A DNA stretch of 30,388 bases, taken from IMG/VR virus record IMGVR_UViG_3300046832_001354, positions 1 to 30,388 of that record; one strand, written 5' to 3'. The position numbers and the translations under genes were made by a program. Shown here one piece after another: positions 1-30,388 of this stretch. How positions within the stretch are numbered: position 1 is the stretch's first letter; every line of letters starts with the position of its first letter. The stretch comes from a virus (taxonomy: Duplodnaviria > Caudoviricetes). The notes below the pieces were generated by a model. It had not been told where the DNA came from. It saw only the letters and a program-made list of their open reading frames with translations, and searched no databases.

Positions 1-74
1 TTGAGCGTCGAGGCCGACAGCGTGGTCGTCGGGCTGATCGTGGTGCCTGGGGTGACGTTTACGAAGAGTGGCAT
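1..74 (-). CDS. 5' end of a virion structural gene, running off the window (MPLFVNVTPGTTISPTTTLSASTL...)
   Basis: ATG at 74, 6 nt after the stop of 81..2906. Frame is open to the window edge. Thr/Ser-rich, in the tail module. Confidence 0.6.
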   Translation of the reverse strand, partial: MPLFVNVTPGTTISPTTTLSASTL

Positions 75-80
75 GGTGTT

Positions 81-2906
81 TTAGACGTCGTTCTTGCCGT
101 AGAGTCGGAATGCGATGCCGATGACCTTGGCGCTGTAGATGTCGAGGGAGCCCTGGTCGGTGGTGATCAGGGGCTGCACAGAGGCCGAGTGCTTGCGCAG
201 GCGGGCCTTGTGACTGAAGAACTGATGCAGGCCGGCCTTCCACCCGTTGTTGCCGGTGCGGAACTGGGTGGTCACCGAGTAGTCCTCGCGGTACGGGGCC
301 AGGAAGTTGTCGGCGGTGTTGTTCGTGTTGTAGGTGCCACTGCCGTAGGTGTAGTAGGCCGTGCGATCCTTGGTCTGATCGGTTGCGACCACGTAGGACT
401 CATTCACGCCGTCGAACTGCGCGGTGATGGAATAGCGGGTATTCCAGTTGCCCAGCTCGAACTGGATGTCGGTCCACTGCTTATGGTCGACGTTGTCCTC
501 CCCGGTGTAGCCGCGGAAACGAACCTCGGTGCTGATCTGGGCCAGCACGCCGGTGCGGTCTACGTCCACAAGCCCGAGCGGGTCGAACTGGTGGATCAGG
601 CCGCTCTGGTCGGCCCAGCACAGCGTATCGGTGCCTGCCACGATCACGCGGCACCAGTACTTCGGAACGAGCAGCGAGCCCTCCCAGTAGCCTTCCCAGG
701 CCTTGTTCAGGAAGTTGTAGACCAGCGTGCGCTGGTTGGTGCCGTCACCGCCCTCTACCGGCACGCTCAGGATGTAGCGGTTGGCGAAGTAGGTCGCGCA
801 GGCATTGCCCCAGTAGGCCTGGTCGATGTCGTCGACGAGATTCTGAATCTGGTCGGACAACGGCACCACCACCGACTGGCTGATGCCGAACTCGGTCTGC
901 CGGAGGCTGATGATGCCGCGTTGGGAGAGGAAGATGACGTCGGAGCCTGTGCCTGCGATGGAGGCCTGTGACACACACCCGAACTCCCGGGTGACCTCGG
1001 TCAAGCGGGTGGTCGACAGGTCGCCGTAGAGGTTCTCCACGGCCAGGACCGAGCGCTCCTTGAAGACCAGCAGCGTGGTGGCGTTGAACGGGTACAGGGC
1101 CACCACCCGGTCATTGCTGCCGGTGTTCAGCTTGAACTCATTCAGGATTGGGCTGTAGTGCAGCGGGTCCAGCACGTCGGAGACAGCCAGGTAGTCGTTA
1201 CCGTAGAGCAGCAGCAGGCGGTTCTGGAAGTACAGACCCTCGCGGCCCGGGGGCACCGAGGAACCGGAAGCACTCGAGCGCTTGATGCTGCCGGTGATGT
1301 TGGACGTGGTGACATCCACCAGGGTCGAAGGCATGGCCACCGAGGCAGTGGGGGTTGTTGAATAGACGCCCGCATTGACGATGGTGACTGCGCTGACGAT
1401 TCCGTCGGTGACGGTAGTGGTCAGGCTGGCGGCCACACTGAATGTGCCGGAGACCGTGATCACCGGGGCCGAGAGGTAGCCGGAGCCCTGGTTAAGGATA
1501 ACGACGTCGATGATTGAAATGTTGGGCGACGTGCCACTGGTCGTGAGCTGTATGACTGCCCGATTGGCGTCGTTCAGCGAGTCGGTCTCCTCGGTCGTGC
1601 CCGAGAACAGGCGCAGCGTGTTGTTGTCGACCGGGTAGACGTAGTAGATCTTGTTGGTGACGTTGGCCCCACCGTTTTCAATGTTGGTCAGCGTGACCTG
1701 ATCGCCCGGGATGAAGTTGTGGTTGAAGACCGCAATGGTGTCCGCGGTAGCGTCTGAACTGTTGATCGAAAGAGTGGACGGGATGCGGTCGAACCCGGCG
1801 TCGAGCGCAGACGGGTTGGTTGCCGTGCTCTGCATCAGGATCGGCATCCCGTCGTTCAGGTTGTTGACGATGTCCTGCGCCAGGTCGTAGCCGGTCGTAT
1901 TGCTGGCCAGCTCAATATAGTATCGGGCGTTGTTCTCCGGGTTCAGTGCCAGCGAGTTGGTCTTGGCCCGGGCATCAGCGAGAGTCAGGTGCAGCGAGAC
2001 CTCTTGATTGACGACGTTGACGTAGAGCTGGAAGCCCTGGCCGGAACCGAGGGACGCATTCCAGAGGGGAGCAGCACTGCCAACCTGGCCGACATTCACG
2101 ATGTCTCCGGTCGCCAAGTCAGGAACCACGTTCAGTGTGACCTCGGTGGATGCCTCTTGAGAAAGAAGCGCACCACTTTCGCACAGTAGCGCGTCGCCGC
2201 CTTCAGTGTCGATGGAGTCGTAGACGATGCCGATGACGCTGTCGAAGTAGTAGCGGGCGTTGCCAGGGCGCAGCATGACCACGCCGTTGGTGGCCTGAAT
2301 GAGGCGCACCGGAAGGTAGATGTCGTGCCCGTTCATGGACACTTCCACGGGCGACTGGTTGGGCCGGATGCACCAGACCTTGCCCTGGCCACCGTCGGAG
2401 GAGCGGGCTTCGTTGACTGCAACCAGGAGGGCGTTGGCGCCGGTGTCCGGGTCACGGTAGGGCAGGACGCCTAAGATCTCATCAAAGGGAGCGGTCGAGC
2501 CGTAGAACTGAACCGTCTTGTTGGCGGGCGACGGTGAGAAGCTGAACGCTGCAGTGCTGAAGGTAGCGTTAGTGTTGTCGTCCAGCGTACAGAGCGTGCC
2601 GTTGGAGAAGATCTGCTGATTCAGGCCAACGTCGCAGACTACCTGTGAGTTGGCCGGGATCTGATCGCCCGAGACGGGCACACCCACCGAGGAGCTAGCG
2701 GTCAGTGTAACGATGCGCGATCCGACTGACCAGCGACCGCCCCACTTAGGCTGCACGATGCCCCAGCGGTTCTTGATGACCTGATCCTCGAAACGTCGGT
2801 TGACGGCGTTGGAAACGTAGGAGGCCGGGATCAGCGCAGGGTCAATGCGCGATACCACTCCAACGAATCCATCGTCGATTCCACCGATTTGAGGCAGGTC
2901 AGGCAT
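81..2906 (-). CDS. Tail nozzle / tail tubular protein B-like (P22 gp10 / T7 gp12 class), 941 aa
   Basis: Large beta-rich protein directly after the adaptor. Beta-propeller-like segments typical of the class (YFQNRLLL, LLVFKERSVLAV, FGCVSQASI, VIFLSQRGI, LVYNFLNKAW). Confidence 0.7.
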   Translation of the reverse strand: MPDLPQIGGIDDGFVGVVSRIDPALIPASYVSNAVNRRFEDQVIKNRWGIVQPKWGGRWSVGSRIVTLTASSSVGVPVSGDQIPANSQVVCDVGLNQQIFSNGTLCTLDDNTNATFSTAAFSFSPSPANKTVQFYGSTAPFDEILGVLPYRDPDTGANALLVAVNEARSSDGGQGKVWCIRPNQSPVEVSMNGHDIYLPVRLIQATNGVVMLRPGNARYYFDSVIGIVYDSIDTEGGDALLCESGALLSQEASTEVTLNVVPDLATGDIVNVGQVGSAAPLWNASLGSGQGFQLYVNVVNQEVSLHLTLADARAKTNSLALNPENNARYYIELASNTTGYDLAQDIVNNLNDGMPILMQSTATNPSALDAGFDRIPSTLSINSSDATADTIAVFNHNFIPGDQVTLTNIENGGANVTNKIYYVYPVDNNTLRLFSGTTEETDSLNDANRAVIQLTTSGTSPNISIIDVVILNQGSGYLSAPVITVSGTFSVAASLTTTVTDGIVSAVTIVNAGVYSTTPTASVAMPSTLVDVTTSNITGSIKRSSASGSSVPPGREGLYFQNRLLLLYGNDYLAVSDVLDPLHYSPILNEFKLNTGSNDRVVALYPFNATTLLVFKERSVLAVENLYGDLSTTRLTEVTREFGCVSQASIAGTGSDVIFLSQRGIISLRQTEFGISQSVVVPLSDQIQNLVDDIDQAYWGNACATYFANRYILSVPVEGGDGTNQRTLVYNFLNKAWEGYWEGSLLVPKYWCRVIVAGTDTLCWADQSGLIHQFDPLGLVDVDRTGVLAQISTEVRFRGYTGEDNVDHKQWTDIQFELGNWNTRYSITAQFDGVNESYVVATDQTKDRTAYYTYGSGTYNTNNTADNFLAPYREDYSVTTQFRTGNNGWKAGLHQFFSHKARLRKHSASVQPLITTDQGSLDIYSAKVIGIAFRLYGKNDV

Positions 2907-2907
2907 A

Positions 2908-3837
2908 TCACCGGGACGGCACGATTATCTGGCGCACATATTTCTCTTGCAGCGCCACCTTGTCGATCTCCTTGGTGAGCTCAACCTCCCCTAACTCCAA
3001 GAACTGGTTGCCCAGGTCGATCTTGCCGTCGACCCGCAGCATCTGACCCGCGGCCTTGAGTGCGCAGATCTCCGAGAAGCGGTAGGGGAAAGCGTAGGCA
3101 CTGGCCTCACCGGCGGTCGAGAGCAGGGGAGGTGTCTTGCGGAACTCGAGCCAGACGTAGGGCAACTGATCTCCGACCAGCACGCCGTCATCAGTGAAGG
3201 TGTAGGTGGCCTCCTGCTGGCGCCAGGACACGCGGGGGTCGCCCGGCCAGACCGAGAAGGTCTCACCGATGGGGACTGCCCGGGTAGTGCCGTCGGGGTT
3301 GTTGGTCTGCGAGATGTTGCGCAGGAACTTGTTCAGGATGCCCCAGTAGGCGGTGTTGGTGGGGACGGTTCCAGCCGGTGGGACAGCATAGGCCTGATAG
3401 TGCTCTTGGGTCACTGGATACAGCACAATCTGCCCGACAGTGTAGGCGGTGCTGAAGTCCCAGTTGCCGTCGTTGTTGCCGTAGCTGGGTTGAGCCTCGG
3501 CCCAATAGATTGAGTTGAGTGAGCCCTTGGGACCATTAACGGTCGGCGTCTGGCCACTGGTCGGGGTGATGTTGACCCACTGGTAGTACTTCTCCTCGAC
3601 CGGATAGTAGACCACGTCCCCGGCGTTGTAGGTTGCCGAGTAGGAATAGGTTGGCGCAAAGAACTCCTGTTGGTAGACCGTCTGCTCAGGCCAGTCGAAG
3701 CACTCCCAGGCGCTCCGCAGTGACATGGAGATGAACGTGCGGAAGAAGTTGGACTCCTCGGTGGTCAGCGTTGAGAAAACGCGCCCAGTGAGCTCACAGG
3801 CGCGTTGCAGCACGTAGTCATAGGTGACGGTTCTCAT
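2908..3837 (-). CDS. Head-tail adaptor / tail tubular protein A-like, with inserted CBM5/12-like repeats, 309 aa
   Basis: Helical N- and C-termini typical of podovirus adaptors (AWECFDWP; FPYRFSEICALKAAGQML). Position before the nozzle. Two central Y-x-x-G-[DQ]-[VI]-V-x-Y repeats. Confidence 0.6.
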   Translation of the reverse strand: MRTVTYDYVLQRACELTGRVFSTLTTEESNFFRTFISMSLRSAWECFDWPEQTVYQQEFFAPTYSYSATYNAGDVVYYPVEEKYYQWVNITPTSGQTPTVNGPKGSLNSIYWAEAQPSYGNNDGNWDFSTAYTVGQIVLYPVTQEHYQAYAVPPAGTVPTNTAYWGILNKFLRNISQTNNPDGTTRAVPIGETFSVWPGDPRVSWRQQEATYTFTDDGVLVGDQLPYVWLEFRKTPPLLSTAGEASAYAFPYRFSEICALKAAGQMLRVDGKIDLGNQFLELGEVELTKEIDKVALQEKYVRQIIVPSR

Positions 3838-3840
3838 TGG

Positions 3841-4086
3841 TTACCAGGCTTTGCAGGACCAGTACTTGGCCGAGAGTTTCGATCCCGGGTTGTCACACCC
3901 GTGACGAGCGCGGAAGTTGGCCCGGCGCTCCGGGATGTGCTTCTTGATGCTCATGTCCGGGTCGCCAAAACGCACGAGCTTAACCTTGCCGTTTTCCTTG
4001 GCCAGGACCGCGGACTTCTTGGACTCCCCGGGGGTTGCCTTGGGCTTGTTGTAGCCGCTGAACTTGTTGCCCTTGTAGTTGATCAT
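3841..4086 (-). CDS. Small basic conserved phage protein (DUF5754-like), 81 aa
   Basis: Motifs VRFGDPDM, RRANFRARH-x-C and SAKYWSC. ATGA overlap with the upstream gene. Confidence 0.65.
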   Translation of the reverse strand: MINYKGNKFSGYNKPKATPGESKKSAVLAKENGKVKLVRFGDPDMSIKKHIPERRANFRARHGCDNPGSKLSAKYWSCKAW

Positions 4087-4307
4087 TGGGACTTCGGTAG
4101 CACGTACCAGCCGGCCGGCAGCGTCACCGTGGACGGTCCCACCAGCTTCTTGTTTGAATCGAATCCGTACACGCTGGCCTTGGTAGGCTTCGCGAGCATC
4201 ACGGGATCACCGGAAGGGACCAGGACCACCTTGGTCATCTGGCAACCGAGGCAGTCCAGCAATGCGATCAGCCAGATCGTTCTTGAGAGCCTCGGGTGCT
4301 TTTCCAT
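4083..4307 (-). CDS. Lipoprotein, putative o-spanin (Rz1-like), 74 aa
   Basis: Basic N-terminus, hydrophobic stretch and lipobox-like CLG-C. Pro-rich mature part. Overlaps the preceding gene in another frame, just after the holins. Confidence 0.55.
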   Translation of the reverse strand: MEKHPRLSRTIWLIALLDCLGCQMTKVVLVPSGDPVMLAKPTKASVYGFDSNKKLVGPSTVTLPAGWYVLPKSQ

Positions 4308-4380
4308 GTTGGATATCGGTGGGTGGTGTTTCCCGCAGCCAATCGAGCAGGGCCTTCAGGATCTGGTAGATCCAGTTCAC
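4207..4380 (-). CDS. Putative i-spanin (Rz-like), 57 aa, MNWIYQILKALLDWLRETPP...GPFR; not in ORF track
   Basis: GTG start overlaps the holin stop (GTGA). Short amphipathic/hydrophobic N-terminus. Overlaps the lipoprotein gene by about 100 nt, as overlapped Rz/Rz1 pairs do. Confidence 0.45.
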   Translation of the reverse strand: MNWIYQILKALLDWLRETPPTDIQHGKAPEALKNDLADRIAGLPRLPDDQGGPGPFR

Positions 4381-4559
4381 TGCTTCGGATCGGCAGGCTT
4401 CTTGAGGTTGCTCTTGATGGACCAGCCGACGCTGGCCAGCGACAGCAGAGCCCCAACCAGCTCGGTGATCTGCTCGGAGGAAGCGAGGCCGCGGGCGATG
4501 ACAAAACCGCCGGCGGCGGTGAGGCCGTGGCGGATGAGGGATGCGATGTTGGGATTCAT
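4377..4559 (-). CDS. Putative holin, 60 aa (MNPNIASLIRHGLTAAGG...)
   Basis: Two hydrophobic segments, IRH-x-LT-x-x-GG motif, basic C-terminus. ATGA-coupled start at 4559. Confidence 0.65.
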   Translation of the reverse strand: MNPNIASLIRHGLTAAGGFVIARGLASSEQITELVGALLSLASVGWSIKSNLKKPADPKQ

Positions 4560-4726
4560 TTTCCGAAAAACAGTTTGTAGGTGCCGTAGGCCATGCATAG
4601 GAACCCCAGCACGGCGGTTCCTAGCTGGACCCACTGGGTGAGGATAGGGGCCAACGATGCAGCGGTCAGGCCAGCGGCTGCGCTGATGGCTACAGTGACG
4701 GCGTTGGTCGATGAATCGTTGGTCAT
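4556..4726 (-). CDS. Small membrane protein, second holin/antiholin candidate, 56 aa (MTNDSSTNAVTVAISAAAG...KLFFGK); not in ORF track
   Basis: Translated by hand. Two hydrophobic helices. Exactly fills the gap between coupled genes. Confidence 0.6.
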   Translation of the reverse strand: MTNDSSTNAVTVAISAAAGLTAASLAPILTQWVQLGTAVLGFLCMAYGTYKLFFGK

Positions 4727-4729
4727 GTC

Positions 4730-4882
4730 CTACTCAGGCTTGTGTTGGGCTGCTGCGGTTTCGAGGAGTTCCACAAGAGGAAGGCCGACCTTCATGTTGG
4801 TCACGTTGCCGGCCTTCATTCCAATGACGAGCAGCTCATAGAGTTGGTTGAACTGCTGGGGACTGAGTTCGATCTTGATCAT
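4730..4882 (-). CDS. Hypothetical protein, 50 aa (MIKIELSPQQFNQLYELLVIGMKAG...); not in ORF track
   Basis: ATGA overlap with the upstream stop. TAG at 4730-4732. Normal codon usage. Confidence 0.65.
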   Translation of the reverse strand: MIKIELSPQQFNQLYELLVIGMKAGNVTNMKVGLPLVELLETAAAQHKPE

Positions 4883-5289
4883 GCGGCGGGAGCATCGGCA
4901 ACAACCTCAGGCTCGGCAACAACAACCGGCTCGGGCGGAGGCACCGGCGGCACCCACGGCAGCGGCAGACTCACCACGGGCGGGTTGATCTGGTTGTTGA
5001 TCTGCGCGGTGACGTTCGCTTCGATGGCCGCTTGATCGACTCCGTTGGCGTAGCACCAACCAAGAACCTGATCCTGCGTGAGGTCAGGATACGGAGTGAA
5101 GCTACCAGTCGGCGGCGCGAATGAGCAGGAGCCGTAGCAGGTGCCGCTGAAGGTCTGCTCGGTGTCGCCAGAGCCGGTGGTTTCGGTGCCGTTGCAACGC
5201 CAGTCGGCGGTGATGACGACATCGGTGAGGGAGCCTTCGGTCGGTTTGACGAGAAGGCGTTCGATGATCCAGACAATGGAGATGTTCAT
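4879..5289 (-). CDS. Conserved phage protein following a tail fibre (possible fibre assembly/adaptor), 136 aa
   Basis: Motifs DVVITADWRC, FTPYPDLTQDQVLGW and LPLPW, a pattern common in genes next to fibre genes. Confidence 0.55.
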   Translation of the reverse strand: MNISIVWIIERLLVKPTEGSLTDVVITADWRCNGTETTGSGDTEQTFSGTCYGSCSFAPPTGSFTPYPDLTQDQVLGWCYANGVDQAAIEANVTAQINNQINPPVVSLPLPWVPPVPPPEPVVVAEPEVVADAPAA

Positions 5290-5300
5290 GGTGGTATGGA

Positions 5301-6470
5301 TTAGGCGTTAGCGAGCGTGGTGACAGTGCCAGAGCTTCCACGGTACTTCAACGCACCGGCTTCGACGTAGAGCTGGCCGCCAGAAACGTTTGCCGTAGGG
5401 GCGGTGCCATCGGCAATCTGGATGGTCTTGGCAGCGGTGGTTCCGGCAGCAGTAAGACCCACCAACAGATTCCCGCTCGCGTCGAGCGTCATCGCTTGGG
5501 TGAAGGTGATGGCGTTGCCAGCGGTGCCTGAAGCGGCGATTTGCCAGCGGTGCTGGCTATTGACTTGGATGTACTGAGAAGCAAAGCCAGTTGCTTTGTA
5601 CTTCCAACCACCGACATTTACAGCGTTCTGAGAGATGTAGAAGTCTGTAGTCGGATAAACTGAGAGATTACCACCATCCAACTCAATCGACTTGTAAGGA
5701 GAACTCCACGCACTCGGCGTAACCCCCACGCCGACGTTGCCGGGATTATCAATGGTAACCTTCATGGTTCCATCATTTCCTGAGAAAGTCAGGATGTTGT
5801 TTCCAGCAGATCCGATCCATCCACCAAGCTGGTTCGCGCCATTCTTAACACCAATAGAAAACGCATTGTTCGGATTGAAAATCGCACGAGTATCAGATCC
5901 TCCATTTCCTACTTCAAATTTGTAGCTTGAAGGCACAGTCCCCACGGCCAGCCCCGTGCTGTTGAGGGTCATTCGAGTGCCGCCAGCGCCGTCGAGGAAT
6001 TCGAAAACACCGGGTGCAGTGATTCGCAATTGCTCAGTCGGAGTCGTGTTAGACGTTGAACAGCTAAGACTTACCTTGTTGTTGTTGCCGTGAAGATAAG
6101 CAGATCCTGTGGATGCAATTCCAAGGTATCCAGTGGCATTTACAGAATCAGTGAACCTGATGAAGTTATTGCTGGTAGCACTGACAATATCCAACACATT
6201 GCCAGCAGTCGGCGTGGCAGTATTAATACCCACCCGATTGTTCGCCGAATCCACCTTCAGCGTCGAGGTATCCACCGTCAGATCGCCGGTGATGGTGGCG
6301 GAGGCGAGGGTGGCGGTGCCGCCTGCGCCGAGGATCTGGTTGCTGGTGACCTTCTTGGTCGTGCCAGAGGCCGCCATGGACGTGTCCGAGATGTCGACAA
6401 TCGGCAGCACGTCCGCTGCCGGATCAACCGTGGTGATGGCCGTTAGGGCCGTGATTTTTGTGTCTGGCAT
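5301..6470 (-). CDS. Short tail fibre / receptor-binding protein, 389 aa
   Basis: N-terminal KITAL...DVLPIVD...TKKVT attachment motif. Repeated [RN]VG[IV]x[TV] beta-repeats. Gly/Thr/Asn-rich. Confidence 0.7.
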   Translation of the reverse strand: MPDTKITALTAITTVDPAADVLPIVDISDTSMAASGTTKKVTSNQILGAGGTATLASATITGDLTVDTSTLKVDSANNRVGINTATPTAGNVLDIVSATSNNFIRFTDSVNATGYLGIASTGSAYLHGNNNKVSLSCSTSNTTPTEQLRITAPGVFEFLDGAGGTRMTLNSTGLAVGTVPSSYKFEVGNGGSDTRAIFNPNNAFSIGVKNGANQLGGWIGSAGNNILTFSGNDGTMKVTIDNPGNVGVGVTPSAWSSPYKSIELDGGNLSVYPTTDFYISQNAVNVGGWKYKATGFASQYIQVNSQHRWQIAASGTAGNAITFTQAMTLDASGNLLVGLTAAGTTAAKTIQIADGTAPTANVSGGQLYVEAGALKYRGSSGTVTTLANA

Positions 6471-6473
6471 GGG

Positions 6474-6713
6474 TCAGTTGGCTTGGATGATGAGTTTGCC
6501 GGTGTCCTCCCGCAGGAGGAACGAGGCGTCCTCCAGCAGCAGGGAATCGAAAGTACCGAAAGTGATGACGATCTTGGATGTACCGTCCTCGAGGAAAACG
6601 AAGAAGTCGTCCTCCTGCAGCAGGTCGCGCCGGATGATAGGCAGGTCGGCGCCGCCGCCAGCCCCACCAAGGGCTTGCTGCACGCCGAGTCCTAGTCCTA
6701 GTCCGAGACGCAT
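6474..6713 (-). CDS. Small virion-associated protein, 79 aa
   Basis: N-terminal LGLGLGLG and two LL-x-ED-x-x-F-x-x-x-ED repeats. Tight spacing within the structural operon. Confidence 0.6.
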   Translation of the reverse strand: MRLGLGLGLGVQQALGGAGGGADLPIIRRDLLQEDDFFVFLEDGTSKIVITFGTFDSLLLEDASFLLREDTGKLIIQAN

Positions 6714-6714
6714 T

Positions 6715-6969
6715 TTAGACCCACTTGCGGTTGTAGGCGATGATCGCCCCGGAGGATACAGCCACCGAGGTAAACACGCCCGAGATCGAATCGCCGGCCT
6801 GGATGGTCACGCCGGCAGGGAAGTTGGTGATGTTGGACGAGACGGCGCCGAGGATGGTCGTGGCAACGGCATGGATCTCCATGTAGTTGCCGGTCACAGT
6901 GCCCGCGGAGGCGTCGATGTACCGGCCACCGTATTCGCCGGCCAGTTGGCGGTTTGATCCGACATTCAT
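6715..6969 (-). CDS. Small beta-rich structural protein (possible head decoration), 84 aa
   Basis: ATGA-coupled start at 6969. All-beta Gly/Thr/Val composition, downstream of the capsid gene. Confidence 0.55.
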   Translation of the reverse strand: MNVGSNRQLAGEYGGRYIDASAGTVTGNYMEIHAVATTILGAVSSNITNFPAGVTIQAGDSISGVFTSVAVSSGAIIAYNRKWV

Positions 6970-7349
6970 AGGGTGAACTTCTGACTGCTGCGTTTTGTGC
7001 CACCGCTCCATCCAACCTGCAAGCGTGTAGCCCCGCAGCGCACTCGCACCTCGGGGTTATCCCGCTCGACCTCTTTCAAAAATTGGGAGTCCTTCCAGCA
7101 ATCGTAGCCGTACTTGCTGCCCCAGGCATGGTAGAGCGTGGGGTCGATCCGCATCCGCAGCCGCCCGATGCCGTCGATAGCGCGGACCTCTCGATCAGAG
7201 TCCTTGGCGATGCGCTTCTGCTGTATTCCAGCTTGCACCCAGTCCTTCTGGATGCCGGATTGGAACTCCTTGATGACGGCGCGGCGCAGTTCGCCGGGCA
7301 GGTCGTCGAGAGCGTTTGCGATGACAGAGGATGCGGAATTGTGAGCCAT
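6966..7349 (-). CDS. Hypothetical protein after the capsid gene, 127 aa
   Basis: ATG at 7349 just after the terminator. Globular-looking (GRLRMRID, GYDCWKD-x-x-F). Confidence 0.65.
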   Translation of the reverse strand: MAHNSASSVIANALDDLPGELRRAVIKEFQSGIQKDWVQAGIQQKRIAKDSDREVRAIDGIGRLRMRIDPTLYHAWGSKYGYDCWKDSQFLKEVERDNPEVRVRCGATRLQVGWSGGTKRSSQKFTL

Positions 7350-7350
7350 G

Positions 7351-7389
7351 AGAAAGGAAAGAGGGGGAGGCCCGGAGTGGACCTCCCCC
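7351..7389 (-). terminator. Intrinsic terminator after the major capsid gene
   Basis: Minus strand reads GGGGGAGGTCC-ACTCC-GGGCCTCCCCC then TCTTTCCTTTCT: an 11-bp stem with one G-U pair and an interrupted U tract. Confidence 0.75.
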
Positions 7390-7402
7390 GTTGAAACTAA
7401 GA

Positions 7403-8464
7403 CTAGCTCGCGCCGTTGAACATACCAAAGCCCGACGGGTTTTTGCAAACCAGACCGGCAATGGCCTCAACGAGGCGGGCAGGGCCGCCACCGGCGTCAG
7501 GCAGATCCTTGACCTGGGGCAGCTTGGCGTAGCGCACCTCGACCATGTCCATCGGGATGACGTAGCCCTTGAAGGCCTGGGCGGTCAGGGAAGTGCTGGT
7601 CTTGCCACCGACAAAGGTGGACGGGTGCAGGATCAAGCGACCAAAGTCGCCCTCGAAAATGTCGATGGACGCCTTGAAGCTATCACTGGACAGGTCCTGG
7701 TTGAAGGTACGGACGCTGGTGGCAGCGATGCTGTTGGCGTTGACAACCTGGGTAACACCCGAGGCCGTGAGGTTGGTGAACGCACGCTTGAGCGTGGTGC
7801 CCAGGATACAATCGTAGTCCCGGAAGGTGCCGGTGGCGCTGTAGATGGCCGTCAGCACGTTCTGAGCGGTCGCCTCAGTGAATGAGGCGGAAGCCGTGGT
7901 GTCAACCGCGCCGGAGGCCGGCAGGAAGGGCGAACCGGAAGCGCACGCACCGATGTTCGAGGCGTTGGTGCTGGTCAGCCAGTTGCCGAGGGAGCCGGTC
8001 AGGTAGGCGTTGCTCGAACCGTTGTCGGCCTGGGCAGCTTGGTTGGTGCACATGAAGGTCGACTCCATGTCGCGCTTGATCTCGACGAGCTTCTTGGCAA
8101 TGCCGTTGGCCAACTCATCGGTCACACCAGCAACGTCCTGAGTCTCGGCGATGAAACCGATGCGCAGGTCCCGGCGGAAGGCCTGGCCGTAGTTGTTCAA
8201 GCGGGTCCGGTTGACCACCGGGTTCGAGGCGCTGGCAACGGTCACGTCGGTGCCGTCGACCACGCCGGCGAGCACGGGGGCGCCGTAGTTATCGACCTGC
8301 CAAGAGAACTGCATATTGCCGATGTCACGGCCCTTAGGGGCCATGGACACGAACGGGGTCGACTTGGCATCGACGATGGCGATGTAATCCGCCAGATCTT
8401 CACGAGCGGCGGAGGTTGAAGCGAGCGGCACAGAGCCGCCCTGGTTGGGCTGAAGTAGGGGCAT
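7403..8464 (-). CDS. Major capsid protein (SU10/DUF5309-like, HK97 fold), 353 aa
   Basis: REDL-x-D-x-I...TPF-x-SM, F-x-WQ-x-D, R-x-x-NY-x-Q-x-F and EIKRDME motifs. Follows the scaffold and precedes a terminator. Confidence 0.85.
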   Translation of the reverse strand: MPLLQPNQGGSVPLASTSAAREDLADYIAIVDAKSTPFVSMAPKGRDIGNMQFSWQVDNYGAPVLAGVVDGTDVTVASASNPVVNRTRLNNYGQAFRRDLRIGFIAETQDVAGVTDELANGIAKKLVEIKRDMESTFMCTNQAAQADNGSSNAYLTGSLGNWLTSTNASNIGACASGSPFLPASGAVDTTASASFTEATAQNVLTAIYSATGTFRDYDCILGTTLKRAFTNLTASGVTQVVNANSIAATSVRTFNQDLSSDSFKASIDIFEGDFGRLILHPSTFVGGKTSTSLTAQAFKGYVIPMDMVEVRYAKLPQVKDLPDAGGGPARLVEAIAGLVCKNPSGFGMFNGAS

Positions 8465-8467
8465 GGT

Positions 8468-9478
8468 TTAGAGCATCCTTTTGAGTACTTGGGCTAATTC
8501 GGTGGTCGTCCCGGACTTTCGGAACTGCGACTTGGCTTTATCCAGGCCGACCTTGGCCGCATCCTTCTTTGATGCAGGGATTGCGGTCGGTCGACCAGGC
8601 TGACTGGGTGCCTTGACCAGTGGGCGGGTGGCAGATGGCTTGCCCTTGGCGGACTCCTGCGCCAGACGCAACTTGCGCCCGGCAATGAAGTCACCGACCA
8701 GCACCTGGTACTCCGGCAGTGAGGCAATCTGCGGCAGTTGCCGCAGGACGGCCTGCGCCTCGGTGTACTCGGTAGCCGAACGGTCTTTCCACCATGGGTA
8801 GAGCTGTTCCGCGATGGGCTTGATCTGCTGGTAGTTCTGCAGGAAGCGGGCGCGATTCGGGATGTGCAGGTCGATGGCGTCTTCTACACGCCGCTTGATC
8901 TGCTTCACGTCATCCGCGCTGTACTCCTTGCCCTCTACTTCGCAGCCGTCGATGTTGTCCTCGCACCACCGTTTAAGATTCCGGGCCTTGCTCCACTCAT
9001 CGTTGAGTTTCGACACTTCCCAGACATCGGCAAACGGGTCTGCAGCGGACTGCACCGCGGTCGGCCTGTCGTTGGTCTGCTCCAGTTTGGTCTTGGCATC
9101 GTTGAGCTCCCGCTCGAGCGCCTCGGCCTTCTCCAGCGCCTCTTTCTTCTGGCGCGTGAGCTTGTCGATGCGTTTGCGGTAGCCCAGCGATTCCTCGTCG
9201 CTGTTCTCTTCGGTCTCGGAAAGAACATCCTGCTCAGGCGACTCGGCCTGCGCATCCGTTTGTTCTGCGGTCGGCTCCGCATCCTCGGCCTGATCGTCCA
9301 CTGAAGTGGCTTCCGGCTCCGGCGCTTGTTGCTCGACGTCTGACGCCTTCTCCTCCTCCCCGCTGAATCGTGTCTTCAGCAACTTGGCCAACGCCGATTC
9401 GTCGAACTGCATCGGGTTGATTGGGGGCTGTGCCGTGTTTTTAGACAGGGGCGCTTCCTGTGTCGTTTGGATGTCCAT
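8468..9478 (-). CDS. Capsid scaffolding protein, about 336 aa
   Basis: Acidic disordered N-terminus, KRIDKLT coiled coil, basic C-terminal helix. Lies between portal and capsid. The ATG at 9478 is preferred to 9511. Confidence 0.8.
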   Translation of the reverse strand: MDIQTTQEAPLSKNTAQPPINPMQFDESALAKLLKTRFSGEEEKASDVEQQAPEPEATSVDDQAEDAEPTAEQTDAQAESPEQDVLSETEENSDEESLGYRKRIDKLTRQKKEALEKAEALERELNDAKTKLEQTNDRPTAVQSAADPFADVWEVSKLNDEWSKARNLKRWCEDNIDGCEVEGKEYSADDVKQIKRRVEDAIDLHIPNRARFLQNYQQIKPIAEQLYPWWKDRSATEYTEAQAVLRQLPQIASLPEYQVLVGDFIAGRKLRLAQESAKGKPSATRPLVKAPSQPGRPTAIPASKKDAAKVGLDKAKSQFRKSGTTTELAQVLKRML

Positions 9479-9557
9479 GCTTTTAGACCCTGCAAGCCGG
9501 GTATGCTGCAACCATGGTTGTTGAGGCCAACCAAGAAGCCGTTGTGTGAGTGAGAGC

Positions 9558-9800
9558 CTAGAATTGACCGGAAGTCAAGTCTCTCCCGTTTCGCAGCGCA
9601 CTGATTTGTGCGATGAGATCCTTGATCGCGGCTGCCCGGCCTGCGTTGTAGGCACGGTCCTCCGCGGAAAGCGATGGGAGGAGGGCGCTGTGTACCTCGT
9701 CCCGTAGCGTGTCGTCGATGACCTGGCCAATGGCCTTGAGCACCGGGTGCTCCTCGGACACTGACAGGGCCTCCGAGAGTTGTTCGTCGTTCAGTTTCAT
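9558..9800 (-). CDS. Small head-module protein (Bbp19-like), 80 aa
   Basis: Coupled to the portal stop. The RAYNAGR motif resembles small proteins found between portal and scaffold in podoviruses. Confidence 0.55.
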   Translation of the reverse strand: MKLNDEQLSEALSVSEEHPVLKAIGQVIDDTLRDEVHSALLPSLSAEDRAYNAGRAAAIKDLIAQISALRNGRDLTSGQF

Positions 9801-11884
9801 TGGACTCCGAGTCTGCCGGTGACGGCGTTCTGCTGCTGTTGCACCGAGAACTGCAGGTTCTCAATGTACTTCTGCAGGTTGGCTTGGAAGAGCGGGTCCT
9901 GCTGGAGCTGTTGCTGGTACTTCGGGTTGCTCTGTAGCACCTGCTGAGTGAATTGCAGGCGCATGGCTGCTGTAGGGTCGTTCTCGCGCAATTGGGGCGG
10001 GTTGCCGAGGCTCATCAGCGCCACCTCGTCGTTGGTTTCACCGAACATCTTCTGCGCGGCAGGGCCCTGCTGCATGACCAGCTCGCTGGCCAGGTTGGGA
10101 TCAATGGCCCGGAGAGCCACAGAGATCAGCTTGGCTCGGTCAATGACGCCGGCGGTGTCGAGGGGCAGGACGAGGGTGCTGATGGCCTTCAGCTTCTCGG
10201 TGACCAGGTCGGTGGAGAGCTCGCGGATGTCGAACTTCAGCATCACGTCGAAGTCCTGAATGTCGGGCGGGAGCGGGGTGGCCGAGGCCGTGATGCGCTG
10301 GATCTCGGCGGGGCCGATGTACTGCAGGGTGAGGGACAGCACCTGGCGGAACGCCTCGGTCCAGCCGTGCAGCCAGTTGTTGATCAGGCGCTGCTGGCGC
10401 ATCTGGGTGATCACCGGGGGGACCTTCTCGGTCGGGCGCCCAAAGTAGCGGTCGGTCTGGGCCTCGATGGCTGCGATCAGTTGGAAGGCCACACTGGGCT
10501 CGCGGGCGGGCGGTTGCAGGAAGCCGATCTCGCCGCGGCGCAGGACCGGGATCTGGATCGCCGGGCCGATCTTCAGGTTGCCGCCGCGGGTCTTGGGGAC
10601 CTCGATGGGCGGCAGGGTGGCCAGGGACGTGTAGTCGAAGATGGAGTCGCGCTGGGCCTTGACCTCGTGCTGCCAGGTCGAGCAGACCTCGGGCACGCCC
10701 CGGCTCTCGGTGATCTGGCGGTGGATGAGCTCACTGCGCCACACCACAAACGGGTACTGCCCGTGCGTGTAGTCCAAGAGGTCGAAGTAGCCCCATTTGT
10801 CGCCCACCTGAGGGCTGAATACGGTGTAGAACACGCCCGGGATGCCGTCGGAGTCGATTGATTTTTGGTAGCTATAGACCACCTCGATCAGGTTCTCGCG
10901 GTCGAGGATGGAGTTTTCGGCCAGGCCGACAGCAGCGTAGGTGTAGGCCGAGTAGTCGCTGAAACGGCCCATCGTGTTGATCGCCTCCTGGGCCCACTCG
11001 GCGTCCCAGCCCTCGGTCTCGACCTTGTTCAAGAGCTCGGCCTCGGTCATGTAAAACCGTCGGAACACCACCCGGGCGGACTGGATGTCGGTGGTCTCGG
11101 GCGGGAAGACCAGCTCGTCGTAGGGTGCGAGGGCTGCCACCATGGGCTTGTTGGTGACCATGGTCGGGATGGGGAAGTCGCACTCGCCCTCGGTGCGCAG
11201 GTCGCGGATGGCCTTGAGGGCCCGGCGCTTGCGCAGGTTGGGGAAGGCCGAGAGGAGGAGCTCTGCGGATTGGTCGTCGGCCTCGGGATTGGCGATGAGG
11301 TTGGGCAGGTCGGCAAGGATGGAGTCCTGTGGGGACTGGGCTGCCAGAGCCATGATCTGGTCCATGGTCAGGTACTGCTCCTTCTGACCCATCTCCTGCT
11401 GCCAGGTGACGTGCACACCGGCCCAGCCGTAGGTCCATAGGTACTGGGAGAGCAGCTCGACCTCGCGGGTGAGGTCGTTGTACATCTTCGCATTGACCGT
11501 CCAGTCCATCAGGTTGTGCGCGGTGACGGCCTGATCAAGCTGGCTGATGTTGGTGGGGCTGACGCGGAGCATCGAGCGCCAGAAGGAGGTGCTGCAGAGG
11601 TCCACGAGGCCGTTGATCACCTCGTCGGCAAGCGGGATGCGGGTGTCGGAGGCGCCGTCCCAGGGGAATGCCGGCTTGTTGCGGTTGGCATCATTCCACT
11701 TCTTGCCGTCGTCGGTCTGACCAGGCCAGCGGCAGTAGCGCACATTCTCGGCATTCTCGACACGGGCGAAGACGCCGTAGTCGGTGGCCGAACGCCGCAG
11801 CTCCTCGGTCAGTGCGCTGACATTGGGCTCGTCGCCGACCCGTGCCATCACGTCGGTTGCCTGCTTGTAGGAATCTCCTTGCAT
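9797..11884 (-). CDS. Portal protein, about 695 aa
   Basis: Directly after the terminase. PWDGASD, YPFV and SRGVPE motifs. Gln-rich C-terminal barrel as in P22-like portals. Confidence 0.85.
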   Translation of the reverse strand: MQGDSYKQATDVMARVGDEPNVSALTEELRRSATDYGVFARVENAENVRYCRWPGQTDDGKKWNDANRNKPAFPWDGASDTRIPLADEVINGLVDLCSTSFWRSMLRVSPTNISQLDQAVTAHNLMDWTVNAKMYNDLTREVELLSQYLWTYGWAGVHVTWQQEMGQKEQYLTMDQIMALAAQSPQDSILADLPNLIANPEADDQSAELLLSAFPNLRKRRALKAIRDLRTEGECDFPIPTMVTNKPMVAALAPYDELVFPPETTDIQSARVVFRRFYMTEAELLNKVETEGWDAEWAQEAINTMGRFSDYSAYTYAAVGLAENSILDRENLIEVVYSYQKSIDSDGIPGVFYTVFSPQVGDKWGYFDLLDYTHGQYPFVVWRSELIHRQITESRGVPEVCSTWQHEVKAQRDSIFDYTSLATLPPIEVPKTRGGNLKIGPAIQIPVLRRGEIGFLQPPAREPSVAFQLIAAIEAQTDRYFGRPTEKVPPVITQMRQQRLINNWLHGWTEAFRQVLSLTLQYIGPAEIQRITASATPLPPDIQDFDVMLKFDIRELSTDLVTEKLKAISTLVLPLDTAGVIDRAKLISVALRAIDPNLASELVMQQGPAAQKMFGETNDEVALMSLGNPPQLRENDPTAAMRLQFTQQVLQSNPKYQQQLQQDPLFQANLQKYIENLQFSVQQQQNAVTGRLGVQ

Positions 11885-11895
11885 AGTGTCTTTTG

Positions 11896-13602
11896 TTAGT
11901 ATCCACCGCCGCCGCGGCAATCAAAGCCCCCATGGCCTACGAACGCAAGACCGGAGACCAAGAGCATCCCCAAGCAGTCGATGGGGTCCTTGGTCGCACC
12001 CTTCTGCCCGTCGCGCCCGGTGTGCTCGGAGAGTGCGTAGGTAAGGTTGACGCAGTCGTCGGTGATATAGAGCGAGGGCTCGTTGAGCGGGGTGAGCGGC
12101 TGGGTGGCATCGTAGGAGAGGAGGCTGTTGATGGCGCTGGTGCGCTGGTCGACGGGCACGCCGGGTGCCGGTACGAATGCCATGGGCTCGTCCTGGGGGT
12201 TGTCGGACTCGGCCAGGAGGTCGATCAGGGTTGTGCCGCCGGCCTCGGATAGTGCGGGCGAACCGCCGGCCTTGGGGTCGATCAGGCGCATCACAGGCTC
12301 GCCGTAACCGAGCTCGGCCTCAATGGTCCTGAATAGGTTACGGTACTCGGATATCGACCGCCCGGCATCCAAGGTCTGGGCAGGCCCGAGCTTGCCGTCG
12401 GGCTTCTCGGAGGGCAGGGCCCACTCGCCGTAGTTGCTGAAGTCCGGGAACTCCCGCACCACAACCCGCTTGCCGTCCTCGTAGACCAACAACCACAAAC
12501 AGAACCAATTCCGGGCGCCAGCGGGGTCGCAGACCATGTACAGGGTGCCGCCGGGGGGCACCTTGGAGGCCGGGATGCAGTGGATATCCGGGCGGAAACG
12601 GGCGAAGGCCTTGCCGATGTTGTCCGAGGCCCAGCCGTAGGCCCGGGTCAGGATCTGGCCCATGGGCGAGGTGACCAGCTTGCTCTTCATCTCGTCGAAG
12701 GGGTTGTACGGGTTGTCTTCCGAGAAGAAGAACACGGTGCGCCGGTTGGTCTGGGGCTGCACCATGGTGCGGGCGGCCTTGCCGAGGGGCCAGGTGGGGA
12801 GCGCTTGCTTGCCTTTGATGAGCTCGGCGTCGTGGAAAGCGGAGATTGAGGAGCCGGCGGTGAACTCCTTGTAGACGCTGGCCACGCCCTCGAGGGGTGT
12901 CTGGGTGACCAGGAGCTTGCCGCGGCGGGTGATGAGGCGGTAGCGGAGTGTGTCCACCCAGGACTGCGGGACCAGCTCGTCGCACCAGATCAGGTCGGCC
13001 TCGCGGCCTTCGATGGTGTTCTCGCTCTGCGTGTAGTTCAGGAAGTCACAGCGTGATCCGTTGGGCAGGATGAATGAGCCGTCGGTGAAGCCATTCTTGC
13101 GGCTGTAGTTCAGGTAGTGAATACGGCCCTTCTTGGTGGCCCGGAGGGCGACGGGCAGGTAGTTGTAGATTGCGGGCTGCTGCACGGTGACTGAGGTGGC
13201 GTGGCTTGTGTGGCAGCAGAGGACGCTGGCGTTTTCCTTCTCGAGGAGGGTTTGCACCACGCGGCGTGCGGCCCAGAGGGTTTTACCGGCGCGGTTGCCG
13301 CCGGAGATCAGCAGCTCCTGGGTGGCTGCGTACTCGGTGTTGGCGATCTCCCAGTGGTCAGGGATGAAACCGTAGGTGTAGGGGTCGGCCTTCTCGAGCA
13401 GCACGAGCTGGGTGCGCTTCTGCTTCAGCTCGAGTGCCCGGGGGTGCGAGGCGTCTACCCGGGGGATGACGGGGTGCAACGGCTGCTCGTTCCACCAGGC
13501 GGTGTTGCAGGCCTCGGTGCAGAAGCGCTTCTGCTTGGGGCCTTCGCGCTGCTTGATGATCTCGAAGGGCTTGGAGCAGGTGAGGCAGAGGGGGTGTGAC
13601 AT
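11896..13602 (-). CDS. terL: Terminase large subunit with an N-terminal Zn-finger-like extension (alternative GTG start at 13620)
   Basis: Walker A GGNRAGKT, Walker B LIWCDE, coupling motif TQTP, nuclease acidic motifs VCDPAG and KDPID. Confidence 0.9.
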   Translation of the reverse strand: MSHPLCLTCSKPFEIIKQREGPKQKRFCTEACNTAWWNEQPLHPVIPRVDASHPRALELKQKRTQLVLLEKADPYTYGFIPDHWEIANTEYAATQELLISGGNRAGKTLWAARRVVQTLLEKENASVLCCHTSHATSVTVQQPAIYNYLPVALRATKKGRIHYLNYSRKNGFTDGSFILPNGSRCDFLNYTQSENTIEGREADLIWCDELVPQSWVDTLRYRLITRRGKLLVTQTPLEGVASVYKEFTAGSSISAFHDAELIKGKQALPTWPLGKAARTMVQPQTNRRTVFFFSEDNPYNPFDEMKSKLVTSPMGQILTRAYGWASDNIGKAFARFRPDIHCIPASKVPPGGTLYMVCDPAGARNWFCLWLLVYEDGKRVVVREFPDFSNYGEWALPSEKPDGKLGPAQTLDAGRSISEYRNLFRTIEAELGYGEPVMRLIDPKAGGSPALSEAGGTTLIDLLAESDNPQDEPMAFVPAPGVPVDQRTSAINSLLSYDATQPLTPLNEPSLYITDDCVNLTYALSEHTGRDGQKGATKDPIDCLGMLLVSGLAFVGHGGFDCRGGGGY

Positions 13603-13620
13603 AGGGGGGATTCCACTCAC

Positions 13621-13973
13621 TTTACAGAAGAGGACAGAGGATGACTGAGGATGACTGAAGGCTGTGTGGGGTGTGTTTGTTTATATTTTTCGTTTTAGAG
13701 AACCCGTCGACTTTTAGCGTCGCCGCGGATTGCCCGACCCCCTCCCCCGGGGGCCCGGGCGGCCTGGTGTCTGCCTTGTGTAACGGGGTAGGACATTGGG
13801 TCTGCCGAGGGGTGCTAAAGTGCGTTTCGATCAATGTTTGCAGGGGTTTGCTGCGTGTTTGAGTGTCGAAGTGAATATAACTGCTATTGTAGGCATGAGT
13901 GCCCGAAACAGGCCTAAATGCGTGGTTTTCGGTGGTGCTGCCGCGGTAGGGGTAGGACATTTTGGACCACTAC
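13621..13973. other. Non-coding region between the putative terS and terL; candidate packaging/terminus region
   Basis: Largest gene-free gap in the window. 13-bp direct repeat GGGGTAGGACATT (13785, 13949), tandem GAGGATGACT x2 (13637-13656), C/G runs at 13733-13759 and a T-rich patch near 13676-13696. Confidence 0.45.
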
Positions 13974-14591
13974 CTAAACCAGGTCGGGCGTCTGCTCGTC
14001 GTTCACGGGCGTCACGTCGCGTTCTTTCAGGTCCTTCATCAGGTCGCGATGGCTCACAGAGGCCGTCATGGCGAGGTGAATTGAGGTGGGTTGCCCCTTA
14101 ATTACAGCGAGTTTGTCGGTCAGCACGGCGACCGCTACGGGAAGTCCACGATCATCGATCAAGTTAATAGAGGATTCGGCCAGTCGCTTGGTGCCCTTCC
14201 AGATCGCAACCTCCAGAAAACCCGTCACATCCTTGCGCCAGTCCTCCTCGTTTTCAGGGTAATCGACTGGGACCTTAACGCCTCGGATCAGCTTAAACGC
14301 AGTCGTAGGGCTTAGTCCGGTATCTTCCGCTATCTTCTCAAGCGACTTGTTCTCAAGGATACCAGCGACGACAGCGTCCGCTTTCTCTTGGGTCAGCTTG
14401 TTGTTGAAGTGTTGATTGGGGTGGTGGCTTTTGACGTACCCGAGCTCTTTGACCGCGTTGAAGACCTTCTCTTGCGTTGCCTGGGGGATCTCGGTGTTAC
14501 CTGCCAACACGCGCTGGGTGTACAGGTAATTGACTCCGGCTGCCTTGGCGACGTCCTCGATGCTCGGCTTCTTGTCCTTCTTACCCGGCAT
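13974..14591 (-). CDS. Putative terminase small subunit with LacI-type HTH plus a second HTH, 205 aa
   Basis: SIEDVAKAAGV...TQEKVFNAVKELGY (LacI-like), SLEKIAEDTGLS (HTH), C-terminal VAVAVLTDK...GQPT helix. Last gene before terL. Confidence 0.55.
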   Translation of the reverse strand: MPGKKDKKPSIEDVAKAAGVNYLYTQRVLAGNTEIPQATQEKVFNAVKELGYVKSHHPNQHFNNKLTQEKADAVVAGILENKSLEKIAEDTGLSPTTAFKLIRGVKVPVDYPENEEDWRKDVTGFLEVAIWKGTKRLAESSINLIDDRGLPVAVAVLTDKLAVIKGQPTSIHLAMTASVSHRDLMKDLKERDVTPVNDEQTPDLV

Positions 14592-15390
14592 AAGGCGCAA
14601 AGCTAAAGGGAAACTCTCCCCAGTGGTTGAGCTGTTTCTTGGGCTTCATGGAGTAGTGCTTCACTCCGGCCAGGGTCATCCTGACTGCAGCGGCGTAATC
14701 CTCACTGAGATACTCGAGTTTACCGGGCATGGACTCCATGGCGAACGGCATCCACAGGGTCGGGAAGCGCTCGACCCTCACATCGTCGCACCAGTCGATC
14801 CGATAGGGGTTCTGCACTCCTGACCCTCCCAAGCAATCAAGTGCGCTCATAAGGCAACCTCGAGTGATTGCGAGGCATCCCGATGCGAACATCGTGACAG
14901 GAACAAGCTCGGAAGCGCACTCGGCATCATTCACCTGGTGTTTCAGGGCCTGCAGGTGCTCCACCTTCGGGCGTAGGGCTGGTCGGGCCGGGAGCGACCG
15001 GCATGAGTAGGGGATGCAGACCGTTGCCTGGTGTTCATGGGCTAGCTCGGCCATGCGGACTATATCGGCTGCAGTGAACTCGATGTCGTGGTCCAATTGG
15101 ACCCACACATCTTTGCCGGAGTCCAGGAACCACTTGGTGGCGCGGCAACGGGAGCGGCTGATCAGTGCATCCTCCCGGATGGTGCGCAGATCGGTCTGCC
15201 TGTCTGAGCGGGCGAACGTGGCCGTCAGGTCGACCCAGGACATCATGCAGGCAGCACTGATGCCACCGTAGGCGTACATCGAGACGTGGATAGATGGGCG
15301 GGTGCCTGCCTTGGTTGGCTCCTGCACCACCGAGTTGGGCTGTTGCGCGTGGATGAATGGATCTTTTATCAGATCCTCTGAGTTATTCAT
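14581..15390 (-). CDS. GT-A fold (GT2-like) glycosyltransferase, 269 aa
   Basis: ISRSR...FL, DxD motif (WVQLDHDIEF), ASGCLAI and YLSEDY acceptor-site motif. Confidence 0.75.
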   Translation of the reverse strand: MNNSEDLIKDPFIHAQQPNSVVQEPTKAGTRPSIHVSMYAYGGISAACMMSWVDLTATFARSDRQTDLRTIREDALISRSRCRATKWFLDSGKDVWVQLDHDIEFTAADIVRMAELAHEHQATVCIPYSCRSLPARPALRPKVEHLQALKHQVNDAECASELVPVTMFASGCLAITRGCLMSALDCLGGSGVQNPYRIDWCDDVRVERFPTLWMPFAMESMPGKLEYLSEDYAAAVRMTLAGVKHYSMKPKKQLNHWGEFPFSFAPYAG

Positions 15391-15731
15391 TCTGATTTAG
15401 AGTTGTGTTTGATTCGTTCTGATTCAAGGAAAGCCTCGTGACCCTTTGCCAATATATACGGCACCGATCCGCGGGATACTCCAATTGCTTTTGCCAAGTC
15501 ATTGAGTGTCATTCCGAGCTCCCGGAGATCGTAGGCACGCCGGCAGAACTGCGGGGTGTATTTGTCCGGGTGGACGTACTCGGTCGACTCGATGTTGGGG
15601 TCGGGCGAACCGTCCGCTAGGAACTTCTGGCTCAGCGGGTAGGACATCAGGCCCTTGTTGATGGCCCACTGCACCAGCCTCGGGCTGTCGTGCAGCAATT
15701 TGGTCCTGTCTAGGTCGTACTTGGTTTTCAT
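15387..15731 (-). CDS. HTH DNA-binding protein, 114 aa
   Basis: TGATG coupling to the dnaB stop. GMTLNDLAKAIGVSRGSV helix-turn-helix. Confidence 0.65.
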   Translation of the reverse strand: MKTKYDLDRTKLLHDSPRLVQWAINKGLMSYPLSQKFLADGSPDPNIESTEYVHPDKYTPQFCRRAYDLRELGMTLNDLAKAIGVSRGSVPYILAKGHEAFLESERIKHNSKSE

Positions 15732-17026
15732 CAGTAGATCGGGGGCGGGTCGGTGAAGCGGCAGTACTGGCCGTCGTACCACAGAGGAACCAGGCCGCAC
15801 TCACCGTCTCGCTGTTTGGCGATGGCGATCACAGCCTCACCTTGGGCCTCATGGCGTTCACGGTTGAGCAGTAACACAAGGTCAGCGTCCCTTTCAATCT
15901 GCCCGGAGTCGGCCAGGTCGGTGAGCCGAGGTACTCGGCCTTTGTCCTTCTCGTTCTCCCGATTGAGCTGGGCCAGGGCAACCACGGCTGTCTTGGTATC
16001 AGAGGCCACGCCTTTGAGTCTGCCCGAAACTTCTGCAATCTCATACGTTTTCTTCTCTGCAGCCCTACTGCCGTGGATCTTTTGCAGATAGTCGACCAGC
16101 ACCAGCTTCACGCCCCACTTGCGTACAGCACGGCGGATTACCGCGGTGATCGTTGCGATGTTCGATACAGATGAACCGGACACAAAATGGATGGGGCTGC
16201 CTGCGATCTTGGCTGATGCACTGGACATTGCCTTCATTCCTCCCTGGTCGAGCTGGCCGGTCTTGATGTCCTGCATTGGTATGCTGCCAATAGCCGAGAC
16301 CATACGGCGCACGATGGACTCGTCGGACATCTCCAGGCTAACGAACAGGGTGGGTATACGGGAGTCGATGGCTGCTGCCTTGGCAATGGCGATGGCAATG
16401 GCTGTCTTCCCAATGCTGGGTCGGGCTGCAATGATGGCCAGCTCACCGTATTGAAACCCATCGGTCATCTGGTCGAGCCTGTGGAAGCCCGAGGTGATCC
16501 CGGAAAGCTGGCCCTGCCTTGAGAATCTTTCCTGTGTGGAGTCGATGAAACGGCTGACAACGGACTTGGACGATTGCACCTCCTCTTTAGATGCCTCAAC
16601 GGTGAGCCCTGCTTCGGCATTGGAGACGATTTGATCGACGGAGAGGGTGGAGACAGCAGACTCACGGATCAGACGGTCTCCAGCGGTTCTGAGCTGGCGT
16701 CTATGGTAGGCTTCTAGGACAGCCTGGGAGAAGGCCGGATGATTGGCCGGGCTGGGACACAGCTCGTCTGCCTTGTTCAATTCCTCAAATGGTGGGGTAA
16801 TCTGAGGAATTGAGCGCTGCCACTCTTTGACCACCGTCGTCAGGTTGACCGGCTCGGTCTTGGCGACCAGGCTTTTGGTGATCTCGTACAGGCAGCGCAA
16901 CTTGTCGTGCTGGATAGCTGCAGTCGGGATCTTGGCGAACACCTCGTGACAGACATCCGAACCACCGGAAAGACAGGCGCCGATGAGGCCGTACTCGTCG
17001 TCCTGGGCAAAGTAGGGGTCGCTCAT
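15731..17026 (-). CDS. dnaB: Replicative DNA helicase, 431 aa
   Basis: AARPSIGKT (Walker A), SLEMS, VDYLQ, LAQLNR, LADSGQIERDAD and IAKQRDG motifs. Confidence 0.95.
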   Translation of the reverse strand: MSDPYFAQDDEYGLIGACLSGGSDVCHEVFAKIPTAAIQHDKLRCLYEITKSLVAKTEPVNLTTVVKEWQRSIPQITPPFEELNKADELCPSPANHPAFSQAVLEAYHRRQLRTAGDRLIRESAVSTLSVDQIVSNAEAGLTVEASKEEVQSSKSVVSRFIDSTQERFSRQGQLSGITSGFHRLDQMTDGFQYGELAIIAARPSIGKTAIAIAIAKAAAIDSRIPTLFVSLEMSDESIVRRMVSAIGSIPMQDIKTGQLDQGGMKAMSSASAKIAGSPIHFVSGSSVSNIATITAVIRRAVRKWGVKLVLVDYLQKIHGSRAAEKKTYEIAEVSGRLKGVASDTKTAVVALAQLNRENEKDKGRVPRLTDLADSGQIERDADLVLLLNRERHEAQGEAVIAIAKQRDGECGLVPLWYDGQYCRFTDPPPIY

Positions 17027-17718
17027 TGGTAGTCGGCGATGCTGTTTGTAAATTTCCGCCCGCCGGACTTACCGGACCCATCGGGGGAAGCATTGAGCCG
17101 AGACAACCAGTTCCTCAAGGCAGCAGGCCAGGACTTCATCGGGTTCTTTCCAACCTTCCAACCGTTGGACTCGTAGTAGTTCCAGAACTTGTCGACCTCG
17201 GTGATGGGTAGGCCGATCTTAATGGCTTCAGCAGTCAGCTCTTCGAGCGTAGGCTTCTGGAAACGAGCGGTGGGCGGCTTGTCCGCCTGTATCTTCTCTG
17301 TCTTATCTTCTCTATCTTCTCTATCGGTTACCCCATGGGTTAGCCGTGGGTTAACCGGATTCGATTCTGGGTTAACCCGTGGGTTACCCATGGGTTTCTT
17401 TGGGCGCCCTCCTTTGCCTCCATTGGACCAGGCAGCAATCAGGCTGGCGTTCACCTCGTCCCACTCGTGAGCGATCAGGTGTCCATCTTCGTGCCGGCAG
17501 AATGTCTGCATCATTGCAGACCAGAACTGATCAGCATCACCGGGCCATCGGCAGACCGATGCCAGAATGGCCGGGCTCCATTCCGGGAACTTGTTTGTCT
17601 TCCGGGTCTGGCAATGAGACCAGAGTCGGATGACGTAGTTTGGGGCTGCCTCGGTGTCGAGCAGCCGCATCAGCAGGCGGGTCTTCCAGTGATCTAAGAA
17701 GTCGGGTTCGATTATCAT
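17023..17718 (-). CDS. Phage replication initiator / replisome organiser, 231 aa
   Basis: N-terminal helical domain, NGGKGGRP linker containing DNA repeats, C-terminal FQKPTLEE...FWNYYESNGW...W domain. Coupled to dnaB. Confidence 0.75.
   Translation of the reverse strand: MIIEPDFLDHWKTRLLMRLLDTEAAPNYVIRLWSHCQTRKTNKFPEWSPAILASVCRWPGDADQFWSAMMQTFCRHEDGHLIAHEWDEVNASLIAAWSNGGKGGRPKKPMGNPRVNPESNPVNPRLTHGVTDREDREDKTEKIQADKPPTARFQKPTLEELTAEAIKIGLPITEVDKFWNYYESNGWKVGKNPMKSWPAALRNWLSRLNASPDGSGKSGGRKFTNSIADYQ
17290..17400. repeat. Putative replication origin (iterons) inside the initiator gene
   Basis: TGGGTT at 17336, 17347, 17368, 17380 and 17391, mostly as CC[AG]TGGGTT, including palindromes GGGTTAACCC and ACCCATGGGT. 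Adjacent TATCTTCTC x3 tract at 17290-17321. Confidence 0.65.
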
Positions 17719-17731
17719 GGGTCAAATAAGA

Positions 17732-17852
17732 ATCCCCACCAGTCACAGGGTAGGAGATCGCAGGAAGGAGCTGCGAATGCCTGTGGTGGTGGGGATAAAA
17801 TTTGTCATGCCTTCAGTTGGTTTCGACGCTCACCTCCTACAGCTCACGTCGA
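17732..17852 (-). promoter_or_regulatory. Structured leader / attenuator upstream of the replication operon
   Basis: Long interrupted hairpin 17732-17796 (10+6+6 bp) followed by TCTTATTT on the mRNA. Second hairpin 17823-17852. A 21-codon uORF at 17743-17808. Confidence 0.6.
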
Positions 17853-17863
17853 CAGGCCGCTCC

Positions 17864-19093
17864 CTAGCTGACAGCCGGGGCGGTGTATAGCTCTTTCATC
17901 AGCACTCGGAAGGCTCGTTCCGCTGTTGCCGGCACGACTCCATTCCCGAGCAGTCTGAGTTCGTCCGTTCGATTATCACCGGAGACGCACAGCTCGGCAT
18001 AGTCCATCCCACCGGCAGCCCCATCAGCGTCTCCACCCAACGCGGGTTGAGTTTGCCGCATCCCATTGCTCTCGCCTCCGCATCCGGCAGCATCTTCGCC
18101 AGCTTCTCCCGGTTCCCGGCTCCCCCAGCTAGTCCCGTCGGGCCTCCCGTCACTCCCGATGATGCTGGTGTCGGCCATGTTTTGATCTGATTGCTCAGAC
18201 CAACCTGACGGCAGTTGTCGCTCCTCCTGTCGCTTGCATCCGGCGTCGCCCAGCTCTTCACCTGCCTGTCCAGCTTGTCGATCATGCTCCCGTCCTTCTG
18301 CTTGTGCGCTCCGGTCGATACCGTGGCTGTCTGCCACAACCCTTGGCGGCTCCCATCCGTACTGCTGCTCGCCGGGACGGCTGGGCCATGCACTGCAACG
18401 AATCCCGCCAGTTTGGATTTCGCTGCCACCTTCTTCATGTCCACGTTCTCCCCAGTGTCCTTGTGGTCCCTGGCTGCCGGCGTTGGCCATGACTTCACAA
18501 CCACCGTCGTCAGACTCTCCTGACTCCCCTTCATGCCTCTGGAGCGATCCTGAAAGCCCTGCCGCACCTCTGAAGCTACTGGAGACGGCCAGGATGAACA
18601 CCCGCTTTCGCTGGTGCGGTGCGCCGACTTCAGACGCGCTGAATATGCCCCACGTCGTTCTGTAACCCATTCCTGCCAAGTCTTCAATGACGTCGGACAG
18701 CCCCAGGCTGATATGTCCTTCGACGTTCTCAAAGAAGCAGATCCGTGGTCTGAGAAGTCGAATGCCATCTGCAATCCACGGCCAGAGGTGCCGCGGGTCT
18801 TGTTTTCCTTTACGTTGACCGGCTGCGCTGAAGGGCTGGCATGGATATCCCCCAGTGAGGATGTCCACGCGGTCACGAAATGCTTCCCAAGGGAAGGTCT
18901 TAAGATTCGGCCAGATAGGTGCTGGGTCCATGAGTCCCGCTTCCATTTTCGCAACCAGATTGCTGATGGCGAAGGCTTCGATCTCACAAAGAGCGACTGT
19001 GCGCAGATCTGGGATTGCTCGCTGGAGTCCAAGCTCAATGCCTCCGTATCCAGCGCACAGGCCAATGTGTGTAACTGACGAGGTAGAATCCAT
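17864..19093 (-). CDS. C5 cytosine DNA methyltransferase, catalytic frame (motifs I-VIII and X), 409 aa
   Basis: LCAGYGG (I), GYPCQPFS (IV), ENV (VI), PHQRKRVFI (VIII), LRLLGNGVVP (X). Confidence 0.9.
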   Translation of the reverse strand: MDSTSSVTHIGLCAGYGGIELGLQRAIPDLRTVALCEIEAFAISNLVAKMEAGLMDPAPIWPNLKTFPWEAFRDRVDILTGGYPCQPFSAAGQRKGKQDPRHLWPWIADGIRLLRPRICFFENVEGHISLGLSDVIEDLAGMGYRTTWGIFSASEVGAPHQRKRVFILAVSSSFRGAAGLSGSLQRHEGESGESDDGGCEVMANAGSQGPQGHWGERGHEEGGSEIQTGGIRCSAWPSRPGEQQYGWEPPRVVADSHGIDRSAQAEGREHDRQAGQAGEELGDAGCKRQEERQLPSGWSEQSDQNMADTSIIGSDGRPDGTSWGSREPGEAGEDAAGCGGESNGMRQTQPALGGDADGAAGGMDYAELCVSGDNRTDELRLLGNGVVPATAERAFRVLMKELYTAPAVS

Positions 19094-19098
19094 GTCAT
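17899..19098 (-). CDS. Overlapping alternative-frame methyltransferase partner (WxTP repeats plus motif IX-like), 399 aa
   Basis: Same strand, shifted frame, own ATG. Contains WPSP, WPTP, WQTA, WATP, WPTP and LNPRWVETLMGLPVGWT. Confidence 0.7.
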   Translation of the reverse strand: MTWILPRQLHTLACALDTEALSLDSSEQSQICAQSLFVRSKPSPSAIWLRKWKRDSWTQHLSGRILRPSLGKHFVTAWTSSLGDIHASPSAQPVNVKENKTRGTSGRGLQMAFDFSDHGSASLRTSKDISAWGCPTSLKTWQEWVTERRGAYSARLKSAHRTSESGCSSWPSPVASEVRQGFQDRSRGMKGSQESLTTVVVKSWPTPAARDHKDTGENVDMKKVAAKSKLAGFVAVHGPAVPASSSTDGSRQGLWQTATVSTGAHKQKDGSMIDKLDRQVKSWATPDASDRRSDNCRQVGLSNQIKTWPTPASSGVTGGPTGLAGGAGNREKLAKMLPDAEARAMGCGKLNPRWVETLMGLPVGWTMPSCASPVIIERTNSDCSGMESCRQQRNEPSEC

Positions 19099-19105
19099 GG
19101 TGTTC

Positions 19106-19768
19106 CTAGTAGCTAGGCATCAGAACATCCGCCACTTGCTGCGTGAGCTTCACGTCCTGCAGGCAGTAGTCGATAGCTGCTTGCCGGTTGGTTTTCCACA
19201 GGTTGGCGAAGTCGGCGCCGTTTCCGGTCTTCTCTCCCAGCCCTAGATGCCTGCTGATGGCTCCGAGGCTTCCGTGGGCGCGGTTGTCCCCGAGCTGCCA
19301 CACCTCGCGCAGGTCGACGATCAGGTCGTTCCAGTAGCGGCCATTTCTGATCCAATAGGGAACTGTGACGCGGTGCTTCCAGGAGCGCTTGATTAGAAAC
19401 GGCAGGTCGAATGCCTTGATGTTGAACCCAATGATGCGCGTATGGCGCTCCCATGCATCGAGCAGCTCCCACCATTGCCGCAGCATTGCGGCCTCGCCGT
19501 CAGCGTCAGACGACAGTATGGCAGGCTCGTTGCGATCTAGGAGGTAGCCTATGCACAGCACCTGACCGCTCAGTGCATCCAAGGCAGCGTTCTTGATGTA
19601 GTCAGTGACATGGTTCTCCTCGGCCTGACGGATGCGCTCGGCGATCTTGTCGGGGTCTTTGGTGTTACCGAGCTTCACGTCGGCCGGGTTAAAGGCCGGT
19701 ATGACAAGCTCGCCAAACGGCAAGGCTCCGGTCTCGATGTCGAATACAATTGTTGGATTGGCAGGCAT
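19106..19768 (-). CDS. DnaQ/PolB-type DEDD 3'-5' exonuclease, 220 aa
   Basis: ExoI FDIET, ExoII GFNIKAFDLPF, ExoIII YCLQDV. Confidence 0.85.
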   Translation of the reverse strand: MPANPTIVFDIETGALPFGELVIPAFNPADVKLGNTKDPDKIAERIRQAEENHVTDYIKNAALDALSGQVLCIGYLLDRNEPAILSSDADGEAAMLRQWWELLDAWERHTRIIGFNIKAFDLPFLIKRSWKHRVTVPYWIRNGRYWNDLIVDLREVWQLGDNRAHGSLGAISRHLGLGEKTGNGADFANLWKTNRQAAIDYCLQDVKLTQQVADVLMPSY

Positions 19769-19798
19769 TGTTCTAAAGCGATTTGAGTTGGTAGATTT

Positions 19799-19829
19799 GT
19801 GCGTTTGTCCCGATGCGCACCCCCGGTTG
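19799..19829 (-). promoter_or_regulatory. Putative H-type pseudoknot in a 5' leader (copy 2)
   Basis: mRNA CAA-CCGG-GG-GUGCG-CA-UCGG-GACAAA-CGCAC. Matches the copy at 24636-24663 with pairing-preserving changes. Confidence 0.55.
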
Positions 19830-19867
19830 CACCACGAGTCCCAGCAGCAACAGGCTGCCGGAGAGTA

Positions 19868-20269
19868 TCAGAAGCGTTTGCCGCAGTGCGGGCAGCAGTG
19901 CTTCGTTAGGAACGGAGGCTTCTCGAGCATCGGCACCTCGAGCCACTCGCAGATCTCTGCGTAGCTCTTGAGCCCAAAGCCCGATACAGCCTGCGGGTGG
20001 AGGTGCCCGCTACGGTAGAGGTCCATGGCGTCCTCCTTGGACTTGATCGCCAGGCGCTCGATGATGTTGAAGGTCCGCACGCTGAAGGGCCAGCCCCACT
20101 GGTGCAGGATTCCCTCCTGACGCTTGGCAGCCTGTATCACCTGGCTGATGCGTTGTTTCGAGAGACCCAGATGATGCCCGATAGATTGCAGGGTCTCTCC
20201 CTCGGCCCGCATCCGCACCACGTCGGGCACCAGGTGGGCCAGTTTCATGTATGACTTTCGGGTGCTCAT
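19868..20269 (-). CDS. Sigma70-region-4-like HTH + RNA polymerase alpha-CTD-like domain + CxxC, 133 aa
   Basis: TLQSIGHHLGLSKQRISQV; FSVRTFNII...GFGLKSYAEI; terminal CCPHCG. Confidence 0.7.
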   Translation of the reverse strand: MSTRKSYMKLAHLVPDVVRMRAEGETLQSIGHHLGLSKQRISQVIQAAKRQEGILHQWGWPFSVRTFNIIERLAIKSKEDAMDLYRSGHLHPQAVSGFGLKSYAEICEWLEVPMLEKPPFLTKHCCPHCGKRF

Positions 20270-20270
20270 G

Positions 20271-21002
20271 TTAGAACGGGACGTCGTCGGTGTTGGGTTC
20301 TTCCTGGGCGGCGATCTCCTCGAGGCGCTTGGTCAGCGCGGCGATGAGCACGATGTCCTCCGGGCTCTTGCCGGGGCTCACCTTAGCCTTGGGCAGCCAG
20401 TGCTCGCCCAGGCCGCGCACGGCGTCTGCGGTCAGCTCGGAGAGCGGAGTGCCGCGGAACTTACCGACGTGGACCTTGACCTCGGCGATCTTAACTGGCG
20501 CCGCGGTGGCCGGCGTCACCGTCTTCACCTTGTCGTCCTCCCGGGGCGGCCTGTCCTGCAAGCGTACCCACAGGCCCGAGGGCTTCAGCTCGCCGTTCTT
20601 CAGCGGCATGATGAGCTTGATGTTGGCGTAGGTACGGGTGCCGTCCTGCGATTCCTCGTGAGCGATCACGATGCTGCAGGACTTGCCGATGAGGCTCTCC
20701 AGGTCGAGCGCCTTGTTTTCCTGCTCGCTGAGTTTCCGGCCAAACCAGTCCTTGAGGAACTTGGTGAGTGCTGCCTTTTCATGCAGGCTCGGAACCATGG
20801 GCTTGGTAAACACCACCCAGGGCTGCACCGGGTCGCGGCTGTCGTCGATCAAGTCGATCTCGAAGGCGAGCTTGAACTTCTTTTTCACCCCGTATTCGGT
20901 CTCGTACTCCTTGAGCGGAGTCACGTCCACACACACTGCCTTGCCCGTGTATTCGGGGCATGGTGCGTACTCTTTCTTACCGCCTGTTGCACTGATTATC
21001 AT
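20271..21002 (-). CDS. Single-stranded DNA-binding-like protein, 243 aa
   Basis: OB-like N-terminal domain (SLHEKA-x-L, LESLIGKSC, YANI). Acidic-aromatic tail DDVPF. Lies in the replication/recombination block. Confidence 0.65.
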   Translation of the reverse strand: MIISATGGKKEYAPCPEYTGKAVCVDVTPLKEYETEYGVKKKFKLAFEIDLIDDSRDPVQPWVVFTKPMVPSLHEKAALTKFLKDWFGRKLSEQENKALDLESLIGKSCSIVIAHEESQDGTRTYANIKLIMPLKNGELKPSGLWVRLQDRPPREDDKVKTVTPATAAPVKIAEVKVHVGKFRGTPLSELTADAVRGLGEHWLPKAKVSPGKSPEDIVLIAALTKRLEEIAAQEEPNTDDVPF

Positions 21003-21013
21003 ATCGTCTTACG

Positions 21014-21034
21014 TGTTGTTGTTGTTGTTGTTGT
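21014..21034 (-). repeat. (ACA)7 microsatellite in the SSB-like gene leader
   Basis: Seven perfect TGT units on the plus strand, ending 11 nt before the ATG at 21002. Confidence 0.9.
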
Positions 21035-21226
21035 CTACTTGGAGGCTTGTTTCTCGACCTCCGAAAGCTGTTTTGCCATCCGGGCGTACTGCGCCCAGTA
21101 GTCGGGCCAGGTCGACTTAATCTTCGCCAAGTTGTCCTGGTCGGCCACCAGGGCCGCGGCGCCCAACTTGCGAACGAAAGAGCCGCCGTATTCAATCATG
21201 GTGCGTGCCACGTCGAAGTCCTTCAC
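21035..21226 (-). CDS. Conserved phage hypothetical protein, 63 aa
   Basis: GGSFVRKL...AD-x-x-N...W motif. GTGA-coupled. Confidence 0.7.
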   Translation of the reverse strand: MKDFDVARTMIEYGGSFVRKLGAAALVADQDNLAKIKSTWPDYWAQYARMAKQLSEVEKQASK

Positions 21227-21372
21227 TTGGAGCCTTTCCCGCGCTTCCTGGTAAAGAAGCTGGTGAACTCGACCTTGACCTTCCGGGCAGCCCGATAGGC
21301 CTCCCCAGCGTCCTTCTTGGTCAGGTGGTAAGGGCCGGTGCCCTCCTGTTGGATTTGTTGAGCTGATTTCAT
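21223..21372 (-). CDS. Small basic hypothetical protein, 49 aa (MKSAQQIQQEG...)
   Basis: ATGA and GTGA overlaps at both ends. Confidence 0.6.
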   Translation of the reverse strand: MKSAQQIQQEGTGPYHLTKKDAGEAYRAARKVKVEFTSFFTRKRGKGSK

Positions 21373-21560
21373 TGCAGGATGAAGTCGAAGTTGTTCTGCC
21401 AGGTGTCTGATAAACGGTTGTAGGTATCGTTCTTGATGCGCCAGGTGCGAGGGTCTCGGGTAGTCCCGCTGTGCCGGCACTTGATCCGCACGTCGATGTG
21501 CTGGATGGCCGTGTTCCGCAGATGATGGTCGGGCGGTAGTTCGTGGAGTTTGGTGATCAT
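21369..21560 (-). CDS. Hypothetical protein, 63 aa
   Basis: AGGAGG Shine-Dalgarno plus ATGA coupling. Confidence 0.65.
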   Translation of the reverse strand: MITKLHELPPDHHLRNTAIQHIDVRIKCRHSGTTRDPRTWRIKNDTYNRLSDTWQNNFDFILQ

Positions 21561-21754
21561 GGTTTCACCTCCTGCTCGTTCCAGAGCAGAAGATCCGCTC
21601 GCATAGCGTCGTTTTCCTCCTCCAGCCGCTTGATCCTAGCGTCAGCATTGTTCAACGCCCGCTCCAAGGCACGCGCATGGTTGATAAGAACTTTTGGTTC
21701 AGGATCCATGTCATGTATAATTAGAAGCGTATCTGTTCGCAGCGTATCACTCAC
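21557..21754 (-). CDS. Coiled-coil mini-protein, TPRTD family copy 3, 65 aa (MSDTLRTD...)
   Basis: GTG start overlapping the previous stop. LERALNNADARIKRLEE. Confidence 0.7.
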   Translation of the reverse strand: MSDTLRTDTLLIIHDMDPEPKVLINHARALERALNNADARIKRLEEENDAMRADLLLWNEQEVKP

Positions 21755-21975
21755 AGCTTGTCCTCCTTGGCTTTGGCCCATACAACACACATTCCGCTCC
21801 AATCTTGTACAGACCATCCAGACTCAACGATTTTATCCCCCGCCTCCTCTAGCCGCTTGATGCGTTCGTTGGCGGCGTTCAGTTCGCATTCAAGTTGTTC
21901 AGAAAACTCAGCATCAACGGCGGTGTCCAAATCATGAAAACCACGCTTCGCATCCGTCCTTGGTGTGTCGCTCAC
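21751..21975 (-). CDS. Coiled-coil mini-protein, TPRTD family copy 2, 74 aa (MSDTPRTD...)
   Basis: GTG start with AAGGAGG. QLECELNAANERIKRLEEAGD...WAKAKEDKL. Confidence 0.7.
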   Translation of the reverse strand: MSDTPRTDAKRGFHDLDTAVDAEFSEQLECELNAANERIKRLEEAGDKIVESGWSVQDWSGMCVVWAKAKEDKL

Positions 21976-22199
21976 GGCTTGGCCTCCTTTGCTCGCGTCC
22001 ATTCTCCGTTCGCATCTGCAATCCGAATCTTTCCAGATTTGGTGACTCGGATTTGCAGCAAGTTTCTTCCCTGATGCTTTGGTGTTTCCAGAAGCAGCCA
22101 TACCCAGCCCTTCTCTTTGTCGGAGAATCCGCGAATGACTTTTACGGCACCCCAATCGAATCCGTACTGCGTATCTGCGAAGTGGATTTGAGAAGTCAC
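21972..22199 (-). CDS. Hypothetical beta-rich mini-protein, 75 aa
   Basis: AAGGAGG plus GTGA coupling. Ends in KEAKP. Confidence 0.7.
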   Translation of the reverse strand: MTSQIHFADTQYGFDWGAVKVIRGFSDKEKGWVWLLLETPKHQGRNLLQIRVTKSGKIRIADANGEWTRAKEAKP

Positions 22200-22615
22200 G
22201 GCTTGGCCTCCTTCCCAATCTTCGCGTCATCCCAGCCTTGCAATAGGTTGTCCATTCGGATGGTCCTAATGCTCAGAGATGGAGGGTTGATGAATGCGTA
22301 CATTGCGTTGCCAGCTATTTCGAGTTCTCGGATGCGCTGATCGTAATACTTCCTCTCACCTTCGAGCTTGTCCCACAGAGCGCGGAGACGGTTTTCGAGT
22401 TGGGTGACATTGGATTGTAGCTCTCTGATCTTGGTTGCTTGCACATCGGCCATCCATCTGGTCTTGAAAGCCTCGACAACCTTCGCCGCCGCTTCATCTG
22501 GTTGGAACTTGTCGCTGACAGTCACACGGCCATCGGGATGAATCGTCATCACAGGCTCCGTGTTGAACTTCTCAAGCGTCAGTGAAGTGGTGTTTGTTGT
22601 TGTGTAGTCGCTCAT
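22196..22615 (-). CDS. Hypothetical coiled-coil protein, 139 aa
   Basis: ATGA coupling. RIRELEIAG segment related to its neighbours. Ends in KEAKP. Confidence 0.7.
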   Translation of the reverse strand: MSDYTTTNTTSLTLEKFNTEPVMTIHPDGRVTVSDKFQPDEAAAKVVEAFKTRWMADVQATKIRELQSNVTQLENRLRALWDKLEGERKYYDQRIRELEIAGNAMYAFINPPSLSIRTIRMDNLLQGWDDAKIGKEAKP

Positions 22616-22803
22616 TTGCACTCCTTCCATTTGAACTGATTTTTACCAGTGCAATCGACCACCCACTCAGCATGGCCTTTCCTTACGGCTTCTTCGCGCA
22701 TACTGCTCTTGCCAAGCTGATCGCCCCACAGGATTGCTAATGACAGAAAACAACCGGCCACAAGTCCGTACATGCATTGTTCTAAAAGTGAAATGCTACT
22801 CAC
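22612..22803 (-). CDS. Single-pass membrane mini-protein, 63 aa
   Basis: GTGA coupling. Hydrophobic YGLVAGCFLSLAILW followed by EAVRKGHAEW...FKWK. Confidence 0.65.
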   Translation of the reverse strand: MSSISLLEQCMYGLVAGCFLSLAILWGDQLGKSSMREEAVRKGHAEWVVDCTGKNQFKWKECK

Positions 22804-22910
22804 GGCTTCACCTGCTTCTTTCTGCATTTATGGAAGAACGGGAACATGAATCGCCCGATCCAACCGATCAGTTCTCCGCACTTCTGGCAGCAGTAGCTTG
22901 GGTGCTTCAC
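22800..22910 (-). CDS. Cys-rich mini-protein, 36 aa (MKHPSYCCQKCGELIGWIGRFMFPFFHKCRKKQVKP); not in ORF track
   Basis: GTGA overlaps at both ends with a strong SD. CxxC...HxC. Confidence 0.6.
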   Translation of the reverse strand: MKHPSYCCQKCGELIGWIGRFMFPFFHKCRKKQVKP

Positions 22911-23197
22911 AGCTTGTCCTCCTTGGCTTTGTGCCACACCTTAACACGGTCTGGATAGTATGAGTTCTCAATCGCTCTATCCCCCGCCTCCTCCAGCCGA
23001 CGAATCCGATCAGTCAGATTGAGTGCGTGAATATTCAGTTTCCTGAACATCTCATTGGCCGCGTTCAATTCGCGTTCGAGTTGGCGGCAGAAGTCGGCAT
23101 CACAAACACGATACTTTGAATCATGCGGAAGGAATGCTTCGGCATCCGTCCTCGGCGTCTCACCGACCATTTTGTTGGTGTCACCAAGATGGTTCAT
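22907..23197 (-). CDS. Coiled-coil mini-protein, TPRTD family copy 1, 96 aa
   Basis: ATGA coupling. ETPRTD, QLERELNAANE, RIRRLEEAGD, WHKAKEDKL. Confidence 0.7.
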   Translation of the reverse strand: MNHLGDTNKMVGETPRTDAEAFLPHDSKYRVCDADFCRQLERELNAANEMFRKLNIHALNLTDRIRRLEEAGDRAIENSYYPDRVKVWHKAKEDKL

Positions 23198-23547
23198 TTC
23201 GCTTCCTCCACTACCCCGCACGGGAGCCAGTTCTTACCGCCGTCGATACTGTGTTCACGTTCGTCTAGCCACATATCTCGGTCAGCTTGGTTTGATGTCC
23301 ATGCGAGGATGCTTCGGTCATGCAACGCTCTTTTGTACCGTATCCACGCCCCCAGCGGCACCTCATCCGCAGTCCACGGGCGAAACTTTGCAGTGGGTTT
23401 GATACGGTAGTCGTAGTTGAGCCAGTTCCAACTTGGGTTTTTATCGAGTACCCAATCATAAGTGCCAATCAGTTTGGATTCCACTTCCATCCCATTGATA
23501 GATGCATCCATAACGCGGATGGTTTCGATTGTTTGTGCTATTGTCAT
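23194..23547 (-). CDS. Phage hypothetical protein, 117 aa
   Basis: P-x-WNW...YRIKP motif common in phage early genes. Coupled at both ends. Confidence 0.7.
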   Translation of the reverse strand: MTIAQTIETIRVMDASINGMEVESKLIGTYDWVLDKNPSWNWLNYDYRIKPTAKFRPWTADEVPLGAWIRYKRALHDRSILAWTSNQADRDMWLDEREHSIDGGKNWLPCGVVEEAK

Positions 23548-23705
23548 TTCGATTCCTTTCTCGCTAGGTATTCCGCCACCGCTTCATCGGCCACATATTG
23601 CAATTTGTAGCCCTTCTTGGTTGCGTAGTCCTTCAGCTTCTTATGTATGTCGTCTGAGACGACAAATGTCTTTGCTGTGGGACGTTTGGGTTTGGTGGGA
23701 GTCAT
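23544..23705 (-). CDS. Ribbon-helix-helix DNA-binding protein B, 53 aa
   Basis: KTFVVSDDIHKKLKDYA...LQYVADEAVAEYL: a beta-strand plus two helices. ATGA start at 23705. Confidence 0.7.
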   Translation of the reverse strand: MTPTKPKRPTAKTFVVSDDIHKKLKDYATKKGYKLQYVADEAVAEYLARKESK

Positions 23706-24157
23706 TTCAGTCCCTCCGAGATCATGGCGTGCTCCAGAAGCAGCACGGCATCCGCAGTCTTTAGCGTGATCACCTGGCGCGGCTGCCGCTGCTGGGCAAT
23801 GCCCTTCAGGTGAGCCTTCCATCTGGCCCCATGGGTCGCTTTGGTGCCGACCCCCAGTGTCTTCTGCCAGCGCTGCGGCGGCACCTCGATCACCCGGGTC
23901 TTCGAGGCTGCGATCAGGCCGTGCAGGAAGCCGACGTTGTAGCCGAAGTTGAACATGGAGCTGCCCGGGGCGCCTTTGCCGCCGACGTACCCACCGACCT
24001 TCTCGATGTACACCACGTCGCTGATGGCCAACCTGTCGCTCACCAGGATGCTGATGTCCTGGTCGGTCTCCGGCATGGAGTTCAGGATGATCCCGGATGG
24101 CCCGAGGTAGGCCAGGCCGCCGCTCATGCCTGGGTCGATGGCTAGGATGCGAGTCAC
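23702..24157 (-). CDS. ruvC: RuvC-like Holliday junction resolvase, 151 aa
   Basis: ILAIDPG-x-SGG, VYIE, SMFNFG, V-x-P-x-x-WQK and ADAVLL catalytic pattern. Confidence 0.8.
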   Translation of the reverse strand: MTRILAIDPGMSGGLAYLGPSGIILNSMPETDQDISILVSDRLAISDVVYIEKVGGYVGGKGAPGSSMFNFGYNVGFLHGLIAASKTRVIEVPPQRWQKTLGVGTKATHGARWKAHLKGIAQQRQPRQVITLKTADAVLLLEHAMISEGLK

Positions 24158-24291
24158 TTCGCAGCCTTTCTCAGCCAGGACAGGATAGCCTTGTCGGCGA
24201 TAGCCTGCAGCTTAGAGCCGGTCTGCAGGCAATAGTCGCGCAGGGCCTTGTGTGTGGTGGGTGTCACGTTGATGGTTTTCGGTTTGGTCAT
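24154..24291 (-). CDS. Ribbon-helix-helix DNA-binding protein A, 45 aa
   Basis: KTINVTPTTHKALRDYC...LQAIADKAILSWL. ATGA start at 24291. Confidence 0.7.
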   Translation of the reverse strand: MTKPKTINVTPTTHKALRDYCLQTGSKLQAIADKAILSWLRKAAK

Positions 24292-24620
24292 TTGAGATGC
24301 TTCTTCACCTTGGCCCAGTACGCCTCGGTCGCAGATTTGCGGTCGCCGGTCGGTCCACCGTTCCAACGCCTGGCCAACTGCTCGGTGGTTGCGTTCTTGC
24401 CGTAGTGCCGCAGGTAGGCCTCGCACACAGCCCGGGCTGCCACGCGGTTGGTCATCTCGGAGTGCTTGTAGTGAGAGCCGGTAATCCGGTTCACGTCGAG
24501 CACCACGCCGCGGTGGATCTGTAGTGGCCCTATGGCGCGTCCGTTGTCGCCGATGGCTTGATCGTTCCCGGAGGACTCCACGATGATTAGGGCCGAGATT
24601 AGGTTGGAGAGAGTGGTCAT
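24288..24620 (-). CDS. Lysozyme-like protein (i-type/destabilase-like or SLT fold), 110 aa
   Basis: Catalytic VES, G-x-LQI, ARRWNGGP-x-G and T-x-x-YW-x-KV motifs. Confidence 0.75.
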   Translation of the reverse strand: MTTLSNLISALIIVESSGNDQAIGDNGRAIGPLQIHRGVVLDVNRITGSHYKHSEMTNRVAARAVCEAYLRHYGKNATTEQLARRWNGGPTGDRKSATEAYWAKVKKHLK

Positions 24621-24635
24621 GGTTTGGAGAGTGTT

Positions 24636-24663
24636 GCGCGTTGGCCAGTCGCGCCCCTGGTTG
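24636..24663 (-). promoter_or_regulatory. Putative H-type pseudoknot in a 5' leader (copy 1)
   Basis: mRNA CAA-CCAG-GG-GCGCG-A-CUGG-CCAA-CGCGC, ending 15 nt before the lysozyme ATG. Confidence 0.55.
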
Positions 24664-24691
24664 GATGGTATTCGCCCCACCCGGGCGTAAA

Positions 24692-25033
24692 TCATGCAGG
24701 TTGGATCACGCTGTAGTTGTAGTCGCCAGAATCGTATGCCGAGAGCTTGCTGTAGAGCTTCTGGATCTTCTCTTCGGCAGCCTCACGGCTCGGGAAGGCG
24801 CAAACGAAGGTGTTGTAGCATCCGACTAAAGCGTCAGTCGAACGGCAGAAGTAAGGGATCTCAAGAACCACCACGAACAAGCCCAGCGCCTTGGCCTTGT
24901 TGATTGCAACGCTCTCCTTGGCGCCCAACTCAAAGGCAACCTGCTGTGCCTCGGTGAAGCAGTTTTGGAACTCGCTGGCAGCGCCAGCCTCGAACTCCCA
25001 GTGCTCTTGTTCCTGCAGTGTGGTGGATCTCAT
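24692..25033 (-). CDS. Hypothetical protein, probable first early gene, 113 aa
   Basis: ATG after an A/C-rich leader, downstream of the AT-rich intergenic region. Confidence 0.6.
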   Translation of the reverse strand: MRSTTLQEQEHWEFEAGAASEFQNCFTEAQQVAFELGAKESVAINKAKALGLFVVVLEIPYFCRSTDALVGCYNTFVCAFPSREAAEEKIQKLYSKLSAYDSGDYNYSVIQPA

Positions 25034-25165
25034 GGTGTTTTGCTTTCGACTTGATTGGACCGACGGCCGTCAAGTTGCCACAAAAACACTTAACCCGTCT
25101 ACAGAGAAAACTGTTTTTCTGTAGATTTTGAAGAAAGCCCAATGTTTATGCGGGTCAAATAGGGG
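25034..25165 (-). promoter_or_regulatory. AT-rich late/early boundary with inverted repeats; candidate early promoter/operator
   Basis: TCTACAGA-G-AAAA-CTG-TTTT-TCTGTAGA at 25098-25125 and an ACTTGA/TCAAGT hairpin nearer the ATG. No canonical -35/-10 pair identified with confidence. Confidence 0.4.
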
Positions 25166-25339
25166 TCACTCGGGCGTGAACTTGGCGTCGAACTCGGCCT
25201 TCGAGCGCACGTATACCGTGCCATTGTCGAGCCGGCGGTAGACCACCACGGGCCACCGCAGCTCGCCCAGTCGCAACTGGGCATCCTGTGCCAGGATCTC
25301 GACCACCACCGACGGGTTGGTCCGGTTGCGATAGGTCAC
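25166..25339 (-). CDS. DUF1653-like small protein, 57 aa (MTYRNRTNPSVVVEILAQDAQLRLGELRWPVVVYRRLDNGTVYVRSKAEFDAKFTPE); not in ORF track
   Basis: GTGA coupling. VVY...YVR-x-x-x-F-x-x-x-F pattern. Confidence 0.6.
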   Translation of the reverse strand: MTYRNRTNPSVVVEILAQDAQLRLGELRWPVVVYRRLDNGTVYVRSKAEFDAKFTPE

Positions 25340-25596
25340 GGCCAGGCGGTGTAGACCACGGTGCCCTGGCCATTGGCGTCGACCAGCTCGGCGGCATTCA
25401 CGCCCTTCAGCTTGGCCAGTGCGGCCAGTAGCTGCGTGTCGTTGGTCGCGTTTGCGATGCAGGTCGACACGATGTCCGCGTCGTCGTAGGAGGCCGACAG
25501 GTTCTCCTTGGTACGGTCGCGCCAGACGCGCACCACGCGCCCGTTGGAGAGGTTCACGCGCCGCATTGACTCGACGCAGGGGAAGGTGTGTTTCAT
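25336..25596 (-). CDS. Hypothetical protein, 86 aa
   Basis: ATG 12 nt after the fibre stop. High GC3 codon usage like the late genes. Confidence 0.7.
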   Translation of the reverse strand: MKHTFPCVESMRRVNLSNGRVVRVWRDRTKENLSASYDDADIVSTCIANATNDTQLLAALAKLKGVNAAELVDANGQGTVVYTAWP

Positions 25597-25608
25597 GGGG
25601 CCTTCAGG

Positions 25609-28218
25609 TTAGGTGAGCGCGACCGATTTCCAAGATGTTCCGTTGTGAATGTACAACACGTCGGTGTTGGTGGCGCTGTTGGTGTGGAAGTACATCGGCA
25701 CGTTGGTAGGGCTGCTCGACACATTGGTCGGACTGCCCGTCGGAGCCCCGGAGCCAGCCGGGATGTAAACGAACCCGTCGATCATCGAGCTGCCGCCAAT
25801 CGGCCCGATGAAGTCGCCGCCCACCTGATTGTAGCTGGCACCCTTGATCAGCTTGCCGGTGGTTCCATCGAACAAAACGAAGTTGCCATCCGTAGCGCTG
25901 CCGGGCCCCACCACGTCGCCGGTGCCTGTGCCTGTGGCTGCGATGGTGATCGTGCCAGATCCGTTTGTGATCGTGATGTTGGTGCCCGCAATCAGCTTGG
26001 CCCGAGCCAGCGTGCTGCCGAGGCTCTTGCCGATGAGCAGGTCGCCGTCGCTGAAGACGTTGCTCTGGCCGGTACCGCCGTTGATCACACCGAGCGTGCC
26101 GCTGACTGCAGAGCCGCCCAGGGCAATCTGGGGCAAATCAACAGCCTGAATGGCAGACATCACCACGTTGGTGCCGTTGCCGCGGAGGTACTGCCCGTTG
26201 GTCTGCGAGCCGGCCAGCGCATCCATTGCGCTCTGGGCCGTGATGCTGCTGGTGCCGCCCTTGGAGATCGGGAGCACATTGGACGTGCCATTATTGAGAT
26301 CGACCGTCCCCCAGGTAGCCGCGGAGCCAGTGCTGGTCAGCACCTGGTACTGCGTGCCCACCGAGGTGAGGCCTGTGCCGCCATTGGCGATTGCCAGAGT
26401 GCCGGTCATCGTCACCGAGCCCGAGGTGGTGATCGGGCCTCCGGTGAATGACATCCCGGTGGTCCCGCCGCTCACACCCACCGACGACACGCTCGCGCCC
26501 GCAGTCATGCTGTCCAGCTTGGCCGCGTAGGTGCTGGTCATGTAACCGTTCTGCGTGCTGGTCGCCGCGTTCTGGCTGATGACCGGCGTGGTGCTGCCCG
26601 TGGCCACGCTGATGTTCGCACCGCCCGAGGCCGACACGTTGGTCACCGTGCCGGCATTGGCCGTGTAGCCCGCCGGGTTGGTGTCCGGGTAAGCCCCGAG
26701 GTTGGTGAGTGCACCCGCAGCCGTGGTCGCCCCGGTGCCGCCCTTGTTGACGGGCAGCGTGCTGGTGATCGTGCCTGCAGAGCCCAGCACGTCGATATTC
26801 CACGTGCCGGTTGCCCCGGTGCCGGTGGGCGACGGGATGTCGGTGCCGATGGCAAGGCCCAGGTTGGTCCGGGCACCGCTCGCTGTGATGGCTCCGGTGC
26901 CACCGTTGTCCAGATCCAGCGTGCCCCCCAGGGTCAGCGTGCCGCTCGAGGTAATCGGGCCGCCCGAGAAGCTCATACCAGTGGTGCCGCCGTCGGCATT
27001 GACGCTCGTCACACTGCCGGAGGCCACCGCGGCATTCAGCGTGGAACCGGCCATGGACAGGTTGGTGCCGAGCGTGATCTCGCCCAGGGCAGTGCCCGAG
27101 GCATTCGAGCCGATCAGCTTGGCCACCGCGGAGGCCGCCTGCATCTTGGCGTAGGTCACCGCGTTGTTGGCAATGGTGGCCGCGAAGGACCCTGTGCCAG
27201 TGCCTGTCACATCCCCGGTCAGCGTGATGGTCTGGTCGCCGGTGTTGCTGCCCGAGAGGTTGGACCCTGTGACAGCGCCTGACGCAGCCACCGAGGTCGG
27301 TGTGATGGCGCCCAGGGCCACGCTGATGGCCGGTGTGGTCGTCGGGTTGGTAACGGTCCCGCTGACCCCATTGGCCGTGGTGACCGAGACCGATGTGACC
27401 GTTCCTCCGTTGGACGTGTAGTTGGCCGGGTTGGACGCAGGATAGGCGCCCAGGCTTGTCAGGGCATCGGGGGCGGTGGTCGCCCCGGTTCCGCCCGAGG
27501 CAACGGCCAGGACACCGCCCAGCGTGATGGTGCCGCTGCTGGTGATGGGTCCGCCCGAGGTGGTCAGGCCTGTCGTGCCGCCCGAGACGTTGACGCTGGT
27601 CACACCGCCGCCCGTAGGTCCCGGAGGACCGGCAGGCCCGGTGGGGCCGGCAGGACCCTGGGGTCCCTGCAGACCGCCGGCACCGAGTGGTTTGGTGGCT
27701 CCGGTATCGAGCCGGGTGATCTCCAGCGTGGTGTAGATCTCGGGCTGCCCGATATTGGAGGCAATGCCAAGGCCGTCTGCATGGCCGCCGCGCTCGCAGT
27801 AGTACTCGAGCCGGTAGACGTTGTCCTTGTGCGGCGTGATGCGCAGGTTCAGGGACACTTCCATGTCCACGCCGTTGTTGATGTAGAGCGATGGGCCGTA
27901 CCCGATGACCACCGAGTTGGTCACATCGTAGATCCGCAGCCGGGTCCCACGGGTGTGATGGAACGGTGCCAGCACCTTCACCTGGTAATCGCCGGCAGCC
28001 ACCTTCCACTCATTGGACGCAAGGTCGATGATCAGGCCATTCGGATCGCTGCTGATGGTGTTGAGCGTCCGGGCTGTCCACACAGCAGTCACCGCGGTTC
28101 CGCCTGCGACGTTGTTGTCCTTCACGTCCTGCAGCACCGCGATCTTCAGGGTCAGGCTGTCGACGTCCTTCCTCAGCTTGTTGATGAGGATCGTGCTGGT
28201 CTGGCTATCGTAGCTCAT
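25609..28218 (-). CDS. Long tail fibre with a collagen segment and GTVTSV/GGTG repeats, 869 aa
   Basis: (Gly-X-Y)7-8 stretch. Repeated VTSV...GGPITSSGT and L-x-x-x-x-GGTGA units. Gly/Thr/Ser-rich. Confidence 0.8.
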   Translation of the reverse strand: MSYDSQTSTILINKLRKDVDSLTLKIAVLQDVKDNNVAGGTAVTAVWTARTLNTISSDPNGLIIDLASNEWKVAAGDYQVKVLAPFHHTRGTRLRIYDVTNSVVIGYGPSLYINNGVDMEVSLNLRITPHKDNVYRLEYYCERGGHADGLGIASNIGQPEIYTTLEITRLDTGATKPLGAGGLQGPQGPAGPTGPAGPPGPTGGGVTSVNVSGGTTGLTTSGGPITSSGTITLGGVLAVASGGTGATTAPDALTSLGAYPASNPANYTSNGGTVTSVSVTTANGVSGTVTNPTTTPAISVALGAITPTSVAASGAVTGSNLSGSNTGDQTITLTGDVTGTGTGSFAATIANNAVTYAKMQAASAVAKLIGSNASGTALGEITLGTNLSMAGSTLNAAVASGSVTSVNADGGTTGMSFSGGPITSSGTLTLGGTLDLDNGGTGAITASGARTNLGLAIGTDIPSPTGTGATGTWNIDVLGSAGTITSTLPVNKGGTGATTAAGALTNLGAYPDTNPAGYTANAGTVTNVSASGGANISVATGSTTPVISQNAATSTQNGYMTSTYAAKLDSMTAGASVSSVGVSGGTTGMSFTGGPITTSGSVTMTGTLAIANGGTGLTSVGTQYQVLTSTGSAATWGTVDLNNGTSNVLPISKGGTSSITAQSAMDALAGSQTNGQYLRGNGTNVVMSAIQAVDLPQIALGGSAVSGTLGVINGGTGQSNVFSDGDLLIGKSLGSTLARAKLIAGTNITITNGSGTITIAATGTGTGDVVGPGSATDGNFVLFDGTTGKLIKGASYNQVGGDFIGPIGGSSMIDGFVYIPAGSGAPTGSPTNVSSSPTNVPMYFHTNSATNTDVLYIHNGTSWKSVALT

Positions 28219-30388
28219 TGCTTGGCCTTACGTCGGAGGATTCGTTGGGCCTCGTCAAGGCTGCTGGCGATGCCTATTAGGCTGCCTGCGGGGCCGTAGA
28301 GGCGGAAGGAACCCTTGGTCTTGCCCGGGATGGCCCGGTAGCCGCCCTGGAAGCTGTAGGCGCCGGGCATGGCTGAGTCGGGGGATGGCATAAACCGGAA
28401 GTCCTGAGGATTGCCGTACACCGGGTTCTTCACGAACACCGTGTTGCCGACGCTGAAAGACTCGGAGCCACCAGTGACGGGCTGATCGGTGCGCTTGTCG
28501 TAGAAGTAGGAGTGCTTTTTTGGGTCCATTCCAACCGGGGTCCACGTTTCAATATCCGATGGGATCGACCTGTCTTTGATTAGCCTTCCTTCAACCGTGG
28601 CAATCGGATGCTTTGCAGCCCTGCCTTCCTTGATCGCAACCGCACCCAGTTTGGATTCCTCGCTTCCTTCTTTTACGAAGAATCTTACCGGGCCAGAAAG
28701 GCGGACATTGGTGTCGTAGCCAATCCTGTCGCCCACGTTTCCCGGGGTAGCAGGTTCGTGAATCGTTTGAACATATGTGCCCCTGTTCAGGAATGCAGGA
28801 ATGTCGATGCGGACGCCAACAGGAGATCCTTCTGGAAGCGATTCGTGTTCACGCCAGAACGGCTGCTTTGATGAAGAAAGGGCAGCTTTAGCTTTTTCCT
28901 CGGTAGGCGGGTTGGCGAAGTCAAGGTTGCGGCCCACCTCGCGTTGGATGGTGGCGGGCATGAAGCGCTGCTCTTGAGAAGCCGGCCTATAAAACCGCTC
29001 GGAGATTGAGTAGTCCTTGTTCTTGCCGGGTTTGTTTTCGACGAACCCAAAGCGCTTGTAGAACTTTTCGAGTCTCCCCTTTGATGTGGCTCCGAGCTCA
29101 TCACTCGGGTTCACCCTAATCTGCAGCCCTTTGCTGTCAGCAAACTCCGTCAGGTCCTGCATGAACGCAGTGCCAAGGCCTTTGTTCCGATTCGCTTTCT
29201 CGACTTCAATTTCAGAAGGCCTGATGTGTTCGTATGGAGTGCCTCTGCCCCGGATATCCGTCATGTTGCGAACACCAAGAGAGTTCCAATGCTCTCGAAA
29301 ACTATCGACGCTTTCGTAGCGTTTGAGTGCTCCTTGGCCTGCTTCGCCGGCGGGCATATAGCGGATATCCTCCGATGTAGCCTTGAAGCGCTGCGAGAGC
29401 GGGATGACGTTGCCTTGGGAGTCCTTGGTCACCGGGTCGGCCAGCTTGACCTGGCTTGAGTCGGCCACGTAGTAGATGCGTTCGTTTCCGGGCAGTTCGA
29501 CGATGCCGGACTTGGTCGGCTCGCGTTCTGCGCTGAAGTTGTACATCACCTCGCCAAGCGTCTTCGGGGTGGCCTGGAACACCGGAGCATTTTCAGGGAT
29601 GCGCAGGAATACCCGCTTCACCTCGGGCACTGCCTTGGTCGTTGTCATTACCTTGGCCGCCTCAACGAAGCTGCTGGCCAAGTCGGGATTGATCGGCTTG
29701 AGATCCTTGGCGTGACCGCGCAGTTCCTTGATGAACTCCGGCACGTCATCAATGGAGCCCCAGTCGAACTCGGGCAGCATCCCGTCCTCCAGCGAGCTGT
29801 AGCCCTTGGACGAGAAGTACTCCTGAACAGCCACGTCATCGTCGAACCGGCGCATGGCATCGTTGGCAACGCGCAGGCCTGCATCCAGTCGCACAGCCTC
29901 GTCACCCAAGCGCTTGGAGTAGTTCTCTGCGGCCTGCTTGTTGGTGGTGAACGAGAAGGCCTCACGCGAGATGCCCGAGGTCTCGCCACGCATCCGCTTG
30001 TCGAACACGCTGAACCCGCCTGTCGGCGTGCCGTGGTAGACAGGGCCGATGGTGTATCCGGCCGCCTTGGCAGCCTCATCGACCATCCGCTGCGCTGCCT
30101 GAGTGTCGCCCTGCTGCACCGCGGAGAGGTAGTCGGTGTCGGAGGGCATGAAGCGCAGCATAGCCTCCTTGATCGGGCCATGCTCGGTGTCCGACTGGTT
30201 GAGCCGGTCCCACACCTCGTGATGTAGGAGAGTTTGGGCAAAGTCTTTGAACGCAGCAGGAACCTTGATGCCAAGTTGAGTCAGGCGATCCTTCTGCTCC
30301 ATCAGCACCTGCTTGGTGACAGGCACTTCCTTGCCATACACCAGCTTGCCTTGACGGCTATCGAAGGTCGGGATGTCGCCGCGGCCAA
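28215..30388 (-). CDS. Large polyvalent protein (virion-delivered/ejection-type), 5'-truncated, with ART-like, GNAT and unknown modules
   Basis: Frame stays open past 30341 to the window end (...GRGDIPTFDSRQGKLVYGKE). VYHGT...FSFT (ART-PolyVal-like), DPVTKDSQGNVIPLSQRF, RNKGLGT...FYKRFGF (GNAT). Confidence 0.75.
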   Translation of the reverse strand, partial: GRGDIPTFDSRQGKLVYGKEVPVTKQVLMEQKDRLTQLGIKVPAAFKDFAQTLLHHEVWDRLNQSDTEHGPIKEAMLRFMPSDTDYLSAVQQGDTQAAQRMVDEAAKAAGYTIGPVYHGTPTGGFSVFDKRMRGETSGISREAFSFTTNKQAAENYSKRLGDEAVRLDAGLRVANDAMRRFDDDVAVQEYFSSKGYSSLEDGMLPEFDWGSIDDVPEFIKELRGHAKDLKPINPDLASSFVEAAKVMTTTKAVPEVKRVFLRIPENAPVFQATPKTLGEVMYNFSAEREPTKSGIVELPGNERIYYVADSSQVKLADPVTKDSQGNVIPLSQRFKATSEDIRYMPAGEAGQGALKRYESVDSFREHWNSLGVRNMTDIRGRGTPYEHIRPSEIEVEKANRNKGLGTAFMQDLTEFADSKGLQIRVNPSDELGATSKGRLEKFYKRFGFVENKPGKNKDYSISERFYRPASQEQRFMPATIQREVGRNLDFANPPTEEKAKAALSSSKQPFWREHESLPEGSPVGVRIDIPAFLNRGTYVQTIHEPATPGNVGDRIGYDTNVRLSGPVRFFVKEGSEESKLGAVAIKEGRAAKHPIATVEGRLIKDRSIPSDIETWTPVGMDPKKHSYFYDKRTDQPVTGGSESFSVGNTVFVKNPVYGNPQDFRFMPSPDSAMPGAYSFQGGYRAIPGKTKGSFRLYGPAGSLIGIASSLDEAQRILRRKAKQ

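Follow-up and report, generated by a model that had tools for sequence, protein, structure and literature searches.

An overprinted phage cytosine-C5 methyltransferase gene with a candidate module-bearing specificity chain in its second reading frame

Relation to described methyltransferases

The multispecific cytosine-C5 methyltransferases of Bacillus phages, that of phi3T also among them, are single chains. Tandem target-recognition domains (TRDs) are described for the SPR, H2 and phiBssHII enzymes in the accessible parts of PMC8936443 and PMC2413257, the latter giving the TL consensus (YFW)X(RK)X5P(STCA)PT(ILV)(TASV)X5-16H(PFYWL). In M.EcoHK31I (Escherichia coli HK31; YGGCCR), the alpha chain contains motifs I-VIII, motif X and a predicted TRD, the beta chain contains motif IX and is read from a different frame within the alpha gene, and both are required, according to excerpts of PMC2836561 and PMC3404938. 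M.AquI (CYCGRG) is presented in an excerpt of PMC3404938 as a two-polypeptide C5 methyltransferase, with motifs I-VIII in one chain and the distal variable region and motif IX in the other.

The locus considered here lies within a window (the whole stretch of DNA analysed) of 30,388 nucleotides, a 30.4-kb tailed-phage contig with genes for a terminase, SU10-type portal and capsid proteins and DnaB. Two overlapping open reading frames occur on its minus strand: frame A (17864-19093; 409 amino acids) and frame B (17899-19098; 399 amino acids), the latter in the +1 frame relative to A. The two ATG codons are 5 nt apart behind a common AGGA Shine-Dalgarno-like motif (19104-19107, minus strand), which is 5 nt from the ATG of B and 10 nt from that of A and overlaps the stop codon (TAG) of the exonuclease gene upstream. 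These positions agree with an earlier note on this DNA, which had described two same-strand ORFs of 409 and 399 residues overlapping for ∼1.2 kb, with a single AGGA and the same spacings, without naming the strand. AGGA or GAGGAG is found at the corresponding site in many, not all, homologues. Across the overlap the third frame contains 21 stops. When protein A was held fixed and its codons were redrawn from the usage of 13 window genes, 6.1 stops were expected in frame B and a stop-free frame arose in 1 of 5,000 draws.

The upstream neighbor is a 3'-5' exonuclease gene (19106-19768, minus; PF10108, E = 9e-13), and a replication-initiation-like gene and a DnaB helicase gene lie downstream (15731-17718, minus), in what is the early/replication module of a tailed phage. 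A scan of 18 of the longer window ORFs revealed no restriction endonuclease gene beside the methyltransferase, and no Rfam family was detected within 17000-20000. The methylase stretch is present in lake-water sequencing runs. RNA runs yielded a single contig of 151 nt, without differences from the window and at a depth of 2 (X18), along with relatives in X15; this does not constitute evidence of transcription or translation. Relatives of the methyltransferase occur in Verrucomicrobia genomes, among others, and matches to the capsid and exonuclease proteins in mixed short bins, a pattern that favors no single host. Elsewhere in the window, a protein of at least 708 residues (28215-30341, minus) gave weak ART-PolyVal (below cut-off) and GNAT matches, resembling phage polyvalent proteins. 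A 572-residue ORF (26291-28009, minus) lies in an alternative frame of the same strand inside an 869-residue DUF5907/tail-fibre-like gene (25609-28218, minus), the +2 frame of which has 0.46 stops per 100 codons; this ORF may be a by-product of repeats.

Residues 9-173 of A matched PF00145 (E = 1e-30), and C5 methyltransferase motifs I, IV (PC), VI (ENV), VIII (RxR) and X (LGNGVVP) are all present in this frame. Motif IV, GYPCQPFS (18827-18850, minus), includes the catalytic Cys85, P84-C85 being invariant in 92 sequences. Motifs VI (ENV) to VIII (QRKRVF) span 18596-18730 (minus), and motif X, RLLGNGVVP, occupies 17930-17956 (minus). An AlphaFold model of A was confident at residues 4-174 and 383-405, with pLDDT <50 at 175-382, and a Foldseek search with it placed M.HaeIII (E = 2e-11) and M.HhaI (E = 6e-11) first. 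By its motifs and fold, A is likely the catalytic, alpha-like chain of a DNA cytosine-C5 methyltransferase, for which formation of 5-methylcytosine is predicted. The earlier note had assigned motifs I-VIII and X to A, with no motif IX and a low-complexity middle. All of this stands: motif IX is absent within A, and residues 172-340 are 20% Gly and 12% hydrophobic. The middle is not all filler, a point missed in the note: residues 236-253 form a conserved island, WPSRPGEQQYGWEPPRVV (18335-18388, minus), with 11 invariant columns among 59 sequences. This island is the one part of the middle of A under amino-acid constraint, and the same DNA in frame B is a fixed spacer.

In frame B, the N-terminal region (residues 1-169; 18592-19098, minus) is written over motifs I-VIII of A. 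Exactly beneath the middle of A, all six elements proposed in the earlier note were located: five W-x-[TS]-[PA] repeats and a segment like motif IX. The repeat units are module 1 (WPSP..., 34 residues; 18490-18591, minus), module 2 (WPTP..., 33 residues; 18391-18489, minus), module 3 (WQTA..., 28 residues; 18253-18336, minus), module 4 (WATP..., 25 residues; 18178-18252, minus) and module 5 (WPTP..., 42 residues; 18052-18177, minus), the last adjoining the motif IX-like segment LNPRWVETLMGLPVGWT (18001-18051, minus). Motif IX in B was assigned by position and pattern. Segments of this type directly precede motif X in single-chain relatives, and alignment of such relatives with the single-frame C termini of three cultured phages places it immediately before X; comparison with solved methyltransferases gave no profile match. 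The only database methyltransferase match of B was to phrog_1008 (E = 3e-25), and none was found in Pfam, NCBIfam, PADLOC or PDB sequences. Two matches to RpoD (E = 0.13-0.35) were taken as chance and rejected. An ESM Atlas search with residues 1-170 returned only unnamed viral clusters, and an AlphaFold model of B alone (pTM 0.24) was too poor for a structure search. A profile of B retrieved 1,327 clusters (50% identity) at E ≤ 1e-30 and 6,250 at 1e-10, the layout being unchecked for the weaker of the latter. Its sequence suggests that B is likely a specificity (beta-like) chain.

For comparison with M.EcoHK31I, the closest known system, an E. coli gene (L217; 81 of 5,426 genomes match) was found via a published primer for that enzyme. 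It serves as a proxy for M.EcoHK31I in that it carries both published start primers. L217 encodes a 309-residue alpha chain and, in the +1 frame, a 176-residue beta chain that starts at alpha codon 104. The +1 frame has a stop at codon 93, and a NotI-family nuclease gene is adjacent. As in the window, the beta chain is in the +1 frame and carries motif IX, and alpha carries motifs I-VIII and X; the distance from IX to X is 26 codons in L217 and 37 in the window. By contrast, the M.EcoHK31I overlap is partial, with beta nested in alpha, the TRD predicted in alpha, an endonuclease gene adjacent and no WxT modules in beta, whereas the window has an end-to-end overlap in a phage orphan gene, with B starting upstream of A, candidate modules in B and repeated switches of selection. 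A profile of whole B scored the EcoHK31I-type beta chain weakly, at E = 0.015, and that of the clade motif IX did not score it above shuffles (33 of 500 shuffles reached its score). The analogy with M.EcoHK31I drawn in the earlier note thus holds for the +1 frame and for motif IX in the beta chain, and fails for the placement of the recognition part, which is in alpha in M.EcoHK31I and, as candidate modules, in the beta-like chain here. As judged from sequence, the window gene would work like M.EcoHK31I, yet it is not the same design.

With the Bacillus phage enzymes the window gene shares tandem exchangeable units between motifs VIII and IX, orphan status in a phage and a Thr anchor in each unit. 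The likeness is drawn from published descriptions. The Bacillus phage TRDs follow the TL consensus, and the window-family modules do so only partly. M.AquI resembles those relatives in which motif X lies in B (P0322, P0336, P0377, P0388, L216 and Streptomyces phage Lilbooboo); its small chain has both IX and X, unlike the window gene, in which A carries X and the two chains overprint each other. The window layout also occurs in Paenibacillus phage Bloom, where BLOOM_56 and BLOOM_57 (PHROG 363 and 1008) are both annotated coding sequences, motif IX and WxTP units being in the +1 frame and X in the main frame. The part of PMC6070908 available lists two methyltransferase rows and leaves their nesting uncommented, and the overlapping layout is not described in the accessible portion of PMC3711429. 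Full-text searches found no paper on a phage C5 methyltransferase that is overprinted and bears modules; subscription journals, REBASE notes and supplements may hold one.

Conservation and alternating selection in the two frames

Relatives were drawn from IMG/VR as the best 80 of 244 matches to A and the best 80 of 283 matches to B. In the 80 loci selected with A, the +1 frame around motif IV was open for 256-497 codons and the third frame for 20-56. After removal of duplicates and of loci truncated at the 5' end or upstream of the B stop, 68 viral loci remained, including the sequence of the window itself. Both frames are intact in 63 of these 68, and a frame-B ATG lies near the start of A in all 68, at -5 (49 loci), -8 (12), -11 (4), -2 (2) or +1 (1). 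Most homologues therefore keep both frames open, as the earlier note had proposed to verify, and B accumulates no stops. Motif IV was present in 41 of 45 bacterial-genome loci. In 38 of the 41 the +1 frame was already open upstream of motif I; it was closed in 1 and not assessable in 2. The motif IX pattern occurred in frame A in none of these 41 loci and in frame B in 19, with a variant recognized by eye in B of two alphaproteobacterial loci.

Reading of eight annotated cultured phages in three frames revealed the same layout in five (Synechococcus phage Yong-M2-251, C75C1, Bloom, ABMM1 and SOVA965), with B annotated in Bloom but not in the other four. In Lilbooboo, the modules, IX and X are all in the +1 frame. 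In the remaining two, Rita and JKSyngboy, IX and X are in frame A and a shorter, module-bearing +1 ORF is present; this ORF, unannotated in both Mycobacterium phage Rita (gene 76, L164) and Gordonia phage JKSyngboy (gene 4, L166), lies over motifs V-VIII and has two or three TP modules. The main frame of JKSyngboy shows no modules, and the short ORF may supply them in trans. Among 150 distant B representatives, four have IX and X in one chain with the N terminus kept and five have X without IX. Motif IV was found in none of 270 B homologue entries, 120 of which were length-limited.

Several loci depart from the intact layout. Five of the 68 are broken, by one-base slips in G or C runs in L043, L044, L147 and L155 and by a stop in A in L013, which implies that the gene is dispensable or switchable. 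The slips comprise G10 in place of a G9 run inside the modules (L043, L044 and L147 versus L064) and C10 in place of C9 (L155 and P0300 versus L068 and L127). The longer run shifts both frames, so that A is shortened and B reads into motif X with IX lost. The G10 form is present in three contigs, and P0080 represents eight contigs. Either phase variation or a dead allele could account for such slips. In L060 and L069, B stops early in a variant motif IX and frame A is open for ∼190 more codons (600-632 residues), the insert after the variant IX carrying a Cys-rich, endonuclease-like ORF in the +1 frame. In about twenty alphaproteobacterial genomes, Rhizobiales and related (L187-L207), the gene is of a uniform type, with one module and a complete +1 overlap; in L199 of this group, A has stops and B is still open.

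The slips among relatives raise the question of whether two compensating assembly or sequencing indels have split an ordinary gene. In one contig from lake-water run X1, a +1/-1 pair spaced by four bases also occurs at 18961-18965, well away from both switches of frame. However, the same layout recurs in dozens of independent assemblies and in five of the eight cultured phage genomes. Contigs from runs X1-X4, one of which may be the source of the window, are identical to it without gaps over 18353-18629, 18361-18629, 18505-18629, 17989-18534 and 17800-18358. Those of X1-X4 cross 18590, and one from X4 crosses 18000-17956, without differing letters or gaps. Raw-read runs X21 and X22 contributed 0 and 3 reads. 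No compensating indels, a possibility the earlier note had raised, thus occur at the switch points in lake-run contigs, and the probability of such an artefact is considered negligible.

Amino-acid divergence, a count on related viral sequences rather than a tree-corrected rate, was used to follow selection along the overlap. Values of 0.03 for A and 0.37 for B were obtained in the motif IV block and of 0.05 and 0.39 in the motif VIII block. Across 15 module types, B diverges by 0.01-0.17 and A by 0.10-0.49. The island reverts to A (0.16, against 0.29 for B), motif IX belongs to B (0.04, against 0.36 for A) and motif X again to A (0.05, against 0.51 for B), in keeping with the suggestion that selection switches frame after motif VIII and back before X. 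Purifying selection is observed to alternate between A (motifs I-VIII), B (N terminus and WxT modules), A (island), B (motif IX) and A (motif X). Each frame carries pieces that the other lacks, and both are open and conserved.

The N terminus of B is selected within the region where A is itself conserved. Diversity at those four-fold sites of A that could not give rise to a stop in B was 0.12 over A residues 2-76 (11 of 20 sites invariant) and 0.09 over 121-152, and the same measure gave 0.49 over 77-120 and 0.61 at motif X. Given this low diversity, the N terminus of B is constrained beyond avoidance of stops, with residues of about 1-78 and 123-154 under amino-acid constraint; RNA-level constraint may be a source of the same signal. 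Helices are predicted at B residues 22-35, 44-62, 68-82 and 141-161 in a low-confidence model, from which we infer that this region is a putative docking arm.

These observations bear on how the pieces could be brought together. They are collinear and in canonical order, so that two programmed frameshifts, from A (I-VIII) to B (modules and IX) and back to A (X), would give one polypeptide resembling an ordinary methyltransferase. Such a product would leave unexplained the ATG of B that all 68 loci possess, the constraint on B residues 1-78 and 123-154, the A-selected island between modules and the avoidance of A stops under the modules. Furthermore, relatives with X moved into B still retain the B N terminus, and classical slippery motifs are absent from both junctions in all 62 loci inspected. 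The double frameshift, entertained in the earlier note, is therefore disfavored and held to be very unlikely. Scanning L001 for slippery patterns gave a chance-level result, which is uninformative. The branch of that proposal in which two chains are made accords with the universal B ATG, the constrained B N terminus and the A island between modules, and very probably A and B are indeed made as two separate chains.

Alternatively, A might be active alone, with the island in place of motif IX and B a separate accessory or DNA-binding protein that happens to be overprinted. In favor of this, the island is a conserved element of A that, in relatives with one module, adjoins the pre-X segment; gene callers annotate A as a complete methyltransferase, and B has no database match to a methyltransferase except phrog_1008. 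Against this, the IX-like segment stands in line before X in the single chains of relatives, A lacks a folded small domain in the AlphaFold model, and the alpha chain of M.EcoHK31I is reported, in an excerpt of PMC2836561, to be inactive by itself. Activity of A alone is thus very unlikely.

WxT modules and their exchange

In 64 loci, the four slipped loci being excluded, 276 modules of 25-60 residues were assigned to 56 types at 60% identity across the first 20 residues and form 60 distinct arrays of 2-7 modules. Module 1 of the window is of the commonest type, with 48 instances. Each module begins W-x-T/S-(P/A/I/V), continues as a variable loop and closes with a short L-x3-V end, with D or E at +7/+8 in 36 of the 56 types. 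The DNA at module starts follows the common form TGG-SC-N-AC-N-CC. Order within arrays is nearly fixed, recurring pairs of types being reversed in 2 of 82 cases, and no type occurs twice in any array.

Whole modules differ between loci whose cores are 0-2% apart (the window versus L003 and L007, L041 versus L042 and L069 versus L077), and 27 locus pairs with cores ≥15% apart have a common module start at ≥97% identity. Contigs from the lake runs also contain joints that skip blocks of modules. With one representative taken per type, frame A under the modules has 0 stops in 2,170 codons, against 79 in the third frame. T, which would create a stop in A at 445 synonymous B sites, was seen 0 times against 93.6 expected. 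Gain, loss and exchange of modules thus proceed by multiples of three bases and introduce no stops in A, so that exchange with both frames kept open, as put forward in the earlier note, is directly seen.

The position of the modules between motifs VIII and IX, their Thr anchor and their pattern of exchange lead us to infer that they are candidate TRDs. An anchoring T or S is present in 55 of 56 types and T/S-P in 39. The core of the TL consensus, PT(ILV)(TASV), which is the part that was scored, is present in 3 of 56. The modules are short, polar and variable on the C-terminal side of the Thr, and the published recognition residues flank it on both sides. Depletion of k-mers in the window could be linked to no module.

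Given two chains, it is quite probable that the modules make the enzyme multispecific. On another reading, two chains are made but the target depends only on the module beside motif IX, or on none singly, or the array relaxes specificity to give broad cytosine methylation, with the remaining modules a recombination reserve. The poor fit to the TL consensus would agree with this, as would the absence of a predicted fold for the modules, the existence of one-module relatives (L175, L181 and the alphaproteobacterial group) and the placement of the last module alone within 10-50 residues of motif IX, the range given in the accessible part of PMC2413257. However, constraint on the modules distant from IX matches that on the last one, the first two diverging by 0.01-0.05 with a third-position diversity of 0.16-0.29. 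Silent reserves would lack such constraint, and fixed order without duplicates fits distinct functions. An enzyme of this kind, with two chains and a single or loosened specificity, is considered rather unlikely.

Proposed enzyme and wider meaning

The full explanation that we favor, with moderate confidence, is that two chains are made, that B assembles on A and that the modules serve as successive TRDs. Ribosomes would start at either ATG behind the single AGGA. The constrained N-terminal helices of B, together with motif IX, would serve for docking on A and would rebuild the small domain. The middle of A would be a disordered loop whose open frame matters only for delivery of the island and motif X. 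As in the multispecific methyltransferases of Bacillus phages, each module in turn would act as a TRD, so that the phage would methylate more than one kind of site. The module set would be altered by recombination, both at the module-start DNA (TGG-SC-N-AC-N-CC) and within common flanking modules.

The purpose is likely to be protection from host restriction, a role suggested by the orphan position of the gene in the replication module and by the loss of palindromes in the window. Six-base palindromes are nearly absent on counting both strands, with CAGCTG found 0 times against 27, ACCGGT 0 against 22 and CGATCG 0 against 21. TCCGGA, AAGCTT and GCGCGC are likewise at zero in positions 1-30388, and CTAG is low. 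This loss points to strong restriction pressure on the phage.

Same-strand overlaps of 400 codons in which both products are selected are rare outside small viruses. The alternation of the selected frame along the DNA makes this locus a clean test bed for the origin and persistence of overlapping genes. Given that gene callers usually keep one frame, many phage methyltransferases are likely to be annotated without their specificity chain.

We tentatively suggest, at somewhat less than an even chance, that a large and mostly unannotated family of phages has moved the DNA-reading small domain of a C5 methyltransferase into an overprinted frame as a separate specificity subunit with a docking arm, in which each WxT module of 25-60 residues reads a different site and 2-7 modules drawn from a pool of more than 50 types give a combinatorial anti-restriction methylome. 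On this view, as IX, X and the modules stand in either frame according to lineage, the gene would document naturally how parts of a protein pass from one frame to another. If the modules are target-recognition units, they would represent a natural library for a 5-methylcytosine recognition code and for programmable or split methyltransferases, and their exchange would explain how lake phages track the restriction systems of their hosts.
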